From the NCBI GenBank assembly GCA_043758655.1, contig JAYVNC010000197.1:1-34688 (forward strand): DNA of 34,688 nt, in the 5' to 3' direction. The position numbers were made by a program, and so were the translations under genes. Position 1 is the first letter of the stretch; every line of letters starts with the position of its first letter. Below are positions 1 through 34,688 of the stretch, piece after piece. A model generated the notes under the pieces. The model saw only the letters and a program-made list of their open reading frames with translations, was not told the DNA's origin and did not search any database. Source of the stretch: Novosphingobium sp. Lineage in GTDB: Bacteria > Pseudomonadota > Alphaproteobacteria > Sphingomonadales > Sphingomonadaceae.

Positions 1-210
1 GCCATGGGCGGTTTCGCGACCAACGGCGTCAATATGACCAAGCTCGAAAGCTACCAAAAAGGTGCGAGTTTTTCGGCAACGATGTTCTATGCCGACATCA
101 TCGGCGCGCCCGGCGATCCGGCGGTTGATCTCGCGTTGGAGGAATTGGCCTTTCACTGCAAGGATATGCGGGTGCTGGGAACCTATCCGATGGGATTGAT
201 CAGAGGTTAG
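1..210 (+). CDS. pheA: Prephenate dehydratase, C-terminal ACT domain (5'-truncated by window edge)
   Basis: AMGGFATNGVNMTKLESY...FYADIIGAP...ALEELAF...VLGTYP matches the PheA ACT domain ending; frame is open from base 1. Confidence 0.9.
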   Translation, partial: AMGGFATNGVNMTKLESYQKGASFSATMFYADIIGAPGDPAVDLALEELAFHCKDMRVLGTYPMGLIRG

Positions 211-246
211 CTTGCGCTGTCCCGTCCGCCATGGCACCACCCGATT

Positions 247-906
247 GTGAGTGTCGGTAAGGTTGCAGAACAGGGGGCGAAAACTGCTGACGCGGCCAGC
301 GCTTGGCGCGCGATTCGCGCCGATGAATCGATCCAGTTCGCCCCCACGGAATTCAAGCCTGATCCGCCCCCACAAACCCCCGAATGGCTCGCAGCTTTCG
401 GCCGTTTCCTGCGCAAATTGTTGGAGCCGATTGGCGAATTGATCGGCCTTTCATGGGGGGTGCTATCGTACATTTTGATCGGGCTGGCGGCGCTCGCAGC
501 GGCCTTGCTAATCTGGCGGATTGTCGCGCCCTTGCTCGAAGCGCGGCGCAAGTCTTCGGCACAAGCCGAGGCCGATTGGGTGCCCGAACACGCGGCGGCA
601 ATGGCGCTACTCGAAGATGCTGACCGGCTTGCGGGCGAGGGCCGCTTTGACGAAGCCGCGCATCTGCTGCTGTCGCGCTCGGTGAGCCAGATCGCCGCCA
701 GCAAGCCCGATTGGGTGCACCCGGCGAGCACATCGCGCGAAATTGCCGTGCACGCGGACTTGCCTGATCGCGCGCGCACCACTTTTACGCTGATCGCCCG
801 GCAGGTTGAGCGCAGCCGGTTCGCGCTGGTCCCACTGAATCTGTCGGACTGGCTGGGCGCGCGCGCCGCCTATGCCGACTTCGCGTTGGTAGAGATTGGC
901 CGGTGA
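247..906 (+). CDS. DUF4129-like membrane protein, first gene of the MoxR operon
   Basis: One TM segment, then ADRLAGEGRFDEAAHLLL...ASTSREI...VERSRFA; typical neighbour of DUF4350/MoxR; stop overlaps next start. Confidence 0.7.
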   Translation: MSVGKVAEQGAKTADAASAWRAIRADESIQFAPTEFKPDPPPQTPEWLAAFGRFLRKLLEPIGELIGLSWGVLSYILIGLAALAAALLIWRIVAPLLEARRKSSAQAEADWVPEHAAAMALLEDADRLAGEGRFDEAAHLLLSRSVSQIAASKPDWVHPASTSREIAVHADLPDRARTTFTLIARQVERSRFALVPLNLSDWLGARAAYADFALVEIGR

Positions 907-2252
907 GCGCGGTTTCCGTCAATGCCCCGGTCGCCGCCGGAACCAATCCCTTCAGCCCAAAGGTGGTGCTCGCGATGGTGCTGTTCGGCGTGGGCGTGTT
1001 CATCGCGCTGCTGTGGATGATCGGTGCCGGGATGACGCAAGGGTCAACCAACAATGGTGAGGGCCACGTCGGATCAAAGGGGCTGACCGGCTATGCCGCG
1101 CTGGCTGAAATGCTAGAGCGGCAAGGCCACACGGTGCGGCGTGCGCAATCGATCCCGCTGCTTAAGGATCCGGGGTTGGTGGTGTTGACCCCGCCGATGT
1201 GGACGGGCGGCAAGGCGCTTGAGACGATCATTCAGGACCGGCGCACCATCGGGCCGACACTGCTAATTCTGCCCAAGTGGCAAGCCTTTCCGGCAAAGGC
1301 GGCCCAGTTAAAGGCCAAGGATGGCTGGGTGCAGTTAGAGGGAACGCACGGCCCCGATTGGCTCAAGGATTTGGGACAATACAAACTTAGCGTCGGCTCA
1401 AGCGCCAATGATAAGAACCAGAACGAGGTTAAAAAGCGCCTGCCTGTTTCCTGGAGCGGACTGGGCGAGACGGGCAATCTACCCGATCCGCGCATCCAGT
1501 TTGATAGCAGCCAATTTATTGTGCCGCTGGTGATCGGCGGCGATGGCAATTTGCTCGCAGGATACTGGAACGATCACGGCGTCTATCCGCATCTGGTCCA
1601 CGCGGCGGGCAACGATGGCGCAGCGGAAGACGAAGAGGCGGACACATCGCTGTTCCCGCTGGTGATCGTTGACGAGCCCGATCTGCTCAACAACTGGGGC
1701 ATGGCCGATGAAAACCGCGCGAAGGTGGCGCTGGAACTGGTGCGGCTGGCGCAGGGTGGGCAGACATCAGCAACGATCAACTTTGACATGACGCTCAACG
1801 GCTTCAAACGCGCGCCCAACCTGCTCACGCTCGCTTTCAAGCCGCCGTTTCTTGCCGCGACGCTGTGCCTGTTGCTCGCCGCGCTGGTGGCCGGGTGGCG
1901 CGCGTTTCGCCGGTTCGGTCCGCCGCTGAGGCAGGGCCGCGTGATCGCGTTTGGCAAGGCGGCGCTGGTCGCCAATTCCGCGGGGCTTATCCGTCGCGCG
2001 GGCCGGATGCACCTGCTCGCCGCGCCCTATGCCGCGCTGGTGCGAGACCGGCTGGCGCGCACGCTGGCGCTCCCCCGGCAGGCTGATCCTGAACGCACCG
2101 AAGCGGCGATTGACCGGGCGCTCGCCGCCCGTGACCCGCAAGCCAAACCATTTTCTCGCATTGCCTCTGACCTGCGCGGTGCAAGACGCCCCGCCGAACT
2201 GCTACGCGCCGGACAGGCGCTCCAAGATGTTGAAAGGACTTTGACCCGATGA
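903..2252 (+). CDS. DUF4350 domain membrane protein
   Basis: N-terminal [21 protein letters not shown]-terminal TM followed by RRFGPP; directly upstream of MoxR. Confidence 0.75.
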
Positions 2253-3223
2253 GCACCCCAGCACCCATGCCGCTTGAAGACGTAGGCAGGCTCGCCGAAG
2301 CGATCCGCGCCGAAGTGGCCAAGGCGATTGTCGGCCAGACCGAGACGGTCGACGCCATGCTGGTGGCGCTGATGGCGCAGGGGCATGTGCTATTGGAAGG
2401 CCCACCGGGCACCGCCAAAACGCTGCTGGCGCAATGCTTTGCCGGGGCCTTGGGCCTCGATTTCGGGCGCATCCAGTTCACCCCCGATCTGATGCCGGGG
2501 GATATTTTGGGCTCCAACCTGTTTAATTTCCAGACCAGCCAGTTCACCCTCACGCGCGGGCCGATCTTCTGCGATCTGCTGCTGGCCGACGAAATCAACC
2601 GCACCCCGCCCAAAACCCAAGCCGCGCTGCTTGAGGCGATGCAGGAGCGCCGGGTAACGCTCGACGGCAAGGCGCATGAGCTGCCCGCGCACTTCATGGT
2701 CGTGGCGACGCAGAACCCGATTGAGAGCCAAGGCGTCTATCCGCTGCCCGAAGCCCAGCTGGACCGGTTTCTGTTCAAGCTGCTGATCCCCTACCCCAGC
2801 CTTGACGAAGAGGCGCGCATTGTCGCGCGGTTTGGTGAACGCGCCGGCCCGGCACGCCCGGTCGATTTCGGCATTGGCAAGGTTACAGACGCGGCCCAGC
2901 TGAACGCCGCCGCGCAGGCGGTGAAGGGTATCAAGCTTGCCGAATCGATCATTGATTATGTCGTCCGGCTAATCCGCGCGACGCGCGATAGCCCCGATCT
3001 TTCTGCCGGAGCCAGCCCTCGCGCTGCGGTGCTGCTGGCCAACGCCGCCCGCGCCCGCGCCGCACTCGATTCGCGCGATTATGTGGTGCCCGATGATGTG
3101 AAGGCGCTCGCCACCACTGTGCTGCGCCACCGGTTGATGCTGTCTCCTGCCGCTGAGATTGAGGGCAAGCAGGTGGAAGCTCTGGTGGCCGGGCTGGTTG
3201 AGCAGACTGAGGCGCCGCGGTGA
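2249..3223 (+). CDS. moxR: MoxR-family AAA+ ATPase
   Basis: [14 protein letters not shown] (Walker A), [58 protein letters not shown]. Confidence 0.95.
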
Positions 3224-3234
3224 TGCGGGCGGGG

Positions 3235-3342
3235 CGGGTGTTGCGCGTGTGCTTCGGCAAGCTCAGCATGAGCGGAACTTTTATTAAATCCTATTTCCCC
3301 AACCCTGCTCATTCTGAGCCTGTCGAAGCACGCGCACAACCC
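3235..3342. repeat. REP-like palindromic intergenic repeat (CTTCGACAAGCTCAG family), full copy
   Basis: Arms GTGCTTCGGCAAGCTCAGCATGAGC and GCTCATTCTGAGCCTGTCGAAGCAC are imperfect inverted repeats around an AT-rich spacer; same family at 22165-22260 and 22767-22791. Confidence 0.85.
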
Positions 3343-3356
3343 GGGCCGCAATTCCC

Positions 3357-4703
3357 TTGAAACTCCGCCTGCCCTTCAGCGCTTCAGGCATTGTCCCGAC
3401 CCAGCGGGCGGCGCTGTTGATCGCGCTGCTTGCGCCAATAGGTCTGATAATCGCCTCTGCCGCGCCGCCAGCATGGATTGCCGCGCCTGCGCTGGCCGTG
3501 CTCCTGCTACTCTTGGTGCTGGTCGATGCCACGCTGGCTGGGCGGTTTGAAGACTTGCGGGTGATCGCGCCGAATGATTGCGAAGTGGGTGAACAAGCCG
3601 AGGCGATAGTTCTCGCCGATATCGCTGGAGGTTTCGCGAGCAAGGTTCAAGCCTCAATCGAACTCGACCCGCGCCTTGCTCCCGGGGGCAGGCTCGATCT
3701 CACTTTGGCGCGCGATCCTGGCACCGGGGCGCTTGAGGGCAAGAGCGCGTTCGCCCCGTCGCGGCGCGGCAGCGGATCGCTGTCGCGCGTGTGGCTGCGC
3801 TGGCAAGGGCCGCTCGGCCTCGGCGCGCAGCAGAGGATGATCGAAACCGATGTGCCGGTGCGCGTTTGGCCTAATCTCAGCGCGATCCGCTCGCCCGCGC
3901 TTCAGGCGTTCCTGCGCGATTCGAGCTTCGGCATGGTCGCGCGGCGGATGCGCGGTGAAGGCACCCAGTTTGAGGCGCTCGCTGACTATCAGCCGGGGAT
4001 GGACCGGCGGCGGATCGATTGGAAAAGCTCGGCCCGCCATTCGCAGCTCTATGCCAAGGAATATGAGGCCGAACGCAACAACCAGATCGTCTTCGCCTTC
4101 GATTGCGGGCAGGCAATGTGCGAGCCGATTGCCGGGCAGCCGCGTATTGACCGCGCGGTTTCCGCCGCGCTCGCCACCGCCTATGTCGCGCTCAAAGGCG
4201 GGGACCGCGTGTCGCTGTTCGGATTTGCCGCAAGGCCCGAACTGGCAACGCCGTTCGTTTCAAACCCGCGCGATTTCCGCCGCTTGCAAGAAGCTGCCGT
4301 CGGGCTGGATTACTGCGCGCAAGAACCCAATTTCACCCTTGCACTGGCGACGCTGTCCGGGCGGCTGCAGCGCCGCTCACTGATTATCGTGTTCTCCGAT
4401 TTCACCGACCCGACCAGCGCCGAACTGATGGTGGAAAGCGTCGCGCGTCTGGTCAAGCGGCACATGGTTCTGTTTGTGACCATGGCTGATGAGGAGCTTG
4501 AAGGCCTCGCCGCCGCGCCGCCCGATGCGATGTCTGATCTCGCCATGGCGGTTAGCGCCGATGGCCTGCTGCGCCAGCGGGCATTGGTGCACACCCGGCT
4601 GCGGCAGGCGGGGGTCGAGGTGATCGAAGCACCCTATGGCCATATCGGCATCCGCCTGATCGACGCCTATCTGGCGATCAAGCGCGCGGGGAGGATCGGC
4701 TGA
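3357..4703 (+). CDS. DUF58 (VWA-related) MoxR partner protein
   Basis: GEGTQFEALADYQPGMDRRRIDWKSSAR, FDCGQAM, VFSDF; TTG start is uncertain. Confidence 0.88.
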   Translation: MKLRLPFSASGIVPTQRAALLIALLAPIGLIIASAAPPAWIAAPALAVLLLLLVLVDATLAGRFEDLRVIAPNDCEVGEQAEAIVLADIAGGFASKVQASIELDPRLAPGGRLDLTLARDPGTGALEGKSAFAPSRRGSGSLSRVWLRWQGPLGLGAQQRMIETDVPVRVWPNLSAIRSPALQAFLRDSSFGMVARRMRGEGTQFEALADYQPGMDRRRIDWKSSARHSQLYAKEYEAERNNQIVFAFDCGQAMCEPIAGQPRIDRAVSAALATAYVALKGGDRVSLFGFAARPELATPFVSNPRDFRRLQEAAVGLDYCAQEPNFTLALATLSGRLQRRSLIIVFSDFTDPTSAELMVESVARLVKRHMVLFVTMADEELEGLAAAPPDAMSDLAMAVSADGLLRQRALVHTRLRQAGVEVIEAPYGHIGIRLIDAYLAIKRAGRIG

Positions 4704-5758
4704 TGGCACTTGGCATCAACCTGTTTAACCGCAAGGCCGCCGTCGAGGAGGCAGCGATCACCGCCGCCGCGCTACGCTCGGACCGTTTCCGGCAAGACCG
4801 GGAGGGCGATTGGAACCGGCTGGAAGCCATCGTCAAACGCATGGAATCGGGCCGCCTGCGCAAGATTTCCGATGAGGATCTGCTGGCGCTACCGGTACTG
4901 TACCGCACCGTCGCCTCAAGCCTTTCGGTGGCGCGTGAAACTTCGCTCGATGCCGCGACGCTCGCCTATCTCGATGGGCTGGTGCAGCGCGCCTGGTTCC
5001 TCGTCTATGGCCCGCGCACCGGCTTTGCCGCGTGGCTGCGTCGTTTCCTTGGCGGCGGCTGGTCAGCGGCGGTGCGGGGCATATGGTTCGATGTGCTGAT
5101 CGCCTTTGCCGTGATGGTCGCAGGCACGGTCGCAGGATACCTGCTCGTCAGCCACGATCCCGATTGGTATTTCAGCCTCGTCCCCAGCCAATTTTTGGAT
5201 AGCCGCGTACCCGGCGCGAGCCATGATGCGCTCAAAGCCACGCTGTTCGGCCATAAGGACGAGGAGGCGCTGTCGGTGTTCGCCACCTATCTGTTCAGCA
5301 ACAATGCGCAGGTATCAATCCTCGCCTTTGCGCTGGGCTTTGCCTTCGGCATCCCGTCGCTGCTGCTTCTGGTGCAAAACACCGCGACGATGGGCGCGCT
5401 GTTGTGGCTCTATCACGGTAAAGGCTTGACGCTCGATCTGGTCGGCTGGCTCTCGGTCCACGGCACAACTGAATTGTTCGCGATTCTGCTCGCGGGGGCG
5501 GCGGGGCTGCACGTTGGCCGTTCGATTGCCTTTCCCGGCACCAGCGGCGTCATGCAATCGGTGCGCGAGGCGGGACAGCGCGCGGCGGCAGTGATGACCG
5601 GGGTGGTGCTGATGCTGGTAGTCGCCGCGATGCTCGAAGGGTTCGCCCGCCAGCTGATCGATACCACGCAAGCGCGGCTAACCGTCGGCAGTTCGATGCT
5701 GGTTATCTGGCTCGGCTATTTCTATGCCTTTCGACGCGACCCAAAGGTGCAGCGATGA
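4703..5758 (+). CDS. Stage II sporulation protein M family (DUF95) membrane protein
   Basis: LYRTVASSLSVAR, YLFSNNAQVSILAFALG, VHGTTELFAI, AAMLEGF; multiple TM segments. Confidence 0.88.
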   Translation: MALGINLFNRKAAVEEAAITAAALRSDRFRQDREGDWNRLEAIVKRMESGRLRKISDEDLLALPVLYRTVASSLSVARETSLDAATLAYLDGLVQRAWFLVYGPRTGFAAWLRRFLGGGWSAAVRGIWFDVLIAFAVMVAGTVAGYLLVSHDPDWYFSLVPSQFLDSRVPGASHDALKATLFGHKDEEALSVFATYLFSNNAQVSILAFALGFAFGIPSLLLLVQNTATMGALLWLYHGKGLTLDLVGWLSVHGTTELFAILLAGAAGLHVGRSIAFPGTSGVMQSVREAGQRAAAVMTGVVLMLVVAAMLEGFARQLIDTTQARLTVGSSMLVIWLGYFYAFRRDPKVQR

Positions 5759-6891
5759 GCGCGGCGGTGATGCGGCATGAGGCGGGCCGCCGCCGTCTCT
5801 TGGTGACGCCCGAAGGGATTGGCCTCAACCTCACCGTGGCGAGCCGCGGCGCAAGGTTCGGCGCGCTGGTGGTTGATCTGGTGATTATCGGTGTGCTGAT
5901 TCTCGCCACCACCTTGTTGCTCATTTATGTGCTCGGCGGCGTGTTGCACTTGGAAGAGCGCATCAAGCAAAAGGATGCCGCCAGCCAAGCGGTACAGTTC
6001 CTCGCAATCATCTGGATGGCGATGATGTTTCTGTTCCGCAACGGTTATTTCATGTTTTTTGAACTCGGCCCGCGCGGCGCAACACTCGGCAAGCGCATGC
6101 TTGGTATCCGGGTCGCATCGCGCGATGGCGGACGGCTGACGCCCGAAATGATTTTGGCGCGCAATCTGCTGCGCGATATCGAACTGTTCCTACCGCTGAG
6201 CTTCCTATCCGCAGCCAGCGGCGGCGATATGGGTGCCGCCGGGATCGCCGCCGCCGCATGGTTCCTGCTCTTTGCGCTGTTTCCGTTCTTTAACCGCGAC
6301 GCGCTGCGCGCGGGCGATCTGATCGCTGGAACCTGGGTGGTGGAGGCGCCGCGCAGCAAATTGCTTGAAGCAATGTCGCTCGGCAATTCGGCGCGCGGCG
6401 GGCTGAGCACTGCCACCGGAACCGCCTACCGCTTTGGCGAAAAGGATCTGGCAGCTTACGGCGAATACGAATTGCAGACGCTTGAGCGGGTGTTGCGCGA
6501 AGGACGCCACGAGGCGATGGCCGCGGTGCAGGATGCGATCTGCCGCAAGATTGGCTGGGATCCCGGGGCGGGCGATGAACAGGCCTTCCTCGATGCCTAT
6601 TACACCCAGCTTCGGGCGCGGCTTGAAGGCGGGATGCGGCTGGGCGTGCGCAAGGCGGACAAGTGGGAGCGAAGCGCCAAGTTCCACTTCAGCGAAGCCG
6701 AACTGTCAGTCTATGGCGAGCCGCAGTTGCGCAAGCTGGAACGGGTGCTGGGCGATAACCAGCGCGATCAGTTCGTCACCGTCCACGCCGCGATCTGCGC
6801 CAAGATTGGCCGCGCTGCGATGGAAGGCGAAGAACGCGCCTTTCTGGAGGCCTATTATGCCCAAGCCCGCGCGCGTAGGAAGAGTGGTTAG
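5755..6891 (+). CDS. RDD family membrane protein with duplicated C-terminal domain
   Basis: VTPEG, ASRGARFGALVVD, GATLGKR, ARNLLRD, RAGDLIAGTWVV. Confidence 0.88.
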   Translation: MSAAVMRHEAGRRRLLVTPEGIGLNLTVASRGARFGALVVDLVIIGVLILATTLLLIYVLGGVLHLEERIKQKDAASQAVQFLAIIWMAMMFLFRNGYFMFFELGPRGATLGKRMLGIRVASRDGGRLTPEMILARNLLRDIELFLPLSFLSAASGGDMGAAGIAAAAWFLLFALFPFFNRDALRAGDLIAGTWVVEAPRSKLLEAMSLGNSARGGLSTATGTAYRFGEKDLAAYGEYELQTLERVLREGRHEAMAAVQDAICRKIGWDPGAGDEQAFLDAYYTQLRARLEGGMRLGVRKADKWERSAKFHFSEAELSVYGEPQLRKLERVLGDNQRDQFVTVHAAICAKIGRAAMEGEERAFLEAYYAQARARRKSG

Positions 6892-6935
6892 GCTGGCGGA
6901 TCAGGGCTAAGACCTGACCCGCCAACACCTAAGTC

Positions 6936-7382
6936 TTATTTGCGCAGCTTCATCACCTGAAGCAGTGTCGTTCCCTGAATATGACGGAACTTGGCGCGGT
7001 CGCCCGACGCTGCTGCCATTTGTGCGTCGGTCATCTTGACATGTTCGCGCACCATCGTGTCGCGCCGATCAGATTCGGCTCCGTCCACCATGTTTTTATA
7101 GCGGCGGATCAGGTAAAGATCGGGCTCCCCTGCGCGCTTGTGGACATTGGCCAGCACTTCCCAGCTGGTTTCCCAGCCTTGGCTTACCGCGTATTCTTCC
7201 TGGGCCTTATAATACCCGCCGAGGAATGTGGCATAGTCAAGGTAATGTCCGTCATCGAGCGTAACGCCAGTAACCTCGACGAATTCCCCACCGACAAACG
7301 GATCGGATTGCGCGGCGGCAGGCATAGCAAATACAAGGCAAAGCGGTGCGGCGACCAGCGCCGCGCGACGAAGAATATTCAT
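6936..7382 (-). CDS. Secreted hypothetical protein
   Basis: Sec signal peptide ending MPAAA-Q; AGGGG RBS upstream; host-like codon usage. Confidence 0.7.
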   Translation of the reverse strand: MNILRRAALVAAPLCLVFAMPAAAQSDPFVGGEFVEVTGVTLDDGHYLDYATFLGGYYKAQEEYAVSQGWETSWEVLANVHKRAGEPDLYLIRRYKNMVDGAESDRRDTMVREHVKMTDAQMAAASGDRAKFRHIQGTTLLQVMKLRK

Positions 7383-7610
7383 GAATATTTACCCCTAGTT
7401 CATTGCGGTGCGACCCCGCAAAGCCGGAAATGGCCCACGCTCACCCACGCGCTTAAGGTTCTGGACGATCCGTCCTTGTCCCCCCAAGCCTGCACAGAAG
7501 CTGCGCCTCGCTTTCCGCACCGTCAAGCCTCAAATTATTGGCGAAAAAGGCCGCAAAAACCTGCGCGCGGACGCTTGCGGTAATCGATCAGCCTCTGCAC
7601 AAGCGCGGAG

Positions 7611-8078
7611 ATGTTCGGCGCTCTACAGTTCATTGAAGATGACCTTACCGGGGCCGAGGTTCAGGCGCTGCTGCGCTTTCATCTGGGTGAGATGCACGCG
7701 TGGTCACCGCCCAGGAGCGTTCACGCCATGCCAGCCGAGCGATTGCGGGCGGAGGATGTTACGTTCTGGTCGGCATGGCACGGGCCAAACCTTGCTGGTT
7801 GCGGGGCGCTCAAGCAGATTGATACGCAGCACGGTGAGATCAAATCGATGCGCGCGCATCCCGATTATCGCGGCAAGGGTGTGGGCAAGGCGGTGTTGCT
7901 CCACCTGATCGCTATGGCGCAGGTGCGCGGGCTAACCAAGCTTAGCCTTGAAACGGGTTCGACCGATCCATTTCTGCCGGCGCGGGGGCTCTATCTCAGC
8001 CACGGGTTCACCCTGTGTGGCCCGTTCGCCGAATACAGCGAAGATCCTTTCAGCGTGTTTATGAGCAAAGACCTATGA
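7611..8078 (+). CDS. GNAT N-acetyltransferase
   Basis: GEIKSMRAHPDYRGKGVGK (AcCoA motif A), LSLETG...ARGLY...GF. Confidence 0.9.
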   Translation: MFGALQFIEDDLTGAEVQALLRFHLGEMHAWSPPRSVHAMPAERLRAEDVTFWSAWHGPNLAGCGALKQIDTQHGEIKSMRAHPDYRGKGVGKAVLLHLIAMAQVRGLTKLSLETGSTDPFLPARGLYLSHGFTLCGPFAEYSEDPFSVFMSKDL

Positions 8079-8596
8079 ATCAAATCGCCCTTCGCGCCGC
8101 AACCCAGGCGGATGTTCCCGCGCTGTCGCGGCTCGCTACCGACAGTTTTGTAAGCAAATTCGGGCATATGTATTCGGCCAAAGACCTCACCGATTTCCTC
8201 GAAGAGGCGATGTCAGAGCGCGCGATTGCTGCCGAGCTGGCCAATCCCGCGCGGCTTTACCGGCTGGCGGAGCGCGAGGGGGCGCTGGCGGCCTATTGCA
8301 AAATCGGTCTGACCTGCGGGTTCCCTGAATATGCGCGGGGGACCAAAGTGCTCGAACTCAAACAGCTTTATACCGCGCCGGGGCAGATGGGCGGCGGTAT
8401 CGGCACTGCATTGATGGATTGGGCAATGGCCGAGTTTGAAACGCGCGGCGCGGATGAAGTGCAGTTATCGGTGTGGAGTGGCAACCTCGGCGCGCAGAAA
8501 TTCTATGCGCGCTATGCCTTTGAAAAGGTCGCCGACATCACTTTCCGCGTGGGCGAACAGCTCGATGAGGAGTTCCTCTTTGCGAAGCGGCTCTAG
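8075..8596 (+). CDS. GNAT N-acetyltransferase (PaiA-like)
   Basis: [31 protein letters not shown]; ATG at 8075 overlaps the upstream stop (ATGA). Confidence 0.88.
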
Positions 8597-8615
8597 CACG
8601 CCTATATCGCCGCCC

Positions 8616-9719
8616 ATGACCTCGATCCGTCCCTGGCGCGATATTACCCGCCGCGTAAGCCGCCAGATCATGGTGGGTGCCGTCCCCGTGGGCGGCGATG
8701 CGCCGATAACCGTGCAGACCATGACCAACACGCTGACATCAGACGCGCGCGCGACGATCGATCAGATCCGCCGGTGTGAGGATGCCGGGGCCGATCTGAT
8801 CCGCGTCTCCTGCCCCGATAAGGCGAGCACGGCAGCCTTGGGCGAAATCGTCCGCGCGGCGCAGGTGCCGATCATTGCTGACATCCATTTTCACTATAAA
8901 CGTGCGCTCGAAGCTGCCGATGCCGGGGCCGCCTGCCTGCGAATCAATCCCGGCAACATTGGCTCCAGCGAACGCGTCGCTGAGGTGGTCCGCGCGGCCA
9001 AGGCCAATGGCTGTGCGATACGCATCGGGGTCAACGCGGGCAGTCTTGAGAAAGACCTGCTCGAAAAATACGGTGAACCCTGCCCCGAAGCGCTGGTAGA
9101 ATCGGCGCTCGATCATATCAAGCTGTTGCAGGACCACGATTTTCACGAATACAAGGTCGCGGTGAAGGCCAGCGACGTGTTCCTCGCCGTCGCCGCCTAT
9201 ATGCAGCTGGCAGACGCAGTCGATTGCCCGCTGCATTTGGGCGTGACCGAGGCTGGCGGACTGATCGGCGGGACGGTCAAATCAAGCATCGGCATCGGCA
9301 ATATGCTGTGGGCCGGGATTGGTGACACCATCCGCGTCTCGCTCTCCGCCGAGCCTGAGGAAGAAGTGCGCGTCGGGTTTGAAATACTCAAATCACTGGG
9401 GCTTCGGACGCGCGGCGTACGGGTGGTGTCTTGCCCCTCATGCGCCCGCCAAGGCTTCGACGTGATCCGCACGGTCGAGGCGCTCGAAGCCCGGCTTAGC
9501 CACATTAAAACGCCGATGTCGCTTTCGGTGCTCGGCTGCGTGGTCAACGGCCCCGGTGAGGCACGCGAGACAGACATCGGCATCACCGGCGGCGGCAACG
9601 GCAAGCATATGGTCTACCTTTCGGGTGTAACCGATCACCACGTCGAAAGCGCGCAGATGCTCGATCACATCGTGTCGCTGGTTGAGGCTAAGGCGGCGGA
9701 GCTGGAAGCGGCGGCATAG
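8616..9719 (+). CDS. ispG: (E)-4-hydroxy-3-methylbut-2-enyl-diphosphate synthase (flavodoxin-dependent)
   Basis: [47 protein letters not shown]; start trimmed to MTSIRPWR. Confidence 0.97.
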
Positions 9720-9770
9720 CCCGTCCCCGCATTCGTAAAATCCTAACACCTTGGCGATAGGCAGGGCGGC

Positions 9771-10295
9771 ATGAACCGTCTGATGGTAACCGCAATAGCC
9801 TCGGTGTTTTTCCTTGGCCTGATCGCCAAGGGGATGAGCCCGGCGGCTGATTCTGTTGGCGCAGAGGCACCGGTAAAAAAGCTTGCCAGCGCGCACGTTG
9901 CCAAATTCGCCGACGATCAGGCACCGGGGGAAGACACCATCATCCACCGCGATTCGAGCGGGCAGTTCCGCATCAACGGCAAGGTCAACGGGCTGAGTTC
10001 GAAATTTCTCGTCGATACCGGCGCCGATGTCATCGCGCTCACGCTCGAAACCGCGCAGGATGCGGGGCTCTCGGTTGACCCCGGAACGTTCCAGCCGATG
10101 CTGCAAACCGCATCGGGTGAAGGCATGGGCGCGCGCTATGTCGTCAAAGAGATGGAAATCGCTGGGCGGCCGTTCACCGATGTTGAGGTGATCGTTGCGC
10201 AGGGGCTCGAAACCAACCTGCTCGGCCAGTCGATGCTTCGCAAGCTGGGCAAGGTTGAGCTTGAAGGCGACAAGATGGTGATCAGTCACAATTGA
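9771..10295 (+). CDS. Clan AA (retropepsin-like) aspartic protease, TIGR02281 type
   Basis: GQFRINGKVNG, FLVDTGA, LQTASG, NLLGQS; hydrophobic N-terminal anchor. Confidence 0.88.
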   Translation: MNRLMVTAIASVFFLGLIAKGMSPAADSVGAEAPVKKLASAHVAKFADDQAPGEDTIIHRDSSGQFRINGKVNGLSSKFLVDTGADVIALTLETAQDAGLSVDPGTFQPMLQTASGEGMGARYVVKEMEIAGRPFTDVEVIVAQGLETNLLGQSMLRKLGKVELEGDKMVISHN

Positions 10296-10327
10296 GCTAG
10301 CGCGCTGCTGCGGCTAAGGCGGCAGCT

Positions 10328-10807
10328 ATGACCCTTTCCATTCGCGCCGCCACCCCTGCCGACCTACCGCTGATCGCCCAATTGATCCGCGATCTCGCCG
10401 AATACGAGCGGCTTTCACACGCCGTGCGGTTTGATGAGGGCATGCTTGAGGCCTATCTGTTCGGCATTCACCCGATGGCCGAAGTGGTAATCGGCGAAGT
10501 GGATGGTGCGGCGCACGGCTTCGCGCTGTTCTTTCACAATTTCTCGACCTTTGAGGGGCGGCCGGGGATCTATCTGGAGGATCTGTTCGTGCGGCCAGAG
10601 GCGCGCGGGGCCGGGCTGGGGCGCGCCTTGCTGGGGCATCTCGCGCAGCTCGCCACCGAACGCGGCTGCGCGCGGCTTGAATGGTCGGTGCTCGATTGGA
10701 ACTCGTCGGCAATTGGCTTTTACCGCAAACTGGGCGCAGCAGCGATGGACGAATGGACGCTGATGCGCGTCGATGGCGCAGCCTTGAAGGCGCTCGCGGG
10801 GAGTTGA
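10328..10807 (+). CDS. GNAT N-acetyltransferase (diamine/spermidine acetyltransferase-like)
   Basis: LAEYE, FSTFEGRPGIYLEDLFVRPEARGAGLG, VLDWN..AIGFY. Confidence 0.9.
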   Translation: MTLSIRAATPADLPLIAQLIRDLAEYERLSHAVRFDEGMLEAYLFGIHPMAEVVIGEVDGAAHGFALFFHNFSTFEGRPGIYLEDLFVRPEARGAGLGRALLGHLAQLATERGCARLEWSVLDWNSSAIGFYRKLGAAAMDEWTLMRVDGAALKALAGS

Positions 10808-10912
10808 ATTTCCCGAAATAGCGCGTTCTGCCGCTGCTCCACCCCTGTTCGCCGCATAATCTTGGCGACTCGTTCATCGCTTGGCTTAGCACGGTGTGTT
10901 ATGAAGGGGCCA

Positions 10913-11629
10913 ATGGACCGACGCCGCATCCTGACTGGGGGTTTAGCCTTGGGCGCTGCGCTCACGCTGCCCGCGCGCGCGTTCGCAGGTGCCGCGCAGG
11001 TGGAGCCTTTGCGCAGCGAGTTCGACAAGACTTTCGGCCAGACCAGCGAGCCGCTGATCTCCGCCGAGACGGCGTCGCCGCTGCTGCCGACCTATGCCGC
11101 GCCCGATCCGGCCTATAACCGCAAGGTTCTTGGCCTTGCCCAGCGTGAGATTGAAAAGGCCGGTTCTCAGGTTTGGCGGCGGAATATTGTCGGCGTGGCC
11201 GATTTCGCCCGGCCTTCGTCGCTGCCTCGCTTTCACTTTGCCAATCTTGAAAACGGCACGATCCGCTCGTTCTACGTCGCCCATGGGCGCGGATCGGACC
11301 ATGAGCATGACGGCTGGCTCAAGAATTTCTCTAACGTTGTTGGCTCAGAAGCAACCTCGCGCGGGGCCTACCTTACTGCCGAATGGTATCACGGCAAATA
11401 CGGCACCTCGATCCGCCTGCTCGGGCTCGATGGCGATAACAGCACCGCGCTAGACCGCGCGATTGTCATGCACCCCGCCGCCTATGCTTCGCCGACATGG
11501 ATTGAAAAATACGGCAAACTGGGCCGCAGCGAAGGCTGCTTCGCCATGGCCCCCGATCAGTTCAACGAGGCGCTGTGGCACCTTTCGGGCGGGCGATTGT
11601 TGTTCGCTGACCGGATTGGTGAGGGTTAA
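10913..11629 (+). CDS. Murein L,D-transpeptidase catalytic-domain protein (YkuD_2) with Tat signal
   Basis: MDRRRIL Tat leader; DFARPS, VAHGRGSD, RAIVMH, LGRSEGCFA. Confidence 0.85.
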   Translation: MDRRRILTGGLALGAALTLPARAFAGAAQVEPLRSEFDKTFGQTSEPLISAETASPLLPTYAAPDPAYNRKVLGLAQREIEKAGSQVWRRNIVGVADFARPSSLPRFHFANLENGTIRSFYVAHGRGSDHEHDGWLKNFSNVVGSEATSRGAYLTAEWYHGKYGTSIRLLGLDGDNSTALDRAIVMHPAAYASPTWIEKYGKLGRSEGCFAMAPDQFNEALWHLSGGRLLFADRIGEG

Positions 11630-13050
11630 ACCCCCGGTTCAGCAATCGCTACAACCTTCTCGTCAATCATCCGCTGCCCAGTTTTAAGCGCGCGCGGGGC
11701 GGCGAAGCTGGCGACCACAACATTATCGCGCCCATAAATATCGGCGAACGGCTTGAGTAGCCCGTCGATGGATTGCGCCATGGTAAAATAGCCGATGTAA
11801 ACCGGCATCTGGCGCTTATCCATCGGCACCCGGGTGTACTTGCGCGAATCGCTAATCAAAGCCGCCTCATCAGCAGTTTTGCCGCCGCCAATCATGGCCA
11901 GCGCAATAGCCAGCGTTTTAATCCCCTCGGTGCGCACGCAGCCGTGGCTGAGCGCGCGAAAATCCTTCACAAACAGCCCCCGGCTCGGTGTGTCGTGGAG
12001 GAAAATCGCATGGGCATTGGGCATGTCGAGCTTGACGAAGCCGAGCGAATTGGCCGGACCGGGCTGCTGCACCATGGTGATCGTGCCATCGGCTGATTTG
12101 GTCATCGCATAGCCTGCTGCCTTGGCCGCGGCGACGCTGCCATATTTGGTGCCGAGCCCTTCGCCGACGACGATCGACTGCGGCACGGTCCAGGTCGGGT
12201 TGAAGATCACGCCTTGCACCAGTTCAGCAAGCTGCGGCGTTGCTGTTTTGCCCGGCTTGCCGACGATTGTGCGATAGGTGCGAACGATGCGGTCCTTGCG
12301 CACTAGCCTTAGCTGGAACTCGGGAATATTGGTCATTAGATAAAATTCGCCAAGATCGCGGCTGAACCAGCGCCAGCGGTCCATATTGGCGCGGATCGAA
12401 TCGCGCACCTTGACCGACGTTTCGGGCGTCTGCGCCAACGTTTCGCGCAGCAGGGCATAGTCAGGATATGTCGGATCAAGCGCGAACAGCGCGCCGGCAA
12501 TGTCATGATTATCTAGCGCGGCGGCCATCACCTTGTCGGTCGGATAAACATCGCGGTCTTTATCAAAGGCGAACCATTGCAGCCGCGCCTTCATTGGCGT
12601 GCGGCCATCGCGCAGATCCTCAACCAGCCAGGCAAAGCTGGTGCTCGCGGCGGTATCGAGATCGGGCCCTTCGCCCGCGACAAGTGCCGCTTCGAGCGCT
12701 TCGGGCTTGTAGTCCGCCGGGATTAGCCCTTCGTTGTCGATGGTCTTGATCACTTCCAATAAGGTGCGGGCATCGGCGGCTGGCCAGTGCATAATCGGCG
12801 CGGCGAGCGGCGTATCGCGCGGGATTGGCGGAATGATCGGCACGATTGGCGCGTCGGTGGTCGTGGCAGCCGGTGTGGCGACCACAGCGGGTACTGGTGC
12901 CGGAGTTGCTGGCTGCGCGGTCGATACCGGCGCGGACTTCATCGTTGGCGCGGGGATGGTCGGCGCGGCAGCCGCCGGGGTCACAAAAGTCGCAGCCGCA
13001 AAAGCCAGCGCCGCGCCTGAACCCATCAACCGAAACATATTCAACGACAT
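11626..13050 (-). CDS. L,D-transpeptidase (YcbB/LdtD-like)
   Basis: NMDRWRW, NIPEFQL, IVGKP, NPTWTVP, QQPGPANSLG, IFLHDTP...ALSHGCVR; signal peptide and Pro/Ala-rich linker; start could be 13056 or 13050. Confidence 0.9.
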   Translation of the reverse strand: MSLNMFRLMGSGAALAFAAATFVTPAAAAPTIPAPTMKSAPVSTAQPATPAPVPAVVATPAATTTDAPIVPIIPPIPRDTPLAAPIMHWPAADARTLLEVIKTIDNEGLIPADYKPEALEAALVAGEGPDLDTAASTSFAWLVEDLRDGRTPMKARLQWFAFDKDRDVYPTDKVMAAALDNHDIAGALFALDPTYPDYALLRETLAQTPETSVKVRDSIRANMDRWRWFSRDLGEFYLMTNIPEFQLRLVRKDRIVRTYRTIVGKPGKTATPQLAELVQGVIFNPTWTVPQSIVVGEGLGTKYGSVAAAKAAGYAMTKSADGTITMVQQPGPANSLGFVKLDMPNAHAIFLHDTPSRGLFVKDFRALSHGCVRTEGIKTLAIALAMIGGGKTADEAALISDSRKYTRVPMDKRQMPVYIGYFTMAQSIDGLLKPFADIYGRDNVVVASFAAPRALKTGQRMIDEKVVAIAEPGV

Positions 13051-13214
13051 AGTCAATATCCTGCAATATTTTCAGACACGCGGCGGCGGGTTTCGCGCGG
13101 GTGCTCTGCCCCCAATGCCCGTTTCGCCGCCGTCCATCAACCACGACGCCTTTCGCGGGGATGAATTGCCCGCTCCTGCGTGACGCGGCGCGGCGCGCAA
13201 CCTATGGTCAGGCG

Positions 13215-14096
13215 ATGGACCGCCACCACACCACACTGCCAATCGCCGCCACCGTGCTCGCCATCGCGCTGTTTTCGGTGATGGATGCGCTGATGAAGCG
13301 CGCCGGAATGGCGGGCGGGGTCTACAGCGCGATGCTGGTGCGTTCGGTATTGGCGGGATCAATCATCGCGGTGATCTGGCGCTTGCGCGGCGGGCGGGTG
13401 CCAGCGGCCAAGGTGCTGCGGCTCCACGCACTGCGCGGGGTGGTTGGCGCAGGCATGGCGACGACGTTTTTCTATGGCCTCGTGCGCACCCCGATGGCGC
13501 CGGGCATGGCGCTCAGCTTCATCGCACCTTTGATCGCGCTCTATCTGGCGGCGGTGACGCTGGGGGAGACTATCCAGCGCAAGTCCATAGTCGCCTCGCT
13601 GTTGGGGTTTGCCGGAGTCGCGGTGATCGCGGCTGAAAGGATGGGCGCTGCGGATATGCAGGGAGAGGCTGGGCGCGGGATTGCAGCGATCCTGCTCTCC
13701 GCCGTGCTTTATGCCTGGAACCTCGTGCTCCAGCGCAAACAGGCGCAGCTGGCATCGCCTGATGAAGTTGCGGTGTTTCAGAACCTGTTTGTCACGCTCA
13801 CCCTGCTCCCGTTCTTTCCCTTGCTATGGATAGCGCCGCAAGGGGCCGAGTGGGGCGATATTGCTGCCTCCGCGCTGCTCGCGACGATTTCTCTGATGCT
13901 GCTCGCCTGGGCCTATGCCCGCGCCGAAGCGCAGACGCTGGTGCCGCTTGAATACACCGCTTTTGTTTGGGCGGCGCTGATGGGCTGGCTGTGGTTTGGT
14001 GAGAGACTTTCGGCCGCGACGATCGGCGGCGTAGCGCTCATTGTCGCCGGGAGCTGGATTGGCGCGCGGCAGGCGGAGCCAAGCGTGGCGGGTTAA
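13215..14096 (+). CDS. DMT/EamA family transporter
   Basis: About 10 TM segments; FSVMDALMK, LSFIAPL, AYARAEAQTLVPLEYT, WFGE. Confidence 0.9.
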   Translation: MDRHHTTLPIAATVLAIALFSVMDALMKRAGMAGGVYSAMLVRSVLAGSIIAVIWRLRGGRVPAAKVLRLHALRGVVGAGMATTFFYGLVRTPMAPGMALSFIAPLIALYLAAVTLGETIQRKSIVASLLGFAGVAVIAAERMGAADMQGEAGRGIAAILLSAVLYAWNLVLQRKQAQLASPDEVAVFQNLFVTLTLLPFFPLLWIAPQGAEWGDIAASALLATISLMLLAWAYARAEAQTLVPLEYTAFVWAALMGWLWFGERLSAATIGGVALIVAGSWIGARQAEPSVAG

Positions 14097-14238
14097 GTAG
14101 CCAATTCGCGCGATTTCCGCGCTATCCACCCCTTGACGGCGCAGCCGCAAGCGAGCATCGGCAGCGCCGACGATTGGCTCTGCTGCACCTGCGAAAGGGT
14201 GCGTCCAGCAGGGCTCCAGCATCAGGGGAACATGCGGT

Positions 14239-16914
14239 ATGACTCAGGTCGGACAGGATACGCTCGGCACACGTTCAACGCTTTCGGTGGGGGGCAAAGA
14301 TTATGCCTATTACTCGCTGGCCAAGGCGAGCGAAAAGATCGGCGATGTCAGCCGCCTGCCGTTCTCGATGAAGGTTCTGCTCGAAAACCTGCTGCGGTTT
14401 GAAGATGGCGGCTTCACCGTTTCCACCGCTGATATTCAAGCGGTTGCCGACTGGCAGAACAACCCGCGCGAATCGTCGAACGAAATTCAATACCGTCCCG
14501 CGCGCGTGCTGCTCCAAGATTTCACCGGCGTGCCTTGCGTGGTTGATTTGGCGGCGATGCGCGATGCGATTTCAAAGCTTGGCGGCGATACCAGCAAGAT
14601 CAACCCGCTGGTCCCGGTCAATCTAGTGATCGATCACTCGGTGATGGTCGATGAATTCGGCCACGCAAAGGCCTTCGAAGAAAACGTCGAGATCGAATAC
14701 CATCGCAATATGGAGCGCTATGATTTCCTCAAATGGGGATCAAAAAGCCTTACCAATTTCTATGCGGTTCCCCCCGGCACCGGCATTTGCCACCAGGTGA
14801 ACCTTGAAAATATCGCGCAAACCGTTTGGACATCGAAGGATCAGAGCGGCGCACTGGTCGCCTATCCTGATACCTGCGTCGGCACCGACAGCCACACCAC
14901 GATGATCAACGGCCTTGGCGTACTCGGCTGGGGTGTTGGCGGGATTGAGGCGGAGGCGGCGATGCTCGGCCAGCCGGTGTCGATGCTGATCCCCGAAGTG
15001 GTCGGCTTCAAGCTGACCGGCAAGCTGATGGAAGGGATCACCGCCACCGACTTGGTGCTGACCGCCACGCAGATGCTGCGCGCCAAGGGCGTGGTTGGGC
15101 GGTTCGTCGAATATTACGGCCCCGGCCTTGCCGCGCTCAGCCTGGCTGATCGCGCAACTTTGGCCAATATGGCACCCGAATACGGCGCGACCTGCGGCTT
15201 CTTCGGCATCGATGACAAGACGCTCGAGTATTTGCGCCTGACAGGCCGCGAGGAAGACCAGATTGCGCTGGTAGAAGCCTATGCCAAGCAACAGGGCTTC
15301 TGGATCGAGCCCGACGTCGCCGATCCGATTTTCACCGACACCCTCGAACTCGATATGGGCTCGGTCGTCCCGTCGCTCGCGGGGCCAAAGCGCCCGCAGG
15401 ATAAGGTTGCGCTCACGCAGGTCGATGATGTGTTCAACAAGGACTTGATTGAAACCTATCAGAAGGCGCAAACCCGCGTCGCGGTTGAAGGTCGCGATTT
15501 TGATATTGGCGATGGCGACGTGGTGATCGCCGCGATCACATCGTGCACCAACACGTCGAATCCCGGCGTGATGGTTGCCGCCGGTCTGCTGGCGAAAAAG
15601 GCCAATGAACTGGGGCTCAAGCCCAAGCCGTGGGTCAAGACCAGCCTCGCACCGGGAAGCCAGGTTGTGACCGATTACTTCGTCAAAGCGGGCCTTCAGG
15701 AACATCTCGACGCAATTGGTTTCAACCTCGTCGGCTATGGCTGCACCACCTGCATCGGTAACTCAGGCCCACTGGCTGAGCCGATCAGCGCGGCGATAAA
15801 CGGCAATAACATCGTCGCCGCCTCGGTGATTTCGGGCAACCGCAATTTTGAAGGCCGGGTTTCGCCAGACGTGCGGGCAAACTTCCTCGCCTCGCCGCCG
15901 CTGGTGGTTGCCTATGCGCTCAAAGGCACGGTTATCGAAGATTTCGTCACCACGCCAATCGGCACCAGCACCGCAGGCAATCCGGTTTACCTCAAGGACA
16001 TCTGGCCCAGCAACGAGGAGGTGTCGGAAACCATGACAAGCTGCCTTGACCGCTCAATGTTCCGCGCCCGCTATGCTGACGTCTATAAGGGGGACAAGCA
16101 CTGGCAGGCGATCAATGTGACCGGATCAGAGACCTACCTCTGGCGCGCGGGCAGCACCTATATCGCCAATCCACCCTATTTCGATGGCATGACGATGGCA
16201 CCGGCCCCGGTGGCTGACATCATCGAGGCGATGCCGCTCGCCATCTTGGGCGACTCGATCACCACCGATCACATCAGCCCGGCGGGTAACATCAAGGTCG
16301 ATAGCCCGGCGGGCCGCTGGCTTATGGAGCATCAGGTCGCCAAGGCCGATTTCAATTCCTACGGCGCGCGGCGCGGGCATCATGATGTCATGATGCGCGG
16401 CACCTTCGCCAATATCCGCATCAAGAACGAGATGGTTCCCGGCACCGAAGGCGGCATGACGCTGTTTGAGGGCGACCTGATGGCGATTTATGACGCGGCG
16501 ATGGCGCATAAGGCTAAGGGCACGCCGCTGGTGGTGATCGGCGGCAAGGAATACGGCACCGGATCAAGCCGCGATTGGGCCGCCAAGGGCACCAAGCTGC
16601 TCGGCGTGCGCGCGGTGATTGTTGAGAGCTTTGAGCGTATTCACCGCTCCAATCTGGTCGGCATGGGCGTGCTGCCCTTGCAGTTCCCCGAAGGCGTAAA
16701 CCGCCAGACTCTGGGGCTGAGCGGCGATGATGTTTTCACGATCACCGGTGTCGCCAGCCTCGAGCCGCGTCAGGAAGTCGAAGTCGGCGTGACCCGTAAG
16801 GATGGCAGCACCTTCACCTTCAAGGCACTGTGCCGCATCGATACTGCGAATGAGGTTGAGTACTTCATGAACGGCGGGATCTTGCAGTATGTGCTGAGGA
16901 AGCTGGCTGCTTAA
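14239..16914 (+). CDS. acnA: Aconitate hydratase A
   Basis: [58 protein letters not shown]. Confidence 0.98.
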
Positions 16915-16931
16915 GCCAAGGCTAAGCATCA

Positions 16932-17186
16932 ATGCTGACCATCCTTATCGAAGCCTGCGGCTGGATTGGCGCCTTGCTGATCCTCGGCTCCTATATTCTC
17001 GTCTCGCTCGGAAAACTCGAAGGGCGCTCGGCTACTTTTCAGTGGCTCAATGTCGTCGGGGCCGCCGGGTTTATCGTCAATTCGGGTTGGCACGGAGCGG
17101 TGCCTTCGACTGCGCTTAATGTCGTCTGGCTCGGCGTGGGCCTCGCGACTCTGTGGAGCCTGTCGCGCCGGGCTCGCCCGCAATAG
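16932..17186 (+). CDS. Small membrane protein (CBU_0592-like)
   Basis: 84 aa, three TM segments; [12 protein letters not shown]...FQWLN..GA...PS..LN.VW pattern. Confidence 0.7.
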
Positions 17187-17194
17187 CGGATACG

Positions 17195-17222
17195 AAAAGG
17201 GCGGCCTGATAAGGCCGCCTTC
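17195..17222 (-). terminator. Intrinsic terminator between convergent genes
   Basis: GGCGGCCT-GATA-AGGCCGCC stem, with a T-run on the minus strand downstream of the PEP-CTERM gene. Confidence 0.7.
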
Positions 17223-17233
17223 GAATGCTGCAA

Positions 17234-18337
17234 TCAGCCGCCGGACTTGATCAGCGCTTTGCGGCGACGACCGGCGAGCATTGCCGCTGCTGCGCCGAAC
17301 AGTACCAGCATTGGCGGGGCCGGAACATCGGTGCCGCTGCTGGTTCCGGTGCTGCTTCCTGAAGTGCTTCCCGAAGTGGAGCCCGAGGTCGAGCTGCTGG
17401 TCGATCCGCTGCTGCTGCCCGAAGTCGAGCCGCTGGTGCTTCCCGACGAACCGCTCGATCCGCTGGAGCCAGAGCTACCCGAACTGGAGCCGTTCGATCC
17501 GCCCGATGACGAGCTGGATGAAGACGACGACGATGACGATGAGCTTGAAGAGCTGCTGCTCGACGAACTGGCATTGTTGCCCGACGATGTGCTGACGTTT
17601 CCGCTCGAGGTGGACACGTTGCCCGAAGAGGTCGAAACGTTACCGCTCGAAGAAGATACGTTACCTGACGAACTCGAGACGTTGCCGCTCGAAGTCGAAA
17701 CATTGCCCGAGCTGGTCGATGTCGAAGTGCTGACGCCGCCGGTCGAGGTTGAAACCCCGCCGCTCGTTGTCGAAGTTGAGCTGCCACCGGTCGATGTGGA
17801 ACCGCCCGATGTCGAGGTCGATCCGCCCGAGTTGGAGCTGCCGCCAGTGGAGGTCGAACTGCCGCCCGATCCACCCGATGAAGTTGAGGTAGAGCCGGTG
17901 CTGGTCGATGAGATCACCACAGAACCGCTGCTGCCGCCGCCGCTGCCACCGAAGAAGCCGCCAAAGAAGCCGCCGCCAAAGCCCATACCGCCGCTGCCGC
18001 CGATAACCACCGTGCCACCCGATCCGCCGCCGCTAGGCATGGGCGGAAGCGGCGGATACATCGGCGCAGGCATTGGCATCATCGCCATCTGCGGCTGGGC
18101 CGTGCAACACACCGTGCGCTTGACGATCCGGCGAACGCGCTTGATCCGGCGCGGTTCGGTGCGCGCCACAAGCCGTGTGGCATGGTGCGGCTGGGTCACA
18201 GCCACGTGCCTTTCGTGCTTAATATATTGCGGGTGCGCCGTGGCAGGAGCCTCAGCCACATGCACCGCGCCGCCGCCAATAAGCGCGCCGCCCGCTGCGA
18301 AGACCGAAAGTTTGGCGATAGCCGTTCGAACCGACAT
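17234..18337 (-). CDS. Ser/Gly/Thr-rich PEP-CTERM-type sorting-signal protein
   Basis: Signal-like N-terminus MSVRTAIAKLSVFAAGGALIGG; long S/G/T low-complexity tract; C-terminal VPAPPMLVLFGAAAAMLAGRRRK. Confidence 0.85.
   Translation of the reverse strand: MSVRTAIAKLSVFAAGGALIGGGAVHVAEAPATAHPQYIKHERHVAVTQPHHATRLVARTEPRRIKRVRRIVKRTVCCTAQPQMAMMPMPAPMYPPLPPMPSGGGSGGTVVIGGSGGMGFGGGFFGGFFGGSGGGSSGSVVISSTSTGSTSTSSGGSGGSSTSTGGSSNSGGSTSTSGGSTSTGGSSTSTTSGGVSTSTGGVSTSTSTSSGNVSTSSGNVSSSSGNVSSSSGNVSTSSGNVSTSSGNVSTSSGNNASSSSSSSSSSSSSSSSSSSSSSGGSNGSSSGSSGSSGSSGSSGSTSGSTSGSSSGSTSSSTSGSTSGSTSGSSTGTSSGTDVPAPPMLVLFGAAAAMLAGRRRKALIKSGG
17567..17713 (-). repeat. Seven 21-bp coding tandem units (SSGNVS[T/S] x6 + SSGNNAS)
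   Basis: Read from the translation; 147 bp = 7 x 21; codons differ between units. Confidence 0.85.
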
Positions 18338-18586
18338 AAAAGTTCTCTCTTGTCCTGGGCTGCCTGTGTCCGGCCGGGTGGTTAAACCTGTCCGGGATTG
18401 CCCCTGTGTCTGCACCAAGGCAGCGGACGAGCCTTACGACAATGATGTTAACTCTCATTTGCGTCCCAATTTACGAAATATTCGGCACAATTATCAGGTG
18501 GGGGGTCATAGTGTCCCGGAATGGAACCGTTCGCGCGGCATTTGCGAAAGCTAAGACCAATGCCTAGTGATTGATGCTTGTGCAGA

Positions 18587-18622
18587 TGTAACTTTGAGGT
18601 TACACGTCACCTATAGGTTACT
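18587..18622. promoter_or_regulatory. Tandem palindromic operator pair upstream of the membrane protein-XRE operon
   Basis: TGTAAC-N6-GTTACA (18587-18604) followed immediately by CGTCAC-N6-GTTACT (18605-18622); 18-bp period. Confidence 0.65.
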
Positions 18623-18639
18623 TAATAGGGGATTCTTTA

Positions 18640-19083
18640 ATGACTGCGACAAGCGACAACGCTGAACTGGCTGACCGCCTTGCCCGCCGCCGTGCCCGGA
18701 TGATGCCGGTGCTCGCGCTGTTCTTGATCTTTCAGCAATTGTCCTACTTCTCCCAAGGCGATGGCACGCGGCTGGTCGATCACGTCCGTATCGGGGGCTG
18801 GGTGGCGATGAGCCTGGTTATCCTGCTGGTTCTCACCACCGGCGGTTTCTGGCTCCGCAAGCCTGAGGTGCGCATCCTCTTGGAAGACGAGGGCACCCGC
18901 GCCAATCGAGCCTCTGCGCTGCGGATTGGCTATATCTGCGCGATGCTGACGGCAATTGCCTGTTATGTCGGGCAATCCTTGTGGACATTTTCGATGGGCG
19001 AGGTGATCCATCTGATCGTCACTGCGGGACTGATATCTGCGGCACTGCGCTTTTCGGTTCTGGAGCGCCGCGCGCTTGGCTGA
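18640..19083 (+). CDS. Four-TM membrane protein coupled to an XRE regulator (DUF2178-like)
   Basis: Hydrophobic helices flanking LEDEGTRANRASALRIG; overlaps the XRE gene. Confidence 0.7.
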   Translation: MTATSDNAELADRLARRRARMMPVLALFLIFQQLSYFSQGDGTRLVDHVRIGGWVAMSLVILLVLTTGGFWLRKPEVRILLEDEGTRANRASALRIGYICAMLTAIACYVGQSLWTFSMGEVIHLIVTAGLISAALRFSVLERRALG

Positions 19084-19285
19084 TCGGCTGTTCAACACGT
19101 TGCGCCAGGCGCGCGAGACGCGGGGGTTGACCCAGGCGCAACTTGCAGAAGCGATTGGCGTCAGCCGCAAGACCGTAAACACGGTGGAGAACGGCGTGTT
19201 CGTCCCCTCCACGGTGATCGCGCTCAAGCTGGCCGCCATGCTTGGGCAACCGGTTGAAGCGTTATTCTCCCTCGTCGTCGAATAG
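19076..19285 (+). CDS. XRE-family HTH transcriptional regulator
   Basis: [36 protein letters not shown]. Confidence 0.92.
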
Positions 19286-20293
19286 CGTGCCGCTACTTCC
19301 CGTCGGCGGCGTGCGCCCCAGATGCTGCCACGCGCGATCATTGAGGCAGCGCCCGCGTGCAGTGCGGGCGATCAGGCCGAGCTGGATGAGGTAGGGCTCG
19401 ATCACCTCCTCCACCGTATCGCGTGGTTCACTAAGGCCAGCGGCGAGCGTTTCAACCCCCACCGGGCCGCCTTTATAGATATCGGCGATCATCGTCAGAT
19501 AGCGCCGGTCCATTGCATCGAGCCCGAGCGCATCGACCTCAAGCCGGGTCAGCGCATTGTCAGCAATTGCGCGGGTCACGGTGTGATCGCCCTCAACATG
19601 GGCGAAATCGCGCACCCGCCGCATCAGCCGTCCGGCCACACGCGGTGTGCCGCGCGCTCGCCGGGCAATCTCGCGCGCGCCTTCGGGTTCAATTGCCATG
19701 CCGAGCAGCCCCGCCCCGCGCGTCACCACGCTTTCAAGCTCGGCCACGGTATAGAAATTGAGCCGCACCGGAATGCCGAACCGGTCACGCAGCGGCGTGG
19801 TCAGCAGTCCGGCGCGCGTTGTCGCGCCGATAAGCGTGAAGGCGGGCAGATCAATCCGCACCGACCGCGCCGACGGCCCCTCACCAATAATCAGATCGAG
19901 CGCGCGGTCTTCCATCGCCGGATAGAGAATTTCCTCGACCACCGGATTGAGCCGGTGAATCTCGTCAATAAACAGGACATCGCCCTCTTCGAGATTGGTT
20001 AGCAGCGCGGCGAGATCACCCGATTTGGCGATAACCGGCCCCGATGTGGCGCGGAAACCCACCCCCAATTCCCGCGCGACGATCTGCGCCAGCGTGGTTT
20101 TGCCCAGCCCCGGCGGGCCGAAGAAAAGAACATGATCCATCGCCTCTTTGCGTGAGCGGGCGCTCTCGATGAAGACGCGCAGGTTGTCCTTGGCGGCCGC
20201 CTGCCCAACAAATTCAGCGAGCGTTTTGGGGCGCAGGGCTGCATCGTGGTCTTCCGGCGTGCGCATGGGGGTGAGGTGGGGGGAGGAGGTCAT
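19262..20293 (-). CDS. ruvB: Holliday junction branch migration helicase RuvB
   Basis: [44 protein letters not shown]. Confidence 0.98.
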
Positions 20294-20586
20294 TGTTGGA
20301 CGTGCCGGGGGACATCTTGGAAATGATGCAAAATCCGCTGAACGAACACCATGTTGCCGCTCACCCGGTAGAGAATACGATGTTTGCGATGAACCTTGCA
20401 GCGAACGTCTTTGCCATAATCAGGCCTAGCCTCGCCCGCGAACGGGACATCGGCAAGCAGCGCAAATGCTTCGTTCAACCCGCGCGTGTAGGTATCGGCG
20501 ACTTCATCACCGAAATGTTCGCCGCTGTAATCGTCGATCTGGGCCAGATCGCGCCGCGCCGTTGCGCTTAGTTTGATTTCAGCCAC
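20290..20586 (-). CDS. parE: Type II TA toxin, RelE/ParE family
   Basis: GTG start; [14 protein letters not shown]...G.EVADTY...[13 protein letters not shown]...HRILYR...VQRILH; overlaps the antitoxin stop. Confidence 0.85.
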
Positions 20587-20827
20587 GCCGGGAACGGCGC
20601 TCTGCAATAATCTCTTCAATGATATCATGGGGACTGGCATCGAGATAGCCCGAAGCCTCGCCTTCCTCAACCATGGCGCGGACCCAGGCCGTGTCCTCTG
20701 TCTCGGCCCGGTCACGCCGAACCAGTTCACGCAAGTAGTCGCCCGCATCGAAAAACTTTCCCTCGGCGACGCGGGTTTCGATCCAACCTTCAAGATCGGG
20801 CGGGAGAATTTTGCTGAGTTCGGTCAT
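20579..20827 (-). CDS. parD: Type II TA antitoxin, ParD (RHH) family
   Basis: LPPDLEGWIETRVAEGKFFDAGDYLRELVRRD...VEEGEASG. Confidence 0.82.
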   Translation of the reverse strand: MTELSKILPPDLEGWIETRVAEGKFFDAGDYLRELVRRDRAETEDTAWVRAMVEEGEASGYLDASPHDIIEEIIAERRSRRG

Positions 20828-20988
20828 GGCGGGGTTATCCTCCAACTTTGGGGATGCGGCAAGGTGGTTGGTTGGGGGTGAAGATCGTGACATAACTGTC
20901 TTTCGCGCATCTCCTGACCAATGAATTCGGCGAGCAGATTCGGGCGCCGGGAGGCTTCGAGGTATTTCGTGATGCGAAGAGCGGGTCA

Positions 20989-21504
20989 TCAAAAATTGGA
21001 AATCGATAATTCGTCATGGATAGGCGTTTTCGGTAATTGCACGATCTCATCACCAAGCCTGAGGATGGCATCTAAAAGCTGCAACACCAATTCTAAATTA
21101 GCGCGAACCAAAGCGAGATTATCATTGTTGACCATAACTCCGTCAGGGCGCGTGCTGTCGATTGCGGATTTGCAAAAAGCATAAAATCTGACGATCTTAA
21201 GGGCATCCAGCGGCCTTAGGCGACCAATCTGGCTACCCAATGCATTATAAACAGAAAAGTAATTTTCCTTTAAGTCAACAATCACGGTGCTGGCTTGAGC
21301 CCCATCAAGATACAAGTGCTCTACCACCTCGGTAATGAAGGTTTGATAATGCTGTACCCGGATTAAACGACAAATTGAATCAATCTCGGCGGCGAGCGCA
21401 ACAAGGATAGTTTCTGACTCGTGCTGCCTCGTACGAAAGTTCAAAAGTGTTTGAACGATCCCAGTAGCAATTGCTCCGAGTAGTGCGAACAAGACCTCTT
21501 TCAC
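20989..21504 (-). CDS. Hypothetical protein with N-terminal TM, AT-rich (probably foreign)
   Basis: 171-aa ORF; GTG overlaps the ruvA stop (GTGA); visibly AT-richer than its flanks. Confidence 0.65.
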   Translation of the reverse strand: MKEVLFALLGAIATGIVQTLLNFRTRQHESETILVALAAEIDSICRLIRVQHYQTFITEVVEHLYLDGAQASTVIVDLKENYFSVYNALGSQIGRLRPLDALKIVRFYAFCKSAIDSTRPDGVMVNNDNLALVRANLELVLQLLDAILRLGDEIVQLPKTPIHDELSISNF

Positions 21505-22103
21505 CCCGCCGCCCTCTTCAACGCAACCCGCACCAGTTCATTCAACCCTGCCCCGGCACCCAGCTCATCCAGCGCCCGCGCCACGGCATCGGTCGCCACG
21601 TTTGGTTTGAACCCAAGATTCTGCAAAGCCGAAACCGCATCCGATCCCACTGAGCCCACCGGCGGAGCAGCAACGCCGACTCCCCCCGGAACCGTCGCCA
21701 GCCCGCCAGCCTTGTCCTTCAATTCATTGACAATCCGCGCGGCCAGCTTCGGCCCGACGCCTTGCGCCCGCGCCACCATCGCCGCGTCTCCGCCTGCGCA
21801 GGCGCGTTGCAGTTCTTCTGTGGCGAGCGCCGAGAGCACCGCCAGCGCCATCTTTGAACCCACGCCCTGCACGCCGGTCAGCAGCCGGAACCATTCGCGT
21901 TCCGCCGCGCTGGCGAAGCCGATAAGGCGCATGTCGTTTTCGGAAACCTGCAGCTCGGTGTGGATCGTCACCCGGTCCCCCGCGATGCCCAGCGCGGTGA
22001 GTGTTTTGGCGCTGCAATGGATCAGATAGCCCACCCCGCTCACGTCAATCACCGCCCAATCGGGGCCGAAGTCGTCAAGTGTGCCGGTTAGCCGTGCGAT
22101 CAT
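21501..22103 (-). CDS. ruvA: Holliday junction branch migration protein RuvA
   Basis: MIARLTG, VSGVGY, VQGVGSKMALAVL, GVGPKLAARIVNELKDK, ALQNLGF. Confidence 0.97.
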   Translation of the reverse strand: MIARLTGTLDDFGPDWAVIDVSGVGYLIHCSAKTLTALGIAGDRVTIHTELQVSENDMRLIGFASAAEREWFRLLTGVQGVGSKMALAVLSALATEELQRACAGGDAAMVARAQGVGPKLAARIVNELKDKAGGLATVPGGVGVAAPPVGSVGSDAVSALQNLGFKPNVATDAVARALDELGAGAGLNELVRVALKRAAG

Positions 22104-22164
22104 GGTTTGTTCTATGGCACAGCCGCGATTCGGGGGGAAGGAGGAAATGTGTGGGGCTTGGGCG

Positions 22165-22260
22165 GCGCGTGTCCTTCGACAAGCTCAGGACGAGCGGGAT
22201 TGGTGATTTGGGTCAAAAAGAAAAGGCCCGCTCATGCTGAGCCTGTCGAAGCGCGCGCGC
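22165..22260. repeat. REP-like palindromic repeat (CTTCGACAAGCTCAG family), full copy
   Basis: CTTCGACAAGCTCAGGACGAGCGGG (22174-22198) and CCCGCTCATGCTGAGCCTGTCGAAG (22227-22251) are imperfect inverted arms. Confidence 0.85.
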
Positions 22261-22320
22261 CACCCTTGCCCCAAGCCGCCCATTCTGCCAGCCTCGCGCT
22301 TCCACAGGGGGCAAACACAA

Positions 22321-22758
22321 ATGGCATTCGGCGATAGCGCACAGAAATTCTGGACCGTCGATCTCACCACCCGGGCAGGCGCGCTGAGCGCCGCCAAGTC
22401 TGGCAGCACCGGGGCTTTTATATTCTGCGCGATGGGCGTGGTGGGGATGTTGTTCTTCGGACTGAAGGTCGGGTTCACGACAACGTTAGGCATTGCGGAG
22501 ATCGGTGCTGCGGGGTTTGAGGCTGCCATCGCCTTGATCGCCGGGCTCCGGCTGCGTCAGGGTAAGGGCGTGATCTGGGGCGGGGTGGCCGCAGTGCTGG
22601 TCGCGCTTGAAGGGCTGGGCAAAGTTCTGGTGATCAGCATTGGCGGGATTTTCCTTAGCGGTGCGGTGCTGATTATGCTGGTCAACGGGGTTCGCGGCGC
22701 ACTGGCGCTGAAAAAAGACGCCGGGTTTGAGGATGATGACGTTGAGGTTTTTAATTAA
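22321..22758 (+). CDS. Hypothetical four-TM membrane protein
   Basis: ATG at 22321 after an AGGGGG RBS; hydrophobic helices; acidic C-terminus; antisense to the ruv genes. Confidence 0.7.
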   Translation: MAFGDSAQKFWTVDLTTRAGALSAAKSGSTGAFIFCAMGVVGMLFFGLKVGFTTTLGIAEIGAAGFEAAIALIAGLRLRQGKGVIWGGVAAVLVALEGLGKVLVISIGGIFLSGAVLIMLVNGVRGALALKKDAGFEDDDVEVFN

Positions 22759-22766
22759 ATACTACA

Positions 22767-22791
22767 CCCGCTCATGCTGAGCTTGTCGAAG
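22767..22791. repeat. REP-like repeat, single arm
   Basis: CCCGCTCATGCTGAGCTTGTCGAAG, one mismatch to 22227-22251. Confidence 0.8.
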
Positions 22792-22799
22792 CACCCGCG

Positions 22800-23270
22800 C
22801 TAACCGTTGATCAAATGCGCATGGCAAATCGCCACCGCCAGCGCATCGGCGGCATCCGCCCCGGCGAGCTTCACCCCCGGCAGCAGAACGCTGAGCATTG
22901 CCTGAACCTGTGCCTTTTCCGCCGCGCCGTTCCCAACAATCGCCTTCTTCACCAGCCGCGTGGCATATTCGGCAACGGGTAGCCCGGCGCGGGCGAGCGC
23001 GAGCAGGCAGACGCCGCGTGCCTGGCCCAATTTGAGCGTTGATTGCGGGTTCTTGTTGACGAAAACCTCCTCCACCGCGCTGCTATCCGGGCGGTAGTGG
23101 AGGATGACATCGGTCAGCTCGCGGTCGAGCATGACGAGCCGTTCGGGCAGGCTCGCTTTGGCATCGGTCTTGATCTGGCCATTGGCAATGTGGCTGAGAC
23201 GGCTACCCGATTTGGCCACAATCCCCCAGCCAGTGCAGGTAAGGCTGGGATCGAGGCCGATAATCAACAA
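22800..23270 (-). CDS. ruvC: Crossover junction endodeoxyribonuclease RuvC
   Basis: [46 protein letters not shown]; TTG start. Confidence 0.97.
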
Positions 23271-23495
23271 CTACTGGAACAGAACGGTTGCGCCGTCTGT
23301 CGATCCAGTCGCGATAAATCTCAGATCATCACGACTAAAGTGGCTTGTGTTTGAAACAATCAGCTGCGCGCCTCCGCTCAAACCAGTTGCTATGAAGCGC
23401 AAGTCGTCCCGCCCGAAATCAGTGCCATCAACATGAACGCTTCCACCTCCTGTCGCAATAAATCGAAGATCTTCGCGTGAACGGCCCTTAATCAT
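23271..23495 (-). CDS. 74-aa hypothetical protein with three R[E/D]DLRFIATG repeats
   Basis: Peptide repeats with synonymous divergence; start overlaps the yebC stop and stop abuts the ruvC start. Confidence 0.75.
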
Positions 23496-24235
23496 GATAG
23501 CTTCTCCATCACCGCGTCGGAAATTTCGTAATTGCCCCAGACGGTCTGCACATCATCGTCATCGTCAAGAATGTCGATCAGCTTGAGCAAGGTCACCGCG
23601 TCGCTCTCGCTTACCTCAACCTTAAGCCCCGGCTTCCACGCCAGTTTGACCGCATCGGCCTCACCCAGCGTCTTTTCGAGCTCGCGGGCAACCGGGTGGA
23701 GCACATCAATCGAAGTCCAGATCGCGTGGCCGTCTTCATCGCTCTCAATGTCATCCGCGCCAGCTTCGATGGCGGCCTCGAGCACGGTGTCTTCATCGCC
23801 AGCCTTCGCGCTATATTCGATCAGGCCAAGCCGCTCAAACCCGTGGCTCACGCCGCCGCTTGCACCAAGGTTGCCGCCGTTTTTGGAGAAGGCGGTGCGG
23901 ATATTTGTCGCGGTGCGGTTGCGGTTGTCGGTCAGCGCCTCAACGATCAGCGCGACGCCCCCGGGGCCGTAACCCTCATAGCGAATTTCCTCGTAGTTCT
24001 CGCCGTCGCCCCGCGTCGCCTTGTCAATCGCGCGCTGGATGTTGTCCTTGGGCACCGATAGCGCCTTTGCAGCGTTGACCGCCGCGCGCAGCCGCGGGTT
24101 CATATCCGGATCAGGCATGCCCATCTTCGCTGCAACGGTGATTTCGCGGCTGAGCTTGGAAAACGAAGCCGACCGCTTCTTATCCTGCGCACCCTTGCGG
24201 TGCATGATGTTCTTGAATTTGGAATGGCCTGCCAT
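23492..24235 (-). CDS. yebC: YebC/PmpR family protein
   Basis: [48 protein letters not shown]. Confidence 0.96.
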
Positions 24236-24326
24236 GGGTCTGCTTCATATCGTTTCGGAATGTTTGGCTCTGCCCCTAGCCTACGGGCTACATCCAGACA
24301 ACAACACGCAATCATCGAAATTAGCA

Positions 24327-25631
24327 TCAGCCGGCGTTTGGCGAGCACACACTTTGCCCGACTTGCGCAAGATGAACCACAATGTCGACAAGTGCGGGGA
24401 AGTCTTCATGGATGGCACAGGTAGGAATCACTGGATGCCCTTGGAGACGTTCACCATTCGCCCGGTAAATCTGCCCGGTTGTCAAACGAAGGGCGGTTCC
24501 GCGATCAAATCGGATCATCGAGTCAATGTAGCCAATCCCGGAAGACGTAGCGCCAACGACCATGCCTGTATGATTGTCCTGTATGGCTGCTGCCACAATT
24601 TCAGCACCTGACGCCGTATGCTTACTCGTTAACAAGACAATGGACTTCCCATTAACAATTGTATCGGATTTAGCAGAGTAGCGTATGGACTCGGCTTCAT
24701 TTCGGGAAGAAATTTTGGCAATATTTCCTTTTTTTAGCATTGCATCTGCCACAGCAATGGCTTCATCAAGAAGGCCGCCTACATTATCACGCAAATCAAC
24801 GACCAGTAGCTTTGCGTCACTTCCGTAGGTTCGAACCAATCGAGAAAATTCGACCGCCGAGCCCTTTGTAAATTCGTGCAGCGAAATTATGAACACATCA
24901 CCACGACGCTCAAAGTCGATAGCCTCGTTCACAGTGAGGATTACCCTACGCATAACTTTCACCGTACGCTGTTGCCCATTTTGCCCAACTATTTGCAATA
25001 TAACCGTAGTTCCGAATTTACCGCGCATAGAGTCCGCGACTTTTTCCTGTGACAGTTGGCGCGTGGCTAAACCGTCAACCGCTACAATAACATCTCCAAC
25101 GGCCAGACCAGCTTCGAGCGCAGGTCCTTCGCGCACCAAAGAAACAATTCGTGCGCCCAAAGGATCGTCGGAAAAGCTCAAACCAATACCAACACGGCTA
25201 ATCCCATTGCTAAGTCGCTTGACCTCTTCGCGACTAAAAAATCGGTTCCGTCCCTCCAATGGAGTTAGCGCAGCACTGACCAATGCATCGGTCGCGCTGT
25301 TTGCCACGTCAGCTGTGGCATCGTCGAGGTGCATACAGAGGTACGCTGCGTCCATCGCGGTGGCCAGATTTCGCCCGCGTGTATTGCCAAGCATGCAGGT
25401 ATCAAATTCACTTGCGTTGATCCCTGCCCGACGGCGTGCCTCAGAAACCACGGCATCAGCCATCGCCGCCTCATTTGGAATTTGAAAATAGTTATCGCGA
25501 ACTAAATTGCTAAAAACACCGAGAAATTGTGTATTCGCCGCATCGTTTCCCGCAGAGACCGGCAACGGCCACATTAAGCAAGTTGCAGCCGCCGCCGCCA
25601 TGGTTACGTGATGGTAAACCCTCATATTCAC
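24327..25631 (-). CDS. S41A (CtpA-like) C-terminal processing peptidase homolog with PDZ domain
   Basis: Signal peptide, GIGL PDZ motif, VDLRDNVGGLL, TASGAEIVAAAIQD; AT-richer than its flanks. Confidence 0.82.
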   Translation of the reverse strand: MNMRVYHHVTMAAAAATCLMWPLPVSAGNDAANTQFLGVFSNLVRDNYFQIPNEAAMADAVVSEARRRAGINASEFDTCMLGNTRGRNLATAMDAAYLCMHLDDATADVANSATDALVSAALTPLEGRNRFFSREEVKRLSNGISRVGIGLSFSDDPLGARIVSLVREGPALEAGLAVGDVIVAVDGLATRQLSQEKVADSMRGKFGTTVILQIVGQNGQQRTVKVMRRVILTVNEAIDFERRGDVFIISLHEFTKGSAVEFSRLVRTYGSDAKLLVVDLRDNVGGLLDEAIAVADAMLKKGNIAKISSRNEAESIRYSAKSDTIVNGKSIVLLTSKHTASGAEIVAAAIQDNHTGMVVGATSSGIGYIDSMIRFDRGTALRLTTGQIYRANGERLQGHPVIPTCAIHEDFPALVDIVVHLAQVGQSVCSPNAG

Positions 25632-25645
25632 TCCCTATCCCAAGT

Positions 25646-25882
25646 TCATCCCAGCCCCAGCGCAGCCTTATACAGCTCGAGGATGGTTTCCATCTCGGCG
25701 CGGTCATCGGGCTTCATTTTGCGAAGTGCGACAACCTTGCGCATGATCTTGGCGTCATAGCCCACCGCCTTGGCCTCGGCGTAAACGTCGCGGATGTCGT
25801 CGGCGATGCCTTTTTTCTCTTCTTCAAGCCGCTCGACGCGTTCGATCAGGAGGCGCAGGCGGTCGTCGGTGGTTTCGGCCAT
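25646..25882 (-). CDS. gapR: DUF2312 nucleoid-associated protein (GapR family)
   Basis: [40 protein letters not shown]. Confidence 0.9.
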
Positions 25883-25964
25883 GGGGTCAGTCTTTCAGAT
25901 AAGGGAGAATCGGCTGGTGGGGTCGATAGCGAGGGCGGGAGATTCGGGGAAGGGCCCGTTCTCG

Positions 25965-26125
25965 CTCTCTCCCCAGCGGGGAGAGATACGAAGGCTTGAG
26001 AGCGCAGCGATCTAGCCGCAGTTGAGAGGGGGCTCTGCCTTCGCAAGCGCCGAGCTCCCCTCTCCAACTTCGCCTTAGGCGGCAAGCCGCCAAGGCTGCG
26101 TATCCTCTCCCCTGACAGGGGAGAG
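25965..26125. repeat. CIR/REP-like composite palindrome, interrupted at its right end by the IS (remainder at 28848-28857)
   Basis: Terminal hairpins TCTCTCCCC-AGC-GGGGAGAGA and CCTCTCCCC-TGACA-GGGGAGAG(G); the two halves are imperfect inverted copies. Confidence 0.8.
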
Positions 26126-26134
26126 GGGACTGCA

Positions 26135-27019
26135 TCACTTTGAAATTTCCACCGTCCGTTTTTTGTAGGGGCCGCGCAGCTTAGGCGTTTGGCTTGCATC
26201 AATCCGACCGAGGATTGTTTCAAATCCCATGAACGTATCGGCGATGCCAGCGGCCATAGCGGGCGACATGCGCAGCTTGGAGTGAGTGCGGATAAAGTTG
26301 TAGAACATCGTATAGAGCGCGACCATGTGCGCATGATTTGCCACCTTCTTGCTGTGGCCGTTTGTCAGGCGGGTAAAGCGGCGCATGTGCATCCGCATCG
26401 TCTTGTTGTGCGCTTCGACATAAGACGTGCTGACATGCGCAATGTCGGGATTTCCTTCAACCCGAACCTTCTTGATGCCGGTGCATTCCGCTGGGCTGTA
26501 GCGACCACCCTTGTCGATTGTCGGGCCATACATCTTGATGATTTGAGCATAGTCCACATCAGCCCCGAATGCGCCTTCTATAGCTTCCAGATAGGCGCGG
26601 TGGCCATCAGTTGACAGCTGGACGCGGTTTGCGAGGCGCGAGCGGAGATCGTCCATAAGTTCGATTGCAGTCTCTCCCGAACGATCCCCAACAAGGTAGC
26701 TGACAATCAGTTTTGAATCGGCGTCAATACCGGTCCAAGTCCAAATGTCGCCAGCGCCTTCCGGTGCGGCTTTGGCGCTGGTAACGGTCTTTTGCTTGCA
26801 ATAGTTGAAGGCCCAAATTTCATCGCACTGTATGCGGCTCGCCTTTACGCCCTGCACCATTTCATCGTGCATTTCGACACAGACTGTCCCGGCGTCGATC
26901 AGCAGTTTCGCAACCGTATTGAAGCTAACGTCGGCGATCCGGGCAACGGCGCGCATGGACATGCCCTCGCACAGCAGATTGAGGATTTGAACACGGGCTT
27001 TGATGGCGAGCTTTCTCAT
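26135..27019 (-). CDS. IS1-family-like DDE transposase (single ORF, N-terminal HTH)
   Basis: HTH CEGMSMRAVARIADVSFNTVAK; D in IQCDEIW, D in LSTDGHRAY, E in TSYVEAHN; RRFTRLTNGHSKK; stop codon lies within the TIR. Confidence 0.88.
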   Translation of the reverse strand: MRKLAIKARVQILNLLCEGMSMRAVARIADVSFNTVAKLLIDAGTVCVEMHDEMVQGVKASRIQCDEIWAFNYCKQKTVTSAKAAPEGAGDIWTWTGIDADSKLIVSYLVGDRSGETAIELMDDLRSRLANRVQLSTDGHRAYLEAIEGAFGADVDYAQIIKMYGPTIDKGGRYSPAECTGIKKVRVEGNPDIAHVSTSYVEAHNKTMRMHMRRFTRLTNGHSKKVANHAHMVALYTMFYNFIRTHSKLRMSPAMAAGIADTFMGFETILGRIDASQTPKLRGPYKKRTVEISK

Positions 27020-27037
27020 GCCCATTTCTATATGGAC

Positions 27038-27063
27038 CTTTATACATGACGTCAAGCATAAAG
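27038..27063. promoter_or_regulatory. Imperfect 26-bp palindrome overlapping a putative transposase promoter
   Basis: CTTTATACATGACGTCAAGCATAAAG centred on TGACGTCA; minus strand reads TTGACG-N17-TATAGA just upstream of the ATG. Confidence 0.6.
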
Positions 27064-27088
27064 CGACTTTACGAAACTAGGGGCGGCC

Positions 27089-27451
27089 TTACGCCACGTC
27101 CTGCTGATTGAACCGAAGCCGGTTCGGAACAATAGCTAGCAAGTCGTCCTCTTCTGAGATGCGAAGCATGCGCATGTCGCGAACCACCTCCCAGAACCAA
27201 GCGTACTTGTCGTTAAGATCGAGCACGGCGGCGGCGCATGTCATCGCCGAAGTGTGCTCATTCCCATAGAAGACGCTGCCTTGCTGGCGGCGAAAGCCGT
27301 GGCCTTCCAGAACGCGGGCGATTTTCGCCCAGGCACCGTGCCTCTCAGCAGCTTCTTTGTTTAGATCGTAGGCTATCGCGTACACGCGGCCCGTTCCTTT
27401 CAGAGGTCGATGTCCCATCCCTCTTGCGCAGGACATCGGTGTTACAGACAT
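27089..27451 (-). CDS. vapD: VapD/Cas2-like endoribonuclease
   Basis: VYAIAYDL...GFRRQQGSVF...WFWEVVRDMRMLRI.EEDDL; ATG 27451 has a GAGGAG RBS; alternative GTG start at 27385. Confidence 0.8.
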   Translation of the reverse strand: MSVTPMSCARGMGHRPLKGTGRVYAIAYDLNKEAAERHGAWAKIARVLEGHGFRRQQGSVFYGNEHTSAMTCAAAVLDLNDKYAWFWEVVRDMRMLRISEEDDLLAIVPNRLRFNQQDVA

Positions 27452-27489
27452 GGATCGGCTCCTCGGAAAGCACATTATCGCACTTTCCG

Positions 27490-27720
27490 ACTAGACGAAT
27501 CTAGTTCGATTTGCTAGGCAGAATGCATCGAGGGTGATGCCCCGATGCAAACCGCTGAGTTAAGCCTTCAACAAGGCGGATTGCCACATAGGGTTACTCC
27601 TAGCTCGTGCTCCCGGATGCAGGGATAGGTTGGACTAAGGTTTCGACGGTGGTGCAAACACCGTAGTCACCGGCTTCTGGGCCGCTCCAAAAGAGCGGCC
27701 CATTCTCGTGGATGGGAGAA
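27490..27720. ncRNA. Candidate structured non-coding RNA inside the IS (unassigned)
   Basis: Series of hairpins: 27490-27505, 27524-27549, 27564-27577, 27646-27664, 27678-27702. Confidence 0.35.
27678..27707 (+). terminator. GC-rich 10-bp hairpin, possible terminator
   Basis: TGGGCCGCTC-CAAAA-GAGCGGCCCA followed by TTCTC (weak U-tract on + strand only). Confidence 0.45.
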
Positions 27721-27728
27721 AAGCACCA

Positions 27729-28196
27729 TCAAAATTCAATGTCGTCATCAAGCTCGGCGGAAAACCCGCCCGCCGGTTGCGCAGGCCGAATGCCGAACGG
27801 ATCATCATCCTCGGCCTCCACAGGCGATGCCTTTTCAACCTTCCGCCAATAGCGGCCATCGCCCACCTCTATTCGATCCTTGTTGCGGGCTAGGACGGTT
27901 CGAACGTTGTCTTGTGAGATCGACGTCACCCCGCTCGCCACTAAGGCCTCGTGGATCTCTTTTGGCGTTTTGCCGCCCCACTCGGAGTCCGAAAGAACCT
28001 TAAGGATGTGCGCAAGTGATTGCCCACGGGGCACGGCTGTTTCCACCTCCGGATTAAGCCCAAGGCGCGACAGTGTATCCCAGGTGATCTCAAGATTGCG
28101 AAGCTCGGCTTCGGCTGTCTCAAGCTGCCCACGAAGCTTTGTGACACGCTTGGTGGTCTCCGCCTTCTTCGCCTCAATAAGTTGCATTGTGTCCAT
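27729..28196 (-). CDS. Hypothetical coiled-coil + wHTH-like protein with SSB-like acidic C-terminal tail
   Basis: Heptad-rich N-terminus; ILKVL...TPKEIHEAL...VRTVLAR...GRYW; C-terminus GGFSAELDDDIEF; start could be 28214. Confidence 0.7.
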   Translation of the reverse strand: MDTMQLIEAKKAETTKRVTKLRGQLETAEAELRNLEITWDTLSRLGLNPEVETAVPRGQSLAHILKVLSDSEWGGKTPKEIHEALVASGVTSISQDNVRTVLARNKDRIEVGDGRYWRKVEKASPVEAEDDDPFGIRPAQPAGGFSAELDDDIEF

Positions 28197-28294
28197 GGCT
28201 TCGCCGCATAGCACGACTGTGACAACGTGTCGAATCCCGAGCCGTCACAAACCGGGCTGTCACGAATGTCCGTGACAACTGCGGAAAACGTCAC

Positions 28295-28322
28295 ACTTAT
28301 CCACAGGTCGCTGTGGATAAGT
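28295..28322. promoter_or_regulatory. Perfect 12-bp inverted repeat made of two consensus DnaA boxes
   Basis: ACTTATCCACAG-GTCG-CTGTGGATAAGT; TTATCCACA at 28297-28305 and TGTGGATAA at 28312-28320. Confidence 0.6.
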
Positions 28323-28342
28323 CTTGCCACTCCTATCGCACA

Positions 28343-28573
28343 TCATTTCCCCCACCGTTTTTTCGCCGCTGCCCGTGCGATCTCCGCTCGCCTCTCAGGC
28401 GACATCGACGCGGCGCGCGCAGCGCCACCCTTACGCCCCATCGACTGTGCAGCCTTGTCCTTACCGTCATCGGGCGCTTCATCGTCAGCTTCGCCTGTCA
28501 GAACGCGCATCACATGGACGGCGTTGCCGATCACGTCTGCGGGGCGTTTGCCACCTGCGGGAGACTTAGGCAT
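28343..28573 (-). CDS. Small basic KGG-motif protein (IS-associated)
   Basis: KRPADVIGNAVHVMRVLTGE...MGRKGGAARAASMSPERRAEIARAAAKKRW; start overlaps the upstream ORF stop. Confidence 0.8.
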   Translation of the reverse strand: MPKSPAGGKRPADVIGNAVHVMRVLTGEADDEAPDDGKDKAAQSMGRKGGAARAASMSPERRAEIARAAAKKRWGK

Positions 28574-28754
28574 CGACCTGTCTCGCGATCTTGTTGAATT
28601 CAGCCTGGCAATGGTCCAAGTTGAACCTCAAGCTCTCGACCGAATGTGGTTCAAGTCTCGCGATAGACGCTGCTCGGTAGAAATCGTTAGCTTCCTTGAG
28701 TTTGTCGAGCGCATCTGACCATTCGTTATATTGCGGGTGATCTTGAACTGGCAT
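28566..28754 (-). CDS. 62-aa hypothetical helical protein, first cargo gene
   Basis: GGAG RBS before the ATG; overlaps the next gene by 8 nt. Confidence 0.55.
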   Translation of the reverse strand: MPVQDHPQYNEWSDALDKLKEANDFYRAASIARLEPHSVESLRFNLDHCQAEFNKIARQVDA

Positions 28755-28763
28755 GTTGGCTCC

Positions 28764-28779
28764 TGCTTAGCGTTAAGCA
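28764..28779. promoter_or_regulatory. Palindromic operator-like site upstream of the cargo genes
   Basis: TGCTTA-GCGT-TAAGCA; resembles the core of 27038-27063. Confidence 0.55.
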
Positions 28780-28857
28780 TTCATAGCAGACGGTTGGCAA
28801 CAATGCCAGATTAGTCAACCGCGTCTATTTCAAAGTGATGCAGTCCCGGGGAGAGGG

Positions 28858-29187
28858 CTAGGTTGCATTCAACTTCATACTCTCCGCCATCCGCGCCTGT
28901 TGCTCAGCCGTCGCCTCAGATTGAAACCGCGCTTTCCATTCGACCGCCCCCATGCCGTGGATCACTTCGCGCGCGCCCGCCTTGTCCAAAGGCGCGCCGG
29001 CTTCGACGATCCAGTCACCCAGGCAGTTGCGGCAGAACCCTGCAAGTCCCATCAGTTCGATGTTCTGCGCATCACTGCGGTGGCGCAGGTGGCGCACGAG
29101 GCGGCGGAATGCGGCGGCGGCTATGGCATCATCGAGCGCATCCAGCGCGTCGCCGGGGTCCGCATTCGTATTTTCTGAGCAGCTCAT
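28858..29187 (-). CDS. DUF1244 domain protein
   Basis: AAAFRRLVRHLRHRSDAQNIELMGLAGFCRNCL; this is the real 3' part of the 402-aa ORF in the track. Confidence 0.9.
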   Translation of the reverse strand: MSCSENTNADPGDALDALDDAIAAAAFRRLVRHLRHRSDAQNIELMGLAGFCRNCLGDWIVEAGAPLDKAGAREVIHGMGAVEWKARFQSEATAEQQARMAESMKLNAT

Positions 29188-29238
29188 GGGGTTCTTCCTT
29201 GGGTTTTCGCGCGTCTCTTGCCATAGGGCAGGCGGCAA

Positions 29239-30741
29239 GTGGAAGGACCAATCTTGGCGAAGAGCGAGCAAACTGCGGTAATTCACCCTCAACTTGCCCA
29301 CCGAGGGCGTATGGTAAAGATCCTTGCCACACTCGGCCCGGCGAGCCGCAGCCCTGAAATGATCGCGCGGCTGCTGCGTGCGGGCGTCGATGCCTTCCGC
29401 GTCAACATGAGCCACGGCGATCATCCCACCCACACCGAAACCATCGCCAACATTCGCGCGGCGGAAAAGGCTTTCGGGCGGCCCATCGCGGTGCTGTGCG
29501 ATTTGCAAGGGCCGAAGCTGCGCGTTGGGCAGTTCAAGGATGGCCGCGCGGTGATCCGCCATGGCAGCCACTTCACGCTCGATCGCGATCCGGCGCTTGG
29601 GGACGAAACCCGCGTCTGTCTGCCGCACCCCGAACTGTTCAAAGTGCTCGAAAAGGGCCAGCGACTGCTGATCGATGATGGCAAGCTGCGCCTCAGGGTT
29701 ATCCGCGCCGGAGCTGATGAAATTCTGTGCTCGGCAGAAGTTGGCGGGGTGATTTCTGATCGCAAGGGGGTGAATGTCCCCGATGCGGTGGTGCCGATCC
29801 CGGCGCTGACCGAGAAAGACCGCCGCGATCTTGCCTTTGCGGTGGAGCACGGGGCAGACTGGATCGCGCTGTCGTTCGTCCAGCGGCCCGAGGACGTGGC
29901 CGAGGCGCGGCGGCTGATGGGCGGCTATGGCTCGCTGCTCTCCAAGATCGAAAAGCCCGCAGCGCTCGACCGGCTGGGCGAGATTATCGAGCTGTCCGAT
30001 GGCATCATGGTGGCGCGCGGCGATCTGGGGGTTGAGCTCAATCCTGAAGAAGTGCCGCCGCTGCAAAAACGCATTGTCGAGATGACACGGCGTTCAGGAA
30101 AGCCGGTGGTGGTGGCAACACAGATGCTCGAATCGATGATCGAAAGCCCAACGCCGACGCGTGCCGAAGTGTCAGATGTTGCCAATGCCGTTTATGACGG
30201 CGCCGACGCGGTGATGCTTTCAGCAGAGACGGCGGCGGGGGCTTGGCCGGTCGAGGCGGTGACGATCATGGACCGTATCGCCAAGCAGGTGGAAAAAGAC
30301 CCCGGTTATGCCGCGCGACTGCAATTTGCCGATGTGATGCCCGATGCGACAACTGCTGATGCGCTGGCGCAGGCCTCCGCCCAGATCGCCCGCACAGTTT
30401 CGATGTCAGGCATCATCGTGTTTACCGGATCAGGATCGACCGCGCGGCGAGTAGCGCGCGAACGCCCCGGTGTGCCGATGCTGGTGCTCACCCCATCACC
30501 CAAAATAGCGCGCAAACTGGCGCTGCTGTGGGGCGCGCATGCGGTGCACACCAAGGACATCGGCAGCTTCGAGGAGATGATCGCCAAGGGCAAGCGCATG
30601 GCGCTGCGCCACGGGTTCGGCACGGCGGGGTCAAAACTGATCGCGCTGGCAGGGGTGCCGTTCGGTACGCCGGGATCGACCAACCTGCTGCACGTGGTGA
30701 CGCTGAGCGGCAAGGAACTGGATCGCCATGCGGGCGAATAG
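29239..30741 (+). CDS. pyk: Pyruvate kinase
   Basis: KILATLGPAS, RVNMSHG, DLQGPKLR, SKIEK, IMVARGDLGVE, ATQMLESM, DAVMLSAETA; exact start uncertain. Confidence 0.97.
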   Translation: MEGPILAKSEQTAVIHPQLAHRGRMVKILATLGPASRSPEMIARLLRAGVDAFRVNMSHGDHPTHTETIANIRAAEKAFGRPIAVLCDLQGPKLRVGQFKDGRAVIRHGSHFTLDRDPALGDETRVCLPHPELFKVLEKGQRLLIDDGKLRLRVIRAGADEILCSAEVGGVISDRKGVNVPDAVVPIPALTEKDRRDLAFAVEHGADWIALSFVQRPEDVAEARRLMGGYGSLLSKIEKPAALDRLGEIIELSDGIMVARGDLGVELNPEEVPPLQKRIVEMTRRSGKPVVVATQMLESMIESPTPTRAEVSDVANAVYDGADAVMLSAETAAGAWPVEAVTIMDRIAKQVEKDPGYAARLQFADVMPDATTADALAQASAQIARTVSMSGIIVFTGSGSTARRVARERPGVPMLVLTPSPKIARKLALLWGAHAVHTKDIGSFEEMIAKGKRMALRHGFGTAGSKLIALAGVPFGTPGSTNLLHVVTLSGKELDRHAGE

Positions 30742-30785
30742 GCGGCTGCACTTGCTTTCCCGCCTGCCCGTGCGAAAGTAAACCG

Positions 30786-31517
30786 GTGGACCATAACGCT
30801 CAACAGCAAGCCCAGCGCGCATACTACGCCCGCACCGCCGAACATTACGACGATAGCCATGTCACCGGCATGGACGTGCACCAATTTGCCCTCACTTGGC
30901 TGGTGGGGCTGATCAACGGGCTGGGGATTACCTCGCTGCTTGATGTCGGTGCCGGGACCGGACGGGCCTTGATCGCGCTTAAGGCGGCGTGTCCGGGCCT
31001 GCGGGTGCTGGGTATCGAACCATCAGCCGAACTGCGCGCGCAGGGCCACGCCAAGGGGCTGAGTGAAGACGAACTGGTCGATGGCGATGCCTTCGCGCTG
31101 GGATTTGCCGATGGCGCGTTCGATCTGGTGTCCGAATTCGGCGTACTGCATCACTTGCCCGATCCGGCACGCGCGGTGGCAGAGATGCTGCGTGTGGCGA
31201 AAGAAGGCGTGTTCATTTCTGATTGCAACAATTTCGGCCAAGGCGGGCGCGCGGCGCGCGCGCTCAAACAGGCGATCAACGCAGTGGGCCTGTGGAGGGC
31301 GTTTGACCTGTTGCGAACGCGCGGCAAGGGCTTTCACTTCAACGAAGGCGATGGGCTGTTTTATTCCTATTCGGTGTTCAACAATTATGCGCAAATCGCG
31401 CAGGCCTGCACATCGGTTCACGTGATGAACACCTTTGATGGCGGGCTTGATCCCTATCGCTCGGCATCCAATGTCGCGCTGCTGGGGCTCAAGCGACTGG
31501 CGCTGACGACGGGTTAG
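30786..31517 (+). CDS. Class I SAM-dependent methyltransferase
   Basis: LLDVGAGTG, GIEPS, GDAFALGFADGAFDLV, VLHHLPDP...EMLRV; GTG start at 30786. Confidence 0.85.
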   Translation: MDHNAQQQAQRAYYARTAEHYDDSHVTGMDVHQFALTWLVGLINGLGITSLLDVGAGTGRALIALKAACPGLRVLGIEPSAELRAQGHAKGLSEDELVDGDAFALGFADGAFDLVSEFGVLHHLPDPARAVAEMLRVAKEGVFISDCNNFGQGGRAARALKQAINAVGLWRAFDLLRTRGKGFHFNEGDGLFYSYSVFNNYAQIAQACTSVHVMNTFDGGLDPYRSASNVALLGLKRLALTTG

Positions 31518-32767
31518 ATTATTCCACTCTGCGCCGCCCGCGCCATCACATCATGCACACGGGCCAAATCCTCTGCTGAAATGCAGTAAGGCGGCATAAC
31601 ATAGGCCGTGTTGCCAAGCGGACGCAGCAGCACATCCTGTTCGCGGAAATAGGCGGTAAGGCGCGGGCCGATTTCGGACAGATAACCCGCCCCAGCTGCG
31701 GCATAGTCGACCGCGATAACCGTGCCGCATTGGCGCGGACTGGTGATGCCAGCAACCCTTGCGAGCATTGCCAGCCCCTCGGCCTGCCGCGCCGCCAGCG
31801 TGGCGATCCGCTCCATCACCGGCTCATCGCGCCACACCGCAAGATTGGCGAGGGCAGCGGCGCAGGCGATAGGGTTCGCGGTGTAGCTGGAGGAATGGTA
31901 GAAGGTTTTGGTCCGGTCGGTGGACCAGTGTGCGTCATAAATCGCCGCAGATGCCATAGTCACGGCCAGCGGCATTGAACCGCCGGTGAGCCCTTTGGCT
32001 AGGCACAGCAGATCGGGCACCACGCCTGCCTTTTCGCAAGCCAACAACGTGCCAGTGCGGCCCCAGCCGGTCATCACCTCGTCGGCGATGAACGGCACGC
32101 CGTGCGCCGCACAGATTCTGTGCATTTCGCGCAAGACCTGCGCCGGGTACATCAACATCCCGCCCGCACCCAGCAGCAGCGGTTCGACGATGAACGCGGC
32201 GGTATCTGGCTGACGGCATAGTTTTTCCAGCGCATCAAGCGTTGCCTGTTCGCGCCCCTCAGTGGGGAAAGGCACCGTTTCCACATCGAACAACAGCGGC
32301 GCATAGGCGCGGTTGAAAACGCCGCGAGCGCCCACGCTCATCGCGCCGATGGTGTCGCCATGATAGCTATGTTCCATCACGACGATTTTGTGGCGCGGCT
32401 CGCCGTTATTAGCCCAGAACCCCAGCGCCATCTTGAGCGCGACCTCGACGGCGGTGGAGCCTGAATCTGAGAAAAACGCGTAAGGTAGCCCCAGCAGCGC
32501 CGCCAATTCCGCCGCAAGCTGCTCGCCGGGTTCGTGCGTCCACCCGGCAAAGATCAATTGATCGAGCTTGCGCGCCTGCTGGGCAATCGCGGCAACAATG
32601 CGCTGGTGGCAGTGGCCGTGTGTGGTCACCCACCAGCTTGAGATGGCGTCAATCACCCGGCGGCCATCGGCGGTGTGCAGGATCGCCCCTGTCGCATGGG
32701 TGACCAGCGGCGTTGGTTCTTCGAGGCCATGCTGGGTAAATGGATGCCAGACGGGGGAGCGGGTCAT
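31514..32767 (-). CDS. bioA: Adenosylmethionine-8-amino-7-oxononanoate transaminase
   Basis: [53 protein letters not shown]. Confidence 0.96.
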
Positions 32768-33384
32768 TCCAGCACACCAAAATCGAAATTCGCGCCAAAC
32801 GCGGCCGCCAGTGTTCCCGCATCAAGCGGACCAAGCCACGGCAATCGCCCCAGTCGCTGCACCCGGCCTTCAGCGCAGATCACCCGTTCGCTCTCGGCGT
32901 TGGCATCACCGATGAAGGCAATTCCCGTCACCTCAATCCCACGCGCGCGCAAAGCCTCAAGGCTCATCAGGCTGTGATTGATCGTCCCCAAAGATGTCCG
33001 CGCGGCGAGAACCACCGGCAGGCCCCATCGGGCGAAAAGATCGGCCATCAGGAACCCCGGTGCCAGCGGCACCAGCACCCCGCCCGCGCCTTCGACCACC
33101 AGCGCGCCGGGGGCATCCGGCAAGGCGAGCCGCGCAGGGTCTATCGTAACCCCGTCAATCGCCGCAGCCTGATGCGGCGAGCAGGGGGTGGTGAGGCGAT
33201 AGGCTTCGGGCAGCACCGCGCTCGCCCCAAGCCCAGAAAGCCGCGCGACGATCTGGCTATCAGTCTCGCCCTCCAGCCCGGCCTGAACCGGCTTCCAATA
33301 GCGCGCCTGGAGATGCCCGGTGAGCGCGGCGGCGAGCACCGTCTTGCCTATCCCGGTGTCGGTGCCGGTTACCACCAAGCGCAT
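32764..33384 (-). CDS. bioD: Dethiobiotin synthase
   Basis: [31 protein letters not shown]. Confidence 0.96.
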
Positions 33385-34628
33385 TACAGCGCCGCTTTCA
33401 GCGCGCCACCCAGCGCCTCAATCTGCGCCTCATCAGCATTCAGTGTGATGACAATCCGCAACCGCGATGTGCCTTCGGGAACCGTTGGCGGGCGGATACC
33501 GCGAATGTCGTATCCCTGCTTCTGGAGCGCCGCCGCGACTGCCATCGTGCGGCGGTCATCGCCCAGCACCAGCGGCAGGATCGGCGAGCCATTGCCCACC
33601 GCCCCCAGCGGCCCGAGCAAGCGCGTTGCCAGCGCGATGCGCGCACGCAGCAAATCGCGCAAGTCATCGCCGCCCTGAACAACGCCAATCGCCGCACGAA
33701 CAACAGCGGCGGTCAGCGGGCTCGGCGCGGTTGAGAAGATAAACCCGCGCGCGCGGTTAATCAGGAAATCGCGCATCACTTTCGGCCCGCACAGCAGCGC
33801 ACCCTCGGCCCCCAGCGCCTTGCCGCAGGTGTGCAGCGAGATTACGTTATCGCGGCTCGGCAAAGTGGCAACCATCCCGCGCCCTTGCGGCCCGCAAATA
33901 CCGGTGGCGTGAGCTTCATCGACTACCAGCACCGCGGCGTGACGCTCGGCAACCTCGGCCAGTCCCGCCAGCGGCGCGAAGTCGCCATCCATCGAATAGA
34001 GAGATTCAACCGCGATCCACGCCTGCCCTGTGTTGCCCGCACTGCGCCAGGCTTTCAGCGCCGATTCAAAGGCGGAAACGTCATTGTGCGGCACCGGCTG
34101 CTGGCCTGCCCGCGTGAGCCGCAGGCCTTCGTGCATCGATGCGTGGACCAGTTCGTCGTGCAGGATCAAATCCCCGCGCTGCGGCAGTGTCGAAAGCAGC
34201 GCCGAATTGGCAGTGTAACCGGTGGCGAAGAACAGCGCCGCCTCTGCTCCGACAAACGCGGCCATTTCAGCCTCAAGCGCCTCGTGCTCGGCGCAATTGC
34301 CGCGCAGCAGCCGTGATCCCCCCGATCCCACCGCTACCCCGCGATTGAGCGCCGTTCGGGCGGCTTCGACGAGTCGGCCCGATGCTGCGAGGCCAAGGTA
34401 ATCGTTCGAGGCGAAGTCTATTCCGGCGTCCGGGGTTAGGGCGCGAAGGCGGCCTATTGTTTTGAGATTATCTAAGTCATCGCGTTGGGCGCTGAAAAGC
34501 CCCTCCTCTTTAGGGGAGGGGTTGGGGTAGGGGCTGTCCGTTACAAGCGACGTTGGGGATAACGGATGGCCCCCACCCCCCGCCCCTCCCCTAAAGAGGA
34601 GGGGAGCAGAAGAAGGAGCACCCTTCAC
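33384..34628 (-). CDS. bioF: 8-amino-7-oxononanoate synthase with repeat-derived N-terminal extension
   Basis: [50 protein letters not shown]. Confidence 0.94.
34500..34604. repeat. CIR/REP-like palindromic repeat within the 5' end of bioF
   Basis: Arms 34500-34543 and 34560-34604 are near-perfect inverted copies; each contains CCCCTCC...GGAGGGG hairpins. Confidence 0.88.
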
Positions 34629-34688
34629 GCCCTCGTTCCAAACAGCGCCGAACCCACCCGCACATGGGTGGCTCCCAGCATTACTGCT
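34625..34688 (-). CDS. yggS: YggS/PLP homeostasis protein, C-terminal fragment (5'-truncated by window edge)
   Basis: Minus strand reads [20 protein letters not shown]-stop, the typical YggS ending. Confidence 0.85.
   Translation of the reverse strand, partial: AVMLGATHVRVGSALFGTRA

Follow-up and report, generated by a model that had tools for sequence, protein, structure and literature searches.

Within a 34,688-nt stretch of a Novosphingobium sp. contig (the window) lies a transposon that carries, beside its transposase, a VapD-like gene, hairpin-rich DNA, a protein with an SSB-like tail and a pair of DnaA boxes. A first-pass annotation had put the combination of these parts forward as a candidate new system. 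Which of them belong together, and how a VapD is kept in check on such an element, are the questions addressed here (Table 1).

Table 1 Features of the element, in window coordinates.
Feature	Position	Strand	Remarks
Target site duplication, copy 1 (8 bp)	26118..26125	.	GGGGAGAG; in REP-like palindrome
Terminal inverted repeat (TIR), transposase end	26126..26146	.	matches family TIR pattern
IS1-like DDE transposase, 294 aa	26135..27019	-	N-terminal HTH, no Cys zinc finger
Predicted transposase promoter	27028..27056	-	TTGACG-17-TATAGA; similar motif in 16/32 relatives
VapD/Cas2-fold putative nuclease, 120 aa	27089..27451	-	putative catalytic Asp and Ser
Hairpin H3	27463..27490	-	overlaps start of vapD Shine-Dalgarno (SD); predicted OFF state
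Competing helix H2	27485..27523	-	27514-27523 with 27485-27494; covarying; predicted ON state
Antisense promoter-like motif	27492..27520	+	TAGACG-17 nt-TAGGCA, GC before -10
Hairpin P1	27525..27557	-	with segment just 3' of uORF stop closing P1 base
Predicted antisense RNA, ~175-185 nt	27527..27711	+	over uORF and its ribosome site; 3' end at hairpin 27678-27702 plus pyrimidine tail
uORF, MWQSALLKA	27560..27589	-	Shine-Dalgarno AGGAG at 27597-27601
Coiled-coil and winged-helix (wHTH) protein, 155 aa	27729..28196	-	acidic SSB-like tail; winged-helix fold predicted
Inverted pair of perfect DnaA 9-mers	28297..28320	.	28297-28305 and 28312-28320; this copy only
KGG protein, 76 aa	28343..28573	-	core accessory gene; no family model
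62-aa orphan ORF	28566..28754	-	variable first slot
Terminal inverted repeat, cargo end	28827..28847	.
Target site duplication, copy 2 (8 bp)	28848..28855	.	GGGGAGAG

The element and its family

Bounding the 2,722-bp element are TIRs of 21 nt each, 100% complementary, and an intact 8-bp target duplication. All five ORFs lie on the minus strand, with the transposase stop inside the TIR, as described in the first-pass annotation; the starts of three ORFs were corrected (VapD to 27451, wHTH to 28196, transposase to 27019). The element is a real insertion, confirmed in contigs from two DNA sequencing runs (one study, possibly the source samples), where each junction is bridged with 0 differences at flank-like depth; no RNA run was listed among the sequencing runs that carry it. 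It occurs once in the 2.34-Mb, 85%-complete assembly, and the contigs of the sequencing runs held neither a same-strain empty site nor a circle junction. Serving as its target is one half of a REP-like palindrome that recurs across the genome. An empty site was expected between gapR and DUF1244: at 10 of 13 relative loci the two genes adjoin with no element between them (the name DUF1244 is that of the earlier annotation, and the query used for it in this count is only partly in frame), but the exact empty REP site is absent from the four relatives read, two of which have a different repeat there and two none.

Members of the IS1 family have TIRs of ~20-25 bp and target duplications of 8-9 bp. 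The element agrees with them in both lengths and in its DDE transposase, which is related to InsAB', matches Pfam DDE_Tnp_IS1 at 26.8 bits (cutoff 24.1) and has NCBIfam NF033558 as its best match, below cutoff (64.2 versus 100). Its D66/D138/E202 triad is invariant in 11 of 11 sequences, and three of four full-length plasmid relatives are annotated 'IS1 family transposase'. The classical IS1 subgroup is defined by an N-terminal zinc finger, an insA/insB frameshift and a length of ~0.8 kb, whereas here a single ORF in a 2.7-kb element begins with an HTH; the zinc finger is missing, as remarked on earlier. The ISMhu11 group likewise has no zinc finger and bears an extension at the C terminus; the name was not met in the literature searched. 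The transposase mRNA is likely to be leaderless.

Both TIRs were found at 32 of 48 transposase loci, and 27 of the 31 relatives with readable flanks have a perfect 8-bp duplication. Common to all 32 complete relatives are the transposase and the KGG protein, together with passenger genes between the TIRs, the hallmark of a transporter IS. A homologue of the KGG protein in one relative is annotated in GenBank as 'histone H1', and the 62-aa ORF found no homologue besides itself. The passengers vary (RosmerTA-like, HigBA, Fic, GNAT and P63C) and are rich in toxin-antitoxin and defence genes, RmrA-like genes occurring in 12 of 32 relatives and RmrT-like genes in 5; neither a VapD nor the wHTH protein of this copy was present at any other of the 48 transposase loci. 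The element is one copy of a broad, widespread IS1-like family that exchanges passenger genes, and the earlier description of a recently inserted transporter IS with a transposase and KGG core and a variable slot is supported by every complete relative.

The transposon type itself is not new, because transporter ISs of IS1 and IS1595 are in print (PMC8496243); the definition of the term in bioRxiv 2021.05.26.445724 names IS1595 and IS66 only. With the passenger-carrying IS1 elements described in 2009, as cited in PMC8496243, the element shares an IS1-type DDE transposase, TIRs starting with GG, an 8-bp duplication and passengers upstream of the transposase. A fixed KGG gene, a survey of cargo showing it to be defence-rich and a target bias beside a -35-like TTG (TTG at +8) had no counterpart in the literature searched, a body that excludes the original 2009 paper.

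VapD and its upstream partners

The VapD protein has a Cas2/ferredoxin-like fold in which the putative catalytic positions are conserved (Asp in 39 of 39 sequences; Ser in 33 and Thr in 6). Its best PDB matches are VapD structures (E 4e-13), and it scores 31.8 against the NCBIfam VapD model, below the cutoff of 100; nuclease activity and toxicity of the clade are putative. About half of VapD homologues stand alone with no identifiable antitoxin, known VapD antitoxins being SH3-type or VapD-like, and the VapDs tested induce SOS (PMC11980593). Fold and putative catalytic residues are common to the present protein, the type II VapXD, VapYD and VapWD pairs and the stand-alone VapDs; the present VapD is set apart by an N-terminal extension of ~22 residues, by the conserved RNA leader that precedes it and by the lack of a VapX/Y/W-like neighbour (PMC11980593). 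Judged by fold class, the genes adjacent to vapD encode the coiled-coil winged-helix protein and the transposase, neither an SH3-type nor a VapD-like antitoxin.

The winged-helix protein could itself bind and neutralise VapD and autorepress the operon, forming an ordinary type II pair. A co-oriented gene does lie upstream at 13 of 14 vapD loci (L086 retains a remnant only), and the predicted winged-helix fold and the five copies of GTGAC/GTCAC repeats upstream of the gene in this element would fit. We nevertheless regard such a pair as very improbable: the partners are swapped among at least two families and two unrelated proteins while VapD does not diverge, VapDs that are 95% identical having partners about 30% identical, and the wHTH protein is unlike the known antitoxins and has no counterpart among the families of Pfam, NCBIfam, PADLOC or PHROG. 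In loci L078 and L080, the VapDs are 92% identical and the upstream genes have no mutual blastp match. A fold search with the wHTH model gave nothing at E <= 0.001, its weak matches being mostly winged-helix proteins. Also rejected as antitoxin was a small IS1595 accessory gene located 3' of vapD in 10 of 14 loci; it stands without VapD in six of eight independently found loci and is absent from this element. The best reading is that the VapD clade has no fixed protein partner and that VapD here is an orphan.

On a reading that builds on the first-pass annotation, VapD, the hairpins, the SSB mimic and the DnaA boxes would work together as a single replication-linked apparatus, guiding or protecting transposition. 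The tail and the boxes do exist in this copy. The C-terminal tail GGFSAELDDDIEF of the wHTH protein is similar to the end GGFADDLDDDIPF of a host ORF, which we take to be SSB, and a six-frame scan of the assembly found such C-termini in these two proteins only; two of the ten perfect DnaA 9-mers in the assembly lie in the element. SSB-like tails recur in three other upstream partners (L077, L078 and L079), and the SOS induction mentioned above would also fit. The DnaA pair, however, is found in none of 32 relatives and none of the 11 VapD-cassette stretches checked, which rejects it as a family trait, and of 29 close homologues of the wHTH protein two retain such a tail, which rejects it as an essential part. 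Because the boxes are private, the tail is sporadic and the cargo combination occurs in no relative, a replication-linked system is not supported, and we find it scarcely credible.

The vapD leader and its antisense strand

The new part of the locus is the non-coding stretch before vapD. The region 27383-27728 has a folding z of -4.27 for the minus strand, against -2.84 for the plus strand; the hairpin-rich region reported earlier is real, and contains in addition a uORF, competing helices and a predicted antisense unit that had been missed. The leader accompanies the VapD clade at 14 of 14 loci, nine of which adjoin IS1595 transposases, placing the cassette in other mobile elements. Three of the loci were found after the model had been built (E 8e-49 to 7e-12); the structures were defined from the sequences in which they are counted, and the counts overstate independence because the loci are kin (L080/L082 97%, L124/L125 86%). 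The leader was absent from every one of the 21 distant VapD loci tested. Two further leaders (L136 and L138) stand 5' of the small IS1595 accessory gene, with neither vapD nor H3, so leader control is not VapD-specific.

Across 150 genomes leader model R2 recovered nothing beyond the known loci, it had no match at 68 other loci, and a class-wide pattern search of 400 genomes gave one match, the start of an ordinary long ORF. Plasmids yielded none and phages two weak 34-nt matches; Rfam searches of the window and six homologous loci gave sub-threshold matches only, none at gathering score. A type III toxin-antitoxin (TA) system and CRISPR-like repeats were ruled out, there being no tandem or direct repeat array.

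The uORF stops 107-111 nt 5' of vapD in 13 of 14 loci, and in L124 and L125 a 23-codon ORF in its place ends at the same position. Across the leaders it has an SD-like run 5-9 nt upstream, synonymous changes and three stop codons in use; sigma-54 and sigma-32 readings of the uORF motif were rejected because the spacing did not suit their consensus sequences. Downstream of the uORF, H2 is paired in 95% of cells, with double changes in five of nine pairs, and the covariation score of the ON structure (P1 with H2) was reached by 0 of 500 shuffles. Nine G-U cells against one C-A cell point to pairing on the vapD-sense RNA.

In folding calculations with the 10 nt after the uORF stop covered, nine of the 14 leaders showed a larger drop in SD opening energy than any of their 12 shuffles (average drop 2.85 kcal/mol, versus shuffle means of -0.47 to 0.26). 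The predicted switch failed in the other five (L079, L120, L123, L124 and L125). Placing the ribosome still leaves the SD of this copy at 9.5 kcal/mol, and a wider SD site was not opened either (9.7 to 10.7).

Running against the leader is the ungapped motif TAGAC(G/T)-15 nt-GCTA, present in 16 of 16 leaders and close to the Caulobacter RpoD consensus TTGaCgS/GCtANAWC; its -10 lacks the last T in 14 of 14 vapD leaders and matches the consensus at GCTA only. In all 16 leaders a terminator-like stem follows 158-231 nt downstream, and its antisense side has the tail with more U (5.1 versus 0.75 U of 9, scored on strict stems). A generic sigma-70 and terminator scan, which insists on a final T in the -10 and on five T residues, found nothing above shuffles, and the count of the motif in the assembly is uninformative because the reversed control is commoner (10 versus 2). 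From the fixed-spacing motif and the terminator-like hairpin, an antisense RNA of ~175 nt over the uORF is predicted.

In L136 and L138 the motif can also be read as a rightward promoter, and an overlapping two-way promoter might place vapD on its own short-leader mRNA and leave the uORF/antisense pair to control the winged-helix mRNA, the small IS1595 gene or another target. In these two leaders TATAAC or TATAGG lies 17 nt after TAGCAA or TAGCGA and precedes, by 7 nt, an ATG that has no SD, and the frequent position of the small IS1595 gene 3' of vapD would agree. We consider this distinctly unlikely: the covarying H2 requires a single RNA across both arms, which neither short transcript would hold, 10 of the 14 vapD leaders have TAGTCG, a poor hexamer, as their rightward -10, and the uORF stop is tied to its distance from the vapD start.

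Candidate control of VapD

On balance we favour, with modest confidence, a hok/mok/sok-like control of an orphan VapD. The swappable slot of the IS1-like transposon would then hold a portable vapD cassette under predicted antisense and uORF control of type I TA-like kind, an arrangement we think somewhat probable. An mRNA starting upstream of the winged-helix gene would read on through the uORF and vapD, with the vapD ribosome site hidden by H3. A ribosome at the uORF stop would open the base of P1, and the freed P1 strand would pair as H2, stripping H3. By pairing with the uORF start, the ~175-nt antisense RNA would block this ribosome-driven opening. Upon loss of the element or shut-off of transcription the antisense RNA would decay, VapD would be made and the cell arrested, which may stabilise the element or abort phage infection.

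The uORF might instead act as a stall sensor like E. coli toiL, with antibiotics, starvation or phage-caused tRNA loss stalling a ribosome near its end and switching vapD on, the antisense RNA being minor or tuning. Such a model is published for toiL-topAI (PMC12121999), and it would account just as well for the constant position of the uORF stop and for the H2/H3 switch. TTA, which makes up 1.4% of host Leu codons, occurs in 15 of 16 uORFs, three of the uORFs also containing the rare codons AGA or ATA. Yet the uORF of this copy has no TTA, RNA pairing may be what keeps TTA elsewhere, and the fixed-spacing opposite-strand promoter with its oriented terminator, in 16 of 16 leaders, would be left unexplained. 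As the main mode of control a stall sensor is unlikely; it is compatible with antisense control. A wider proposal, quite possible though somewhat less likely than not, is a type I TA on a Cas2-fold VapD whose portable uORF and antisense-RNA switch is traded among transposons of the IS1-like and IS1595 kinds, islands linked to recombinases and a phage, the rare-codon uORF perhaps doubling as a translation-stress sensor in phage infection.

Hok is a membrane peptide, whereas the putative toxin here is a Cas2-fold candidate nuclease; the present leader ORF, which stops ~108 nt 5' of the toxin start, would work via refolding, with a predicted RNA of ~175 nt. The hok/mok/sok system of plasmid R1 (PMC4393325) resembles the proposed control, in which toxin translation would likewise depend on a leader ORF blocked by antisense RNA, at a locus on a mobile element. 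CopA/tap/repA and Inc/repY/repZ (PMC8053102) likewise combine an opposite-strand leader antisense RNA, a leader peptide and coupled downstream translation; in place of Rep, the product under control here would be a putative nuclease or an IS accessory protein. The toiL-topAI-yjhQ attenuator shares a short uORF and a hairpin over the toxin ribosome site, but there toiL does the pairing with this site on its own and a protein antitoxin comes next (PMC12121999), whereas the present predicted switch is relayed through three helices and joined by an antisense unit.

Toxin-antitoxin and anti-phage cassettes, RosmerTA-like pairs among them, travel on small elements of the IS1-like and IS1595 kinds, and the locus defines an uncatalogued alphaproteobacterial family of leaders with predicted antisense RNAs. 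For one clade, a predicted RNA antidote acting via a leader ORF offers a concrete answer to how cells tolerate VapDs that lack an antitoxin. If the proposal is true, the portable uORF/antisense switch would explain part of the VapDs without a known antitoxin and would give an RNA antidote to a toxin family known so far with protein antidotes only.

The transposon and its family

Inserted in a REP-like repeat is the 2,722-bp IS1-like element, present as one copy in the assembly, with both junctions bridged by contigs from two DNA runs (of a single study, and maybe the source samples). The perfect 21-bp terminal inverted repeats (TIRs), intact 8-bp target-site duplication (TSD) and five co-oriented ORFs described by the first-pass annotation are all present, the ORFs on the minus strand with the transposase stop inside the TIR. 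An empty site had been proposed between gapR and the downstream gene; in 10 of 13 relative loci these two genes adjoin with no element between them. The REP-like palindrome (~165 nt) is repeated many times both in this genome and in its genus; the nearby housekeeping run is broken by an S41 peptidase gene of lower GC content and a 74-aa ORF in which DDLRFIATG motifs recur.

The transposase has an N-terminal helix-turn-helix (HTH) and an invariant D-D-E, without a zinc finger. Pfam assigns it to IS1; the NCBIfam IS1 model is its top match yet below cutoff. ISMhu11 is an IS1 subgroup lacking the zinc finger. Scanning GTDB contigs turned up 48 transposase loci, 32 of them with both ends (2,298–4,187 bp), and among 31 relatives with readable flanks the 8-bp TSD is perfect in 27, has one mismatch in three and is absent from one. 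The proposed core plus cargo slot held when core and cargo were tabulated: the KGG gene (76 aa in the window copy) occurs in 32/32 complete relatives and the cargo varies. Comparison of 92 cargo ORFs with Pfam and 67 with PADLOC revealed an RmrA-like XRE-ImmA protein in 12/32 elements, five with an RmrT-like neighbour, and HigBA-like, RelE-like, Fic, GNAT, P63C, Bro-N, ParA and ClpP-like genes.

The P63C proteins start with a KGG-like segment, and the core motif therefore exists as a fused domain too. Another recurrent cargo resembles a coiled coil plus HTH; a HARE-HTH match was found in L037 only, and the profile of the window's winged-helix (wHTH) family matched none of the four IS1-element examples. 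Upstream of the window wHTH gene are five GTGAC/GTCAC repeats, candidate self-operators. A TTG begins exactly 8 nt beyond the TSD in 17/48 transposase-side flanks (at most four at any other position) and 6/33 cargo-side flanks; the triplet frequently extends to TTGAC, and TA follows 17 nt later in 7 of the 17. The family appears to target sites just upstream of sigma-70-like promoters.

A replication-linked machine had also been suggested. Two perfect DnaA 9-mers and a C-terminus resembling that of the presumed host SSB were indeed found, as was strong folding of the RNA-like region (z −4.27); the DnaA box pair occurs in 0/32 complete relatives, and VapD, the wHTH protein or the 62-aa ORF in 0/48 transposase loci. 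We consider that reading very improbable.

Coordinates of features in the window and in homologous loci (L handles)
Feature	Locus	Position
S41 peptidase gene and 74-aa ORF	window	23271–23495 and 24327–25631
REP-like repeat	window	25960–26125
wHTH-upstream repeats	window	28215–28296
Flank TTG	window	28863–28865
Flank TTG, family survey	L016–L063, L066	
P63C cargo, KGG-like start	L028; L032; L066	5989–6978; 5893–6885; 4497–5546
Coiled-coil/HTH-like cargo	L037; L042; L056; L058; L136	6458–6991; 6188–6649; 6015–6716; 526–1149; 843–1274
MW-stop uORF, small-gene locus	L135	~15 nt ahead of gene near 1490
IS1595-family transporters	L078; L082; L121	3056–5381; 2980–5315; 3529–5893
IS1595-family transporters	L134–L141	

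The vapD leader and its predicted control

Searching with VapD identified 13 further clade loci (43–95% identical to the window protein), with an N-terminal extension of ~22 residues. Nine adjoin an IS1595 transposase, TIRs and an 8-bp TSD being found for three; of the other four, one lies by a serine recombinase and EcoRII, one by a resolvase and one at the end of a contig, and one is a truncated copy on a viral contig. The gene upstream switches family among loci and VapD does not. In the accessible text of the VapD census, antitoxins are proteins only and ~50% of VapDs are orphans (PMC11980593); a type II toxin–antitoxin pair is here an improbable explanation.

The constant part of the cassette is a ~170-nt leader. 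A model built from 11 leaders recovered all three later-found loci and matched neither 21 distant VapD loci nor the IS1-like relatives, with four near-duplicate viral loci excluded. The leader contains a uORF (MWQ[STA]A[LF]..., 7–14 codons) with a Shine-Dalgarno (SD)-like run, synonymous changes and varied stops, ending 107–111 nt before vapD in 13 of 14 loci; in L124 and L125, two clade loci, a different 23-codon ORF terminates at the same spot. Of the base of P1 and the helices H2 and H3, each excludes the other two. Pairing is 95% in H2 (five pairs doubly changed) and 79% in H3 (four pairs), which overlaps the start of the vapD SD, and controls flatter both because the structures were named from these very sequences. 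When 10 nt past the uORF stop were masked, the SD opened more easily than in any of 12 shuffles for nine of 14 leaders and not for five; the window copy is among the nine (2.45 kcal/mol), its site still costly to open when masked and with no gain under one scoring.

On the opposite strand the invariant columns read TAGACG-15 nt-GCTA, ungapped; this is near the Caulobacter RpoD consensus (accessible part of PMC8144410), but its −10 lacks the final T. In 16/16 leaders, a strict stem 158–231 nt downstream has the U-richer tail on the antisense side. From this promoter-like motif and oriented stem, an antisense RNA is predicted over the uORF and its ribosome site.

We somewhat favour hok/mok/sok-like control of vapD through the uORF. 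The predicted antisense RNA would block uORF translation; with no ribosome at the uORF stop, H3 would hold vapD closed, and loss of the antisense RNA would release VapD. The same logic is known, in the portions of the sources available, from R1 hok/sok (PMC4393325) and from CopA/tap and Inc/repY (PMC8053102). The uORF could instead act as a toiL-like stall sensor (PMC12121999, available in part), as a TTA codon in 15/16 uORFs would suit; the window uORF has none, and we regard this role as unlikely.

An uncatalogued cassette on a known vehicle

The literature already describes IS1 and IS1595 elements with passenger genes (accessible text of PMC8496243; a TnCentral preprint), and the transposon carrying the vapD cassette is therefore a known type of vehicle; a literature search on IS cargo, with subscription papers mostly outside its coverage, returned no description of the IS1-like KGG family. 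The cassette with its predicted RNA control is uncatalogued: Rfam gave no match at gathering score in the window or six homologous loci, the available main text of the VapD census is silent on Alphaproteobacteria, transposases and insertion sequences (the supplements may list these loci), and a search on VapD, antisense RNA and type I toxin–antitoxin found no such system by title or abstract start, under similar coverage.

The IS1595-family transporters form a parallel group: their TIRs measure 25 bp, their TSDs 8 bp, and they carry a 63–65-aa accessory gene convergent on the transposase, the KGG counterpart. In L135, the SD of this small IS1595 gene overlaps a uORF of two codons (MW-stop), possibly a reduced version of the vapD-type leader.

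With the small gene found after vapD in IS1595 elements as query, eight loci were recovered in 200 genomes, six without VapD. Straight before the small gene in two of these six is a related leader with a putative hairpin, antisense promoter and terminator; the uORFs are MWHIARRLP and a longer variant, and H3 is absent from both. The motif may double there as a rightward promoter; that the leader motif is a two-way promoter seems to us rather doubtful. As the leader also precedes a gene other than vapD, the control unit is portable and not VapD-specific.
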